Source: Calditrichia bacterium (GTDB taxonomy: Bacteria; Calditrichota; Calditrichia; JAJRVZ01). Taken from it: a stretch of DNA of 64,000 nt. The translations under genes were made by a program, and so were the position numbers. Numbering within the stretch: position 1 is the first letter of the stretch; every line of letters begins with the position of its first letter. The notes under the pieces are model-generated. The model was not told the DNA's origin, made no database searches, and saw only the letters and a list, made by a program, of their open reading frames with translations. This document shows positions 1 to 64,000 of this stretch, in pieces. The DNA lies in NCBI GenBank assembly GCA_963777955.1, contig CAVZSQ010000022.1, positions 160,001-224,000 of the forward strand, read 5' to 3'.

Positions 1-159
1 CTTTGCAGCCGGTCGACTTGCGCTCTCACCGGGCCGGCCTGCTTGGCGCAGACGAGCGGGGCTTATTCAAGCCGGATTAAATATGAAATATTGCAATCGT
101 AACAGTGAACTTCTAAATTTACTTTCAGACATTAAAACAGTTATGAGAAGGGGTTCAGT

Positions 160-1140
160 ATGCAAAAATTCTCCGATCCTATTTTGGTTACCGGTGGTGC
201 CGGATATATCGGCAGTCATGTGGTCAGGCTGCTGTGCGATGAAGGATATAAGGTGATAATCCTGGACAACTTTTCTCAGGGCCGGCGTGAAAATGTCGAT
301 CCGCGCGCTGTTTTAATTGAAGGGGATGTGCTTAATGCCGCTGACCTGGATAAGGCTTTTGCCCATGGCATTAAAGTGGTGATTCACTTTGCGGCCTGGA
401 AAGCAGCCGGCGAATCGATGACCGACCCCGGCAAATTTGCCTGGAATAATATCAGCGGAACCCTGTTCCTGCTGAATGCCCTGTTAAAACATGGAGTGAA
501 ACATTTTGTATTTTCTTCTTCGGCCGCAGTCTATGGGAATCCGCACTATCTGCCGATTGATGAAAAACATCCGTTAAATCCTACCAATTACTATGGCTAT
601 ACCAAGATGGCTATCGAGCAAAATCTTTCCTGGTACAGCAAATTAAAGGGATTACGCTTTTGCGCCCTGCGCTATTTTAACGCGACCGGATATGATATCA
701 ACGGCCAGATCAGAGGAAAGGAACGGAATCCCTCCAATCTCTCACCGGTAGTGATGGAAGTACTGTCCGGAATGCGCCCTGTCCTGGAAATTTTCGGTGA
801 TGATTATTCCACCGCCGACGGGACCTGTATTCGTGATTATATTCATGTCAATGATCTGGCCTCTGCTCATCTGCTGGCCATGGATTATATCATTGAAAAA
901 GACAAAGATCTGATTGTTAATCTGGGTACCGGACGCGGCCATTCAGTACTGGAAGTAATTAAAACTGCCGAAGAGGCGACCGGTAAAAAAGTGAATTATA
1001 AAATTGTCGGCCGCAGAGCGGGTGATACTGAAGAACTGGTAGCCAGTTGTGAACTTGCTAACAGATTATTGAAATGGCAGGCTAAATATTCCGATCTGGC
1101 GACTATCTTCAGAACCATGACCAAAGTTTATATGGAATAA
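160..1140 (+). CDS. galE: UDP-glucose 4-epimerase
   Basis: TGGAGYIGSH Rossmann motif, SSSAAVYG, YGYTK (YxxxK), LRYFN, DGTCIRDYIHV; GAAGGGG SD upstream. Confidence 0.95.
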   Translation: MQKFSDPILVTGGAGYIGSHVVRLLCDEGYKVIILDNFSQGRRENVDPRAVLIEGDVLNAADLDKAFAHGIKVVIHFAAWKAAGESMTDPGKFAWNNISGTLFLLNALLKHGVKHFVFSSSAAVYGNPHYLPIDEKHPLNPTNYYGYTKMAIEQNLSWYSKLKGLRFCALRYFNATGYDINGQIRGKERNPSNLSPVVMEVLSGMRPVLEIFGDDYSTADGTCIRDYIHVNDLASAHLLAMDYIIEKDKDLIVNLGTGRGHSVLEVIKTAEEATGKKVNYKIVGRRAGDTEELVASCELANRLLKWQAKYSDLATIFRTMTKVYME

Positions 1141-1157
1141 TATTTATAGCTACGGAA

Positions 1158-1532
1158 TCAATCTTCTTCGCGTTCCACAATTTCATAAGCATAGCCACCG
1201 GGATTGGTAGAGTAAAACGCGCATTCCTTTAAATCGTCCTCGCTCAGATTGGTGGTCAGGTCTTTAAAACAAACGAAAACTATATTATCACTGTCCAGGG
1301 CACTTTTTTCATCCCATTCGGTATAAGTTTGTTCTTCATATTCGTCTTTACCGAAATCATCCTGATATTCATCAAAATCCGAGTTGTCCAATATCTCTTC
1401 GTTGGTTAAACTCTGGATTTTATCAAAATCAGCGATGGTTTCTCCGGGTTCTAATTCGATGACATAGTCGGCATACTGCAAAGTTTCATCGTTTATCACC
1501 AGTTCTTCATCATTTAAGTTCAATATCCTCAT
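1158..1532 (-). CDS. Small, highly acidic hypothetical protein (124 aa)
   Basis: ATG at 1532 preceded by AGAGGGG SD; 38 D/E vs 7 K/R. Confidence 0.75.
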   Translation of the reverse strand: MRILNLNDEELVINDETLQYADYVIELEPGETIADFDKIQSLTNEEILDNSDFDEYQDDFGKDEYEEQTYTEWDEKSALDSDNIVFVCFKDLTTNLSEDDLKECAFYSTNPGGYAYEIVEREED

Positions 1533-1855
1533 ATGCCCCTCTTTTCGTTTATCGTTATTCTTAGACTCCCAATCTCCGCACGGGTTCCCCAAACAAGAAT
1601 AAAGTCAATAATTAACGTCTTGGAGGGTGAAATATATAATAAAAAATAAAAAATGCAATTAAAAATTTAAAAAAATTAAAATAATGGCCAACGACTTAAA
1701 GACTTGATATTATGAGGGTTAGATATAATACAATTTTCCGGCGATATGAAGATTTCATTGATCTGCCGGGGATCATGGATAGAAAATCCTTTTTCTTGAC
1801 TGAAGGCAAATATTCTTCTACATTTTTTATATTGGTATTGAGATGGAGTAGTTCC

Positions 1856-3070
1856 ATGCGCCAGATAAAATCTGCCATTGTAATATCTGATCTTCATTTA
1901 GGACGGCCCAGCAGTTATTTATGTTCAGATCACTCCGCCTTTGCGGCAAACCGGAAGGCCATATTGAATTTACTGCAGCAGGCTGGTGCTCAGGATGAAT
2001 TGATTTTAAATGGAGATATCATGGAGTTATCTCTGGCCGGCTGGAAGGAGGTAGGGCGGGAACTGGCTGAGTTTTTTAATCTGCTGGCTGAAGCCGGGCC
2101 CTATCAACGGATTGTATATATTCCGGGGAATCATGATCATCACTTCTGGCGGTTGCTGGTGGAAAAGATTCTGTTGTTGCATAACGTGGAAAATAAAAAT
2201 GCTCTGCCGGATATAGATGAATATCCGTTCTGTTTCGTTGATCAAAAGTTTTCCAGCAGGGATTACGATGTCATTCTGAATCACTTCTGGCCGGCCGGCA
2301 GTACGATGCCCGAAATGGTGATAAAATATCCGCATCATCTGTTGCAGGTCAAAGGACGGCAGGCCGCTGAGCAAACTTATCTGATCACTCATGGTCATTT
2401 TCTCGAGGATCTGTTTGTCCCTATGAATATACTGATTGAGCCGGCCCGCCTGGATGAACTGGAGGCCTTTAATAATATCTGGTTGGAGGCCTTTCACTAT
2501 CATCTCGGCCAGGCCGGCAGACTCTCCAACCGGGTCAGAGCCTTGCTGGACGGGTATGAAAAAGGGGGGAGTCAGGCCTATCGGGTGATTAAAAAAGTCC
2601 TGGATGAAATTTATGTGCGTATCAACAGGAGATACCGCATTGTCTGGCCCTTCAACTGGATGCTCAAACACGCCATTAAAAAAATAGTGAAAAAAGTATC
2701 TCTCAGCCGCCACAGTGAATTATTCGGTGTGGCCCTCAATAAGGATCTGAAGAAAAACATCAGGGCTTATGTTAATAAGTACTTGTTATCCCGCTATAAA
2801 AAAACATTAAGAAGCGATTTCCATTTTCCGGGTGGAACAGATATCCCCACGCCTTTTACATTTCTGTTCGGGCATACCCATCGACCGGTTGCCGGACCGG
2901 AAACAGCCGAAGCCTGGATCGAAATTGAAAAGCAGATTTTTCCCATCGCTAATAGTGGCGGCTGGCTGCGCAGCGACACTACGGGAAAAACCAAGGGCCA
3001 GAATGCCGGCATCATCCTGATTAACCAGGACGGCTGGAAATGGCATTCATTGACAGGACAACTGCGATAA
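1856..3070 (+). CDS. Calcineurin-like metallophosphoesterase
   Basis: SDLHLG, NGD, GNHDH, THGH and FGHTH motifs; GGAG SD before ATG 1856. Confidence 0.85.
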   Translation: MRQIKSAIVISDLHLGRPSSYLCSDHSAFAANRKAILNLLQQAGAQDELILNGDIMELSLAGWKEVGRELAEFFNLLAEAGPYQRIVYIPGNHDHHFWRLLVEKILLLHNVENKNALPDIDEYPFCFVDQKFSSRDYDVILNHFWPAGSTMPEMVIKYPHHLLQVKGRQAAEQTYLITHGHFLEDLFVPMNILIEPARLDELEAFNNIWLEAFHYHLGQAGRLSNRVRALLDGYEKGGSQAYRVIKKVLDEIYVRINRRYRIVWPFNWMLKHAIKKIVKKVSLSRHSELFGVALNKDLKKNIRAYVNKYLLSRYKKTLRSDFHFPGGTDIPTPFTFLFGHTHRPVAGPETAEAWIEIEKQIFPIANSGGWLRSDTTGKTKGQNAGIILINQDGWKWHSLTGQLR

Positions 3071-3165
3071 CCTATCTCCTTACTCCCCTTCCCCGGTCCC
3101 GGGCGACTTGTGCTGAGCGGAGCCGAAGCAAGTCGAGGAGATAAGGGAAGGAAGAAGGTGCAGAG
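3071..3165. repeat. REP-like nested inverted repeats between convergent genes
   Basis: TATCTCCT/AGGAGATA and CGACTTG/CAAGTCG arms around TGCTGAGCGGAGCCGAAG, plus CCCTTCCC/GGGAAGG. Confidence 0.55.
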
Positions 3166-3166
3166 G

Positions 3167-3511
3167 TCAGTCTATTTTCACTCCATCATCATGCGGGTAA
3201 TAACGGCGATAAACGATATTGCTCAGCATGACCGCCCCCTGATCATTAACTTTAATTCTACGTTTGGTTAATTCGGTCTCGATCAGTTTTAAGGAATCCT
3301 GCCAGGAATGATGTGATTCCAGCTGCTGAATAAATTGCCTGAACTCGGCTTCTCTGCCGTTGAATACCTTATTATTGATTAATTTTGTAGTCCTGGGATT
3401 CAACAGAGAATCTATAGAAGCCAGATTCCGGACGGGTTTTGTTCCGCGATGTTTCGCCGGAGCTGGTGCAGTAATCTCGTCGTCACTGCGACTTATTAAT
3501 TTATCTGTCAT
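3167..3511 (-). CDS. Hypothetical protein
   Basis: ORF with GGAGA SD before ATG 3511; no recognisable motif. Confidence 0.65.
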   Translation of the reverse strand: MTDKLISRSDDEITAPAPAKHRGTKPVRNLASIDSLLNPRTTKLINNKVFNGREAEFRQFIQQLESHHSWQDSLKLIETELTKRRIKVNDQGAVMLSNIVYRRYYPHDDGVKID

Positions 3512-3622
3512 GTCATAATCTCCAAATATTTCCAGAGTTTTGATCAAGGTCAAAATCAAAAACTCGAATTAATAATTTTGTCAGTTCAAATATGCTACCG
3601 GTACTTTTATGATATTATGAAA

Positions 3623-3778
3623 TTACTTTCGCACGATATTATTTGCGTTGGATGCCTCGTTTTTAATCTGCTGATCAACTTTTTTTGCTGAAAAAGTCAG
3701 ATAGAGCAGATATAACAGTAAAGCCAGAAATACGGCGGCCACCGCAATGATGGCCAGCCAACCTATGATTGAGTTCAT
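3623..3778 (-). CDS. Small single-pass membrane protein (51 aa)
   Basis: GAGGAG SD; hydrophobic N-terminal helix and polar tail. Confidence 0.6.
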   Translation of the reverse strand: MNSIIGWLAIIAVAAVFLALLLYLLYLTFSAKKVDQQIKNEASNANNIVRK

Positions 3779-3894
3779 GAATGAATACTCCTCTGTATAA
3801 AAAGTACATGGCTTTGCAGTATAGAAATTCCAGGAAATCAAAAATTCTGAACTATACTGCTAATTTTATATGACTTGAAATAAAGGGGAGTAAT

Positions 3895-4245
3895 TCAACC
3901 ATCAGCCGTATGCTGGCTGACTGCGAATTTGAAGCAAATCAGCGGAATGTTAAAATGCAGATCATTGTGTTGAATATATGTTTTCAGGACAAAAAATTGT
4001 GATCTGACAAAAACATCTTCTTTCTTTACCTGGATGGGTTTTATTTTAAAGGTCGAGGCATTCTCTTCATTCACTAAAAAAAGTTGCCCGGTAGCAGGAT
4101 CTAATGAATTGGTCCAATATACGCTGGCTGCAGATTGTCCGGCGGCATTACAGCTGGTCGAATAACCATTCAGCAGGGAGCTTAAAAAATAAGCATTGTA
4201 TAGAATGATTAATAAGTATGTTCTGTATTTTAGAAAAATTTTCAT
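3895..4245 (-). CDS. Hypothetical protein (uncertain)
   Basis: ATG 4 nt after the stop of the upstream gene; hydrophobic N-terminus; no motif. Confidence 0.35.
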   Translation of the reverse strand: MKIFLKYRTYLLIILYNAYFLSSLLNGYSTSCNAAGQSAASVYWTNSLDPATGQLFLVNEENASTFKIKPIQVKKEDVFVRSQFFVLKTYIQHNDLHFNIPLICFKFAVSQHTADG

Positions 4246-4249
4246 ATTC

Positions 4250-5068
4250 TTATAGGCGGATAACGGCCTCGGCATGTTCGGGTAAAGCCCGAAAAATCGC
4301 TTTGGCATCTGCTTGCGACAGTTTGATTTTTATCCTCAACTCCGGTTCCGGCCACTTCAGTTTTGTCAGAGTATATATAAATTCAAGTCCTTTTTCAAGG
4401 CGAAATTGTAAATTCCGGAAATGTTTTTCAAACCATCCGGTAAAAATGAATGCTTCGGTCTGATCGACCTGTATGATCAGGTTTTTATTGAATTGCAGGA
4501 TGAAACGGACATCCTGTTTCTCCAGCGGGGGATTAGCATCGACCATTTCCTTAGCTTCATTAGTGTCAGCCGGAGCCTCTTTCACTTTAATGGGCGCTTT
4601 GGGCAAAGTAGCCCAGTAATCCTGCAGGAAAAAACTGTCGGCAAACCAGGAATTTAATACACCTTTCTCTTTGGCATAGCGCAAAACCGGCGAGATATCG
4701 TAATCCTGAATCTTGCAAGAGCGGACCGAAACTCCTTTAATATCGATACTGATCAGACTATCGGACAAATCAACCGCCATTTTGATGGAATCTTTTTTAG
4801 CCATTTTTAACCGGTTCTTCCAAAAATTCCTGGCTATAAACAGATCGCTAAATTCCGAATTTTCGCCGGCAGGAACCTGTTGCGGGTCAGTTATAGTTTT
4901 AGCGGTAATGTTTTCCGGTACACTGGCGGCAGGTCCAGACAATAACTGCATATAATGCAGGGAACTTATCAGGTTGATGACAATCAGGGTGACGGCCGGC
5001 AACAGAATTACCAGACAAACAATGAACAGCCGTTTGCCGCTTTTAAACAGATAGTTCCTGATTTCCAT
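4250..5068 (-). CDS. Membrane-anchored YkuD-like protein lacking the catalytic His/Cys
   Basis: N-terminal TM; C-terminus IKLSQADAKAIFRALPEHAEAVI parallels CIRLGDEDLRKVYQALSLGSRIFI of the neighbouring LDT, without H/C. Confidence 0.6.
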   Translation of the reverse strand: MEIRNYLFKSGKRLFIVCLVILLPAVTLIVINLISSLHYMQLLSGPAASVPENITAKTITDPQQVPAGENSEFSDLFIARNFWKNRLKMAKKDSIKMAVDLSDSLISIDIKGVSVRSCKIQDYDISPVLRYAKEKGVLNSWFADSFFLQDYWATLPKAPIKVKEAPADTNEAKEMVDANPPLEKQDVRFILQFNKNLIIQVDQTEAFIFTGWFEKHFRNLQFRLEKGLEFIYTLTKLKWPEPELRIKIKLSQADAKAIFRALPEHAEAVIRL

Positions 5069-5084
5069 AGATGTGTTCAAGTCT

Positions 5085-5870
5085 TCAATAAATAAATATT
5101 CTTGAACCAAGGCTCAGTGCCTGGTATACTTTTCGCAAGTCTTCATCGCCCAGGCGAATACAGCCGTGAGTTACCGGCATGCCCAGGAACCTTTGATAGA
5201 GGGTTCCATGAACCAGATAACCGTTACCGAAGGCCAGGGCATATTCACCTAACACACCATATTCATAGCGCTCAGGTGAATCGGGCGGGGGCACAGGCAG
5301 GCCTTCTTCGATGAAAGCCCAATCCGGCATACGCCATACCGGCGCTTCAACTTTCACCTGTACCCGGTACATTCCACGGGGAGTCTGAAATATCCATTGA
5401 CGCTGGTCGGATGCTTTGAGTAGTATGAAACTGCCGGTGGAACATACACCGTGATGTAAAACTTTTTTTCCATTTCTTATATAAAATTCATTATCGGCTG
5501 AACTTACTACCAGGTAGGGTTGTCTGGGCGTCAGTTGATCGAAAGCGCGGCGTAAAGCGGCCACTTCATACTCGAGTTTCTTCCAGGTCTTCGATTTTTT
5601 GGCCGCCGTGCTGTCAATTTGCCGGGCAGTGGTCATCCAGGCTGCACCTGTCGCCCATATCTCCCGGATTTCCGTGGTCAGCAGCATGATCACTAGCGCC
5701 AGCCCGAGACCGGCAGCGACTACGCTAATCCAGAATCTGCGCGGGTTGATATTCCCAGCGGACTGGATTTCCTCCCGGTCAGGGATTATTTCCTGCCCGT
5801 GCTTTTCAGTTTCCGGGCCGCTGTCACTTTTTTCAGTAGCTGAGTGGGACCGGGCGTTTGTTTCCTGCAT
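5085..5870 (-). CDS. L,D-transpeptidase (YkuD/ErfK family), membrane anchored
   Basis: TPRG, YLVHGT...THGCIRL catalytic motif; one TM helix. Confidence 0.9.
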   Translation of the reverse strand: MQETNARSHSATEKSDSGPETEKHGQEIIPDREEIQSAGNINPRRFWISVVAAGLGLALVIMLLTTEIREIWATGAAWMTTARQIDSTAAKKSKTWKKLEYEVAALRRAFDQLTPRQPYLVVSSADNEFYIRNGKKVLHHGVCSTGSFILLKASDQRQWIFQTPRGMYRVQVKVEAPVWRMPDWAFIEEGLPVPPPDSPERYEYGVLGEYALAFGNGYLVHGTLYQRFLGMPVTHGCIRLGDEDLRKVYQALSLGSRIFIY

Positions 5871-5876
5871 AGATGG

Positions 5877-7026
5877 TTAATTTAAATGATTGTTAGAATG
5901 ATTGAAATTGATTTGATAATTTTTTGTGGTGCCAACGATAGTAACCGGGGTACCCACCTGGACCATGGCAAAAATCTTATCAATTTCCTGGTTACGTAAA
6001 GCGATACAACCGTCGGTCCAGTTCAGACCCTGGCCGCCCTCGCCGTGAATCTCAATAAGGCCGCCTATGTTGGCATCGAGGGGAAGATCTCCGTTAACCA
6101 GGGCAGAATAAAAACGCAGCCAATCCGCTTCATTGGGATAATCAAGATTCAAAGCTTTATAAAATTGAGTTTCTTTTCCCTGGCGTTTTTTGGTGACATA
6201 ATACCTGCCTTCAGGAGTGCGTCTATCACCTTTGTGCGTCTTGGTGCCGATCCAATTAGGGCCCATCTCAACGGCAAACTCGAATAAAAGAGTATCAGCC
6301 TGAAAGACACGACAGGTATGATCCAGTTTATCTACAATCAGTGCCGTGTGGCCGGAACTTTGCGCATAGTCCAGTGTCTCTTTTACCCATTGTTGCCATG
6401 TGGGAATTTTACTTAAGTATTTGTTAATTTCTTCCACCAGATTAGAATTGGCAAACGATATATGTTCCGCGGCTTTTTGCAGGATCAAATCTGCAGCAGA
6501 ATAATCTTTGCGTTCCAACAAATACCCTCCCTGCCGGACCAGTAATTCACCATGGATGATATGTTGACGCAATTCGACAGCGATGGGTATGATGTCAAAT
6601 TTTATGCGGTACTGCTCAGCCTGGTCCTGCAGATAAAACATTTTCAGTCTCAGCGCAAGTTTCAGGGAATCTTTGCATCACCTGAGTCCGCCGGATGGCT
6701 TGCCGGAGATCGGTATTGATTTTTAATATTAATTTTTCCGCAGTTTCATAGCGGCGAAGAGGGGGGAAACGTTTATTCTGAGTCTGGATCATCTGCCGGG
6801 ACTTTTCCCAGTTGTCATGGGCCTGCTGCATCACCGGCGCAACATAATTTTCAGCATCAATTTTTCGTGCTTGACTGTTGAGTTCGAGATACAGGATCAT
6901 GGCCGCCTGCGGCAAGCGCGGTTGCAGAACCAGCATCAGGATTATACCCATTATCAGGACTACAGGAATGGAAACTGCCAGTACGACCAGGCGGACTAAT
7001 TTTCTATTATAAGGCAGATTAAACAT
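5877..7026 (-). CDS. YkuD-family protein of the YafK/DpaA-like type with an N-terminal helical domain; frameshift near 6673
   Basis: GDRRTPEGRY, LDYPN, IEIHG...WTDGCIAL; removing one A at ~6673 joins ORFs 6616-7026 and 5877-6641 (VMQDSLKLALRLKMFY). Confidence 0.85.
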
Positions 7027-7109
7027 ACTGAATATATTCGTAATTTCTTTAAAATCGATTAATATTAATTTTACGATTGTCTTGTAATGTACACTTGTTT
7101 TTAAAGGTC

Positions 7110-7156
7110 AAAAAAAAACCTCGTCTTAAAAGATGAACACTCTTAAAACGAGGTTT
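7110..7156 (-). terminator. Rho-independent terminator after the lipoprotein gene
   Basis: Minus strand AAACCTCGTTTTAAGAG / CTTTTAAGACGAGGTTT stem (with G-U pairs) running into a T tract. Confidence 0.8.
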
Positions 7157-7178
7157 CAAAAATACGCTGAATCGTTTA

Positions 7179-7796
7179 TTACTTGCTCATGGAAGTGATC
7201 TTGGCTTTCATGGCTGCGGCATTGCCCAATTCGGCAATCATATTATTGACCTGATCCAGGACGGTTTTGGCTTTGTCCCGGGCAACCATGTACTGGCCTT
7301 GCTCCTGGCTCTGTGCGGCCACGGTCAGTTCTGAAGCGATCGTTTGCAGATCATTCTGGAACTGCATCATGACCATTTTGCCTTCTTTGCCTCTGGGTGC
7401 TTTGGCTAATTTTTTCTTAGCCAGATCTATAGCGGCAGCGGCCTGTTTGATCAAGGTATCGGCTTCGGCACGTACTTGTTCTTTATTTACGGCAGCCTGT
7501 TGACCAAGTCCCGCGGCTGCGTTGGTTACGCCTTCAAGCAGGGTCTTAACCCGGTCATAGTTTCTGAACAGACCGAACTTGGCATCCTGAGTTTGTATCT
7601 CAGCCTGAGCGGCTTCGAGAGAATCAGTTACGGCTTTAAAAGCATCGGCAACGTAAATATTAGCTTCGGCTTTAACCGCACCTTCCAGGGCAGCTTTGGC
7701 TGCTTCCAGTTCCTGAACAGGAGCTTTGGCGCACCCGCTGAACAGGACCAGAGTCAATACCATCACAACCAGAGTAAGCATAGTGTTCAACTTCAT
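7179..7796 (-). CDS. Ala-rich helical lipoprotein (DUF4398-like) with C-terminal Lys
   Basis: Lipobox LFSG-C; Ala/Lys/Gln-rich coiled-coil sequence; ends ITSMSK; AAAGGA SD. Confidence 0.85.
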   Translation of the reverse strand: MKLNTMLTLVVMVLTLVLFSGCAKAPVQELEAAKAALEGAVKAEANIYVADAFKAVTDSLEAAQAEIQTQDAKFGLFRNYDRVKTLLEGVTNAAAGLGQQAAVNKEQVRAEADTLIKQAAAAIDLAKKKLAKAPRGKEGKMVMMQFQNDLQTIASELTVAAQSQEQGQYMVARDKAKTVLDQVNNMIAELGNAAAMKAKITSMSK

Positions 7797-8212
7797 AAAT
7801 TATCCTTTCTTGTTAGATATTTTTGGTTTAAATTTCTGTAAACTACTTAATTATAAGTATTTATCCATGCAAAATAATGTTACTGTTCTTTCTAAATCCC
7901 CCGGGGGCATATATTTTTTCGCACTTACAATGATCAGCTGTTCAATCAAATTCTTATTTAAGGCCCCTTATTGGATGGGAAAAATATCCTATAATTTAAT
8001 TCAGTAAACCATGTTTGTCAATATCTTGATTAGTCTCTGTTATTATTTTTTTAGTATTGGTAATCAGGTAAAGTTGGACCCTTTCAGGCTTGATTGTATA
8101 GGGCTGATTTTCTTTTCTTTAAAATCTTGCAATTATCGTTTTCTTTTTTTAGAATCCAGCTCATCTATGTTAATCCTCATCAGATCATTTCAATGAAAGT
8201 AAAAATCAGAGA

Positions 8213-9810
8213 GTGCTTATGCGTACGGAAAAATGTTCTCAGCTGTTTTTGATCTTCTCAATTTTAATTATCGACGCAGTCCTGCTTAATTTTCTACCGT
8301 CCTGTCAACAAAATAAAGAGCTTCTTCAAAAAACCTATGCTGCCGATACCCTGGTGGGTGACTGGCAGGGTAAAATAGTAACGTCGACCGGAATCGAACA
8401 ACCGCTCGCTGCCCAGATCGTCTCCTATGCCGGGGGGAAATACAGATTGAATCTGCTCGGCAATTTTGATACGCGCGATAGCGCGCTGGGCAATCTGGAT
8501 GCCCGCGAAAAAGACAGCCTGCTTGATTTTTCAGGAATAAGTAATGGTAGCGAATGGCAGGGCACCATCGATGGTAATAGTTTTAAAGGGGTCATATCCG
8601 GAAAGTTAACCGGTCAATTTAATATGGCCAAAGTTGAGCGTTTATCGCCTACCCTTAATCAAAAACCACCGGAACAGGCTGTTGTTCTGTTTGCCGGGAC
8701 GGGTCTGCAGCATTGGCAACAAGTGGGCGATCCGGTCTGGTATCTGAATTTAGCCCGGCAGTTGGGTGGAAATGATCGGGTAGCTTATCTGCGCAGTTCC
8801 CTGTGGTCCGATACTGATCAGCAGGTAATGCTGTTATTGGGCAGCGATGATGGAGTGAAAGTCTGGCTTAATGACAAGCTGGTCTGGTCCAACGCCAGGA
8901 ATCGCGGGGCCGAACCAGACGATGATACAGTTAATGTAGCGTTGATCGAAGGCTGGAACACGATCATGTGCAAAATCGCCAATGGGGATGGTGGTTGGGG
9001 CGCATATGTGAAAATGGTAAATCCGGATGGTTCTGCTCTCAATAATATATATGAACAAATAGCTGCTGCAGCGGATGGCAAGAGCAGAGACAGGCTGGAA
9101 AAAAATGATAATTATTTGACGGTGTGGCAAATCAGCCGTCAGGCCTTTACGCAGAAAGGATTGACGGGTAATCAGTTACTGGAGCCTGTTTTCCCCCCGA
9201 GCAACAGGGGGGTGACTGGCAGGAATTGGGTTTGAGTGCGGTGAATTATTCAGCAAAGTGGAAAGTTAAAGATGGTGCTATGGAGGTATTGCCCGGCAGC
9301 GGTTCCCTGGTGAGTAAACAGAAGTTTACTGATTTCTTCCTGCATATTGAGTTTCGTACACCATTCATGCCTGATCAAACCGGACAAAAACGGGGTAACA
9401 GCGGTGTTTATCTGCAAGGCAGGTATGAAGTTCAGATACTGGATAGTTATGGACTGGAAGGTGCAGATAATGAATGCGGAGGCATCTATAAAGTCGCCCG
9501 GCCGCGGGTCAATATGTGCGCACCGCCCCTGCAGTGGCAGACTTATGATATCACCTTTACCGCGGCACGATTTGATTCCGGCGGCGTTAAAATAAACCCG
9601 GCTCAGATTACCGCAATTCATAATGGCGTACCTATACATGAAAATCTGATTCTTCCCGGACCGACCGGTGGTGCCCTGGACCGGAACGAGAATGAACCCG
9701 GTGGTATCATGCTGCAGGATCACGGGAATTTAGTGCAATTCAGGAATATTTGGGTGGTGGATAAAGGCACTGAGGCACTAAAGCACAAAAGGAAAGTGCG
9801 ACCGCCCTGA
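8213..9810 (+). CDS. Lipoprotein with a DUF1080 (3-keto-glycoside processing) domain; frameshift in C6 run at ~9195
   Basis: Lipobox-like FLPS-C; GNSGVYLQGRYEVQILDS, WQTYDI, LQDHGNLVQFRNIW; ORFs 8213-9235 and 9226-9810 join. Confidence 0.85.
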
Positions 9811-9828
9811 GTCCCTGAGTTCCTAAGT

Positions 9829-9895
9829 GACCCTCCCCTCTTTCCCCTCCCTTTCAGCCGCTGGGCTGAAAGGGAGGGGACGAAAGGGGTGGGTC
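9829..9895. repeat. Long GC-rich hairpin (REP-like or terminator-like)
   Basis: Perfect 17-bp stem TCCCCTCCCTTTCAGCC / GGCTGAAAGGGAGGGGA with GCTG loop, extended by GACCC/GGGTC. Confidence 0.75.
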
Positions 9896-9896
9896 G

Positions 9897-9946
9897 TGTC
9901 ATTCCGCCAGACGGATGATTTGCTTGATCGCATGTTGGCGGGAATC
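9897..9946. repeat. REP-like element TGTCATTCC...GGGAATC
   Basis: ATTCCGCCA ... TGGCGGGAAT inverted arms preceded by TGTC. Confidence 0.5.
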
Positions 9947-10070
9947 TTTGAGAATGAGATGAAAGTTAAGATCAGAGATTTAAGAAGGTATGCTGTACGG
10001 AAGCCGAAGGCGTTAAATTTTTGTAGAAAACCTGTTAAACAAAAAATTAATCAATCTTGAAAGGATAGAT

Positions 10071-11433
10071 ATGAGCAGCAAAAAAATCCAAAATAAAAAA
10101 GCAGATCCGATGACCCGGCGGGAATTCATCAGCCGTACGGCAGCTGGAACCGCAGGGATAATGATTGTGCCGCGATTTGTTTTGGGCGGTCCGGGCTTAT
10201 GTGGCCCCCAGCGATAAACTGAATATCGCCTGTGTCGGAGTCGGCGGCCAGGGAGAACATGATGTGGAAGGGGTCAGTTCGGAAAATATCGTAGCGTTAT
10301 GCGATGTTGATGACGAACGGGCAGCTGCAATGTATGACAAATTTCCCAAAGCAAAGAAGTATCCTGATTTCAGGATTATGCTGGAGAAGGAATATAAGCA
10401 TATCGATGCCGTTACCGTCACCACTCCCGATCATACCCATGCGGTTATTGCCATGATGGCTATTAAAATGAAAAAGCATGTGTATGTGCAAAAGCCTTTG
10501 ACTCATACTATCTATGAAGCACGTAAACTGGCGGAAGCGGCCCGGGAATATAAAGTAGTTACCCAGATGGGCAACCAGGGACATGCCAGCGAAGGGGCCC
10601 GCCTGATCAATGAATGGATCTGGGATGGCGCTATCGGTAATGTTTATGAAGCACATTGCTGGACTAATCGTCCGATCTGGCCGCAAAACATTCCACGGCC
10701 CGATACTCTTCCCTCCCTGCCGCCTACCCTGGACTGGGATCTGTGGATCGGTCCGTCACCGTGGAGGCCTTATCACCCTGCTTATGCTCCCTTCGCCTGG
10801 CGGGGTTGGTGGGATTTCGGTACGGGTGCCATTGGTGATATGGGCGCCCATATCATGGATCAGCCATTCTGGACTTTGAAACTGGATGCTCCCGATACCA
10901 TTCAGGCCAGTTCAACCGAGTTCAATGATGAAACATATCCGATCGCTTCAGAAGTAACTTTCACTTTTCCGGCCCGCGGAAATATGGGTCCGGTCAAACT
11001 GGTATGGCATGATGGCGGACTGATGCCGTCCCGGCCGGAAGAATTGGAAGACGACCGAAAAATGGGCAGCCGTGAAGGCGGTTCCTTATTTATAGGCGAG
11101 CGGGGAAAACTTATCTGCAGTACTTATGCTGAAAATCCACGCCTGATACCTGAATCCAAAATGAGAGAATATAAACTACCGGAAAAAACCATACCCAGGT
11201 CACCCGGAATCCGTGAAGAGTGGATCGCGGCCTGTAAGGGTGGTCCGCCAACCACTTCCAATTTCGATTATGCCGGTAAACTCACCGAAACAATGTTGCT
11301 GGGTAATCTGGCCATCCGTCTGAAAGAAAGAAATACGATCCTGAAATGGGATCCGGCCAATCTGCGCATCACCAACCTGGAAGAAGCCAACGATTTCATC
11401 CAGATGAAATACCGCCAGGGTTGGGGATTATAA
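10071..11433 (+). CDS. Tat-exported Gfo/Idh/MocA oxidoreductase; frameshift at ~10197
   Basis: ATG 10071 gives TRREFI Tat motif; [34 protein letters not shown]; one extra T at ~10197. Confidence 0.9.
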
Positions 11434-11444
11434 GGAATTAAGAC

Positions 11445-12518
11445 ATGCCTGAAACGATCCGGGTGGTGGTAATCGGTTTAGGGCAAATGGGTAGTTCGCA
11501 TGCCCGGGCTTACCGGCAGATCCCGGGATTTGAGCTGGCCGGTCTGGTGGATACCAGTAAAGAGAGATGTGCACAGTTATCCGCCGAACTCGGCGGTATC
11601 GCACGGTTTTCATCCCTGGCTGATGCACTCAGCACTGCTAAACCGGATGCGGTGGCGGTCTGCACCTATCCCGATACTCATAAACAATATATCCTGCAAA
11701 GTTTACAGGCTGATGCTCATGTTTTTACAGAAAAACCACTGGCCCTGACGGTAAAAGATGCCCGGCAGATTTTAAAAATGGCCGGACAAAAAAATAAAAA
11801 AGTTGTGGTCGGTTATATACTGCGTCATAACCCGTCCTGGATCCGCTTTATTGAACTGGCCCGGACACTGGGCAAACCTCTGGTCATGCGCATGAATCTG
11901 AATCAGCAGAGTAATGGTTCAGCCTGGCAAATCCATAAGAATCTGATGAACTCCATGTCACCGATTGTCGATTGCGGTGTGCATTATGTCGATGTGATGT
12001 GTCAGATGACCCGCAGCGCTCCGGTTCAGGTCCAGGCCATTGGCGCCAGGTTAAGCGCAGAAGTTCAACCGGACATGTATAATTATGGAAATTTACAGGT
12101 GCGGTTTGCTGACGGTTCGATAGGATGGTATGAAGCTGGCTGGGGACCCATGATGAGTGAAACTGCTCATTTTGTTAAGGATGTAGTCGGTCCGCTGGGC
12201 AGTGTCAGCATTATGGACCCGGGAACGGTAAAAACCGGCGTCTCGGAGGATATCCAGTCTCATACCAGGACCAATTGCCTGCTGGTCCATTATTCCGGAT
12301 TGGATGATCGGGGCAGGTTCCTCAAGAGTGATGAAATGATTGATACCAGTGCTGAACCGGATCATCAGGAACTGTGCAACCGCGAACAGCGCTATTTTCT
12401 TAAAGCGATTCAGGAAAATATTGACCTGAGTGAACACCTGCGGGATGCTGTTAATAGTCTGCGTATAGTTCTTGCTGCGGACCGGTCGGTACGAACCGGC
12501 AGAACAGTAAAGTTGTAA
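11445..12518 (+). CDS. Gfo/Idh/MocA oxidoreductase (no signal peptide)
   Basis: GLGQMG, EKPLA, DCGVHYVD. Confidence 0.9.
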   Translation: MPETIRVVVIGLGQMGSSHARAYRQIPGFELAGLVDTSKERCAQLSAELGGIARFSSLADALSTAKPDAVAVCTYPDTHKQYILQSLQADAHVFTEKPLALTVKDARQILKMAGQKNKKVVVGYILRHNPSWIRFIELARTLGKPLVMRMNLNQQSNGSAWQIHKNLMNSMSPIVDCGVHYVDVMCQMTRSAPVQVQAIGARLSAEVQPDMYNYGNLQVRFADGSIGWYEAGWGPMMSETAHFVKDVVGPLGSVSIMDPGTVKTGVSEDIQSHTRTNCLLVHYSGLDDRGRFLKSDEMIDTSAEPDHQELCNREQRYFLKAIQENIDLSEHLRDAVNSLRIVLAADRSVRTGRTVKL

Positions 12519-12569
12519 AGAAAAATGTAGCTATGATTATCGATAAACAGAGCAGGGAAGGAGAACAGG

Positions 12570-13772
12570 ATGAAACCTAAGATTTATGCTCAACTCAGCG
12601 TGATGATGTTTCTGGAATTCTTTATCTGGGGAGCCTGGTTCGTTACATTGGGAACCTATCTGGGATCACTTAAATTCAGCGGTACTCAGATCAGGTATAC
12701 TTATTTGATGAATAATATTGCTGCAATTGTTTCTCCTTTTTTCGTCGGCATGATTGCAGACCGGTTTTTTGCTTCGCAGAAAGTTATGGCCGTGTTACAT
12801 CTCCTGGGGGGGATTGTGATATACTATGCTTCCAACCTGGTGACGGCAGGCGGCTTAATTCTGGGATTACTTTTATATAATTTATTGTACATGCCGACCA
12901 TCGCGCTGGCCAATGCGGTCTCATTTCATCAAATGGAAAATCCGGACGCCCAGTTTCCCCGTGTGCGCGTCTGGGGAACGATCGGCTGGATCGTCGCGGG
13001 ATTGAGTATTACCCTGATTCTGGGGAGATACTACGGGCACGTTGAAGCCACGGCCGTTCCGCTGAAGATGGCAGCCTTTGGTTCGATATTGCTTGGTCTG
13101 TATTCGTTTTTCCTGCCGGATACACCGCCCAAAAATGTAGGCAAAGATATTACCATGGGTGATATTCTTGGTGTCAAGGCACTCAAATTGCTGAAGGAAA
13201 AGAATTTTCTCATTTTTGTGATTTCATCACTGCTGATCTGCATCCCCCTGGCTTTTTATTATAATTTTACCAATCTGTTCCTGAATGAACTGGGCATGAC
13301 CGGAACAGCTGCCAAACAATCGATGGGTCAAATGTCCGAAGTGCTGTTCATGATTCTGATGCCCTGGTTCTTCGTACGTTTAGGTGTCAAGAAAATGCTG
13401 CTGGTCGGCATGCTCTCCTGGGTGTTGCGTTACATCCTGTTTGCCTATGGCAATGCGGGCAGCCTGGTCTGGTTACTATATTTGGGTATCCTGCTGCACG
13501 GCCTGTGCTATGATTTCTTTTTTGTTACCGGGATGATTTATGTGGATAAGAAGGCGGGTACAGAGATACGCGCCCAGGCGCAGGGTTTTATCTCCCTGGT
13601 TACTTATGGAATAGGCATCGGACTCGGATCAGTACTCTCCGGACAGATTGTCGATTGGTTTACTGTGGACGGAGTTAAACAATGGCAGACTATCTGGTTG
13701 ATCCCGTCGGTCTTTGCAGCAGGGGTATCACTCTTGTTCGTACTGTTATTTAAAGATGAGAAAAAAGCCTGA
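12570..13772 (+). CDS. MFS transporter, nucleoside:H+ symporter (NHS/YegT-like) family
   Basis: MMFLEFFIWGAW, RVWGTIGWI, GQMSEVLF, LHGLCYDFFFV; ~12 TM. Confidence 0.9.
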   Translation: MKPKIYAQLSVMMFLEFFIWGAWFVTLGTYLGSLKFSGTQIRYTYLMNNIAAIVSPFFVGMIADRFFASQKVMAVLHLLGGIVIYYASNLVTAGGLILGLLLYNLLYMPTIALANAVSFHQMENPDAQFPRVRVWGTIGWIVAGLSITLILGRYYGHVEATAVPLKMAAFGSILLGLYSFFLPDTPPKNVGKDITMGDILGVKALKLLKEKNFLIFVISSLLICIPLAFYYNFTNLFLNELGMTGTAAKQSMGQMSEVLFMILMPWFFVRLGVKKMLLVGMLSWVLRYILFAYGNAGSLVWLLYLGILLHGLCYDFFFVTGMIYVDKKAGTEIRAQAQGFISLVTYGIGIGLGSVLSGQIVDWFTVDGVKQWQTIWLIPSVFAAGVSLLFVLLFKDEKKA

Positions 13773-13778
13773 TAACTT

Positions 13779-15032
13779 ATGAATCGCCGCCACTTTTTAA
13801 AATCTGCTGCATTGACTACGGGTGTATTCACGATTGTACCGCGGCATGTGCTGGGGGGCGTCGGTTATACAGCTCCCAGTGATGTGCTGACCAGAGCTGT
13901 TATCGGTGTGGGCGAGATGGGCAGCAATCATGTACAGTATACCAATGGCCGGCTGCTGGCAGTATGCGACGTAGACCGGGAACACCTGCAGCAGGCGCTG
14001 GAAATTGCCGGTCCGGGTGTACAGGGTTATCAGGACTTCAGGGAGGTCTGCGACCGCACAGATATCGATCTGGTCCAAATTGCCACTCCGCCGCACTGGC
14101 ATGCCCTGATCGCCATAGCAGCAGCCCGGGCCGGCAAAGACATCTGGTGCGAGAAACCGATGACCCGCACCATTGCCGAAGGCCAAAAACTGGTCGAGAC
14201 AGTTCAGAAAACCGGGGTGATGTTCAGGATTAATACCTGGTTCCGTTTTCAGGATGTTTTTTATGAGTTGGGCAGTACTATCGCGCCGGTCAAAAAAATT
14301 GTACAAAATGGCCTGCTAGGCTGGCCGCTTAAAGTTACAGTCGGTGCCGTGACAGGATTTGACTGGAAATCATACTGGCAGGGACAAACCAATCTGCAGC
14401 CGGAATGGATACCCGAGAATTTAAATTACGATATGTGGTTGGGTCCGGCACCGTATAAACCTTATAACAAACACCGGGTTCATCTTAATTTCCGCGGTTA
14501 CTGGGATTACGATGGCGGAGGATTGGGGGATATGGGCCAACATTACCTGGACCCGGTACAATATCTTCTCGATAAAGATAATACAAGTCCGGTGGAGGTC
14601 GAGGCCGAGGCGGTCCAGGCTCATCCCGATGCCGTGGGTAATTTTCGCCGGATCTGGATGCGCTATGCGGATGGGTGTGAACTTATTCTGGACAATGAGT
14701 CGCAGAATGAAAAAATACCTTTCCTGGAAGGGCCTCAGGGAAAATTATATAAGGGAATGGAGTCTACCATTCCTGATCTGAAAAATATACTACGGCAACT
14801 GCCTGATCCGGAACCGCAACTTACCGATTTCAATGAATCGATCCGTATGCGCCGCAGGTTTGCATTGAATGAACAAAATGCACATCGTTCAGCCACCCTG
14901 GTCAACCTGGCCAAAATTGCCGTGCAAACGGGCAGGAAATTATATTTCGATCCGCTGGCCCAGCGGTTTATCAACGATGAGAGTGCCAACCGGCTGGTGG
15001 AACAACCCATGCGCGCACCATGGCATCTGTAA
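13779..15032 (+). CDS. Tat-exported Gfo/Idh/MocA oxidoreductase
   Basis: NRRHFLK Tat motif; ATPPHWH, CEKPM, FRGYWDYDGGGLGDMGQH. Confidence 0.9.
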   Translation: MNRRHFLKSAALTTGVFTIVPRHVLGGVGYTAPSDVLTRAVIGVGEMGSNHVQYTNGRLLAVCDVDREHLQQALEIAGPGVQGYQDFREVCDRTDIDLVQIATPPHWHALIAIAAARAGKDIWCEKPMTRTIAEGQKLVETVQKTGVMFRINTWFRFQDVFYELGSTIAPVKKIVQNGLLGWPLKVTVGAVTGFDWKSYWQGQTNLQPEWIPENLNYDMWLGPAPYKPYNKHRVHLNFRGYWDYDGGGLGDMGQHYLDPVQYLLDKDNTSPVEVEAEAVQAHPDAVGNFRRIWMRYADGCELILDNESQNEKIPFLEGPQGKLYKGMESTIPDLKNILRQLPDPEPQLTDFNESIRMRRRFALNEQNAHRSATLVNLAKIAVQTGRKLYFDPLAQRFINDESANRLVEQPMRAPWHL

Positions 15033-15062
15033 TTTAATCCGCTACACACAGAAAGGAAAAAA

Positions 15063-15659
15063 ATGCGAGTAAAAATGTTGGTGTTCTTAATAGCCATGAT
15101 GGTAATCATAACTCAGACCATAGCCCAGACTCCTGTGAAAAAATATGATATAAAATCGGGCATCGTAACCTATGATTTGATTATGAAAGTGGGAACTATG
15201 GAGTTAAAGAAAAAGTTCATAGTTTATTTTGACGATTACGGGATGAAAGAGTGCAAAGAGACTTATTCCGATAATAAATTAGTACAGAGTTATCTCAGCG
15301 ACGGTAAAGATTTATATTCTTTAGAACATAATAAAAAGAAGGCATCTAAAAAAGGTCCGGCCTTTCGTGGAACCGAATTGCGGGTAGAATGGTCGGAATT
15401 CGGAACGGAAAAAGACCGCCAGTCCGGCAAAATTAAAAAAGTGCCTGCGATAACGGTCGCCGGGAAAAGTTGCGAAATGTTTGAGTCCAAAGATGAAAAG
15501 GGCAACATAACCCAATATGGTGGTTGGAATAAAATTTTATTATTGCTGGATACACAGATGCAGGGTACCCATAGCATCCAGCGTGCAGTAAAGGTTGAAG
15601 AGAATGTAAATGTTTCCCCGGATAAATTTAAAGTACCTGCAGGATATACTTTACAGTAA
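15063..15659 (+). CDS. Secreted hypothetical protein (DUF4412-like)
   Basis: Sec signal peptide; YDIKSGIVTY, YFDDYG, AGKSC, FKVPAGY. Confidence 0.7.
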   Translation: MRVKMLVFLIAMMVIITQTIAQTPVKKYDIKSGIVTYDLIMKVGTMELKKKFIVYFDDYGMKECKETYSDNKLVQSYLSDGKDLYSLEHNKKKASKKGPAFRGTELRVEWSEFGTEKDRQSGKIKKVPAITVAGKSCEMFESKDEKGNITQYGGWNKILLLLDTQMQGTHSIQRAVKVEENVNVSPDKFKVPAGYTLQ

Positions 15660-15721
15660 TATATTCAGGTTAGACCTGCTGGATACTAATTAGACAGTTC
15701 ATCACTTATGTAAATAGTATT

Positions 15722-18513
15722 ATGCCGAATACATATTTTAGATCTTTTTTTAAAACGATATCATTACTTATCAGAATACTTTTAGTTAATTTGCTGATTC
15801 TGCTGATTGCCTGCTCCAGAGACAACGTAGAATCCCGGAATGACAATAATCTATCAATACCGGAATTGCTGCAACTCATACCGGCAAATACTGCAACTCA
15901 AACCTACTTGATCAATAAGGCGCTATTGGCACAGGGTCGCAGCGGTGTTTTAGATCTCGGCATGATGCTAAATGATAAAGATGAACAGATCAGGACCGCA
16001 GCGGAGTATGCACTATCATCTTTGGCTTTTCAGGTCACCCGTGGTAATAATGCTGAGGAACGGCAGGAATTCCTGCAGGGAATTTATCTGGCTCTGCAGG
16101 CGGATCAACTCCGTACTGTCCGGCCTCTGCTGATCAGTTTATTAAAAATCGCCGGGGATGAATCTTCAATAAAACCACTGGCTCATTTTCTTACAGATGA
16201 AAAGTTATGTGCACTAATTATACCCACCATGCTGAATATCGGTACGCCTTCGGCGGCAGCGGGCAAAGAGTTACTGTCAGCATTACCCCGGAGTTGGGGG
16301 AGTAATAAACCGGCGATCATCCAGGCCCTGGGCCAGTTGAGATATATACCGGCAGCTGCCGGGATATTTGAATATATCAGCGATCCGGATACTGTCATCA
16401 AGTTGGCAGCCATTTCTGCTCTGGCAAATATGGGATATGAACCACTGCGTCCGGTTTTGCTGGAAAGCATCACTGAAAGTGGTACGTCATACAGAGAGCA
16501 ATTAATTATAGATTACCTTAAATTCATAGAACAGTTGAAGGATAAATCTATGGCGGCACAATACTGCCGGGAAATAATTACCGATTCTCCGGATTATTTT
16601 TCCGGGCATAATCGCCTGACCGCCGCAGGTATGTTAATTGCAATCCAGGGTGGCCCAGCTGCTTTGCCTGATGTTTTGAATTTCATGCAGAATTGTTCTG
16701 CCAAAGACCAACTGACTATCCTGATCTTCCTGGAAAATATGGATATCACAACCCTGATTGACGCAGTATCCGCAGTAAAATATAAACTGTCTCCAGCATG
16801 GCAGGCCGGATTTATTACCATGCTCGGTTCCAGAAAAGATCAAAAAGCGATACCATTTATCGAAGCCGCATTGCAGGATACCGCAGTCATTGTCCGGGCT
16901 GCAGCCATAAAATCTCTGCTGCAGATCCGACCGGCGCGGGCGAGTGAATTTTTGATACCGGTTATGTGCCGGGAAAGCGATTCGCTGATACGCGATGCTT
17001 TGTATACCAGTTTAAAAACCGTACCCACTCAGGAATTGTTCCCCGGCCTGGCAGAGCATTATCCCGAGATGAATCTGGCTGGCAGGCAACTGGTGCTGAA
17101 TATAATGGGAGAACGCCAGATCAGAATGTATACTGATTTTGTCATCGGTCAAATGTCCGCCGGGCAGGCAGAAGTACGGATTGCGGCTATGCAGAATATT
17201 GCCGATCTGGCCGCTGCCGGTGATCTGCCGGTTCTGCTCAGCCAGTGGCAGAGAACATCTGCAGCCTGAACAGGAAATATTATTCAAATCAATCCTGGAA
17301 CTGATCGACCGCTATCAGGATGAGCCGGCTATACATCAGGCCATCATGGGAATTTGCACAAAATAAAAATGATTCCAACCGCGAATTTTTATTACGGATG
17401 CTCAAACGGAGCGGTGCTGACCAGGCTCTGCAGATTTTACGGGCGGAAATAAAATCCGGCAAAGCGGAAATAAAAGACGCGGCCTGGCGGACACTATGCG
17501 AATGGCCGCGGCTAAATGCGCTGAATGATCTCTTAAACCTGGCGGCCAGCAAGGAAGATCTGACTTACCGGGTACTGGCTACCCGCGCCTGTTTGCAACT
17601 GCTGCAGGAAAATGATTCAGGCCAAGAAATTGAATTTCAGAATTATCAGAAGTTATTCGAATCCACACCGCGCTTAGCAGAAAAGCAGTTGGTTTTATTT
17701 GCTATGGCTGATCTGAAATCGGAAAGTGCCTTACATTACCTGACTGCATTGATCAATGATCCCGATCTTGGTTCCACAGCGACGATGACCATCATGAATA
17801 TGGTTAAATCTGCCTCTGACAGCAGTGCGGAAATAAAAGGTACTGAAATCGCTGCAGCTGGTCTGCAAGGTCAACTAAAACCGGGATCAGCTGCTGAGAA
17901 GATGGTCCTTGAATCAGCTGATTCATCTCATAATCGACCTCCCGTGGGGTTTGTCGCCCTGTTCAACGGTCATGATCTGACCGGCTGGCAGATTATTGAC
18001 GGTTTGCCTGACAGTTGGCAGGTGCAGGATAGCGTACTATACACCACCGGTAAAGGGGGCGGCTGGCTGTCCTCTGACCGGATTTTTAGCGATTTCAAAA
18101 TGGCATTGGAATTTCGCTCACCGGCAGGGGGCAACAGCGGGATATTCATCCGGGCGCCGCATGAAGGGGATCCGGCCTACACCGGTATGGAAATTCAGTT
18201 ACTGGATGATTTTGCCCGGAAAAATGCTGGCTTGAAACCATGGCAGTACTGCGGCAGTATTTACGGGATTCAAGCACCCGTGCAGCGCGTCAGCAAGCCT
18301 GATGGTACCTGGCAGAAAATGGTAATCGACTGCCGGGGACCGCAAATTAAAGTAACCCTTAATGATGTTATGATTATTGATGCAAATTTGGCCGAGTACA
18401 TGGATCAGGAAACAGTCCATCCGGGGATTAAGCGTCGCAGCGGACATATTGGGCTGCAAAATCATTCGACCCCTGTGGAATTCAGAAAGATCAGGATCAT
18501 CGAATATGAATAA
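15722..18513 (+). CDS. HEAT-repeat lipoprotein with C-terminal DUF1080; frameshifts at ~17255 and ~17349
   Basis: Lipobox LLIA-C; many HEAT-like repeats; LFNGHDLTGW, GNSGIFIR, MEIQLLDD, GHIGLQNH. Confidence 0.85.
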
Positions 18514-18619
18514 TTAACCGCGGACGATCCGCACGGATTCTTCGAGCGCAAAGAATAGTATATGAAGTGAATACAATTAGTATTAATTTTTCCATATAAA
18601 ATAAAATGGGAGTTGTCAT

Positions 18620-20074
18620 ATGCGTTATTTTGTAAAAATAATGAGATGTATGATCATGCTGATCATTCTTCCTGTATTTAGTTTATTCGCCAAAAACGAT
18701 ATACTGCCGGTATCATCACATCCGGTAACCGATGTGTATCCCGGCTGGCAACTGGGGATACAGTTGTGGACATTTCACAAATACACTTTTTTTGAAGCAA
18801 TTGATAAAGCGGCGTCAACAGGTGTGTCATGGGTTGAGGCGTATCCCGGACAAAAATTAGGGGTTGAATACCCGGATCAGAATTTTGATCATAATCTGCC
18901 GGCAGAATTACGGGAGAGGGTGAAACATAAACTTGCCGGGTATGGCTTGTATCTTTCTGCTTATGGGGTAGTGGACATGCCCAACGATGAGGTCAAGTGC
19001 CGCCAGGTTTTCGATTTTGCCAGAGATATGGGCATCGGCGTGATTGTTGCTGAACCGCCGGCTGAAGCCATGGCCATGGTCGACCGCTTGTGTAATGAAT
19101 ACAAGATCAGTGTAGCCATTCATAATCATCCCGAGCCTTCCAATTACTGGAATCCCGATAAAGTGGTTGAAGCGGTAAAGGGTTGCAGCAAATATATAGG
19201 ATCCTGCGCCGATCTGGGACACTGGCCGCGATCAGGTGTCGGTCCGCTGGCAGCTCTGAAAAAACTGGAAGGCCGGATTGTCAGTCTGCATTTTAAAGAT
19301 CTGAATGAATTCGGTAATAAAGAAGCGTATGATGTACCCTGGGGCAGCGGTATCCTGGACATGCCGGCAATACTGAAAGAATTACAGCGCCAGAAATTTA
19401 CAGGTCCAATTTCGATTGAATATGAACACAACTGGGAATCTTCGCTGCCCGAGATCAGGCAATCTATAGCAGCCTATAATAATGCTACAGCCAAACTGCA
19501 GAAACCGGCCTGGAAAAATCTTTTCAGCAATGATCTCATCAATGCCATATCTAAAAAAGGTAATTGGGAATTAAAAGAAGGGGTTCTCGGAGCTCTGGGT
19601 GGTGATGATATCTGGACAAATGAAAAGTATGGTGATTTTATTCTTGATCTGGAATTTAAACTGGATAATGAAACCAATAGCGGTGTTTTTTTGCGCACCG
19701 GTGATATCGTTGAATGGTTGGAGACGTCAATTGAAGTGCAGATTCTGGATTCGTACGGGAAGACGGTTCCGGACCGGCAGGACTGCGGTGCTATCTTTGA
19801 CTGCCTGGCACCATCCAAAAATATGGTTAAAAAACCGGGAGAATGGAATCGCTACACCATTACCTGTAAAGCCAATAAAATATATGTGGTCTTGAATGGC
19901 CAGCAGATAATTGACATGGATCTGAATTTGTGGAAAGAAGCAGGCAAAAATCCCGATGGCTCAGCCAACAAATTTGATACGGCTTATCAGAAAATGCCGC
20001 GCAAAGGAAATATCGGGTTGCAGTACCACGGCCACCCGGTCTGGTTCAGGAATATTAAAGTGCAGGAATTATGA
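18620..20074 (+). CDS. Secreted sugar phosphate isomerase/epimerase (AP-endonuclease-2 TIM barrel) fused to DUF1080
   Basis: Signal peptide; IHNH, DLGHW, HFKD, SIEYE; then NSGVFLR, EVQILDS, GNIGLQYHG. Confidence 0.9.
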   Translation: MRYFVKIMRCMIMLIILPVFSLFAKNDILPVSSHPVTDVYPGWQLGIQLWTFHKYTFFEAIDKAASTGVSWVEAYPGQKLGVEYPDQNFDHNLPAELRERVKHKLAGYGLYLSAYGVVDMPNDEVKCRQVFDFARDMGIGVIVAEPPAEAMAMVDRLCNEYKISVAIHNHPEPSNYWNPDKVVEAVKGCSKYIGSCADLGHWPRSGVGPLAALKKLEGRIVSLHFKDLNEFGNKEAYDVPWGSGILDMPAILKELQRQKFTGPISIEYEHNWESSLPEIRQSIAAYNNATAKLQKPAWKNLFSNDLINAISKKGNWELKEGVLGALGGDDIWTNEKYGDFILDLEFKLDNETNSGVFLRTGDIVEWLETSIEVQILDSYGKTVPDRQDCGAIFDCLAPSKNMVKKPGEWNRYTITCKANKIYVVLNGQQIIDMDLNLWKEAGKNPDGSANKFDTAYQKMPRKGNIGLQYHGHPVWFRNIKVQEL

Positions 20075-21411
20075 AAAACAAAATAAGAAATATTAACCGG
20101 CGGAATTTTGTAAAAACCGGAATGGCGGCGGGAGCCGGACTGATCATTGCTCCGCTGATTATGAAACATGCCCGGGCCAATGATTCCAATGATCTGAATG
20201 TTGCTTTGCTGGGCGCCGGTGCGCAGGGACAGGTTCTGCTCAACGCCTGCCTGAAAATACCCAACCTGCGATTCAAGGCCGTATGCGATATCTGGACTGA
20301 GTACAGTTTAAAACGGGCTCACAATCTGCTGCAGAAGTATGGACATGAATTGAATGCCTACCAGGATTACCGCGAAATGCTGGCCAGGGAGAACAGCCTT
20401 GATGCCGTGTTGGTCGCCACACCTGACTTCTGGCATGCGGCGCATACCGAGGATTGCCTGGCCGCCGGGCTTAATGTCTACTGTGAAAAAGAGATGTCCA
20501 ATACTCTGGAAGGTTGCCGGCGCATCGTCCGTGCAGCCCGTAGAAGCAGTAAACTGGTTCAGATCGGACATCAACGGCGCAGTAATCCGCGTTACCTGCA
20601 TTGTTATGACGTCCTGCTGCAAAAAGCACGTCTGTTGGGCCGTATTACTACGATTAACGGACAATGGAACCGCTCCGTACAACCTGATCTGGGCTGGCCG
20701 GAAAAGTATACTATTCCACAACCGGTATTACGCACCTACGGTTTTCAATCCATGCAGCAATTCCGCAACTGGCGCTGGTACCGGGCTCTGGGCGGCGGAC
20801 CGATTGTGGATCTGGGCTCTCACCAGATAGATATCTATAACTGGTTTCTGAACAGCCGGCCGGTTTCGGTCTTTGCCAGCGGCGGAACCGACTATTATAA
20901 AAAGATCGGCCATGAGTGGTACGATAATGTTCTGGCCATTTACGAATACCAGACCGGAGACGGAATGGTGCGCGCTTATTATCAGACTATTACCACCAAC
21001 AGTAACCTGGGTTATTATGAAAGTTTTATGGGCGATGAAGGTACACTGCAAATATCCGAATCGTCCAGTCGTGGATCGCTCTACCGCGAACAAAATGCCC
21101 CACCCTGGGATAAATGGATCGAAATGGGTTATTTAGTCGCTCCTGAGGAAGCAATTGAAAAACCGGCTGCCGGTGCGGTAATTGATGTGCGGGAAACCAT
21201 CGCACCACCCAAGCATGAACTGCCGGTAGTGTTTACCGATCCTTATCATAAACCGCACCTGGAAAATTTTTTCAATGCTATCCGCGGCCAGGAAAAATTG
21301 AATTGCCCGGTGGATGTGGGTTATGAAACGGCAGTGGTTGTGCTGAAAGTGAATGATGCCGTGGCTGCCGGGAAGAAGTTAAAATTTTCCGCTGAAGAAT
21401 TTAAGGTTTGA
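20071..21411 (+). CDS. Tat-exported Gfo/Idh/MocA oxidoreductase
   Basis: NRRNFVK Tat motif; GAGAQG, ATPDFWH, CEKEM, NWRWY...GGPIVDLGSHQID. Confidence 0.9.
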   Translation: MKNKIRNINRRNFVKTGMAAGAGLIIAPLIMKHARANDSNDLNVALLGAGAQGQVLLNACLKIPNLRFKAVCDIWTEYSLKRAHNLLQKYGHELNAYQDYREMLARENSLDAVLVATPDFWHAAHTEDCLAAGLNVYCEKEMSNTLEGCRRIVRAARRSSKLVQIGHQRRSNPRYLHCYDVLLQKARLLGRITTINGQWNRSVQPDLGWPEKYTIPQPVLRTYGFQSMQQFRNWRWYRALGGGPIVDLGSHQIDIYNWFLNSRPVSVFASGGTDYYKKIGHEWYDNVLAIYEYQTGDGMVRAYYQTITTNSNLGYYESFMGDEGTLQISESSSRGSLYREQNAPPWDKWIEMGYLVAPEEAIEKPAAGAVIDVRETIAPPKHELPVVFTDPYHKPHLENFFNAIRGQEKLNCPVDVGYETAVVVLKVNDAVAAGKKLKFSAEEFKV

Positions 21412-22565
21412 TTTCAAGATGGCTGCTGAGAAAAATGATAACAGGTCCGGCAGAACGCCTGGTCTCTCTCGATGTCTTCAGGGGCATAACCATTGCTGCC
21501 ATGATCCTGGTTAACAATCCGGGCAGCTGGGATCATGTCTTCCCGCAATTACGCCATGCCTCCTGGCATGGCTGGACATTGACCGATCTTATCTTTCCTT
21601 TCTTTTTATTTATTGTAGGGGTGGCCATCGTCTTTGCCTTTTCGAAACGCATCGACCGTAAGGTCACCAAAACAGGCCTGTATATAAAAATTATCCGGCG
21701 GACCCTGATCATCTTTCTGCTGGGTCTGTTTTTGAATGCATTTCCCTATTTCGAACTTGCCACTCTGCGCATACCGGGAGTTTTACAGCGGATTGCGATT
21801 TGTTATCTCATTGCATCATTAATCTATTTAAATACGCGCAGCGCCTGGAAAGGACTGAGCATCTGGGCTGTGCTGTTCCTGCTGCTATACTGGTTAATGA
21901 TGGAATGGATACCGGTTCCGGAAGTGGGGGCTGGAATTTATAAGGTGGGTAAAAATTTTTCAAATTACATTGATAGCATTCTATTGCAGGGTCATATGTG
22001 GTCTTATACCGGTACCTGGGACCCGGAGGGAATTATCAGTACACTCCCTGCTATATCCACGACCTTGTTTGGAGTTTTAACCGGAAATTGGCTGAAAAGC
22101 AATAGATCAGCTCATCAAAAAACTCTGGGTATGTTAATGGCGGGAAATGTGGGATTGTTACTGGGGATTATCTGGGATAATTACCTTCCCATTAATAAAA
22201 GTATCTGGACCAGTTCCTATGTTGTCTTAACAGCCGGACTGGCATTAATTTGTCTGGCTTTCTGTTATTATTACATAGACGTGCAGGGTAAACGGAAGTG
22301 GATCCAACCGGCACTGGTCTTCGGTAGTAATGCAATCGCTGCTTATGTCCTGTCCGGTATCCTGGCCGATATATTTATTTCTGTTATTAAATACTATGCT
22401 GCCGATGGCACAATCCGGAATTTTCAGTCCTGGTTGTATGAACATGTGTTTTCTTCATGGTTAGGTCCACTTTATGGTTCTCTCGCTTATGCCATATGTT
22501 TTGTTTTACTAATTTATCTGATTGTGTTAATTCTGTATAAAAAAAGAATTTTCATCAAGGTATAA
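21408..22565 (+). CDS. Heparan-alpha-glucosaminide N-acetyltransferase-like membrane protein (NagX-like)
   Basis: SLDVFRGITIAAMILVNNPG, HASWHG, PGVLQRIA, DPEG, PINKSIWTSSY. Confidence 0.9.
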   Translation: MISRWLLRKMITGPAERLVSLDVFRGITIAAMILVNNPGSWDHVFPQLRHASWHGWTLTDLIFPFFLFIVGVAIVFAFSKRIDRKVTKTGLYIKIIRRTLIIFLLGLFLNAFPYFELATLRIPGVLQRIAICYLIASLIYLNTRSAWKGLSIWAVLFLLLYWLMMEWIPVPEVGAGIYKVGKNFSNYIDSILLQGHMWSYTGTWDPEGIISTLPAISTTLFGVLTGNWLKSNRSAHQKTLGMLMAGNVGLLLGIIWDNYLPINKSIWTSSYVVLTAGLALICLAFCYYYIDVQGKRKWIQPALVFGSNAIAAYVLSGILADIFISVIKYYAADGTIRNFQSWLYEHVFSSWLGPLYGSLAYAICFVLLIYLIVLILYKKRIFIKV

Positions 22566-22602
22566 CTGATGAACATCCGATTTATCCTCTTTTATAAAAT
22601 TA

Positions 22603-22646
22603 AGATTCATCCTCGCCCCGATAAATCGGGGCTTGTCAGAATGGCA
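22603..22646. repeat. REP-like palindrome before the cytochrome gene
   Basis: AGATTC...GCCCCGAT-AA-ATCGGGGC...TCAGAATGGCA. Confidence 0.5.
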
Positions 22647-24509
22647 CTTATTAGCCGATCCCAGTATATATTATTTTTGTTCATGTTTATAGGTACTCAT
22701 CTTTTCGCCCAGGTCGAGTCAAAACTTGGCGATCTATCCGATGGCAGCCGAACCACTCCGGTACACCTGATTCAGTTGATCGACGAAGACAGTTCGGTGA
22801 TTCGTCTGGATGAACAACCTTTATTACCTTTTTCGCCTAAATTTACCTGCGGTGGAAAGTGCCATGATTATGAGAGAATAAAACATGGCTGGCATTTCAA
22901 CTCAGTCGATTCCATCGCTCAATCCGGGCGGCCGGGAGCCCCCTGGATATATGTGGATCAGCAGACTCTTACCCAGATTCCAGTATCTTTCCGTAATTGG
23001 CCGGGTGTATATTCACCCCTGAAGGCTGGATTAAGTACCATGCAGTTTCTACAGATTTTTGGACGGCAGATGCCGGGAGGCGGTGCGGGCGAGCAAGAAA
23101 ATATTCGTGAGCGCACCGACCTGTTTCGCTGGCAGGTATCCGGAAATCTGGAAATTAATTGCCTGGGTTGTCACAATGCCGACCCGGCTAATGATCCTGC
23201 CGAATATGCTGCCCAGACTGCCCGGCAAAATTTTCGCTGGGCGGCAACCGCGGCCAGCGGAATAGCATCTGTGCGGGGTTCGGCCAAAGCCATGCCGGAT
23301 AATTATGATCTGTACTGGGGCTCTGCTCCCGATCAGCCGCAGGATCTGCCGCCGCAGGTTGTTTATGATAGCGGCAGGTTCAATCAGAAGCAGGAAGTTT
23401 TTTTCAATATTACCCGTGATATTCCCAACCGTAATTGTTATTTCTGTCACTCGCTGAAAGTCATCGATCCCAATCGTACCGAACGCTGGCAACTGGGTGA
23501 AGATGTACATCTGGCTGCCGGTATGCAATGCGTTGATTGTCATCAGAATGGTCTGGATCACCGTATCAGCCGCGGTTACGAAAAAGAAACAGTTGCTTCC
23601 GGCACGGCTAGAAATAATTCCTTGAGTTGTGCAGGTTGTCATATAAAAAATCCGCAAGAAGCCGACACAGATCCGGGCAATGTAAGCGCGCCTCGTCCGC
23701 AACATCGCGGGATCCCCTTGATTCATTTTGAACGGTTGACCTGTACCGCCTGTCATGCCGGAGAATGGCCTCTGCAGGAAACCCGGCGGATAAAAACCGC
23801 CATCACCCATGGATTGGGTGTCAAGGGAATAAATAAATCGGAACAAATTTTACCTCATATTATATCACCTGTACTGGCAGAACAAGCGGATGGCAGGATT
23901 GCTATGCATAATATGCTCTGGCCGTCTTTCTGGGCGAAGCAGCATGGCGATACGATAATCCCCCTGGCCCCGCAAATGATATCACCTCTGCTGCAAAAAA
24001 TAATTGTAAATGATGATTCGACGCGAACAGGGGACTGGTTGAGGCTGAATGACTCTTTACTGCTACGGGTACTTGATACTTTAAAAACAATTATAGCGGG
24101 CAGCACTGAACCGGTTTTCATCAGCGGGGGAAAACTATATCGCCGGAGTTCTACCGGTAAAATAGTAATGCAGAAGCATCGCGCTGCAGAACCCTATCTC
24201 TGGCCGCTGGCACACGATATCAGACCGGCGTCACGTTCCCTGGGGATGAGGGGATGTAGCGATTGCCACACGCTTAATTCTCCGCTTTATTTCGGCAGGG
24301 TGGAAATCGATACCCCCCTGAAACTATCCGGTCAGGTTTATACCAGGATGATTGATTACCGGTCGCAGACCAGAATCCAGGCAGTGATCTTTTCATTCAG
24401 TTTTTTATTCAGACCCTGGTTAAAGATCTTGATCATTCTTGCCGTGGTGGTGATCACGGCTGTAGTTCTGCTATACGGCTTTAAGGGACTGGCCAGCCGT
24501 TCTGGCTAA
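22641..24509 (+). CDS. Multiheme cytochrome c (6 CxxCH + 1 CxxxCH) with C-terminal TM anchor
   Basis: CGGKCH, CLGCH, CYFCH, CVDCH, CAGCH, CTACH, CSDCH; signal peptide; hydrophobic C-terminus. Start could be 22569. Confidence 0.9.
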   Translation: MALISRSQYILFLFMFIGTHLFAQVESKLGDLSDGSRTTPVHLIQLIDEDSSVIRLDEQPLLPFSPKFTCGGKCHDYERIKHGWHFNSVDSIAQSGRPGAPWIYVDQQTLTQIPVSFRNWPGVYSPLKAGLSTMQFLQIFGRQMPGGGAGEQENIRERTDLFRWQVSGNLEINCLGCHNADPANDPAEYAAQTARQNFRWAATAASGIASVRGSAKAMPDNYDLYWGSAPDQPQDLPPQVVYDSGRFNQKQEVFFNITRDIPNRNCYFCHSLKVIDPNRTERWQLGEDVHLAAGMQCVDCHQNGLDHRISRGYEKETVASGTARNNSLSCAGCHIKNPQEADTDPGNVSAPRPQHRGIPLIHFERLTCTACHAGEWPLQETRRIKTAITHGLGVKGINKSEQILPHIISPVLAEQADGRIAMHNMLWPSFWAKQHGDTIIPLAPQMISPLLQKIIVNDDSTRTGDWLRLNDSLLLRVLDTLKTIIAGSTEPVFISGGKLYRRSSTGKIVMQKHRAAEPYLWPLAHDIRPASRSLGMRGCSDCHTLNSPLYFGRVEIDTPLKLSGQVYTRMIDYRSQTRIQAVIFSFSFLFRPWLKILIILAVVVITAVVLLYGFKGLASRSG

Positions 24510-24535
24510 GTTCGCAACTGGCGGGGAGTAGGACT

Positions 24536-25168
24536 ATGTTCCGGATTATTTTAATCATCACAGTCATCGGCAGTCTGGTCTGGCTTTATAAAACAATCAG
24601 GCGCGGTAATATAACCGCCGATAATTTGTGGCGCAGGATCAAAACAGAATTTTCGGTGTTTAAAAAATACAGCGAAGTTGAACCGGGACAGGTTTTGCTA
24701 AAACTCAGGAAAAGCACTTATCTGCTGACTCTGACTTTCTTGCTGGTTCTGGCCGTATCTGCTTACCTGCAGGTCATGATCTGGGGCGGCCCTTTAACCG
24801 GCTGGTTGTTAATTATTCACGTTACTGCTGCACCGCTATTCGCGATCAGTCTGATGTTAAATATTTTAGTCTGGGCGCAGCAAAAACGCTTTGACCAGCA
24901 GGATTGGTACTATCTGCGACAGATTCTCAGACAGAAAAAAATTCTGCTGCTGCGCAGCAATGATGCGGAATTCTGGAATAAACTGATTTTCTGGATTTTT
25001 ATGCTCAGCGCCATTCCGGCAATTTTTTCCATTGTCCTGCAACTTTATCCTGTTTTTGGTTCGGCAGGAATGGAGAACCTGCTGAGTATTCATCGTTACA
25101 GTACACTGATTCTGTTTATCGCGGTTGTAATTCACGGGCGTTTGTTGCTGCAGAACTTGAACAATTAA
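24536..25168 (+). CDS. Cytochrome b-like membrane protein (FdnI/HyaC-type)
   Basis: ~5 TM helices with His in IIHVT, SIHRY and VIHG; WNKLIFW segment; directly follows the cytochrome c gene. Confidence 0.65.
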   Translation: MFRIILIITVIGSLVWLYKTIRRGNITADNLWRRIKTEFSVFKKYSEVEPGQVLLKLRKSTYLLTLTFLLVLAVSAYLQVMIWGGPLTGWLLIIHVTAAPLFAISLMLNILVWAQQKRFDQQDWYYLRQILRQKKILLLRSNDAEFWNKLIFWIFMLSAIPAIFSIVLQLYPVFGSAGMENLLSIHRYSTLILFIAVVIHGRLLLQNLNN

Positions 25169-25228
25169 GATAATTTGGCGTGTAATACTTTTAGTCAATT
25201 AATTTATAAATTAGCTGGAGGAACAGGA

Positions 25229-25933
25229 ATGAGATATTGCAGAAGCGGATCAGGTATTTTGGTTATCACCATAGTCCTGCTGGGCGCCTGCGGCCTCGCG
25301 ACCGGTCAACAACCACCGGTCAGCGCTGCTCAGTCCAATCAGGCACCGCTTGAAATTAAACTTCCGAAACCGGTATTCATCGGCACCCCTCAGAATATGC
25401 AGGTACCTAATCTGGAAAAACCACTGGGCAAGCCCCGTCCGCCCTTTTTGGCACCTGCCGGGACAAAGAATGCCGCTTTGAAAAAGACGGTGCATAGCAG
25501 CGACGAGATGCCGATCATTGGTGAACTGGCGCTGATCACCGATGGGGATAAAGAAGCAAACGAGGGCAGTTTTGTAGAACTTGGTCCTTTCTCCCAGAAT
25601 GTAACAATTGACCTGGGCAGCAAACATGACATCTATGCTATTGTGGTCTGGCATTATCATAACCAGCCGCGGGTATATTTTGATGTAGTGGTGCAGGTTG
25701 CGGATGACGCGGATTTTATCAAGGATGTAAAAACGATCTTCAATAATGATCATGACAATTCATCCAAACTGGGTGCCGGAAAGGATATGAATTATGTCGA
25801 GACGGCAGAGGGAAAACTGATCGATGCCAGGGGAGTACAGGGACGTTACGTAAGGTTGTACAGCAAGGGCAATACCAATAATGATTTGAACCATTACACC
25901 GAGGTTGAAGTGTACGGTAAGCCTGTTAAATGA
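25229..25933 (+). CDS. Secreted discoidin/F5-8-type-C-like protein
   Basis: Signal peptide; ITDGDK, TIDLG, GRYVRLYS, EVEVYG; GGAGG SD. Confidence 0.75.
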   Translation: MRYCRSGSGILVITIVLLGACGLATGQQPPVSAAQSNQAPLEIKLPKPVFIGTPQNMQVPNLEKPLGKPRPPFLAPAGTKNAALKKTVHSSDEMPIIGELALITDGDKEANEGSFVELGPFSQNVTIDLGSKHDIYAIVVWHYHNQPRVYFDVVVQVADDADFIKDVKTIFNNDHDNSSKLGAGKDMNYVETAEGKLIDARGVQGRYVRLYSKGNTNNDLNHYTEVEVYGKPVK

Positions 25934-27535
25934 ACCGGCGAAAATTTTACTGCGGATCATGGGTACTTATTTTTTTGCTGGCAGCGGCTTTACGCATACC
26001 GTCGCTCTCTTTACGGCCCATGCATACCGATGAGGCAGTTCATGCTGTTAAATTCGCCGAGTTGCTGGAGACAGGACATTATCAATATAACCCGCAGGAA
26101 TATCACGGACCAACACTCTACTATCTGACCTTACCCGTTGCCTGGTTAGGCGGATATCATTCCTTAGCCCAACTGAATGAGTTCATTTTACGCCTGGTAT
26201 CAGTCGTCTGGGGCCTACTGGCCATATTTATATTCATCAGGTTAGGCAGGCAGGTTAACCAGGTTAACCAGGTTAACCAGCGCACGATACTGCTGGCAGG
26301 CTTGTTCTATGCCATATCATCAATAATTGTTTATTACAACCGGTATTATATTCATGAGACCCTGCTGGCCGTATTTGCCTGGTCGATGCTGGTTTATGGC
26401 TATCTGTTCATAAAAGAAAAGAGGGGTCTTTATGCCGTACTCTGTGGAATTAGTCTGGGGCTGCTGATTTCCACCAAAGAAACCTGGGTAATCTATGTGA
26501 GTGCTGCTGTTATTTCTGTAATCCTGTTGCCTGAATGGCGAAAAGCATTTGCCGCGAATATTATTGATACCGGTCTGTTGATTTTCACGCCGGCGTTGCT
26601 GATTGTAGGATTGTTCTACACTTCATTTTTTACCAATCCGCAGGGAATTCCGGATTTTATTCAGTCCCTCGGGAATTACTTTCACAGAGGTATCAGCAAT
26701 TCAATTCATACGCACCCATGGTACTACTATATTAAAACTTTGGTTTACTTTAAAGGCAACCAGGGACCGGTCTGGAGCGAAGGCTTTCTTTTATTTGCCT
26801 CAATTTTTGGGGCGATGCTCGTTTTTGTTAAAAAATTCCCGGCAGGAACCGCCGGCACCGCAAGGTCTTTTACTCCGCTTCATCAGCGTCTACACTCTGT
26901 TAGTGATTGTAATTTTTTCCCTGATTCCCTATAAAATGCCCTGGAATATTTTGGGCTGGATGCCCGGTCTCATTTTGCTGGCCGGCTGGGCATTCGATTA
27001 TTTGCTCTCTCATTCGAACCGGAAACTGGTTTTCATTCTTGTTTCTTTAATCTTGTTTCTTGGTTTTTTGCATGCAGCCTGGCAGTGCTGGCAGTTGAAT
27101 TATCGATATGAATGTGATCCGGCAAATCCGTACGTTTATGCCCATACGGGGAAAGATATCGAGTTGGTGCAAAAGACCATGACCGAGCTGGCCGTGCTAT
27201 CGGGCGACGCAGCCCTGCGCATCGATGTGATCTTCAGCGGACATGATTACTGGCCGTTGCCCTGGTATCTGCGTACTTTCAAATACGTGGGTTGGTGGAA
27301 TGATCTTGATCTGGAGAATCCTCCTGCGCCGGTAATACTACTCAGCGCGGATCAGGAAGAAAATTTATTAAAATTGATCTATGAAGTAACTCCGTTCGAA
27401 AGGCGTCAACTTTATATGAATCTTTTCGGCCGTGATATTGAGTTACGGCCGGGTTTAGCAATGCACGGTTATATAAGTTATGATCTATGGCAAAAACTAA
27501 AACCTCCCCGGCAGATTATAGAGACTCATCCTTGA
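25930..27535 (+). CDS. GT-C/PMT-like membrane glycosyltransferase (TIGR03663-like); frameshift in A6 run at ~26832
   Basis: RPMHTDEAVHA, YNPQEYHGP, YYNRYYIHE, TKET, HPWYYY, PYKMPW, YWPLPWYLR. Confidence 0.8.
26251..26280 (+). repeat. In-frame 9-bp tandem repeat (CAGGTTAAC)x3
   Basis: Encodes QVNQVNQVNQ. Confidence 0.9.
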
Positions 27536-28472
27536 ACTTTTCCGTTGATTCAGCGAAGATGATTTCTGCGGATTGGTCGAAGACTCACCGGCTGAGCCGC
27601 TTCGAACATCAGGCCATGGCCACCATTTTCGAAGTAATTTTATATCATCGTGATGCGCAGTATGCGGCTCAGGCAGTCCAGGCTGCTTTTATGGAATTGG
27701 ACAGGCTGGAACAGGAATTAAGCCGGTTCATCGAAAACAGCGATATCTCCCGCATCAACCGTGCTGTACCGGGAGCACTTCTGAAAATAGGCCTGGATAC
27801 GCTTACCTGTCTGCAGTTTTGTCAACAAATCTACAAACAAACTGATGGTGCTTTTGATATTACGGTCGGAGCGCTGGTCGATTTCTGGCGCCGTGCGGCT
27901 CCGGCAGTACTGCCAAAACAAAAGATAATCTGAATTTAATTAAACAAAAAACCGGCCTGAATCATCTGGTATTGGATTCTGATAATCATTCTGTGCAGGT
28001 ATTAAAAGCAGGTTTGAGTATTGATCTGGGCGGATTTGCGAAAGGGTATGCGCTGGATCGCATGGCGGCAATCATCGCCGAATGGGGTATATCCTGCGCT
28101 ATGTTGCACAGCGGTAACAGTACCGTCCTGGCCTCGGCAGCCCCGGCAAAAGAAAATGGCTGGCCCTTAGCGCTGAGGCACCCTCATTCCGGAAAGGTCA
28201 TTAAATATATTTCATTGACCGGTTCTGCGATCAGCGGTTCAGGATTACAGAAGGGAGCCCATATTGTAAATCCACACAGCGGTAAGCCGGTCGATAATAA
28301 ACTGGCCGCCTGGTCGACGGCCTCAACCGCAGCTTTAGCCGATGCGCTTTCAACAGCGTTTATGATTATGACCAGTACTCAGATTGAGAAATATATAAAG
28401 CATCATCCTGAAGTTGCTGCCTGTATTCTCTCTAAGCAAAAACCTCAAGTTCGATTTTTCGGAGAAATTTAA
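27532..28472 (+). CDS. apbE: FAD:protein FMN transferase (ApbE family); frameshift at ~27918
   Basis: AMAT, SDISRIN, TDGAFDITVG, IDLGGFAKGYALD, HIVNP, ADALSTA. Confidence 0.85.
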
Positions 28473-28481
28473 CTTTGTTCA

Positions 28482-28571
28482 CCTTGCGTACTTTGCGCTT
28501 ACCTCAGCGACCTTGGCGTTTGAAAAGCTAAAACGCAAAGGGCGCAGAGGTCTTCGCCAAGAACGCAAAGA
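28482..28571. repeat. Imperfect palindromic repeat, left flank of GxxExxY gene (55-bp core 28507-28561)
   Basis: Core GCGACCTTGGCGTTTGAAAAGCTAAAACGCAAAGGGCGCAGAGGTCTTCGCCAAG is identical to 29016-29070. Confidence 0.9.
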
Positions 28572-28607
28572 TTAATTATTGGTATGAATTTTGCATTAAT
28601 AATATTG

Positions 28608-28985
28608 ATGTCAGAAAATGAATTGGCAACAATAATTATCGGATCAGCCATAGAGGTTCATACAGCATTTGGTCCAGGATTACTGGAGTCTGTTTATAAA
28701 GAATGTCTGTTTTATAAGATAAAACAAAGAGGATTAGCGGTAGAAAAAGAAAAGCCTATGCCTTTGTTGTTGGAGGAGGTAAGACTTGAATGTGGTTATC
28801 GGATTGATTTAGTTATTGAAAACAAGGTAATCGTTGAAGTAAAATCTGTTGAAAGTCTCGCTGATATTCATCTGGCACAAATCTTGACATATTTAAGACT
28901 CTCAACTTGTAAACTTGGATTGTTAATAAATTTCAATGTATTACATCTCAAGGATGGAATTAGAAGAGTAGTCAATCATTTATAA
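28608..28985 (+). CDS. GxxExxY protein (PD-(D/E)XK-like family)
   Basis: GPGLLESVY, YRIDLVIENKVIVEVKSV, AQILTYL, GLLINFN. Confidence 0.95.
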   Translation: MSENELATIIIGSAIEVHTAFGPGLLESVYKECLFYKIKQRGLAVEKEKPMPLLLEEVRLECGYRIDLVIENKVIVEVKSVESLADIHLAQILTYLRLSTCKLGLLINFNVLHLKDGIRRVVNHL

Positions 28986-28986
28986 T

Positions 28987-29080
28987 TCTTTGCGTCCTCT
29001 GCGTCGATGCCCTCTGCGACCTTGGCGTTTGAAAAGCTAAAACGCAAAGGGCGCAGAGGTCTTCGCCAAGGACGCAGAGA
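28987..29080. repeat. Imperfect palindromic repeat, right flank of GxxExxY gene (55-bp core 29016-29070)
   Basis: Direct repeat of the left flank; made of CTYTGCG / CGCARAG units. Confidence 0.9.
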
Positions 29081-29102
29081 TCAGTACATAAGCCTTATAT
29101 TA

Positions 29103-30725
29103 TTATCTGAGTAGAATCATTTTTTTACTTTGCACAAAAGAACCGGTTTTAATCTGATACAGGTATACACCTGAAGCCAGATCATTGGTTTCAACGCGAA
29201 CCTGGTGCAGGCCAGCCGGTAGATATGCATCAAGCAAAGTCATAACTTTCTGTCCGATCAGATTATATACTTCTATAACTACCCGGTTGGCGATTGGAAT
29301 ACTGAATCTGAAATTTGTAGCAGCATTGAATGGATTCGGATAGTTCTGTTCCAGCCGGTAACCGAAGGAGTGCTGCAGGTTATAATTGGTCAGGGTGGCG
29401 ATACTGGTTTCTGAAGCCCCCAGATCAGGTGCGTCATCAAGATATGCCAGCGCGGGGACGATCAAAGTATCTTTATTATCATTATATACGAGGTTAACCC
29501 CCTGGATTCCTGCTTCCCGGCAGGGAGAAAAATCCTGTAAACGGTAATCATCACTCAACGGTGCCAGGAACAGCGGATCAGAATTGAAATTACCTTCCAA
29601 CCAGAAAACTTTACTGTTCAGGTCTGCATAAATACTGTCCAGGCCTCCGCCGATATCGGAATGGGTGATCGTGATACTGCCGGAATCTTGCAGGTCGGTA
29701 TACACATAAATTTCCGGTTTAGAATCATTCCACAGTATGGAATTGACCAGGTCTGCCCGGCTATCCCAAACAAATAATCCTCCTCCGGCATAATTGTCGC
29801 CGATAATTTCGCTGACCTGATTATTGCTGATGGTGAGGTTCATTAACAGGGCATGAGCATGCGATGCAAGATAGATGCCGCCACCCTCGTAAGCACTATT
29901 GCCGGTAACGGTTACGCGTTCCAGATACGGATTCGACGACTGGCAATAGAAACCGCCGCCCTGGTCATCGGTCTCGTTATTGCGGATGGTGGAATTTTTA
30001 AGTTCAATATCTGAGGAATTTCCGCAGAAAATACCGGCGCCTGCCCAGCTGGTGTAATTTGCGCTGACCTGAATTTCTGAAAGTTGAGCGAAACAATTGT
30101 CATTAAAATATAGTCCGCCGCCATCCTCATTAGCCACATTATTATAGATCATAGATTGAGTAATCACAGGCGAACTGTATTGCTCACAGCAGATCCCGCC
30201 CCCTTTATAGATTGCCGCGTTATTATGGACCTTAACATTGACAATAGCAGGACTGGCATAACTGAAGCAATAAATCCCCCCGCCATTACTGGCTGTGTTT
30301 CCGGTTATGTTCAGATGTGCCAGCGTTGGCGATGAATTGAAGGCGCACTGTATACCCCCGCCCCCTGAGAAGTAACCACCGGTGATTGTAAATCCGGTCA
30401 AACGGCTGTTGCCATCCTCGCCATTGACAAAAAGTATCACGCAGCCCTGGTTGAGATAGTCATTATTACCATTAATGATCGTCTGATCTATATATGTAGT
30501 ATCCCCAGCCAGCAAAAACAGGCTGCCCACCGTTAACTGCTTTCCCTGAAAGTTTACATTTTCCAGGTATTCTCCCGGTTGAACCAGAACTGTATCACCG
30601 GTTACTGCAGAATCGATACCAGATTGTATGGTGGGATATTCAAGCGATGGCACATTCAGAACTGCGGCTGTTCCGGCAGTTACCAGAACCAGCAGGGCCA
30701 AGATTATGTATTTATTCCTCATCAT
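29103..30725 (-). CDS. Secreted right-handed beta-helix repeat protein with T9SS-type C-terminal domain
   Basis: Signal peptide; YPTIQSGID, repeated GGGIxC..N motifs; QNYPNPFN...SGVYLY...KKMILLR. Confidence 0.85.
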   Translation of the reverse strand: MMRNKYIILALLVLVTAGTAAVLNVPSLEYPTIQSGIDSAVTGDTVLVQPGEYLENVNFQGKQLTVGSLFLLAGDTTYIDQTIINGNNDYLNQGCVILFVNGEDGNSRLTGFTITGGYFSGGGGIQCAFNSSPTLAHLNITGNTASNGGGIYCFSYASPAIVNVKVHNNAAIYKGGGICCEQYSSPVITQSMIYNNVANEDGGGLYFNDNCFAQLSEIQVSANYTSWAGAGIFCGNSSDIELKNSTIRNNETDDQGGGFYCQSSNPYLERVTVTGNSAYEGGGIYLASHAHALLMNLTISNNQVSEIIGDNYAGGGLFVWDSRADLVNSILWNDSKPEIYVYTDLQDSGSITITHSDIGGGLDSIYADLNSKVFWLEGNFNSDPLFLAPLSDDYRLQDFSPCREAGIQGVNLVYNDNKDTLIVPALAYLDDAPDLGASETSIATLTNYNLQHSFGYRLEQNYPNPFNAATNFRFSIPIANRVVIEVYNLIGQKVMTLLDAYLPAGLHQVRVETNDLASGVYLYQIKTGSFVQSKKMILLR

Positions 30726-30981
30726 AAATCTCCTGTTGTTTTTACTTATAATATAAACGATTTTAAAGAAAATCATAACAGAATCTTCATATTTAAATAT
30801 CACCACACCGGATATGGCGGCGATAATAACAATATCAGAGAATATGATAATCCTGGCGCATCATTATAAATTCTAACGCCCGGAAAAAAATTATATTCCG
30901 GCAGGCAGCTAAAATTAAAAATGATGCGCTGCTTGATCATCACGATGGGGAATTAATTATGGTAAGCTAAAACGAAGGACC

Positions 30982-31101
30982 TCAGCTGGCCAATCGTACA
31001 GATTGGGGGTCCTGAACTTCGATGACGTTTGAGGCAGGTCGGAGATCTTTTATGGTAAAAAAGACCTTTGATTTCAACTTAATCTTAATTTTCAATTTCA
31101 T
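30982..31101 (-). CDS. Unannotated small ORF (39 aa) MKLKIKIKLKSKVFFTIKDLRPASNVIEVQDPQSVRLAS
   Basis: Perfect AAGGAGG SD 7 nt before ATG; below the ORF-track cutoff. Confidence 0.6.
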   Translation of the reverse strand: MKLKIKIKLKSKVFFTIKDLRPASNVIEVQDPQSVRLAS

Positions 31102-31332
31102 GACAAAACCTCCTTATTTGGGTTGTCGTTCAATATTTGCATCAATAACGAAATTTAGACTAAATTTGTTTCAACTTACTGAAATATTATGCCAGGCTTG
31201 TGTTTCAAATCACTGGATTCCATATAAAAATTATAACATAATAGAGATAAACAACTTGTAGGAAGCTGAAATCTAAGACTAATAATATTAAGGTGATACA
31301 GGTTCAAAATGACGATATGGAAAGGAAGATTT

Positions 31333-31743
31333 ATGTCCGCGCAATTGATTCAGGCAGCCGGCGGAATTGTATATCGAGACCAGCAAAATAAAAGAAAAAT
31401 ATTTAGAATTCTTATCGTACACCGGCCAAAGTATGATGACTGGAGTTTACCGAAGGGAAAACTACTGGCCGGCGAATCATGGCAAGATGCAGCCAGGCGG
31501 GAAGTCAAAGAAGAGACCGGTTATTCGGTAAAGATTCATTCCTTTGCCGGACCGGTATTGTATACCGTGGGGGATATACCCAAACTGGTTTTATTCTGGA
31601 GAATGAAAATTCGTCGAGTTCAGAAATTTAAACCGACCAGCGAAGTGGATAAAATAAAGTGGGTGACCGTAAAACAAGCACTTAAGTTGTTATCATATGA
31701 ACTGGAAAAAGATCTGCTTATTGAGACTATGATTGATAAATAA
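31333..31743 (+). CDS. NUDIX hydrolase (Ap4A hydrolase/MutT1-like)
   Basis: HRPKYDDWSLPKG...AARREVKEETG Nudix box. Confidence 0.9.
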   Translation: MSAQLIQAAGGIVYRDQQNKRKIFRILIVHRPKYDDWSLPKGKLLAGESWQDAARREVKEETGYSVKIHSFAGPVLYTVGDIPKLVLFWRMKIRRVQKFKPTSEVDKIKWVTVKQALKLLSYELEKDLLIETMIDK

Positions 31744-31810
31744 TTTTATTCGATTTCCAATAATTGGATTTGATTGGAAAGATAAATAAATTAAAGCGTG
31801 AGGAGAGATA

Positions 31811-31895
31811 TTCTCTGTACACATACTTTGCGTTCTCCGCGTTTTAGTTTTTCTAACGCAAAGGATGCCGAGGAAAGCGCAAAGGTCGCAGAGAA
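31811..31895. repeat. Stand-alone copy of the GxxExxY-flank-type palindrome
   Basis: TTCTCTG...CTTTGCG...GCGTT / AACGCAAAGG...CGCAAAG...CGCAGAGAA. Confidence 0.65.
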
Positions 31896-31911
31896 AAATT
31901 TGGAAATCTGA

Positions 31912-32913
31912 ATGGAAGGGGAAAGGGAAGTGAAAAAGTCAAACATTGCTGAATTTATCCGCCATCATTACCGTCATTTTAATGCAGCTGCTGTGGTAGA
32001 TGCCGCGGAAGGATATAAGAAATTACTGGATGATGGCGGTGGTATGATGATCGTTATGGCCGGTGCAATGAGCACTGCCGAGATCGGGCTCTCCCTGGCA
32101 GAGATGATCCGCCGTGATAAGGTTCAGGCGATCAGTTGCACCGGGGCCAATTTAGAAGAAGATATTTTTAACCTGGTGGCCCGCAATCATTATGTGCGCA
32201 TTCCGGATTACCGCAACCTTAATCCTGCCGATGAGCAGGCTCTGCTGAACCGGCACCTGAACCGGGTTACCGATACCTGTATACCCGAGGAAGAAGCCAT
32301 CCGGCGCATTGAAGATGTTATTTTGCAGGAATGGGAAAAGGCGGATAAAAACAACCAGCAATATTTCCCGCATGAATACTTCTATAAACTGATCCAGAAT
32401 AAAAAACTGGAAAAACACTATCAGATCGATCCCAGGGACAGCTGGATGATCGCCGCCTGTGAAAAAAATCTGCCGATATTTGTTCCCGGCTGGGAAGATT
32501 CCACACTGGGAAATATATATGCTTCTCATTGTCTCCGTAAACATATCAGGAACGTCCATACGGTGCGTACAGGTATTGAATACATGATGAACCTGGCCGA
32601 CTGGTATCTGAAAACAACCGAACAACAACCGATCGGTTTCTTCCAGATCGGAGGCGGGATTGCCGGCGATTTCCCGATCTGCGTGGTGCCCATGCTGCGC
32701 CAGGATATGGAATTGGAATCAACCCCGCTGTGGGCTTATTTCTGTCAGATCAGTGATTCCACCACCAGTTACGGATCGTATTCCGGGGCAATTCCCAATG
32801 AAAAAATCACCTGGGAAAAATTAGGTGCCGATACTCCCCGTTTCATGATTGAATCGGATGCGACGATCGTGGCACCGTTGATTTTTGCCTTTATCCTGGA
32901 AACTACCGCTTGA
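31912..32913 (+). CDS. Deoxyhypusine synthase-like protein (possible homospermidine synthase)
   Basis: AGAMSTAE, CTGANLEED, NRVTDTCIPEEEA, IGGGIAGDF, SYSGAIPNEKITW. Confidence 0.9.
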   Translation: MEGEREVKKSNIAEFIRHHYRHFNAAAVVDAAEGYKKLLDDGGGMMIVMAGAMSTAEIGLSLAEMIRRDKVQAISCTGANLEEDIFNLVARNHYVRIPDYRNLNPADEQALLNRHLNRVTDTCIPEEEAIRRIEDVILQEWEKADKNNQQYFPHEYFYKLIQNKKLEKHYQIDPRDSWMIAACEKNLPIFVPGWEDSTLGNIYASHCLRKHIRNVHTVRTGIEYMMNLADWYLKTTEQQPIGFFQIGGGIAGDFPICVVPMLRQDMELESTPLWAYFCQISDSTTSYGSYSGAIPNEKITWEKLGADTPRFMIESDATIVAPLIFAFILETTA

Positions 32914-33040
32914 AAAAGCAGCATAAAATCCGGATTTATTTACACTTTTCTTCTATTTTGGCCTGGCGGCCATTATATTATAATGTAAGCAGCATATTTA
33001 ACGTTTAATCTATCACTTATTCAGAAAAGGGGGATGCAGG

Positions 33041-34246
33041 ATGAATAAACAAAACTGGAAACGCCGGGATTTTCTTAAAGCCGGACTGAGCGGACCGGCA
33101 GGATTATTACTTATTGATTCAGCCAGAGGACAGCAAATTAAAAAGGATGAAAAACCTGGCGGCGGCAATAAACTTGTCTATCGCACCATGGGCAAAACGG
33201 GTTTGCGAGTGCCGGTAGTCAGTATGGGAGTGATGAATGCCGATAATCCGGAGCTGGTGGATGCTGCCTTAAAGGCCGGGATCACTTTGCTGGATACAGC
33301 CCATGGGTACCAGCGGGGCCGTAATGAAGAAATGATCGGTGAAATTATAAAAAAATACAAGCGTGATTCTTATGTGCTGGAAACAAAAATTAAACCCGAC
33401 CAGTCCGATCCCGCCAGGGAACAGCAAATCATCCAGGAGATGATGGGGAAATTGGATACCAGTTTAAAACGCCTGCAATTAAACTACGTCGATATTCTGT
33501 TATTACATGCGGTAAACAGCAAAGAAGATGTCATGTTCGAACCCTATATCCGGGCAATGGAAAAAGCTAAAAAGGAAGGTAAAACCAAATGGGTCGGAGT
33601 ATCCACGCATAGCAATGAACCGGAAGTATTAAATGCCGTGGTCGATGGGAAATTTTATGATGTGGTTTTGACTTCCTATAATTTCAAGCAGGATCATCAG
33701 CAGGAAGTGAAAAAAGCGATCGCCCGGGCAGCGGCTGCCGGCATCGGCATCATAGCTATGAAAACCATGGCCGGTGGATTTTTGGATAAATTGCGGTTCA
33801 AGAAAGTCAATACCCAGGCTGCGCTTAAGTGGGTTTTACAGGATGAAAATGTTCATACCACCATCCCGGGAATGACCAGTTTTGATCAACTGGAATCCAA
33901 TCTGGCGGTTATGGCGGATTTGAGTCTGAGTGAAACCGAGAAACATGACCTGGAACTGGGTAAATTAATGGACGGTTTATATTGCCAGGGCTGCCGGAAA
34001 TGTGAAAAGCAATGTCCCCAGCAGTTACCTGTACCGGAACTGATGCGTGCCTATATGTATGCCTATGGTTACAGGAATTATACTCTGGCTCATGATCTGA
34101 TATCTGCTTTGCATCTGCAACTGAGTACAAAGTCGTGCACAGATTGCCAGCAATGCAGCGTTCAGTGCGCCAAGGGATTCGCAGTGGCCGAGAAAATACA
34201 GGATATCATCCGTCTGCAATCGGTACCGGCTGAATTCTTATCATAA
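33041..34246 (+). CDS. Aldo/keto reductase with Tat-like leader and C-terminal Fe-S motifs
   Basis: KRRDFLK; RTMGKTG, DTAHGY, AMKT; CQGCRKCEKQCP and CTDCQQCSVQC. Confidence 0.9.
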   Translation: MNKQNWKRRDFLKAGLSGPAGLLLIDSARGQQIKKDEKPGGGNKLVYRTMGKTGLRVPVVSMGVMNADNPELVDAALKAGITLLDTAHGYQRGRNEEMIGEIIKKYKRDSYVLETKIKPDQSDPAREQQIIQEMMGKLDTSLKRLQLNYVDILLLHAVNSKEDVMFEPYIRAMEKAKKEGKTKWVGVSTHSNEPEVLNAVVDGKFYDVVLTSYNFKQDHQQEVKKAIARAAAAGIGIIAMKTMAGGFLDKLRFKKVNTQAALKWVLQDENVHTTIPGMTSFDQLESNLAVMADLSLSETEKHDLELGKLMDGLYCQGCRKCEKQCPQQLPVPELMRAYMYAYGYRNYTLAHDLISALHLQLSTKSCTDCQQCSVQCAKGFAVAEKIQDIIRLQSVPAEFLS

Positions 34247-34265
34247 GTTTAAGGATTTTTTTATC

Positions 34266-36893
34266 ATGCTGAAAAGCCCTAAAAAGGTTATAACCCTGGT
34301 TTGTGCAATTCTCGTCCTGCCTGGTCTAGCTGGCATTTCTGCCCGGGCTGCTGAATCCGCCAGTCTTTTTCCGGTGCTGACCGGCTGGGCACAACAGGGA
34401 GAAATTCAGATATACAGAGCAGATAATCTGTATGAATATATCAATGGTGCCGCAGATCTTTATTTGACTTATGATTTTCAGGAACTCCAGGTTGCCGAAT
34501 ATCAAAACGCTCAAAGTGCTGCGGTAGTGATCGAGATATACAGGTTTAATACAGCAGACCAGGCCTTTGGAATGTACAGCCAGGAAAGACCGGGACAGTG
34601 GGAATACCTTCACATTGGAGCACAGGGATACCAGGAAGGTCCTATGCTTAATTTTATCAGCACTAATTATTATATTAAAATCAGCGGCAGCGATATCCCG
34701 GATTCTGCCACTAATGTGATAAAACTGATAGCCATAAAGACGGCAGAGCAACTCGGCGGAAATCCAGGATTGCCATTGGAACTGAAATGTTTCCCGGCTG
34801 CAGATCTGCGGCCTTACTCCGAAAAATTCATTAACCGTAATTTCCTGGGTTATCAGTTTCTGCATGCCGGGTTTCTTGCTGACTACGGAATTGCGGATCG
34901 TGCCTATAAATTGTTTATCATTAAGGGACAGGATAAAAAAGATTGCGCCGGAATGGTGCAGGAACTGCGGAAAAAAAGTACCGGTCAAATAGTTCCAGTC
35001 GCTGAAGGGGATTACCTGTTTATGGATCCTTACCTGGGGACGCTGCTGTTAACCTGGCGGGAATCTTACATCTGGGGAGTCATTGGATTGCAGGATGTAA
35101 TTACCCGTAATCTGCAGTTAGCAGCCCTGGGCAACAATATTCAACGGCTGCTGCAAACTTCTGCGCCGGTGCTGCGGCAGGGGGTGGAAATAGGTATTAC
35201 TTTTCCTGCCGACCGGGATACGATTGAAACAGCGCAGATTCGTCTGGCAGCATGGGTTTCCGATACTTCTGCCAAAGTTACTCTCGATAATAAAGTATTA
35301 GCGGTCTATTCCAGCGGAGCAATTGTATCATTATTGGATCTCCGGCCAGGCTGGAATAAATTTCTGTTGACCGCCCGGCTGGATTCCATTACAGTTACTG
35401 ACACACTACAATTATATCGGAGTCCGCCGATACCCGCTCTGGCGGAAATTCCGACCGCTTTTTCCCCGAATTTTTTTATGCCTGCCGATGACCCCGTTTT
35501 TTATGCTCCGGATCAAATCACCGTTCAATTTATGGGCAGTCCCGGGGGATCAGCCAGTTTTAAAATTAATGATCTGATTGACGATCCCCTGCCGATGGTT
35601 GAACTGGATCCTGATGAAAGTAACGGCATCAAAGGCCTGTATCGCGGGATCTATCTGATCCAACCGGGAAAACGCTGCGAGCAGGAACCGCTGACCTTTT
35701 ATTTGCGGGGAAAAGATAATAAACGGAAGAAATGGAAAACCGAACGCCTGATAACGGTTTTTCAAACCGGCCAGCCTTACCAGGTGGAAACTGTGGATGA
35801 AAGCAACCTGGTATATTATCAGCCGGACAGTGAAATATTTATGGAGTTACCCCCGGAAATCCGGCTGGAACTGAGCGCCGCTTATGGGCGCTGGTCAAAA
35901 GTAAGAATCGGTTCAGCGCGTTACGGCTACATCCGTTCTTCCTCTTTAAAAAAAATAGGTTATGGAGCGGATCTGCTCCAGGCCCGTTGCCACGGATTCA
36001 GAGCACGAATTAACAATGACTGGTTGACCTGCACGTTTGCCATGTCCCGGAAAGTACCATTCCAACTCAGACAGAGTCTGTCGCCGCAATCCCTGGAATT
36101 GACTTTCTACAATACAAATATGCAGGATGAATGGAGTATAATGCCGGAGAATGATAATCTGAATAATCCGGACAGCAGTTTTCTTAAAAATTTTGAGTGG
36201 CAGCAAACGGCCGATGGCGCCCTGCAATTCAGGTTCTTTTTAAATACCCGGCAACAGTGGGGATTCCGGGGCGGGTATGACGGTGAATCCTTTAAACTTA
36301 TGATCCGGCGGCCGCCGGTGATCAGTCCGGACAATCCCTTCAAAAATCTGATTATCGCCCTGGATGCCGGTCATGGCGGGGAACAATCGGGTGCAGTGGG
36401 TGCTACCGGATATACGGAGAAAGAAGCAAATCTGATCTACGCTGAATTTTTAGCGCAAATACTTTCACAGGCCGGTGCCAGGGTGATTCTGACCCGTTCG
36501 GCTGATACCACGCTTACTCTTAAAACCCGGGCTGACCTGGCCCGTCAGAATAATGCTCATCTGCTGATCTGGCTGCATAACAATTCAACCGGCGCCAGTC
36601 GCGATCCACTGGCCGCCCGGGGCACCAGTACATATTATACCCAGCAGCAGGGACAAACTATTGCCCAGTACGTATATCCGGAGTTGCTGAAACTGGGACT
36701 GGCCCCGCAAGGCCGGGTACATCGGTCATATTTTATGACCCGTCAAAGTGATATGATTGTTTTTTTAGTGGAGGGGGCATTTTTATCCCACCCTCAGGAT
36801 GAAATCTTTTTGCTGCATAAGGATAATTTAAAGAATCTGGCCACAGCGGTGTTCCGGGGCCTGCAGAAATTTCTTAACACCCTTGTTGAATAA
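34266..36893 (+). CDS. Secreted fusion: DUF6599-like N-terminal domain + N-acetylmuramoyl-L-alanine amidase (Amidase_3)
   Basis: NLYEYINGAADLY...AFGMYSQER; C-terminal LDAGHGG, EKEAN, WLHNN, VEGAF. Confidence 0.8.
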   Translation: MLKSPKKVITLVCAILVLPGLAGISARAAESASLFPVLTGWAQQGEIQIYRADNLYEYINGAADLYLTYDFQELQVAEYQNAQSAAVVIEIYRFNTADQAFGMYSQERPGQWEYLHIGAQGYQEGPMLNFISTNYYIKISGSDIPDSATNVIKLIAIKTAEQLGGNPGLPLELKCFPAADLRPYSEKFINRNFLGYQFLHAGFLADYGIADRAYKLFIIKGQDKKDCAGMVQELRKKSTGQIVPVAEGDYLFMDPYLGTLLLTWRESYIWGVIGLQDVITRNLQLAALGNNIQRLLQTSAPVLRQGVEIGITFPADRDTIETAQIRLAAWVSDTSAKVTLDNKVLAVYSSGAIVSLLDLRPGWNKFLLTARLDSITVTDTLQLYRSPPIPALAEIPTAFSPNFFMPADDPVFYAPDQITVQFMGSPGGSASFKINDLIDDPLPMVELDPDESNGIKGLYRGIYLIQPGKRCEQEPLTFYLRGKDNKRKKWKTERLITVFQTGQPYQVETVDESNLVYYQPDSEIFMELPPEIRLELSAAYGRWSKVRIGSARYGYIRSSSLKKIGYGADLLQARCHGFRARINNDWLTCTFAMSRKVPFQLRQSLSPQSLELTFYNTNMQDEWSIMPENDNLNNPDSSFLKNFEWQQTADGALQFRFFLNTRQQWGFRGGYDGESFKLMIRRPPVISPDNPFKNLIIALDAGHGGEQSGAVGATGYTEKEANLIYAEFLAQILSQAGARVILTRSADTTLTLKTRADLARQNNAHLLIWLHNNSTGASRDPLAARGTSTYYTQQQGQTIAQYVYPELLKLGLAPQGRVHRSYFMTRQSDMIVFLVEGAFLSHPQDEIFLLHKDNLKNLATAVFRGLQKFLNTLVE

Positions 36894-37058
36894 TTTATTT
36901 TATTCACTTCTCAATTCTGATCCCTGTTTGCAACCCGGCGAACGCACCTGTATAATGGATTGATTTTATTATACTACTTTCCTTATATTGGTTCGAACTA
37001 AATCGGTAAATAGAAGTATGATAAAATATATTATTTTTAACAATTGAAAGGAGAAATG

Positions 37059-37796
37059 ATGGTTAGAAGGATGTTGTTGATTTGCCCGTTTATTTTTGCG
37101 CTTATACTGGTTGGCGGTGGTGGAGCACCTGCCGCCGCTCAGGTACATAATCCGGCTGAAATAAGCAGTGATGTGCCGCAATTAACTGATTTTCATGAAG
37201 TGATTTATCAAATCTGGCATGAAGCCTGGCCGCAAAAAAATACAGAAATGTTAAAAGGTTTGATTCCGGAAATTGATAGCGGATACAGCAAGTTAAGCAA
37301 GGCCAAATTATCGCCCCTGCTGCATGAGAAGCAGAGTAAGTGGACCGAGGGGATTTCAGGTATGGCTGAGATCATTGCCCAGTATAAATCAGCAGCAGCC
37401 GCTGCTGACGCCGAAGGCCTGCTTAAAGCAGCAGAAAAACTGCATAGCCAGTACGAAGTTCTGGTACGCACCATCCGCCCGGTGCTGAAGGAGATGGACA
37501 TTTTTCATCAGGAACTGTATTTGTTATATCATTATTATATTCTGGAATATAATAATGATACGATAGCGGCTTCTGCGGAAAAACTGGCAGTCAGGATGGC
37601 AGCCTTGAATCAGGCGGAACTACCGAAGAGACATAAAACAAAAGTCGAACAATTTAATAAATCGCGCCAGGAATTATCCACGGCAGTCGATAAACTCAAT
37701 CAGGCCATCAAAGATAAAGCAGAAAAGGAAGCGGTTCTGGCCGCAGTGGAGGTTGTGCATACCGATTATCAGAAGTTAACCGCGGTGTTTGAATAA
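37059..37796 (+). CDS. Secreted helical protein with two ~100-aa His-containing repeats
   Basis: Signal peptide; FH-x7-H ... H-x2-Y pattern occurs twice. Confidence 0.8.
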   Translation: MVRRMLLICPFIFALILVGGGGAPAAAQVHNPAEISSDVPQLTDFHEVIYQIWHEAWPQKNTEMLKGLIPEIDSGYSKLSKAKLSPLLHEKQSKWTEGISGMAEIIAQYKSAAAAADAEGLLKAAEKLHSQYEVLVRTIRPVLKEMDIFHQELYLLYHYYILEYNNDTIAASAEKLAVRMAALNQAELPKRHKTKVEQFNKSRQELSTAVDKLNQAIKDKAEKEAVLAAVEVVHTDYQKLTAVFE

Positions 37797-37840
37797 ACAC
37801 GGGACAAAGAGACGAAGAGTCACAGGGACAAAGGCAGAGA
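37797..37840 (+). repeat. Degenerate 8-nt tandem repeat after a stop codon
   Basis: GGGACAAA GAGACGAA GAGTCACA GGGACAAA. Confidence 0.45.
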
Positions 37841-37903
37841 ATCACCTTAAGGTATGCAGGATCCGAAGGATGGCTGTAAACATAACATAATTATGTAAGT
37901 CTC

Positions 37904-39588
37904 ATGAAAAAATTATCAGGAAACTCATCAGTTATTATTTATGGATTAAGATATTTATACTTTTAACATCTTATGTCTTTATCTTGTCTGCCCAGACGGT
38001 CGTTTTTGATTCTTCCAGCATACCCATCGTGGTAATTGATACTCATGGTCAGACTATTGTCAGTGCCAGTAAGATTATTGCCGACATGGGTATTATTGAT
38101 AATGGCGCAGGGGAGTGGAATCATCTGTCCGATCCCTGGAATGACTATAATGGTAAAATCGGCATCGAAATCCGCGGCTCCAGTTCCCAGCAGTTTCCTA
38201 AAAAGCAGTACGCCGTGGAAACACGCGATTCACTGGGCAATGACCTCAATGCCTCACTGCTGGACATGCCCCGGGAAAGCGACTGGATCTTGTATGCTGT
38301 TTATAACGATAAAACGTTGCTGCGTGATGTACTGGCTTTCAAACTGTCGAATGAGCTGGGCATGTACGGCAGCCGCAGCCGTTACTGTGAGTTGGTACTG
38401 AACGGCAATTACTGCGGAGTTTATATTTTATTGGAAAAAATTAAAAGAGATAGAAACCGGGTGGACATCGCTACCCTGGATCTGGATGATGTCAGCGGCG
38501 ATTCGCTGACCGGCGGGTATATAATTAAAATAGATAAATGGGACGGTGAGGTGAATGCCGGCTGGCCGTCCGATTACCGTTCGGTTACCGGTTCAACAAT
38601 TTATTATCAGTATCATTATCCCAAGCCTACCGATATTCAAACTGCCCAAAAAGATTATATTCAGCAATATATCGATACCGTGGAAACAGTACTGGCCGGA
38701 GCGCAATGGAACGATCCGCAGAACGGCTACCGGAGATATTTGAATGTCGAATCTTTTGTGGACTATTTTCTGCAAATTGAACTGGCCAAAAATGTGGATG
38801 GCTTCCGCTTAAGTGCTTTTCTGTATAAAGACCGCAACGATAACGATCCCCTGCTGACTATGGGACCAATCTGGGATTTTACCATAGCCTACGGCAATGC
38901 CGATTATTATGGCTGCCAGAACAGCGACGGCTGGTGGATTGATGATTTTGAACAAATCGGCAGCGGTGATTACAGCCAGATCCCGTTCTATTGGAAAAAA
39001 CTGCGCGGTGATCCTTATTTTGCCAGCAGGGTCAAATGCCGCTGGCTGGAATTAAGAGATACCTATTTTAGCGTTGACCGCATTCATAATTATATCGACA
39101 GTTTAGCTGCTGTACTGGAAGAACCCCAGCAACGCAATTTCCAGAAATGGCCAATCCTGAGCAATTACCCTTATATCTGGCCTTGTCCGCAGGTGGCTGA
39201 CCAGACTTATCCTGGGCATGTAGCCTATCTCAAGACCTGGATCCAGGACCGCATCGCCTGGCTGGATCAAAACATGATCGGGGATTGCAGTCTGGAAGTT
39301 GAAACTGGTGACACAAACAGTCCCGGGCAGTTTCAACTGTATCAGAACTATCCCAATCCATTTAATGCCACCACAACAATTAGCTTCAATTTAGCAACGG
39401 CTGGTGATGTCAGCATCGGTATTTATGATCTGGCCGGACGGGAGGTCTTGACTCTACTGGCCGGTGAAATGGCAGCGGGGGATCACACGGTACGCTATAG
39501 CGCAAATGGACTGTCATCAGGCGTATATCTGTATCAAATGAAAAGCGCAGGATTTAGTCAAGTTAAAAAGATGATATTAATTAAATAA
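37904..39588 (+). CDS. cotH: CotH kinase family protein with T9SS-type C-terminal domain; frameshift in A run at ~37910
   Basis: IRGSSS, PKKQY, DKTLLR, GVYILLEKI, GPIWDF; YPNPFN CTD; adding one A restores signal peptide MKKIIRKLISYY... Confidence 0.85.
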
Positions 39589-39741
39589 TAAGCTATTTTT
39601 ATTTTACACTGTTTTATATCAAGAATTTCTATCAGATAATTTAGAAATTTATTATTCATTTGCAGATTACCATCATCAAATATTACGGTGAACTAATTAT
39701 ATCACCGGGTCTTAAATATTCAACTAAATAGTGTATATTTT

Positions 39742-40758
39742 ATGAGAAGATATTTTTATCTAATAATTGTATTATTCTTCAATCATTGCACGACTCAAAA
39801 TTTCATACCTCATAAACCATTACACCGGGGTGATAATGAAATTAGCGTAGGATTTAATTATTCCTTTAATAAGATGTCATTTAATTCCATACAGTTGTCC
39901 GTGTTTTACGGAATTGATGATAGGAATGTAATCGGCACATCATTCAATAATTTTATCTTGCCGAATAATATTTCGTACGGACATTACTGGTCCGGTAATA
40001 ATTTATCTCATAGTCTGCAACTACATTTAAATGACATACTGGGTAGTAATTTCAATCCAGCTTATGAATTTGATTATGGTAGTTCTTATCATTATGCAGA
40101 ATATAGTCACAGTATTAAACTAGGTATCGGTTGTTTTGATCTGTCCTTATGGTATAAGGCACACGGTCTTAAATTAGCAAAAAGCAAAATCATTCCAGTA
40201 ATCGGGTACAGGTTTAGAAATAATTCATTTTATGGCGATTTTCAGTTATTGCACGGTATGAACGAATATTACATTCATTATTATAAGGATGACTATTTAA
40301 TCCGCCCCAGAAATCAGGTCAGTGAATACATAATAAAAGAAATCGGAACTAGTTATAAACACTCGGATATTGATACAGTAATTGTCGAGGATGAGAAATA
40401 TAAATTCGCATTTATTAATGGAAATACTTTGATCGTTGATATTCGTGATCCATATCCGGATTGTATTGGTTGTGGTGTAGTGCAAAATACGCATTCAGCA
40501 TATCCTGCTTCAGGTGATCATAAGGTTTATTGGATTTATTGGAAAAATCAGCAAGAGCGAGGGAGTCGTTATAACAATAAGTATTCACCGCTAATGCTGG
40601 AATTAAATATGGGTCAAATCATTGATAATTTTAATAGGGGTGCAGATTTAATATTAAAAGAGGATGATGATCTAGCTGATAAGTCGTTTTTAAGGGCTAA
40701 ATCATTATGGAACAATTTAATAATTTCAACAGGATATATTGAAAGAAACACCAAATAA
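39742..40758 (+). CDS. Hypothetical AT-rich protein, probably lipoprotein
   Basis: Long ORF; N-terminal FFNH-C; visibly lower GC than neighbours. Confidence 0.7.
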   Translation: MRRYFYLIIVLFFNHCTTQNFIPHKPLHRGDNEISVGFNYSFNKMSFNSIQLSVFYGIDDRNVIGTSFNNFILPNNISYGHYWSGNNLSHSLQLHLNDILGSNFNPAYEFDYGSSYHYAEYSHSIKLGIGCFDLSLWYKAHGLKLAKSKIIPVIGYRFRNNSFYGDFQLLHGMNEYYIHYYKDDYLIRPRNQVSEYIIKEIGTSYKHSDIDTVIVEDEKYKFAFINGNTLIVDIRDPYPDCIGCGVVQNTHSAYPASGDHKVYWIYWKNQQERGSRYNNKYSPLMLELNMGQIIDNFNRGADLILKEDDDLADKSFLRAKSLWNNLIISTGYIERNTK

Positions 40759-40773
40759 ATACTCTGTGGCAAA

Positions 40774-41670
40774 TTAACTTATGCCTCTAGAATATTCCCG
40801 CAGTTGCTGCGGCGACATACCCATGCGTCGTTTGAAAAATTTTGAAAAATAAAATTGGGAATCAAAACCGGTCATAATGGCTATCTCCTTGACGGGCAGC
40901 GAGGTGCTCACCAATAGATCTTTAGCTTTATTAAGTTTCAACTGCAAAAAATACTGAGCCGGTGCCAGGCTGGTATATTGACGGAACATCCGGCGGAACC
41001 AGGAATAGCCGACACCGAGTTCGAAGGCCAATTCCTCGAACTTGATCTTTCGATCAATACGGTCGGCCATCAGAATTCTTGACTTGTAGATGAGCGTCTC
41101 CATTTCTTTACCGATAAATTTCTTCGATTTTTCCACGCTGTGAACCAGGGCCATAATTTGATAGGTCAAAGCTGCAATAATTTCCTTGTAGCCGATCTTT
41201 TCACTCTCGATACGCTCCATGATTTGCTGGTATAGATTGATGATTTCTACATTCAAGCCGATGTCCAGAACGGCCCTTTCGGGTGAGAAAAGCCCGTGAT
41301 CCATGAATTTCTCGGGTTGCTGACCGTTAAAGGAGACCCAGTGTTCTTTCCAGCCGATTTTCCGTTCGGGCATGTACCGGTGCCAGATACCGGGAAAAAG
41401 CAGAATAATGTTGCCTTCCTCAACCTTTTTTTTGCCGCAGAGTTTGGACTCAAATATACCTTTTCCGCGGGTGATGTACAGGATCTGGAATTCGGGCAGA
41501 ATACGGCCATGCTGCCAGTCGAACATGTAAGTATCCGGGTGTTTGGTCGGCGGATAGTTGGTGTTTGGCGGTAAGTCCGCAGTTCCGCACCCCGTGACAT
41601 ACAGCCCCCAGAGTTTGTCGACCTCGGCAATAGTCAGGTATTTGAATACAGAGTAATCCGTCCGTATCAT
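40774..41670 (-). CDS. AraC-family transcriptional regulator
   Basis: Cupin N-domain (GRILPEFQILYITRGKG); SWFRRMFRQYT and GFDSQFYFSKFFK HTH. Confidence 0.95.
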   Translation of the reverse strand: MIRTDYSVFKYLTIAEVDKLWGLYVTGCGTADLPPNTNYPPTKHPDTYMFDWQHGRILPEFQILYITRGKGIFESKLCGKKKVEEGNIILLFPGIWHRYMPERKIGWKEHWVSFNGQQPEKFMDHGLFSPERAVLDIGLNVEIINLYQQIMERIESEKIGYKEIIAALTYQIMALVHSVEKSKKFIGKEMETLIYKSRILMADRIDRKIKFEELAFELGVGYSWFRRMFRQYTSLAPAQYFLQLKLNKAKDLLVSTSLPVKEIAIMTGFDSQFYFSKFFKRRMGMSPQQLREYSRGIS

Positions 41671-42026
41671 TAACAACCTTTCAATTTTATGGTGTCAAAT
41701 AGTACAAAACAAAAATCAAATTATCTATTTATTTTTCCTGAATTAATTTTTAAACTCATGAAAATTATGAAATAAGATAATCCCGGTTTTTATCGGAACA
41801 GTGCGCAAAAGAGGCAAAGGGAGCATTGAATTTCTCACCGGTTTATTACCAGGCATGGATAAAAGGACACACTGATATTAGCCAATAATGGTGATTCAGC
41901 GATATTTAAATAACAAGATCGACGACAGATATTGAGAAAGAAGGGAGGTATAAAATACTTTAATTACCAGCGAAGTATGCGTACCAACTAATCACTAATA
42001 CATAAACTTGTTAACGGAGGTAAATA

Positions 42027-43161
42027 ATGAAGAAAATTATACTCCTTACCGTAATGTGTATTTTCGCTTTTTCAACGGGAATTTTTGCGCAGGAATTTTC
42101 AATTACCATCGATGCTCAAAAAGATGCCTTTTATAGCACTTTGACAGGTCCGGCCGATGGTGCGATCTTTCTCCCGGCCAGGGCCTATCTGCGCGATCAG
42201 GGTACACCTCCGGCCGATAATGTAGATATATCTGCAATCGTCTGGACAGCCTGGGATGATGACTATCTGTATTTCTATGCAGAAGTTATTGATGATATTT
42301 TAAAAGTGACAAATGGATCTACTTTTAACAATGACTGCATTGAAGTCAAATTTGATCCTGATCCAACAGTCGGCGTCGGTCTCAACACATCAAATTGCCG
42401 GTTGACCGCTCAGGACTCGGCTGATGCTGGAAATATAGCCGGTGTTGATAATCTGAATAAATCCGGTCATCTCGAGGATCATTCGGGGGTTGATTATAAA
42501 CCTTCACCAGCTGATTATGCCCGCAGGGTTACCGATGACGGTTACGCCCTTGAATTCCGCGTTCCGCTGGATTTTATCAATGAACTCAATACAACGGAAA
42601 ACCGTTTTATGCTCCGGGGCGAAGGTCAAAAGTTCGGTATAGCTGATTAATATCTGCGACAATGATACCGATGTCCGCGATCACATGCTGCAATGGTCTG
42701 CCGGTCATCATAATGATGCCCACACTAACTCCGCACTGCTTGGATCGGCCACCTATCTGCCCGATCACAAACTCGGTTTGCTGGCAGTCAGTCCGCGCGC
42801 TGATTCTATTGTGAATGACAGCGCTGATGTTTGGTACGCTAATATTCCGGTCGGTATCAGCACCGATCCTCAGACGGTGGGATCCTATTATCTGCTGTCA
42901 AATTATCCCAATCCCTTTAATCCGAATACGGTCATAAAGTATCAACTCAAACAGGCAGAAAAAATATCATTAACGGTTTACAGTATCAACGGTGAAGTGA
43001 TCCGGCATCTGGCCAGCGACCAAATGCATGTTGCAGGTTCCCACGAAATCACCTGGAATGGCAGAAATGACAATGGTGTACTGGTAAACAGCGGCATCTA
43101 TTTCTGCAGACTCACTACACCTACACAGACTTTGTCCCTCAAGATGACATTAATAAAATAG
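42027..43161 (+). CDS. Secreted CBM9-like sugar-binding protein with FlgD/T9SS-type C-terminal domain; frameshift at ~42645
   Basis: WDDDYLYFYAEVIDD, DCIEVKFD, GYALEFRVP, (I)NICDND; NYPNPFN CTD; GGAGGT SD. Confidence 0.8.
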
Positions 43162-43215
43162 ACAGTGATTGAATCTACCGACTTGCATTTGTTGCCTCCT
43201 GTTACGACTGGAATC

Positions 43216-43253
43216 AAAACGCACTGGAGTGCCCGCTCCGGTGCGTTTTTTTT
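43216..43253 (+). terminator. Rho-independent terminator
   Basis: AAAACGCACTGGAG-TGCCCG-CTCCGGTGCGTTTT followed by further Ts. Confidence 0.85.
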
Positions 43254-43366
43254 AGCATTCTTGGTGAGTTATTTTCAGGCCGCTGGTTAAAATAATTCTA
43301 TGAAAATTATATTATTGCATTCGAAAAGGTTTATTTATATTAATAAGAAAATTAAAGGGCAGCATC

Positions 43367-44405
43367 ATGAGAGCAGCATTACTTACTGGAATCAAGCATT
43401 TTGAAATCAAACAGATTCCCAAACCGGAAATAATCCATGAAACTGATGTACTTATCAGAATAAAAATGGTAGGGATTTGCGGTTCGGATATTCATTATTA
43501 CACCCAAGGCAAAATCGGTGCTCAGGTAGTCCAATTTCCGTTCATCATGGGACACGAAGCGGCAGGTATTGTTGAGACTACAGGAAAAAAAGTTACCAGG
43601 GTAAAAGCAGGTCAAAGAATCGTCATTGATCCAGTGATATCCTGCGGTCACTGTGACCAATGCCAGGCCGGCCGGGAAAACACTTGCCGTAACCTTCGCT
43701 TCCTGGGAAATCCGGTGCTATTGCCGGGTATGTTATGTGAATATATCGTGTTGCCTGAAAATTGTTGTTTCAGGATAAGCGAGCGAATGACTTTCGAACA
43801 GGCAACCCTGTCCGAACCTCTGTCTATCGCCGTTTATTCCGTCGAGCGATCCAGATTACCAGACAAAGCCAAGGTGGCTATCCTTGGAGTTGGCCCTATC
43901 GGCATGTCCATTTTTCATGTATTGCGCACGAAGAATATTGGTGAAATTTACACTACCGACAAAATCCCGGCACGTCTGGAATTCTCACAAAAATTAAATC
44001 CCCGCTGGTGCGGTAATCCGGATCATACCGATATAGTAAGGGAAATTTCGAAGATGGAGCCGTTACTGCTGGATATTGTCTATGAATGCTGCGGGGACCA
44101 GGATGCGTTAAACCAGGCCATTCAACTGTTGAAACCAGGAGGGATTCTCGTCCTGGTTGGCATCCCGGAAATCGATCAAATTCAGCTTTTCTGTACACGA
44201 ACTTAGACGAAAAGAAATCTCCATTATCAACATAAGCCGGCAAGCCCATTATACACAAAAGGCAATTGACCTGCAGGAGCACCGGCAGTTAGAGATGGAG
44301 GCTATGGCGACTCACCATTTTCCGCTGGAAGAAACCAGCCAGGCTTTCGAGCTGGTAGCCAATTACCGGGATGGTGTCATGAAAGCGATGATAGTTGTGG
44401 ATTAA
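43367..44405 (+). CDS. Zn-dependent (sorbitol/L-iditol-type) alcohol dehydrogenase; frameshift at ~44182
   Basis: GICGSD, GHEAAG, CGHCDQC...C, GVGPIG. Confidence 0.9.
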
Positions 44406-44419
44406 CAGGTGCCTCATAA

Positions 44420-45938
44420 TTGAAATTAAAGCAAAACGATAAAACAGAAAGTCTGGTCATCGGCCTGGATTCGAGCACAACAGGCACCAAAGCGATTGCA
44501 GTCAATAAAAATGGAATTATTGAAGCACAGGCCGGCGAACAAATCCCGCTTCATTCACCACGTCCGGGTTATTATGAACAACATCCGGCGGACTGGTGGA
44601 TTTCCGCTCAGATAGCATTGCGAAAAATAACCGGTCAAATTAATCCAGATCGCATTGCCGCCCTGGCCATTGCCAATCAAAGAGAAACCTTTGTTCCATT
44701 GAATCGCCACGGTAATCCTCTGCGCCCCGCCATAATCTGGCTGGACGAACGGTGCAAAGATGAAGTAGAAACATTTTCGCAAAAAATCGGAGCCCGGAAA
44801 ATACAGCGCATTACCGGCAAACCTGTAGATTATGCACCCGTTGTTTATCGTCTGGCCTGGATGAAAAGGCACGAACCGGATCTATTTAAAAAAATCTTTA
44901 TGATATGTGATGTACATACCTGGCTGGTCTGGAAACTTACGAACTTATTCAAAACGAGCTGGGCGAGTGCGGATCCACTGGGACTGCTCGATCTAAAAAA
45001 CAAACACTGGTCGGTGAAAATTTTAGATAGTCTGAAATTGAGCATGCATCAATTGCCGACAGTATTTTGCCCAGGTACGGTTCTGGGCCGGATCAGCACC
45101 GTGGCGGCAAAAATGACCGGCCTGAGTACCGCTACCCTGGTTATCGCCGGTGGCGGGGACGGACAGGCAGCCGGGCTGGGGGTGAATGCGCTCACCGCGC
45201 ATCGTGCCTATCTTAACCTGGGGACAGCAGTGGTAGCGGGTGTATACGGCTCTCGTTATATTACCAGCCGGGCCTTTCGTACCATGAGTGCCTGTGCCGA
45301 AAAAGGGTACTATTACGAATGCAGTTTAAGGGCCGGCACCTTCGCGCTTGACTGGTTTATAAAAAACATTCTGAAAATCGATCCGGCTGAACACCCGTGG
45401 ATTTATACCCGACTGGAAAAAGAAGCACAAAAGATTCCTGCCGGAAGCGAGGGATTGCTTTACCTGCCATATATATGCGGTGTAATGAATCCACACTGGG
45501 ACATGAAGGCCCGTGGTGCTTTTATCGGCCTGTCGTCAGCACACCACCGCGGACATTTATACAGATCTATTCTGGAAGGTATTGCCTTCGAGCAATTCCT
45601 GGCTATAAACGCCGTAGAAAAAATCATTGGCACCAGAGTACATGAACTTATACGTCATTGGTGGAGGTGCCGGCAGTAGTTTGTGGTGTCAGATTTTAGC
45701 TGACATAACCGGGAAAAATATTTGTCTGCCCCATACCTCTGAAGCCTCTGCCCTGGGGGCAGGTATAGCAGCAGCTGTCGGTGCAGGCTGGTATCCGTCT
45801 TTTAAGGCAGCAGCTAAAGAACTGACCGGAATCAAAAAAATAATTAAACCGAACAGGCACACAAATAAAAAATATCAGCGTATGTTCAGGTTATACAAAA
45901 AAATATATCCGAATTTGAAAACAGTCGATTCATCGTAA
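44420..45938 (+). CDS. FGGY-family carbohydrate kinase (xylulokinase-like); frameshift at ~45650
   Basis: GLDSSTTGTKA, NQRET, WLDER, GGGDGQAA, ILEGIAF, GGGA, EASALGA. Confidence 0.9.
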
Positions 45939-45975
45939 TATACTATCTGAAAACAAAATCAATATAGGGGGTACT

Positions 45976-47300
45976 ATGAAAACGGATATTAAGATAAGTA
46001 TAATGGTGATTTTACTGAGCATGGTATGTGCAGGTTATGCTCAGACTGTTGATCCGCCATATGAGGTGGGTACCTGGCAGGGATTCCGAAAAGTGGCTAT
46101 TAGTTTTACCTTTGATGACGGCTCTCCTAATCAGTTTACAAAAGTAATCCCGATGTTCAATGAGTTTAATTTTAAATTGACCCTGTTTACTGTTACCAGT
46201 CACCAGCTGGAGCTGGCCGGCCAACTGGATCACCCTGCAGAATGTCGCAAATCAGGGACATGAAATCGCCAGTCACACTATAAGCCACCCATACCTGAAT
46301 CAAACAGACTATGACCATCAGAAAACGGAGTTTAAAGATTCCCAGGATAATATTAATTCGCATATAACCGGACAGAGATGTGTCACCAGTCGCTTATCCA
46401 TATTGTATCAATGGTACAGATACCCTTTGCGACAATTATTATATTGCCGCACGCACATGTTCCGGCTCCATTGAACCATCCACACCTGATAATTTTATGA
46501 GCATCAGTTCGATCATCTGTGGTACCGAAGGACCCATGAAAACAACTGGAAACTTTATCAATAATTTTAATTCTGCCGTCAACTCACAAGGATGGTGTGT
46601 ATATCTCCTTCATGGCATTGATGGCGACGGCGGCTGGTCTTCGCTCTCCTCGGACACACTGAGAGCATGCCTGGTATATCTGAATGCCAACCAGGACAAA
46701 TTCTGGGTATCCAGTTTTAGCAATGTTGCGCGTTATATCAAAGAACGCAATGCCGTATCGGTCACGGAATTATCCAATCAGGACAGCAGCATCACCTTGC
46801 AGGTAACCGATGCACTTCCCGACACAATATTCAATTATCCAATTACCTTGCGCCGGCCGCTTCCCGAAGGCTGGCCCTCCGCCGTGGTCACCCAGAGTGG
46901 TCATTCGCGATATACGCGGATCGTGGAAGTCAATTCCATACAGTATATCCAGTTTGATGTAGTCCCGGACAGCGGCGCTGTGCTGATATCAAAGAGCAAC
47001 TTGTCTGACCTGCAGAATCATGGCGGCTTTATGGTTCCGGCAGCGGCATTATCACAAAACTATCCCAATCCATTCAATCCAACGACAACAATTAAATTTC
47101 AAATTCCAAATTCCAATTTCACGACTCTGAAAGTCTATAGCGTACTGGGCGAGGAAGTTGCTGTCTTACTGGAGGAAAATCTGCCGGCCGGTGAACATAC
47201 AGCGCAATTCAGTGCTATCAATTTGGCCAGTGGAGTGTATTTTTATAGTCTGCGTGGACAGGGATTCCTGCTTCAGCGTAAGATGCTACTGTTGCGATAA
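45976..47300 (+). CDS. Secreted polysaccharide deacetylase (CE4-like) with T9SS-type C-terminal domain; frameshifts at ~46201 and ~46388
   Basis: SFTFDDG, GHEIASHTISH (intermediate frame), AYPY, YLLHG; YPNPFN CTD. Confidence 0.8.
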
Positions 47301-47389
47301 TACCAATAAGGCTTTATGGATACCCGATTCTGACCAGGGTGAGCATTTTGCTTGAGGCATAATAAAGGAAATATAGTAGAGTTACAATC

Positions 47390-47969
47390 ATGGTTCAACT
47401 AGGCAGCAGCGATTTCCCGCGCAGTTATATGCGCCGGGTCAGAACCTGGATGAGATCAATCCTGATCAATCATGCCCGGCGCTATCCGCATTGGGCTGTC
47501 GAAGACCTGTATAAACTCATCTACCAGGCGGCCATGGGCAATGAACATGCGCGTGACTGATGAAAACCGGGTGCGTGATTTGCTCAGGCAGGAAATCGCC
47601 AATCTCACTGCCGGCCCAGCCGAGCCACTGGTTGATCCTATTTCCGCCGATCACCGCATTGTCAGGGTCCATCTCCGTCCCTTTGCCGATCTCGGTCTCG
47701 ACCAGGAAGTACTCGCCATCGCCTTCATTATGACGGCAAAGCACTTGCCCGGATCTTTGAACAGTTTGTCTGAATATGCGCGTATTGCTCTGCAACTTGC
47801 CCAGGAAGGGGTGCTGCCCTTCGCACCCGAGCAATTCTCCGGATACATTGCCGACCAGCGGGCAAAAGATTTCCCCCCGGTCCACCACTCTCCGCTATAT
47901 AAGGAGAAATACAATCCGGCCTACCGCATCGTGGCCCGGGAAACACTACCAAAGGAGTTCCTGAAATGA
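47390..47969 (+). CDS. Conserved-looking hypothetical protein; frameshift at ~47552
   Basis: EDLYKLIYQAAMGNEH in one frame joins ...VHHSPLYKEKYNPAYRIV; start may be 47450. Confidence 0.6.
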
Positions 47970-49006
47970 ATTTTCCCCAATACGTATCTTTTACAGTCAC
48001 TAATGCCTGCAATCTCAGATGCCGGATGTGCGGCCAGTGGAGCGAAGAAGGTTATATTTATAATCGGGTAAAAGCCACTACTCCCCAGATGAAATTGGCG
48101 GATTGGAAAGGACTGGTTGATGAAACAGCTCCCCACAAAATAAAATTTATCCTGGTGCGGGGCGGTGAGCCATTTCTTTTCCCCGGGATCATCGAACTGC
48201 TGGAATATATAAACAGCAAGGGTATCTTTATTTCTGTCGATACCAATGGCACGCTATTAAAGAAATACGCTGCAGATATTGTGCGGATCGGGAATATGCA
48301 CATCACCTTTTCGGTAGACGGGCCGGAAGAAATTCACGATGCGGTACGGGGTAAAAAAGGGTGTTATCAGGAAATTAAAGAAAACATTGCCTTGTTGACC
48401 GATCTGGAAAAAAATAGTGACCATAAGATCAGTAAGAGTATTTGCTTCACGATCAGCAAATATTCATATAAAGGACTGGGACAAATGCCTGCGGTTGCCC
48501 GTGAGATGCTCATCCCGTCAATAAATATTGTTCCCTACTATTATATTCCTGCTGAAGTCGGGAAAAAATATGAAGATGAATTAGAGCAGAATTTTAAATG
48601 TGCGGCGTTTTCCTGGAAAGGATTTCACCATGACGATTCCGGGATCGATTTTGATATATTCAGGACAGAGTACAGAAAATATCTGGCTGATCTTGGCGAA
48701 ATATACAATTTTCCCTATATGGATCTGCGGGAGGAGGATTACCGGGTGTGGTTTAAGGATCCCCTTACACCGGTTGGTTCAGTAAACTGTATGAATGTTG
48801 AAAAATTGATCGATATTCAACCCGATGGTGCGGCGAATTTCTGCGTTGATTTTCCGGATTATTCAATCGGTAATGTAAAAGATGCCTCGATCACCGATAT
48901 CTGGAACAGTCCACGCGCCGCTCAATTTCGCGAGTACAGACGCCGCAGACCACTGGCTGTCTGTTACCGCTGCGGAGCCAAATACGTATCTGAAATTAAA
49001 GATTAA
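47966..49006 (+). CDS. Radical SAM protein with SPASM/Twitch domain
   Basis: CNLRCRMC, GGEP, TNG, SVDG; C-terminal C...GAANFC...CYRC. Confidence 0.9.
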   Translation: MNFPQYVSFTVTNACNLRCRMCGQWSEEGYIYNRVKATTPQMKLADWKGLVDETAPHKIKFILVRGGEPFLFPGIIELLEYINSKGIFISVDTNGTLLKKYAADIVRIGNMHITFSVDGPEEIHDAVRGKKGCYQEIKENIALLTDLEKNSDHKISKSICFTISKYSYKGLGQMPAVAREMLIPSINIVPYYYIPAEVGKKYEDELEQNFKCAAFSWKGFHHDDSGIDFDIFRTEYRKYLADLGEIYNFPYMDLREEDYRVWFKDPLTPVGSVNCMNVEKLIDIQPDGAANFCVDFPDYSIGNVKDASITDIWNSPRAAQFREYRRRRPLAVCYRCGAKYVSEIKD

Positions 49007-49012
49007 TTATTT

Positions 49013-50938
49013 TCAGGATGATAGCAGACCTGTAATCGCCTCGATTTCCTTTTTTACCTTTTCGACACGGGACCATGTTTCCCTGACGAAAGAATCCTGG
49101 GCTGCCGGCGGATGAGCCTGTGCATAATCGATAATTGTTTCTGCACCGCGGTCATCATCCTTCTCCTTGGCCTTTTGCGTGGCCTGGGCAATCTGTTCCT
49201 CCATGGCCGCAAGTCGTACCAGGTTCTCCTTGATACTGCGCTGGTTGAATCCATTATTATTTAAAATATTACGCTGGTGTTCCCAGGCTGGATCAGCGCT
49301 GGCGGTATTATAAACCGACGCAGCGATGCCTTTCTCTCCTGTTTTTAGCAGAGACTCGATGTGCTGTTTTAATCCGCCCAGGCAGTAATACTCGATGTAA
49401 AAATCATAAGCGGCTATTCCTTTAACCCGGCTTCCTTCTAACATATAGTTCTTGCCCAGCCCGGGAATATCTTTGGCAGTATAATAGTCTTTGGTCCTGG
49501 AGATTTCTTTCAGCCGTTTACGTGCCTGCAGCATCAGGTCAACTATATCCTGTCTGAATACATCAAAGATAAAGGCGGTGCGGCGGGCCTTGTTGCGCTT
49601 TTTATATTTGCCTTCGTTTCTTTTTACCATGTAAATATTATCGGAGAGCACCCAACCCGGCATGATTTCGTTATAAGCAGGTGAGATTCCCTGGAGTGAC
49701 TGCGCCGGACTGTTAATCAGCGAAAAAGGGAATTCCACACGTTGCGGCAGGGTATTGACTGCCGTAGCAATAATGGAATAGGGCGCCTTAGTGAAGTCGC
49801 AGGGGAATTTGATGTTCACACCCAGGCCGAAAAACGTTCCTTCACCGCACCAGATTTCCTGATCCGGTGCTTTGGAAGTATGATTGGAACCGATGTTGGC
49901 ACCGTAGCCAACATTGCCTTTACCCTCCGGCCAGATGGCGGCGATGAGCAGAGCCTGGTGATGAAATCCCACAAAAGGACCTAACAGGCAGGCGGTTACT
50001 TCACCTTCGCCGACACCTGTGTTAGGGCCGATAATACTCTGCGTTACCTTGCCGTGCCGTTCCACATGTGAATGCTCGGTCAGAACCGAATCATCGACAA
50101 TAGCCAGGGAGGTGACCTGACAGCCCCACTGCAGGCATGAATTTTTCACGTAGGCGCCATGACTGATCTCAACCGGTTCTTCTGCTGATCCAAGAATCGA
50201 GCAGTTCTGTAACAGGGTTGCACCATCGATTATAGTAGCTTGACCAATGTAACAATCTTCAATTTCCACTGTGTTCCGGATGATGACGTCTTTTTCAACT
50301 ATACCCAGACCGATTTTACAGGCCGTAGTATATTTTTTAATAAAATCATCATATTCTTCAAGGAGTTTCCGGTTATTCCGGCTGGTACTGACCAGGTGTG
50401 CGATAGGGATGGTCAGTTCGGCAAAGGAAAAGACATTACGGCCCCCGGTTTCAATACCTACGGAGATCTCTCTGCCGTTGCCGAAGGCAGTGTCGGCGGA
50501 ACATACTAAACTGCCCACATTGTGAACTACCGACTGTGCATTTATTATGTAATTGGAGATGCATCCGGCATTCCAGATGCAGCAATTATCGCCGATCTCT
50601 GAGTTGATGATGGTGCTGTTATAAATACCGGATGGTAATTCTACAGCAGATGCCGTTTTGATTTCTTTGCCGGTATAGAAACCAAGCACGCAGCGGCCTC
50701 TGAACCGGTTAGCCACGATATGATCCGGTTTAAATTTTTTTTGAACCAGAATTTTCTTCCAGTCTTCAGCATCATTTCCCCTGGTTTTAAGTTTTTTTAT
50801 CTCCGCAGCGGTAAGTGCCCGGATATTATTACCGAACAACCGGCTTTTCATCTTCCTGTCAGCGAAGGTCTGCAGGGTTTTTAAAAATTCCGAGGATTTC
50901 AGAATTGTATTGATTAACGGGATTAGTTGATTTTCCAT
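49013..50938 (-). CDS. DUF4954-family protein (left-handed beta-helix-like repeats)
   Basis: RALTAAEI...GN.AEDW, ETGGR, GPFVGFHHQALLIA, ANIGSNH, PFSLI. Confidence 0.8.
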   Translation of the reverse strand: MENQLIPLINTILKSSEFLKTLQTFADRKMKSRLFGNNIRALTAAEIKKLKTRGNDAEDWKKILVQKKFKPDHIVANRFRGRCVLGFYTGKEIKTASAVELPSGIYNSTIINSEIGDNCCIWNAGCISNYIINAQSVVHNVGSLVCSADTAFGNGREISVGIETGGRNVFSFAELTIPIAHLVSTSRNNRKLLEEYDDFIKKYTTACKIGLGIVEKDVIIRNTVEIEDCYIGQATIIDGATLLQNCSILGSAEEPVEISHGAYVKNSCLQWGCQVTSLAIVDDSVLTEHSHVERHGKVTQSIIGPNTGVGEGEVTACLLGPFVGFHHQALLIAAIWPEGKGNVGYGANIGSNHTSKAPDQEIWCGEGTFFGLGVNIKFPCDFTKAPYSIIATAVNTLPQRVEFPFSLINSPAQSLQGISPAYNEIMPGWVLSDNIYMVKRNEGKYKKRNKARRTAFIFDVFRQDIVDLMLQARKRLKEISRTKDYYTAKDIPGLGKNYMLEGSRVKGIAAYDFYIEYYCLGGLKQHIESLLKTGEKGIAASVYNTASADPAWEHQRNILNNNGFNQRSIKENLVRLAAMEEQIAQATQKAKEKDDDRGAETIIDYAQAHPPAAQDSFVRETWSRVEKVKKEIEAITGLLSS

Positions 50939-50953
50939 ATTTATTCTCTTCTT

Positions 50954-51745
50954 TTATCGTCCGACCATCTTTTGAACCATATGCTTGTTGTCGCGGACCC
51001 AATTATAATAGTTTTTCCGTTTCAACTTTGAAGCGGCTGTCTCATCCAGTATAACCGTGGCCTGGGTGTGCAGTTGCAGTGCCGTGGCCGTGATCTGGCA
51101 GGTTACCGGTCCTTCCACGAACTCGGCAACTATCCTGGATTTTTTTGCACCATTGGCAATCAGCAGGATCTTTTTCGACTCCAGTATCGTACCGACACCC
51201 ATGGTAATGGCGAAACGGGGTACATCAGTTTCCTGGTCAAAAAAACGGGCATTGTCTTCGATCGTTTGTTTCTCCAGGGCTTTGACCCTGGTGCGGCTGG
51301 CAAAAGAAGAACCTGGCTCATTAAATCCTATATGCCCGTCACCGCCGAGTCCCAGTATCTGCAGGTCAATACCGCCAACCCTTTTTATCTGGGCTTCGTA
51401 CCAGGCGCTGAACTCTTCCGGATCTTCCGTGTTTCCCTGGGGTACATAAACATTAGCCTGGTTGACGTTTATATACTGGAACAGATTATCCTGCATAAAA
51501 TAATTATAACTATTCTTGTGCAGCGGGGGCAGACCGACATATTCGTCAAGATTAAAAGTGGTGATTTTCGAAAAATCCAGGCCCTCTTCTTTATGCAGGC
51601 GGGCGAGTTCCTTATAGGTTCCCAGGGGAGTGTCCCCGGTGGCCAGACCGAGTATCAGATCATGTTTTCTTTTAATTTCCCGGGCAATAAATTGCGCGGA
51701 GATTTTGCTCATTTCCTCGTAAGTAGGGGCAACAATAATTTCCAT
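50954..51745 (-). CDS. nagB: Glucosamine-6-phosphate deaminase
   Basis: LGLATGDTP, TFNLDEYVG, GGIDLQILG, GHIGFNEPG, AITMGVGTI. Confidence 0.95.
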   Translation of the reverse strand: MEIIVAPTYEEMSKISAQFIAREIKRKHDLILGLATGDTPLGTYKELARLHKEEGLDFSKITTFNLDEYVGLPPLHKNSYNYFMQDNLFQYINVNQANVYVPQGNTEDPEEFSAWYEAQIKRVGGIDLQILGLGGDGHIGFNEPGSSFASRTRVKALEKQTIEDNARFFDQETDVPRFAITMGVGTILESKKILLIANGAKKSRIVAEFVEGPVTCQITATALQLHTQATVILDETAASKLKRKNYYNWVRDNKHMVQKMVGR

Positions 51746-52088
51746 AAGTAGTCTCCAGATTCGTTGATTTCAATGGTCAAATTACAAAACTCAGGTTTAT
51801 TGAATTGAAAAATACAGGTAAATACTTTTACAAACATAAATCTACGCCAGCATAAAAACAGATTCAACATCATATATATGTGTCAAAAATTATACGATTG
51901 TGAAAAACTCGCAAATATTCAAAAAATCCAATATTAAAATATTTAGATCACCAGCGGATCATCTTTAGTGTTCTGGATCACAAAAACATTGCAGAAAGAT
52001 TTAAAAATTAATATTTTAAAATACATTTCTATCCGGATAAGAACTGATGTAAATTTCATATTTGTTTGAAACCAACGGAGGGATAAAG

Positions 52089-52391
52089 ATGAAGGTTTTG
52101 TGTATTCTAACTGTGTTAATTTTAGTACTTGTGATGATCCCAGGATGCACGCCGGGCCTGAACGAATTAACCGGCTCAGCCGATAACAGCGGACACGTTG
52201 CCGGATTTTTAACGGGGCTGTGGCATGGTTTTATATCCCTGTTCACCTTCATCCTGTCACTTTTATCGGACAACATCCGCATGTACGAAGTGCACAATAA
52301 CGGCAACTGGTACAATTTCGGTTATCTGCTGGGGGTGATGTCTTTCTTCGGCGGCAGCGGCGGCGGAGCCGGCAGACGCTCGCGCCGTTGA
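52089..52391 (+). CDS. Small membrane lipoprotein
   Basis: Lipobox IPG-C; GFLTGLWHG, YEVHNNGNWYNFG; GGAGG SD. Confidence 0.8.
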   Translation: MKVLCILTVLILVLVMIPGCTPGLNELTGSADNSGHVAGFLTGLWHGFISLFTFILSLLSDNIRMYEVHNNGNWYNFGYLLGVMSFFGGSGGGAGRRSRR

Positions 52392-52421
52392 TAATATCGC
52401 CGGAATTAAATCCAATTGGCC

Positions 52422-52907
52422 ATGAAAGTACTAGAATTATCAGATTTGGAAAAACGAACAGTCCTGAATTGGTACGAGCATACACTGGAAGACAGTTCAC
52501 ATTTTGGTCAGGCTCAGTACGTCTTTCCTGAAGAAGAACGGTTAATATCTAAAATAAAAAAATCTAAAAGCGATAAGGTCAAGTTGTGTGATTTCGAGAT
52601 CAAGATCATTTTTAATTGGATGGAGAAATCCATGCTTTCAAAATTTGGTCCTGCTGTTTATTTACTGCCCGGAGAGGAATCCGTATTCGAAAAGATTAAA
52701 TACTTAATTCAAAAGATCGAGGAAGAAGAGAAAAATGAATCAGAAGCACGTGAAGAACAGGAGAGAGAAGAAACATTAGCCGGATTAGAGATTGAAAAAC
52801 TGACTTTACGATTAGAAGCGGCATTAAAAAAGGTGTCAGAGATTAAAAAAATTATAGCTGAGAAGAAAGACCGGTCAATTGATGACAAAATTTCAGCTGA
52901 CGATTAA
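52422..52907 (+). CDS. Hypothetical protein with tandem ~45-aa duplication and coiled-coil tail
   Basis: LSDLE..VLNW...FG...Y.FPEEE...SKIK repeated as LCDFE..IFNW...FG...Y.LPGEE...EKIK. Confidence 0.7.
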   Translation: MKVLELSDLEKRTVLNWYEHTLEDSSHFGQAQYVFPEEERLISKIKKSKSDKVKLCDFEIKIIFNWMEKSMLSKFGPAVYLLPGEESVFEKIKYLIQKIEEEEKNESEAREEQEREETLAGLEIEKLTLRLEAALKKVSEIKKIIAEKKDRSIDDKISADD

Positions 52908-53036
52908 ATTAAAATCCGAATTAGACGAAATGCGTGATAAACTTAAATTTAATAAATAACTTTTTAATAAAAATTTTTGCATCATGAATCAATCTATTAA
53001 GTGAATTTTGTTAATAGCAAAAAGAGGAGAGTTAAA

Positions 53037-53567
53037 ATGGACCTGGAAAAACTAAAGTACCCAATCGGGCATTTTAAGTCCCCGGAGCATATTCATCCCG
53101 ACATAGTAAAAAAGTGGATTAAGGAGATAGAAGGATTGCCTGTGCAATTGAATGCTGCAGTGAAAAATTTAAGCAAGCAGCAGTTGGATACCCCTTATCG
53201 TGACGGCGGGTGGACTGTAAGGCAGGTCGTCCATCATATTGCCGATAGCCATATCAACAGTTATATACGCCTGAAACTAGCTCTGACCGAAGAGCACCCT
53301 ACAATAAAACCGTATGATCAGAAACTGTGGGCCGAATTAGCGGACTATTCCTTGTTTCCGGTCAAAGATTCATTGAAATTTATCGAACTGCTGCACAAAC
53401 ACTGGGTAATTCTTTTAAAATCGCTAAATGAAGACCAACTCAATCGTACATTTTTTCATCCGGAATCAGGCATTATTATGATAAAGAAAAACATCGGTCT
53501 GTATGCCTGGCACGGCCGGCATCACCTGGCCCAGATACAAGCTTTAAAGCAAAGGGAAAACTGGTAA
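53037..53567 (+). CDS. yfiT: YfiT/BstA-like bacillithiol transferase (DinB superfamily)
   Basis: LKYPIG, TPYRDGGWTVRQVVHHIADSH, YAWHGRHH. Confidence 0.9.
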   Translation: MDLEKLKYPIGHFKSPEHIHPDIVKKWIKEIEGLPVQLNAAVKNLSKQQLDTPYRDGGWTVRQVVHHIADSHINSYIRLKLALTEEHPTIKPYDQKLWAELADYSLFPVKDSLKFIELLHKHWVILLKSLNEDQLNRTFFHPESGIIMIKKNIGLYAWHGRHHLAQIQALKQRENW

Positions 53568-53572
53568 AAATA

Positions 53573-54296
53573 ATGCCGAACCATATTAAGAGTGTCACCC
53601 TGCAGCCGGAAAAATACCCGACTCGTGAGCACTATCCATTCACTTTGCCTGTGTTCCAGCAAACCCGGCAGCTGGTATTCGATACACCGGTGACGTTGTT
53701 CGTCGGCGAGAATGGCACGGGAAAATCCACTTTGCTGGAAGCCATGGCCCGGGCCTGCGGTATACATATCTGGTGCAGTCCGGCCAGCAGTCGTTATCAG
53801 GTCAATCATTTTGAAGATCAACTCCATCAATACCTTTCAGTCGAATGGACCAATGGCCACGTGCCCGGATCCTTTTTCGGTTCGGCGATATTCAAAGATT
53901 TCGCCAACTTCCTGGATAGCTGGGCAGCAACCGATCCCGGACTGTTGAAATACTTCGGGGGTGAATCCCTGGTCAGCAAGTCCCATGGCCAATCGCTGAT
54001 GTCTTTTTTCCGCAGCCGCTATAAGATTGAAGGAATTATATCTGCTTGATGAACCGGAAACAGCCCTTTCTCCGCGGAGTCAACTTGAATTACTTGAGAT
54101 TCTGGGGGAAAACAGCAAGGCCGGACATGCCCAGTTCATTATGGCCACGCATTCTCCTATTTTGCTGGCCTGCCCGGAAGCCAGAATTTATAGTTTTGAT
54201 AATATACCGGTTCGAAAAATAACCTATGAAGAAACCGAACATTACCGGATTTATAAAGATTTTCTGCTCGACCGGGAAAAATATCTGGAAGGATAG
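53573..54296 (+). CDS. Stand-alone ABC/AAA ATPase; frameshift at ~54035
   Basis: GENGTGKS, SHGQ, LLDEPETALSP, ATHSPIL. Confidence 0.9.
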
Positions 54297-54302
54297 TAAG
54301 CA

Positions 54303-55244
54303 ATGACCCGCAGAGATGCAGTGCTTAATCTGATCAGTAGTAAAAAATCGTCCAACTATATTCCGGCGGCTTTTTTTATGCATTTTGAGTCCGCTTGTCA
54401 TCAGGGTCAGGCCGCTATCGATAAACATCTGGAATTTTTCCGTTATACCGGCATGGATTTTGTCAAGATCCAGTACGAACAGACTCTGCCACCTGCAAAT
54501 CAAATCCGTAAAGCAGAGGACTGGAAAGATGCACCGCTCTTTCCCATAGAATTTTTTGCTGCGCCTGTCGAAGTAGCCCAGGGACTGGTTAAAGCAGCCG
54601 GGAAAGAAGCCCTGGTGATCATGACCCTCTATTCACCCTTTATGTGGGCCAGGCACCTGGCCGGCGACAGAAATCTGGCCGATCATCTGCGGGAAAATCC
54701 TGGGATGGTCAGCAAGGGACTGGAGATCATGACCGAAAATGTACTCTCCCTGGTTCGTGGTTGTAAGCAGGCAGGAGTGGATGGTTTTTATGCTTCCTCC
54801 CAGGGGGGTGAAGCCTTTCGTTTTGCAGGTACAGATATCTTCAGCCAATATATCAAACCCACCGATCTGGCTGTGTGGGAGGAAATACATTCCTGTCCGT
54901 TCAACATCCTGCATATCTGCGATTATCATGGTACCTATGATGACCTCAAACCTTTCCTGGATTATCCCGGCCAGGTGGTCAACTGCAACCTGAAACTGAG
55001 TCAGCGAAGTTTATCAACCTCTGAGATTTCAAAATTATTTGATAGACCTTATATGGGCGGTCTGGACCGGAATGGGGTGATTTCCACCGGAAATGCTGTT
55101 GAAATCCGCAGGACTGTGGAGGATATACTTGAAAGCGCTCCTGAAAAATTCATCCTGGCGGCTGATTGTACAGTGCCCGCTGAAACACCCTGGGAAAACT
55201 TGAAAACCGCCATAGATACGGCTCACACTTATCGTAAAACTTAA
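54303..55244 (+). CDS. Uroporphyrinogen decarboxylase-like (URO-D/methyltransferase) family protein
   Basis: DFVKIQ, TLYSPF, ILHIC, MGGLD, ILAADCTVP. Confidence 0.8.
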   Translation: MTRRDAVLNLISSKKSSNYIPAAFFMHFESACHQGQAAIDKHLEFFRYTGMDFVKIQYEQTLPPANQIRKAEDWKDAPLFPIEFFAAPVEVAQGLVKAAGKEALVIMTLYSPFMWARHLAGDRNLADHLRENPGMVSKGLEIMTENVLSLVRGCKQAGVDGFYASSQGGEAFRFAGTDIFSQYIKPTDLAVWEEIHSCPFNILHICDYHGTYDDLKPFLDYPGQVVNCNLKLSQRSLSTSEISKLFDRPYMGGLDRNGVISTGNAVEIRRTVEDILESAPEKFILAADCTVPAETPWENLKTAIDTAHTYRKT

Positions 55245-55348
55245 ATAATCAGAGGTTCGTATTATAAATTTAAAAGTATCTAAACGTGTAAATAAACACT
55301 TCGGACAGATCAGCAAGACATAGCATGAATGAAGAAAGGATATATAAC

Positions 55349-56903
55349 ATGAAATTCAGGTTGCAATTATTTTGGTTGATAATTCTGATATGGTGTATAA
55401 ATATTTCCGCACTTCCTGGCGCTGATAAGGAGATCAAACCGGTTACGCCCAAGGCTTCGACCGGAAGCTAAGGCGCTGCTGAAATTTTTATATGACATTT
55501 CCGGAAAGTACACCTTAACCGGCCAGCATAATTATCCCAACACCCGGGACCGTAATTCGCAGTTCGCCGCTCAATATATCGGTGAAACGCCGGTGATCTG
55601 GAGTACCGATATGGGATTCGCCAAACCCGGCGATACCGATTCTTATCTGGCCCGGCCGGATATCGTTGCTGAAGCGATACGGCAGCATCAACTGGGTTCC
55701 CTGATTACCATCTGCTGGCATGCGGTACCGCCTACTGCTGATGAACCGATAACCTTTCGTCCCCAATCTGAAAAGGTTGCACCTGAATCTCTGGCCACGG
55801 TACAGGGTCAGTTACTTGACCAGCAATTCCAGGATGTGCTGACTCCGGGTACAGCCCTGTATAAACACTGGTGTGCTCAGGTAGATACTATTGCAGTGTA
55901 CCTGAAGAAACTGCAGCAGGCCAAGGTACCCGTACTCTGGCGGCCTTATCATGAGATGAACGGCGGTTGGTTCTGGTGGGGGGGACGGCATGGCAAGCAT
56001 GGTACCGCTGCACTCTACCGCCAGATATTTGACCGGCTGGTAAAGCATCATAAAATCAACAACCTGATCTGGGTCTGGAGCGTGGACCGGCCCAACAAAG
56101 CGGAGATGAATTTTTCATACTTTTATCCCGGAAACGAATATCTGGATGTCCTGGCCCTGGATGTGTATGGCCGGGATTTTAATCAGGCTTATTATGACAG
56201 CCTGGTGATCCTGTCAAAAGGAAAACCGCTGGTGCTGGGTGAAGTAGGCAATCCGCCGGCAGCGGAGATCCTGGCCAATCAACCGAAGTGGGGTTTCTAT
56301 GTTGTCTGGGCCAGCATGGTTCGCAATACCCTGCATAAGGAATATGAAATACTGACCAACAGTCCGCGCGTTGTTTTCAAGGAGGATCCCGGATACTGGG
56401 AGAATATTGCTCCATATCGCATTGCCTGTAACTTGCCGCCGATGGAGAGCCTGAAACCTGAGGGACGTAAGGTTGATTTTTCGGGAAGCTGGGCTATAAA
56501 TGAGGATAAAAGTGTTTTGGACAATTGGGGAACAGGCAATCTGCCCGGAGCCTTGAAAATTACTCAGCAGGACAATAAACTGATCATTCGAAAAACTTTT
56601 ACAGTGGAATATGCTGAGGACAGAGTCGAAGATGAAGAATTAACTCTGGATGGGCAGGAGAATAAATCGGAGATGTGGAATGCCCCATTAATTAAAACGG
56701 CCAGATTGTCAGCACTGCAGGATACCTTATTCATTGCCTCGAAAGCCACGTTCAACCGGGGCGGACGGACGATGGAAATGACCAGCAACGAAAACTGGTA
56801 CTTGCAGGAGCGGGGAAAAGTGCTGATGATCAAACAATCTTCGTCATCGTTCTGGGGCAAGCGAAATATTACGATAGTTTATGATAAACAAAGGTGTGAT
56901 TAA
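55349..56903 (+). CDS. Secreted GH26 beta-mannanase-like glycoside hydrolase; frameshift at ~55460
   Basis: Signal peptide from ATG 55349; WRPYHEMNGGWFWWG (acid/base), YPG, LDVY, LGEVG (nucleophile). Confidence 0.9.
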
Positions 56904-56964
56904 TAAATACGATGGATTGAATCAATAATCGGGAATTCTATGATAATCATTAAATGAGGTGTTT

Positions 56965-57465
56965 ATGTACAGGAAAATTGCAGACTTTGTTGCCGATTGG
57001 AAAGTGGAAGAAGCGGCTACTTTGAAGGTATTTTCCAAAATAAGCGATGAAAAAATGTCTGTTAAAGTTGCGGACAAGATCAGGACTCTGGGCCAGATGG
57101 CCTGGCATATAACGCAAACCCTGACGGAGATGCCGTCTAAAGCCGGGATAGTCAAGGAAGATTCCCTGGAGCATGAATCCCTGCCGGCAACTTTTAACGA
57201 TATCACCGGCAAATATAAAAAGTACAGCAAGAAATTAGTCGAATCACTGAAGAAGAACTGGAAGGACCCCGATTTACCCAAGGTAATTGAACTTTATGGT
57301 GAAAAATGGGAAAAGGGTAAGGTACTGTCGGTGTTGATCAATCACCAGATTCACCATCGAGCCCAGATGATTGCAGTAATGCGATGCAAAATATAGAAGG
57401 TGCCGGGAATCTACGGACCGGCCAGGGAAGACTGGGCCAAATTCGGCATGCCCGCACCGGAATAA
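56965..57465 (+). CDS. DinB-family protein with an in-frame TAG at 57394
   Basis: RTLGQMAWHI, HQIHHRAQ; the same frame continues KVPGIYGPAREDW after the TAG. Confidence 0.8.
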
Positions 57466-57559
57466 AATAAGTATAGGATTTACCCGTCTTTTATATTATT
57501 TTTTATACAGTATTATTTTTTTCGTTCTGATCAAGACGTAATAAATTTTAGCGAAATCA

Positions 57560-60527
57560 ATGCCTGAGATGCTCGGAAAAACAATTTCCCATTATCATAT
57601 CCTCGAGAAACTTGGCGCAGGGGGCATGGGTATTGTCTATAAAGCAGAGGATACCCGGCTCAAGCGAGTGGTTGGTATTAAATTCCTGCCGTCAGAGTTA
57701 ACCCGCGATGAAATAGCTAAAGAACGATTTATTCAGGAAGCACAGGCGGCATCCGCCATCGATCATACCAACATCTGCACCATCCATGAAATCAACGAAA
57801 CCGAAGATGGTCAGACCTTTATTGTCATGGCCTGTTACAGCGGCAAAACGCTGAAGGAGAAAATTGAGCATGATCATATAACGCTGGATGAAGCAATAGA
57901 TATTGCCATCCAGGTTGCCCAGGGTTTAGCCAGAGCGCATCAACAGGGTATCATTCATCGTGACATCAAACCGGCAAATATATTTGTGACTGATGATGGA
58001 GTGGTAAAAATATCTGGATTTTGGCCTGGCTAAACTTGCCGGTAAGACCAGGCTGACCAGGACGGGTAGTACGCCCGGAACAGTGGTTTATATGTCGCCG
58101 GAACAGGCCTCGGGTGAGCCCGTTGATCAGCGCAGCGATATCTGGTCCTTGGGAGTTGTCCTGTATGAAATGATCACCGGTACTCTCCCCTTCAGAGGTG
58201 AACATGAACAGGCAGTGATCTATTCCATTTTAAATAAGGACCCTGTTTTCCCCCAAGAAATTAAAAGTACTATTCCAATGGATTTAGAAAAAATCATTGA
58301 TAAGGCATTACAAAAAGAAGTTCCAAAGCGATATCAACGCATCGACCAGCTGGGAAATGATCTAAAAAATGTAACACAAAACCAGGAAAATCATGTTTCC
58401 CAGAAGAAAGCATCTTTATTTCCCGTACGAAAAATAAAAAAACATTCCGTACTTATTAGCATCTTACTGCTGCTTCTTATTTCCTTCTTTATCTTTAAGC
58501 CATTAGTTTTAAAAAAGAAACAGATTGAAACACCGGTATCTGTTGCCGTCATTTCTTTTGAAAATCAAACCGGAAACAATGCCTACGACTACCTGCAGGA
58601 CGCTATACCGAATCTGTTGATCACCGATCTGGAACAGTCACCTTCTCTGCAGGTAACGAGTTGGGAACGGCTTTATGATCTGCTGAAACAGGCCGGTAAA
58701 AAAGATAAAAATGTTATCGATAAGGATACCGGTTTTGAATTATGTTCTATTGATGGAATAAACGTTATCATAGTGGGAAGTTTTATCAAAGCCGGAGATA
58801 CCTTTGTAACGGATGTCAAAGTTTTGGATGTAAAATCCAAAAATCTTCTAAAAAGCCTTCGTTCTCAGGGAACCGGTGTTGAGAGTATTCTGAAACATCA
58901 GATTGACGAGTTAAGCCACGAAATATCAGGCGGAGTTATACTTCCTGAAAAACAGGTTGAACAGGATTATGCGAAAATAACGGATGTGACTACCTCTTCT
59001 CTGGATGCCTATCATTATTTTATACGCGGCAGGGATGAATCTTTTCGAGCGACCGGTCAGGAAGAGAAATATTTTAAAAAAGCCATCGCGCTGGACAGCA
59101 CATTTTCCATGGCTTATCTGTGGCTGGGACGGACCTATGCGGCCAATGCTGATGAGAAGAACAGATTGTTCATGAAGGCCAGGCAGTTCTCGCGTCGGGC
59201 CACTAAAAAAGAACAACTTTATATTGACGCTGAATTGGAAACGAATGATGAAAAAAGGGTGCAATTATACCGGCAGATCATAAACCAATACCCCAAGGAA
59301 AAGTATGCGCACTATTTATTAAGCGAGTATTATGCATTCCATGAGAATTTCAATGCTGCCATTGATGAAAGTTTGCGAGCCCTGGCGTTTGGACCCCTTT
59401 TTCCCGCCGGCCACTAAAACATTATGTTACCTTTATGCCGAAACCGGGGATCAGCAAAATGCGGATGAATATTTACAAGCGATTTTCAGCCATTTGTCCT
59501 GGTGACGTCTGGCCTATGACAACTGTGGCCAACATCTATTATATGGACGGTAAGTTGGATCAGGCGATTGATAAATATAAAGAAGCCCTTGAGATCAATC
59601 CGAATTATGGTTCGGAATATGATATCGCGTTTTGTTTCGCACTCAAGTTGGATTTTGACCAGTCCAAAGAATGGATAAACAAGTATATCGAACATGAATC
59701 TTCAGAATACATGAGACCCGGAGGACGCGCTTACCGCGGATATTTACATGTGTTTACCGGACAGTATCGGGACGCGCTTATTGATTACAGTTTTGCCCAT
59801 GACAAGTTTAAAGAATATCACAATGCAATTTTTATGTCACTGATCGATGTGGGGATAGGTATTGTATTCGGTGAAAAAAAAGATTACATCAACAGCAGAT
59901 ACTATTTGAAAAATTATCAAAGGATTTTAGCAGCGGAAAATATCCCGTCATCGGCAACTTTTGCCAATTTTACCTGTGAGCCATTATTGGGATTGCTCGA
60001 TATCAGAGCAGGGGCAGATCGATTCCGCCCTGGTGAGATTACGGAACAAAGATAAAATATTGGCCGATACGCATCTCACCATCAAAGAAGTAGTCAATCT
60101 GCAGTATCAGCTGTTGAATGCAGAAATATTGCTGGCACAGGATTCAACAGATGCCGCCATTATTATCGGTGAGAGCATAAAAGAGTTAGCGCCGCCCCGT
60201 TATTATTTCAATCCCGATAGGTTGACATTTTACAATCTGCCATTGGACAAAGATATTTTAGCCCGCGCTTATATAAAAAAAGGAAACATCAATAAAGCCA
60301 TTGCCGAGTATGAACGGCTGATTCATTTTAATCCGGACAGCAAAGATCGCCGCTTACCGTATCCGAAGTATCATTACTATGTAGCCAGGCTGTATCAGCA
60401 ACAGGGTCAGAAAAACCGGGCTATAGAACATTTAAAGAGATTTCTTGAAATCTGGAAAAATGCCGATGAAGATATACCGGAATTAATCGATGCACAGAAA
60501 AGATATACAGAATTGATTGACAATTAA
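57560..60527 (+). CDS. Hanks-type Ser/Thr kinase with TM helix and TPR-rich C-terminal region; frameshifts at ~58012, ~59388, ~59475, ~60010
   Basis: LGAGGMG, HRDIKPAN, DFG (after shift), YMSPEQ, SDIWSLG; TM; VAVISFEN; TPR repeats. Confidence 0.9.
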
Positions 60528-60605
60528 ATGTAAATAATTGGAGAATTCAGGAGTGCACCGTATATACTTGCCAGTATTTAAGGCAATACTGGGGAATTGA
60601 ATCCC

Positions 60606-62130
60606 ATGAGTGAAAATTTGGTTGACAAATTAAATTCTTTGATCGACTGGCTTCCGTCTTAGGACAGCAAAGCGATTTTCAGGAAGTTCTGCGGCTGGTA
60701 ACCCGGAAAGCTAGTACTATCGTGAAATCCGACATCGCTTTAATCATGATGCTGAATCCGCAAACCCGCCAGACGGTCAAAACAATATGTGCCAGTGGTA
60801 ATGAACCCAGTGAACGAAAATATCATTTGGTGCACACCAATATCAGCGGATGGGTACTGGAAAACAACAATTCTTTCCTTACTGCCGATCTTAAAAGCGA
60901 TCAACGCTTCCGCAAAAATCTTTTCAAGGATCTGGCAATTAAATCTGCCCTGTGTATTCCTTTACGCATTGAAGGGACTATCATCGGAACATTATTGCTG
61001 TTAAACAAAACCCGGGATGATGCTTTTACGCAGGAAGATCTGTCTATTTTAGAAAAATTAGCTGCTGTATCATCCCCCTTTCTGCGTGATATACAGAAAA
61101 TCCAGCAATTTTTTACTGCTGCTTTGCCAAAACAGGCATTGTTAAAAAAATATGAAGGATTTGGACTGCTGGGGACGAGTAAAAAGTTTATCGAATTGTT
61201 ACAGGCTATTGAGTCGGCTGCGCGCAGCCAGGTCAGGATTTTGCTGGAAGGGGAAAGCGGTACGGGTAAAGAACTTATTGCCAGATCGATCCACCAGCTC
61301 AGTGCCCGCAGCCTGAATAAATTCCTGGCTATTGATTGCGGGGCTATTCCGGCGAATTTGATTGAAAGTGAATTATTCGGACATGTGCAGGGCGCTTTTA
61401 CGGGCGCAAGCAAAGATCGTCAGGGATTATTTGCAGAGGCACATGGCGGTACATTGTTTATGGATGAGATCACTAATCTACCTTTGGAACTACAGTCTAA
61501 ACTACTGCGCGTACTGCAGGAAGGTGAAATTCGTCCCCTGGGCAGTAACCAGCAGCGCAAGGTGGATGTACGCATTATTACAGCTTCCAGTATTGCTTTA
61601 CGCCAACTGGTGGATCAGCAAAAATTCCGGGAAGACCTGTTTTACCGCTTGAATGTTTATCCGATTGCTGTGCCTTCGCTAGGCGAACGGCGGGAAGATA
61701 TACCTTTATTGGCGAATCACTTCCTGAAAAGTTTTCTCAGGAGCAGAATAAACTGCTTGATTCCTTCCAGGGGGAATTTCTGGATTTTCTCAAACAGCGC
61801 AACTGGCCGGGAAACATCCGCGAGTTAGCCAATTTTATTGAGCGCCTGATTACACTGGCACCTGCTGATTTGAAAATTCTGGAGATGAATATTTTACCTG
61901 CAGAATTTCAAAAAGAACGGCAAAAACTGAAAAGAGTTCATGAAACTGAAGTAGTAAATCGATCATTAACTGAAAATCTGGCTGACTATGAAGAAAAATT
62001 AATACGACAGGCGCTGCTAGAGCATAATTGGAATCAATCAAAAGCGGCCCGGGTTCTGAATATTTCTGAACAAACCATCCGCTACAAGATGAAGAAATTA
62101 GGGATTATCACACCAGATCGAGTGAATTAG
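60606..62130 (+). CDS. GAF-domain sigma54-dependent activator with Fis-type HTH; frameshifts at ~60646 and ~61729
   Basis: GESGTGKE, ESELFGH, GAFTGA, FREDLFYRL, WPGNIREL, WNQSKAARVL. Confidence 0.9.
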
Positions 62131-62202
62131 ATGATTCTTTGTTGAAAGAGTAGGAGTCAATTTCTTCTCATCTTGCCTTAAAAATAATAAAAGGCGAATC
62201 TT

Positions 62203-63177
62203 ATGAAAAATATAATATCCTTGATATTAGTGCTGGCCACTTCGATCATTGTACTGGCAAAAGAGAAACAGAAAATTATCTTCGATTGTGATTTCGCAGG
62301 AGATATTGACGATGCCTTTGCTGTTGCACTTATTTTAAGCAGCCCTGAGTTTGAAATTCTTGGATTAATCATGGACCATGGCAATACACCATTACGTGCC
62401 CGCACAGCCTGTAAATTTCTCTATGAAGTTGGCAGAGATGATATTCCTGTAATTGTCGGTAAACCGACTCCAGCCATAGTCGGTATTGATAAGGAAATTG
62501 CCGGTCATTCGTACCAATTTTATTGGTCAGAAGGTTTTAATAAATTGGAATCCAGCAAGGTTAATGCGGCAGATTTTATCATCGAAAATTTAAAAAAGTA
62601 TCCAAATGAAGTCATTCTGTTTTCAGTCGGACCCGTATGTAATATCAAAGAAGTATTGCAAAAAGATAAAAGTGCACTCAAACTTGCCAGGAAAGTTGTA
62701 TCCATGTTTGGTTCATTTTATATGGGTTATAATGCAGGTCCGGTTCCTGATGCCGAATGGAATGTCCGTGCTGATGTGGAGGCATCAAAAATGCTTGTGT
62801 CGGCAGGGGCAGATATTCTTTATGTCGGCCTGGATGTATCCACGTTTGTAAAATTAGATGAAATGAACCTCAACAGACTGCTGTTCCGTCAATCCCCCCT
62901 GACAAATTCAATGTGTGGACTTTATTCGCTTTGGAGATACGAAAGCTATTCCCAGCCCGAAGCGAATCTTTTTGACGTGGTTGCGGTCGGTGCGGTTCTC
63001 TGGCCTGAATTATTTTCCGGCAAGAAAACGAATGTCCGTGTGAATGAAAAGGGGTATACTCTTGTCGATGACCTAATTGAACCCAATGGAGAAATACTGC
63101 TTACTATCAACAAGGATGAATTTATTAAGAGAATAATGGAACGATACCTGACCCAAAATTTACATAAATCTCACTAA
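62203..63177 (+). CDS. Secreted nucleoside hydrolase family protein
   Basis: Signal peptide; DCDFAGDIDDA, GPVCN, AEWN, GLDV. Confidence 0.85.
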   Translation: MKNIISLILVLATSIIVLAKEKQKIIFDCDFAGDIDDAFAVALILSSPEFEILGLIMDHGNTPLRARTACKFLYEVGRDDIPVIVGKPTPAIVGIDKEIAGHSYQFYWSEGFNKLESSKVNAADFIIENLKKYPNEVILFSVGPVCNIKEVLQKDKSALKLARKVVSMFGSFYMGYNAGPVPDAEWNVRADVEASKMLVSAGADILYVGLDVSTFVKLDEMNLNRLLFRQSPLTNSMCGLYSLWRYESYSQPEANLFDVVAVGAVLWPELFSGKKTNVRVNEKGYTLVDDLIEPNGEILLTINKDEFIKRIMERYLTQNLHKSH

Positions 63178-63347
63178 ATAGCCTCTCATAATTAGCGAAT
63201 ATAATCCCAGCAATAATAAGTAGTTAACTACTCGCTAAAATTAACGAATATATTTGGCTCATTTTCATTTTTCTGCTATTATCTACACATATAGTTAATG
63301 TCTTATTTTTAATCGACTTAAAACTTTGGTAAATCCTCCAGAATTTG

Positions 63348-63363
63348 TGGCACGCAAATTGAG
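63348..63363 (+). promoter_or_regulatory. Candidate sigma54 -24/-12 promoter
   Basis: TGGCACG-CAAA-TTGA vs consensus TGGCACG-N4-TTGC; 80 nt upstream of ATG 63443. Confidence 0.55.
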
Positions 63364-63442
63364 TAAATACTGTAATTATCAAAGGTATAATTTCTATAAT
63401 AAAAGATATACTCAAAAATTTGACTAATGGGAGGTATTTACA

Positions 63443-64000
63443 ATGAAAAAGTTGATTACTATGACCTGTTTTTATTTCTCCATTCATCTTTTCTTAATTC
63501 TATTAAACTTGGAAATCGTTCAGGCCCAAACTGAAATTCCGGCCGGAAATGTCAGCGGAGCCTGGATCCTGGCTAACTCTCCTTATAATATCAACGGCGA
63601 GATCACCATTCCCGATGGTGAAACGCTGACTATTGAGCCGGGCGTGGATGTCATATTTACCGGCCATCACAAATTAAATGTTCAGGGCAGGTTACTGGCC
63701 ATTGGTACTATCAATGATTCAATCACCTTCACAGCTCAAAATCCCGATACCGGTTGGCATGGAATAAAATTGATAAATATTTCTACTTCGAATGACAGTA
63801 CGATTTTTGAATATTGTACATTTCAATATGGCAAAGCAAATTCCGGCGAGGGAATGGAAAATAGAGCCGGAGGAGCAATCTATGCTATGGTAAATAAGCT
63901 TAGAATCTCACATTGTCTGTTCCAGAATAATCTGGCTTATCATCAGGATGAAAATCAGACAGGTGGCGGCGCAATTGCCCTGGGAGGAGCCTCTATAATT
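63443..64000 (+). CDS. Secreted beta-helix-type protein, truncated by the window end
   Basis: GGAGGT SD; signal peptide; VSGAW...SPY.I.G.ITIP.G.TLTIEPGV, GWHGI, GGAI repeats; open to window end. Confidence 0.8.
   Translation, partial: MKKLITMTCFYFSIHLFLILLNLEIVQAQTEIPAGNVSGAWILANSPYNINGEITIPDGETLTIEPGVDVIFTGHHKLNVQGRLLAIGTINDSITFTAQNPDTGWHGIKLINISTSNDSTIFEYCTFQYGKANSGEGMENRAGGAIYAMVNKLRISHCLFQNNLAYHQDENQTGGGAIALGGASII

Follow-up and report, generated by a model that had tools for sequence, protein, structure and literature searches.

The closest described systems are E. coli Lpp with LdtA/B/C and DpaA (YafK/LdtF), and P. aeruginosa OprI with LdtPae2 and LdtPae3 (compared here from parts of PMC8263019 and PMC10434034). 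Lpp is described as restricted to a few gammaproteobacterial orders (section cited of bioRxiv 10.1101/2021.05.31.446380), and the covalent protein-wall links in the portions of the literature covered are all proteobacterial. DpaA-like enzymes occur in many Lpp-less bacteria, with substrates given as unknown in the part of PMC8263019 cited. The locus analysed here resembles the Lpp system in its helical lipoprotein, a similar predicted reach and the combination of Cys+2-Arg and Cys+2-Ala YkuD enzymes. In contrast, its lipoprotein displays no homology to Lpp or OprI and does not keep the terminal lysine, and while Lpp and OprI are trimeric single-helix coiled coils, its modelled monomer folds back into a rod of five helices. 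Unlike in the Lpp system, the enzymes appear membrane-anchored and are encoded in the lipoprotein's own operon together with an additional, apparently dead paralogue, and a second copy of the rod is built into the putative hydrolase. Attachment through an internal lysine, as proposed below for Lys137, has a precedent in Coxiella burnetii LimB, joined to mDAP via Lys21; in the passages cited, however, LimB is Coxiella-specific, its enzyme is unknown and its tether is short (~35 Å), whereas here a dedicated operon extends across several phyla (PMC12274547, PMC12729407). No description of the operon was found in the literature consulted, mostly non-subscription papers without supplements, and no function for DUF4398 is described in the parts of the literature found.

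The window is a stretch of 64,000 nucleotides in which four co-oriented genes, their motifs and an internal terminator were confirmed as the sequence-only reading had described them, all on the minus strand, as are the other elements below. Gene 1 (7179..7796) encodes the lipoprotein, a 205-residue protein with the lipobox LFSG-C22 and the C-terminus ITSMSK that had been read from the sequence. It is separated from gene 2 by a terminator-like element (7106..7157) comprising an 18-pair hairpin and a T run. In the nearest relative, L001, gene 2 is a single gene for 382 residues, but here an additional base at ~6675 breaks it into two open reading frames (7026-6616 and 6641-5877). The frame at 6616..7026 contains an N-terminal hydrophobic segment and the first part of the rod copy before it leaves the reading frame past that base, and that at 5877..6641 the remaining rod copy and a hydrolase-type YkuD domain. 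Treatment as two separate genes was rejected, and the extra base is probably an assembly error; the ribosomal L16 and S17 genes are also frameshifted in the source assembly. In four of 24 listed sequencing runs, no read spans 6581-6793. Gene 3 (5085..5870) encodes a membrane-anchored, L,D-transpeptidase-type YkuD protein with His221, Cys237 and Arg239, and gene 4 (4250..5068 or 4250..5110, starting at ATG 5068 or TTG 5110) a predicted YkuD fold without His/Cys.

Bacteria of the Calditrichota, KSB1 and Bacteroidota carry all four envelope genes together. The synteny check proposed with the sequence-only reading revealed the order lipoprotein-gene 2-gene 3-gene 4 across the best 80 of 216 genome loci, where gene 3 is present in 80, gene 2 in 78, gene 4 in 76 and the lipoprotein in 72; all 8 loci missing the lipoprotein among these best 80 lie at contig ends. 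Lipoprotein and gene 4 mark an identical 20 of the 86 genomes of the window's phylum. They give 49 and 45 hits, respectively, in 134 KSB1 genomes (44 in common). In a Bacteroidota order represented by 301 genomes, strong hits number 46 and 44, again with 44 in common. A three-gene core of lipoprotein, gene 3 and gene 4 also exists, with one copy elsewhere in the source genome; the lipoprotein thus travels with the putative transpeptidase and not with the putative hydrolase. Since the operon is absent from 66 of the 86 relatives in the phylum, it is not an essential tether. The view that the genes form a self-contained envelope module, strongly conserved where Lpp is missing, was upheld, and no PF04728 match is present in the source genome.

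Gene 3 is, by sequence, transpeptidase-type: the HGT..HGCIRL signature read from the sequence lies in a PF03734 domain (E 3e-17) that includes the His and Cys, and arginine occupies Cys+2 in 206 of 206 gene-3 proteins. According to the section of PMC8263019 cited, the Cys+2 residue separates YkuD transferases from hydrolases; with alanine at this position in 166 of 171 gene-2 proteins, the assignment of attach- and detach-type signatures agrees with the sequence-only reading. By NCBIfam equivalogs gene 3 is not an LdtA/B/C orthologue (~30 bits against cut-offs of 480-583), and it scores alike against the cross-linking LdtE and the Lpp-attaching families, all far under cut-off. YkuD function is not assignable from lineage (PMC10434034, part cited), and gene 3 may therefore merely make 3-3 cross-links. 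This would suit a different, rather unlikely arrangement: a wall-remodelling complex anchored in the membrane, with the lipoprotein as its non-covalent partner (activator, spacer or scaffold), gene 3 responsible for 3-3 cross-linking, gene 2 for trimming or cutting stem peptides, gene 4 as a structural subunit and the APxGK loop of the lipoprotein as a protein-contact site. Such a scaffold gains from gene 3 being no closer to Lpp-attaching families than to LdtE, and explains equally well the co-occurrence of the genes, the extreme conservation of gene 3 and the loop decay in orphan lipoproteins described below.

Gene 2 is DpaA-like and hydrolase-type as judged from its residues. The IHG..WTxGC signature noted earlier was recovered as IHG..WTDGCIA (PF03734, E 6e-19), with His199, Cys212 and Ala214, the last at the Cys+2 place that is Ala or Asn in DpaA, while Lys134 and Phe160 are the equivalents of DpaA Lys83 and Tyr109. 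The former is present in 169 of 171 gene-2 proteins and the latter is Tyr in 94% of 78, with Phe in the window; the equivalent of DpaA Tyr131 (loop L3) is absent, being Leu/Ser/Met. The DpaA family NF040599 is the best-scoring family (38.8 bits in the window and 37.5 in L001; cut-off 365). Similar to Csd6, Pgp2 and Bd1075, gene 2 displays K-x-x-x-GD-x-x-TPEG and a non-Arg residue at Cys+2, and its profile matches these L,D-carboxypeptidases (E 3e-11 to 4e-7) about as well as DpaA (2e-10), in keeping with a trimming enzyme in a scaffolded complex. Unlike them, however, it lacks the L2 insertion, aligning gap-free to the DpaA L2 loop (this and the Tyr131 feature are from the part of PMC10653827 cited), and has a membrane anchor and a helical rod. 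The Trp of the carboxypeptidase D-Ala pocket, a position mapped via the Pgp2 alignment, is found in 0 of 171 gene-2 proteins; two residues before the catalytic His it is replaced by Glu in 167, Gln in 3 and Ala in 1, which argues against the carboxypeptidase role. The whole lipoprotein has a paralogue in the N-terminal half of gene 2 (hhalign 99.3%, E 1.8e-20, 170 columns); this rod copy lacks the PxGK loop (present in 1 of 124).

Gene 4 has no Pfam match and is unnamed by Pfam, NCBIfam and Atlas, its nearest named Atlas cluster being YkuD (33% at 0.81). The top 18 VIA-align rows for its model (pLDDT 88.8) are all YkuD-family (Z 9.5-6.2; best row Z 9.5, rmsd 4.0, 101 aligned), as are the top Foldseek matches (best E 0.004); at E<=0.001, Foldseek returned no match for the gene 4 or lipoprotein models. 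The catalytic His/Cys motif occurs in 0 of 192 homologues. The structural model is in line with the YkuD-like protein without His/Cys that had been read from the sequence, and identifies gene 4 as a predicted YkuD-fold pseudoenzyme. Gene 4 is a diverged paralogue of gene 3 (50.6%, E 1.6e-4). Complex prediction for gene 3, gene 4 and the lipoprotein gave 0.68, against 0.00 and 0.00 for unrelated partners; the control in which another protein took the place of gene 4 reached 0.58, too close for the result to count either way. Covariation between the proteins (APC mutual information; 158 loci, effective number 126) was set aside, as its highest pairs draw on a few recurring columns and appear phylogenetic.

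Rather than an Lpp homologue, the lipoprotein appears to be a folded-back rod of DUF4398 type. It has no match to PF04728 and scores 16.5 bits against NF040598 (cut-off 43). The monomer is predicted as a folded-back two-bundle helical rod of five helices (pLDDT 92) with a central helix of 52 residues; at the usual helix rise of 1.5 Å per residue, the predicted reach is about 78 Å, about the length of Lpp. A tether longer than Lpp, as had been suggested, did not emerge, because the chain folds back and the predicted ~78 Å compares with an E. coli outer membrane-wall distance of ~85 Å (PMC12729407, part cited). PF14346 (DUF4398) weakly matches 46 of 134 lipoprotein relatives (E<=0.01) and not the window protein itself. 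The best structure match is the DUF4398 protein PA2901 (PDB 4FM3; Z 11.4, rmsd 4.1, 93 aligned, 18% identity), with which EzrA and Borrelia BB0323 tie (Z 11.0-11.3), Z values below ~13 being common among helical bundles. PA2901, with one module (95 residues solved), resembles only the N-terminal half of the lipoprotein, and by structure, the profile match being weak; the protein described here has a further bundle, which bears the APxGK loop. Clusters in the Atlas that are richest in Nitrospirota and Spirochaetota also resemble the lipoprotein. Only Cys22, Pro26 and Lys137 are invariant across the 183 distinct lipoproteins, 96 representatives of which share a mean identity of 41%. The lipobox Cys22 is found in 183 of 183, partly because the set was selected for a lipobox, and in 300 of 303 unselected database homologues.

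The sequence-only reading had centred on a Lys-terminated lipoprotein. Lysine is indeed the last residue of the window protein, although no more than chance would give for a basic tail: it ends 77 of 183 locus lipoproteins (Arg 68) and 94 of 303 database homologues, and in 120 homologues the last residue is Arg in 50, Lys in 41, Met in 15 and another in 14. The tail swaps Lys and Arg freely. Non-conservation of this lysine had been named as evidence against the idea from the outset; the count of 77 of 183 also led to rejection of a terminal-Lys homology to Lpp, and a tether survives only with a different acceptor residue. An Lpp-like attachment at or near the C-terminus, through the terminal residue or through the column 196 lysine that opens the basic tail, seems improbable. 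Lysine is among the last six residues in 167 of 171 lipoproteins of four-gene loci and occupies column 196 in 170 of 183, the model places the tail at the distal end together with the APxGK loop, and in the parts of PMC12274547 and PMC11841132 cited Lpp boxes tolerate change and Legionella Lpg1810 uses a near-terminal internal lysine. Against this, the window protein has Met at 196, and the three-gene loci, which retain genes 3 and 4, often lack the whole basic tail, with ends such as AELQ, GELAR and QAGY.

The APRGKEG loop (7380..7400; residues 133-139) contains the candidate acceptor Lys137 (codon 7388-7386) and is predicted at the membrane-distal tip, opposite the lipid. Lys137 is unchanged in 183 of 183 locus lipoproteins and never Arg in operon copies, which speaks against a mere scaffold contact site. 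It is kept in 302 of 303 database homologues, the exception being a gap in a fragment, and in 76 of 76 short-type homologues, only 13 of which have any Lys in the last six residues. Lys105 is nearly as constant (299 of 303). Six orphan lipoproteins come from five incomplete genomes that lack genes 3 and 4, four of which have other YkuD genes, and represent only three lineages (quick lipoprotein tree); in these six, loop positions are kept in 7 of 36 cases and other conserved positions in 98 of 138. PxGK is found in 0 of 6, while Lys105, Pro26 and Tyr48 are each present in 6 of 6; the tail lysine is retained in 5 of 6 while the loop is lost, contrary to a C-terminal acceptor. Lys137 itself remains in 7 of 12 orphan lipoproteins and in 3 of the 6 whose genomes lack the enzymes, a number that rises to as many as 5 when one pair is moved by one residue. 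The covariation pair 133-190 places Glu189 near the loop, making a structural salt bridge with Lys137 possible. Given covalent attachment, Lys137 is the probable site; the LimB Lys21 link cited above is the precedent for an internal lysine (PMC12274547, PMC12729407, in part).

That the operon is a covalent lipoprotein-peptidoglycan tether, probably through Lys137, has about an even chance of being correct. From family knowledge, gene 3 would form an acyl-enzyme with a tetrapeptide and transfer it to an amine, and the DpaA-like gene 2 would cut the bond again by hydrolysing the mDAP-amide. The wall stem peptide would in this way be joined to a lipoprotein lysine, for which Lys137, in the loop at the predicted rod tip, is the favoured candidate; gene 4, the non-catalytic paralogue, would probably help gene 3 as adaptor or stalk partner, and the loop-less rod copy in gene 2 may act as a ruler or dock on the lipoprotein. 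The complete scheme, a tether outside Proteobacteria that arose independently of Lpp, with a DUF4398-derived rod, an APxGK lysine, a ligase of gene 3 and a pseudoenzyme, and DpaA-like release with a substrate copy, is put forward tentatively. With a candidate substrate, ligase and release enzyme and one defined residue for mutation, the operon allows a direct test of the question in E. coli. If true, a DUF4398 protein would gain its first function and the YkuD family an example of a conserved pseudoenzyme, and the internal-loop ligation tag would offer a new handle for wall display.

The strong terminator proposed after gene 1 was borne out by a hairpin (7157-7115) of -23.5 kcal/mol (z -4.5; 0 of 200 shuffles as stable). 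It is conserved across loci, as terminators follow 157 of 187 lipoprotein genes against 7 of 195, 22 of 202 and 10 of 168 for genes 2, 3 and 4, respectively. It may lead to lipoprotein excess, and fits bulk structural protein over the 1:1 activator of a scaffolded complex. Codon bias does not support high abundance: on a percentile scale of ribosome-like bias the window lipoprotein stands at 33, compared with 87 for the second copy and a ribosomal median of 94, and this modest value favours the scaffold. A sigma-70-like promoter candidate (TTGACA-17-TAAATT, 7993..8021), by consensus match only (10 of 12 positions; 18 sites found against 12 expected), lies ~200 bases upstream of the lipoprotein gene. 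Asp at +2 occurs in 0 of 113 lipoproteins, which in E. coli means export, although the rule may not carry over to these phyla; the lipid is somewhat more likely to sit in the outer than in the inner membrane. The +2 residue weighs against an inner-membrane lipoprotein that ties the wall there, sets the distance as OutB does, or binds only electrostatically through its basic tip. This placement is doubtful as a separate explanation and partly overlaps the preferred covalent tether, because the chemistry could be identical. It would suit the rod of gene 2, whose position behind an N-terminal hydrophobic segment suggests that inner-membrane anchoring is compatible with rod function, and the three YkuD proteins, all of which look inner-membrane anchored. 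Neither LolA nor Pal was found over cut-off in the source genome (92% complete), and OutB provides a precedent in the part of PMC12274547 cited. The source genome also encodes seven OmpA-domain proteins, which could tether non-covalently.

In the window the lipoprotein gene is accompanied by three genes with a YkuD fold, all on the minus strand, and the LFSG-C lipobox, Lys end, terminator and co-oriented genes described in the sequence-only reading are all present. Gene 1 (7796-7179, minus strand) encodes a 205-residue lipoprotein with lipobox LFSG-C22 and C-terminus ITSMSK. Between genes 1 and 2 lies a hairpin of 18 pairs followed by a T run (7157-7106, minus strand), with a stability of -23.5 kcal/mol; 200 of 200 shuffled sequences were less stable. 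Read as ORFs, gene 2 is split in two (7026-6616 and 6641-5877, minus strand), while it is a single 382-residue gene in L001, the nearest related locus (labelled Calditrichota, gene 3 81% identical). DNA alignment with L001 places one extra base at ~6675 in the window. Since in the same assembly the sequence of ribosomal protein L16 runs through three frames and that of S17 through two (G000:C13:203098-204019, L316), the split is probably an assembly error, and caution applies to any split gene in this genome. Gene 2 is also split in a few other loci (L021, L052, L054, L056). Within the terminator hairpin, 13 bases (7130-7142) are the reverse complement of those in L001 (~3240-3260), with the arms unchanged. 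Two abutting ORFs of 340 and 194 residues at 8213-9810 (plus strand) may represent a single gene broken by another indel; the second contains the greater part of a PF06439 3-keto-disaccharide hydrolase domain. A 130-residue ORF with no family match (3167-3559, minus strand) lies downstream of the operon, as it does in L001, L008, L011 and L015, and is absent from most loci.

The operon is real and conserved. Synteny, proposed earlier as a check, was compared in the best 80 of 216 genome stretches with a gene-3 relative, and both order and gene set recur: all 80 have gene 3, 78 have gene 2, 76 have gene 4 and 72 have the lipoprotein, arranged as in the window wherever the genes occur. Contig ends account for all eight lipoprotein misses and three of the four gene-4 misses; in L033, which has room for gene 4, none was found by BLAST. 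These 80 loci are labelled Calditrichota, KSB1, Bacteroidota, Fibrobacteres and, in a few cases, Deltaproteobacteria. In the window's phylum, lipoprotein and gene 4 mark the identical 20 of 86 genomes. Among 134 KSB1 genomes the lipoprotein was found in 49, gene 4 in 45 and both in 44, and among 301 sampled genomes of a Bacteroidota order the numbers were 46, 44 and 44, not counting four weak gene-4 matches that fell within unrelated long ORFs (E 1e-5 to 7e-4). The module is rare in two further phyla (3/151 genomes in one; in the other a strong match only in the seed genome among 201). These counts describe a module that is tightly linked, patchy and not universal. Clustered at 50%, the matches of the gene-4 profile amount to 624 representatives. 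A total of 11 distinct loci have a three-gene form that lacks gene 2, and one of these is a second copy in this genome (G000:C13:400844-402967, L317), comprising a lipoprotein 36% identical to that of the window, its own hairpin (intergenic stretch ~-36 kcal/mol) and paralogues of genes 3 and 4, with no hydrolase. Together these two copies account for every PF03734 match in the genome, three in all. No published description of the operon was found in the literature searched.

The residue at Cys+2 separates transpeptidases from DpaA-like hydrolases, according to PMC8263019. Gene 3 (His221, Cys237) has Arg at this position in 206/206 homologues, and gene 2 has Ala in 166/171. The best model match of gene 2 is DpaA, yet far below the cut-off; its L2 loop aligns with that of DpaA without gaps. 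It retains the equivalents of DpaA Lys83 and Tyr109, without that of Tyr131, and has Glu where the D-Ala pocket of carboxypeptidases has Trp (residue features from PMC10653827). These signatures argue firmly for a hydrolase. A detaching amidase is only likely, because Bd1075, Pgp2 and Csd6 are matched by the gene-2 profile about as strongly as DpaA is. Gene 4 is, by hhalign, a diverged paralogue of gene 3 (50.6%, E 1.6e-4; 3.4% against gene 2); its predicted structure has a YkuD fold and the His/Cys motif is found in 0/192 homologues. The trio of attaching, detaching and inactive YkuD proteins read earlier stands in its transferase-type, hydrolase-type and His/Cys-less signatures, while its detaching member is likely rather than firm, the carboxypeptidase match being about equal. 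An N-terminal hydrophobic segment in all three proteins, seldom with a lipobox, makes an inner-membrane anchor likely. The entire lipoprotein has a paralogue in the N-terminal half of gene 2 (99.3%, 170 columns), a rod copy lacking the GKEG part of the 133-139 loop (PxGK in 1/124).

The lipoprotein model (pLDDT 92) displays helices at mature-chain residues 6-21, 29-51, 60-111, 116-144 and 148-183, forming two three-helix bundles along one 52-residue helix. This predicted topology would put the C-terminus and the 133-139 loop at a distance of some 80-90 Å from the opposite end, which carries the lipid together with an aromatic loop. The best structural match of the N-terminal half is the DUF4398 protein PA2901 (Z 11.4), on a par with EzrA and Borrelia BB0323; homology to Lpp was ruled out by profile searches. 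The family may extend past the phyla sampled here, given that Spirochaetota and Nitrospirota are the best-represented phyla in its nearest Atlas clusters (202-216 residues). A strong hairpin and U run follow the lipoprotein gene in 157/187 loci (gene 2, 7/195; gene 3, 22/202; gene 4, 10/168), which fits the excess of structural protein earlier ascribed to an internal terminator. The codon usage of the window lipoprotein is unremarkable and counts against high abundance: it ranks at the 33rd percentile, compared with 87 for the second copy and a ribosomal median of 94.

The C-terminal Lys, taken in the sequence-only reading as the point of attachment, is terminal in 41/120 first homologues, 77/183 distinct lipoproteins from the loci (excluding four that were truncated or unparsed) and 94/303 database homologues, so its conservation was not borne out. 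In short-type lipoproteins, the type seen in three-gene loci, the tail is mostly missing and any Lys occurs in the last six residues in 13/76 (proteins without gene context, including a few fragments). Compared across these sequences, the tail is simply basic. The lysine of the APxGK loop, Lys137, occurs in 183/183 locus lipoproteins, 96/96 representatives at 70% identity, 302/303 database homologues (the exception is a fragment) and 76/76 short-type proteins, and is never Arg. PMC12274547, PMC11841132 and PMC12729407 describe attachment through an internal lysine in Coxiella LimB and through a near-terminal one in Legionella Lpg1810. Attachment through the C-terminal lysine has the latter as precedent and is, given these counts, improbable here.

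Our preferred reading, held at about even odds, is that the operon encodes a covalent lipoprotein-peptidoglycan tether. The lipoprotein would be the acceptor: gene 3 would cut between mDAP and D-Ala in a tetrapeptide and pass the stem to the Lys137 amine. Gene 4, which no copy of the core lacks, would hold the rod or present it. Gene 2, which is dispensable, would undo the linkage, and its rod copy, devoid of the loop, would serve either to position the catalytic domain at the proper height or to dock on the substrate. The reactions assigned to genes 3 and 2 follow family knowledge (PMC8263019, PMC10434034 and PMC12729407). Such a tether would work like Lpp/LdtA-C/DpaA, but the lipoprotein differs from Lpp in homology, fold and terminal Lys and is no member of that family. 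The signs on the membrane side are mixed: Asp occupies +2 in 0/113 lipoproteins, but a profile search of the genome gave no LolA over the cut-off, and the genome encodes seven OmpA-domain proteins. An inner-membrane or electrostatic version of the system as a whole is improbable.

Twelve orphan lipoprotein copies found away from any YkuD gene serve as a natural control; they branch off at several places within the family in a quick tree. Six of them, belonging to three lineages, come from five incomplete genomes in which neither gene 3 nor gene 4 was found. Pro26, Tyr48 and Lys105 are retained in all (6/6 each) and the tail lysine in 5/6, while loop positions are kept in 7/36 versus 98/138 elsewhere and PxGK in 0/6. 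Because orphans lose the loop yet keep Lys105, this pattern marks the loop as tied to the enzymes and Lys105 as structural, though with limits. Lys137 itself is retained in 3/6 of these and 7/12 orphans overall; in the G466 orphan, from a genome in which no YkuD gene was found, it is Arg. In the main rival, which we hold to be less likely, the lipoprotein would activate or scaffold 3-3 cross-linking through non-covalent contacts. A salt bridge or contact surface would yield a similar Lys137 pattern, since Glu189 lies near the loop by covariation, some orphans keep Lys137, and the enzyme-less copies are three lineages in incomplete genomes. Orphans in L302, L303, L307, L308 and L314 adjoin genes resembling TetR, ECF sigma/anti-sigma and two-component genes (judged by their N-terminal sequences), which suggests reuse of the lipoprotein in stress regulons. 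In another locus, a 563-residue protein (L309:1649-3340) with a hydrophobic segment, which by its motifs we take to resemble a Ser/Thr kinase, carries a C-terminal copy of the rod that keeps PRGKE, and is possibly a sensor using it.
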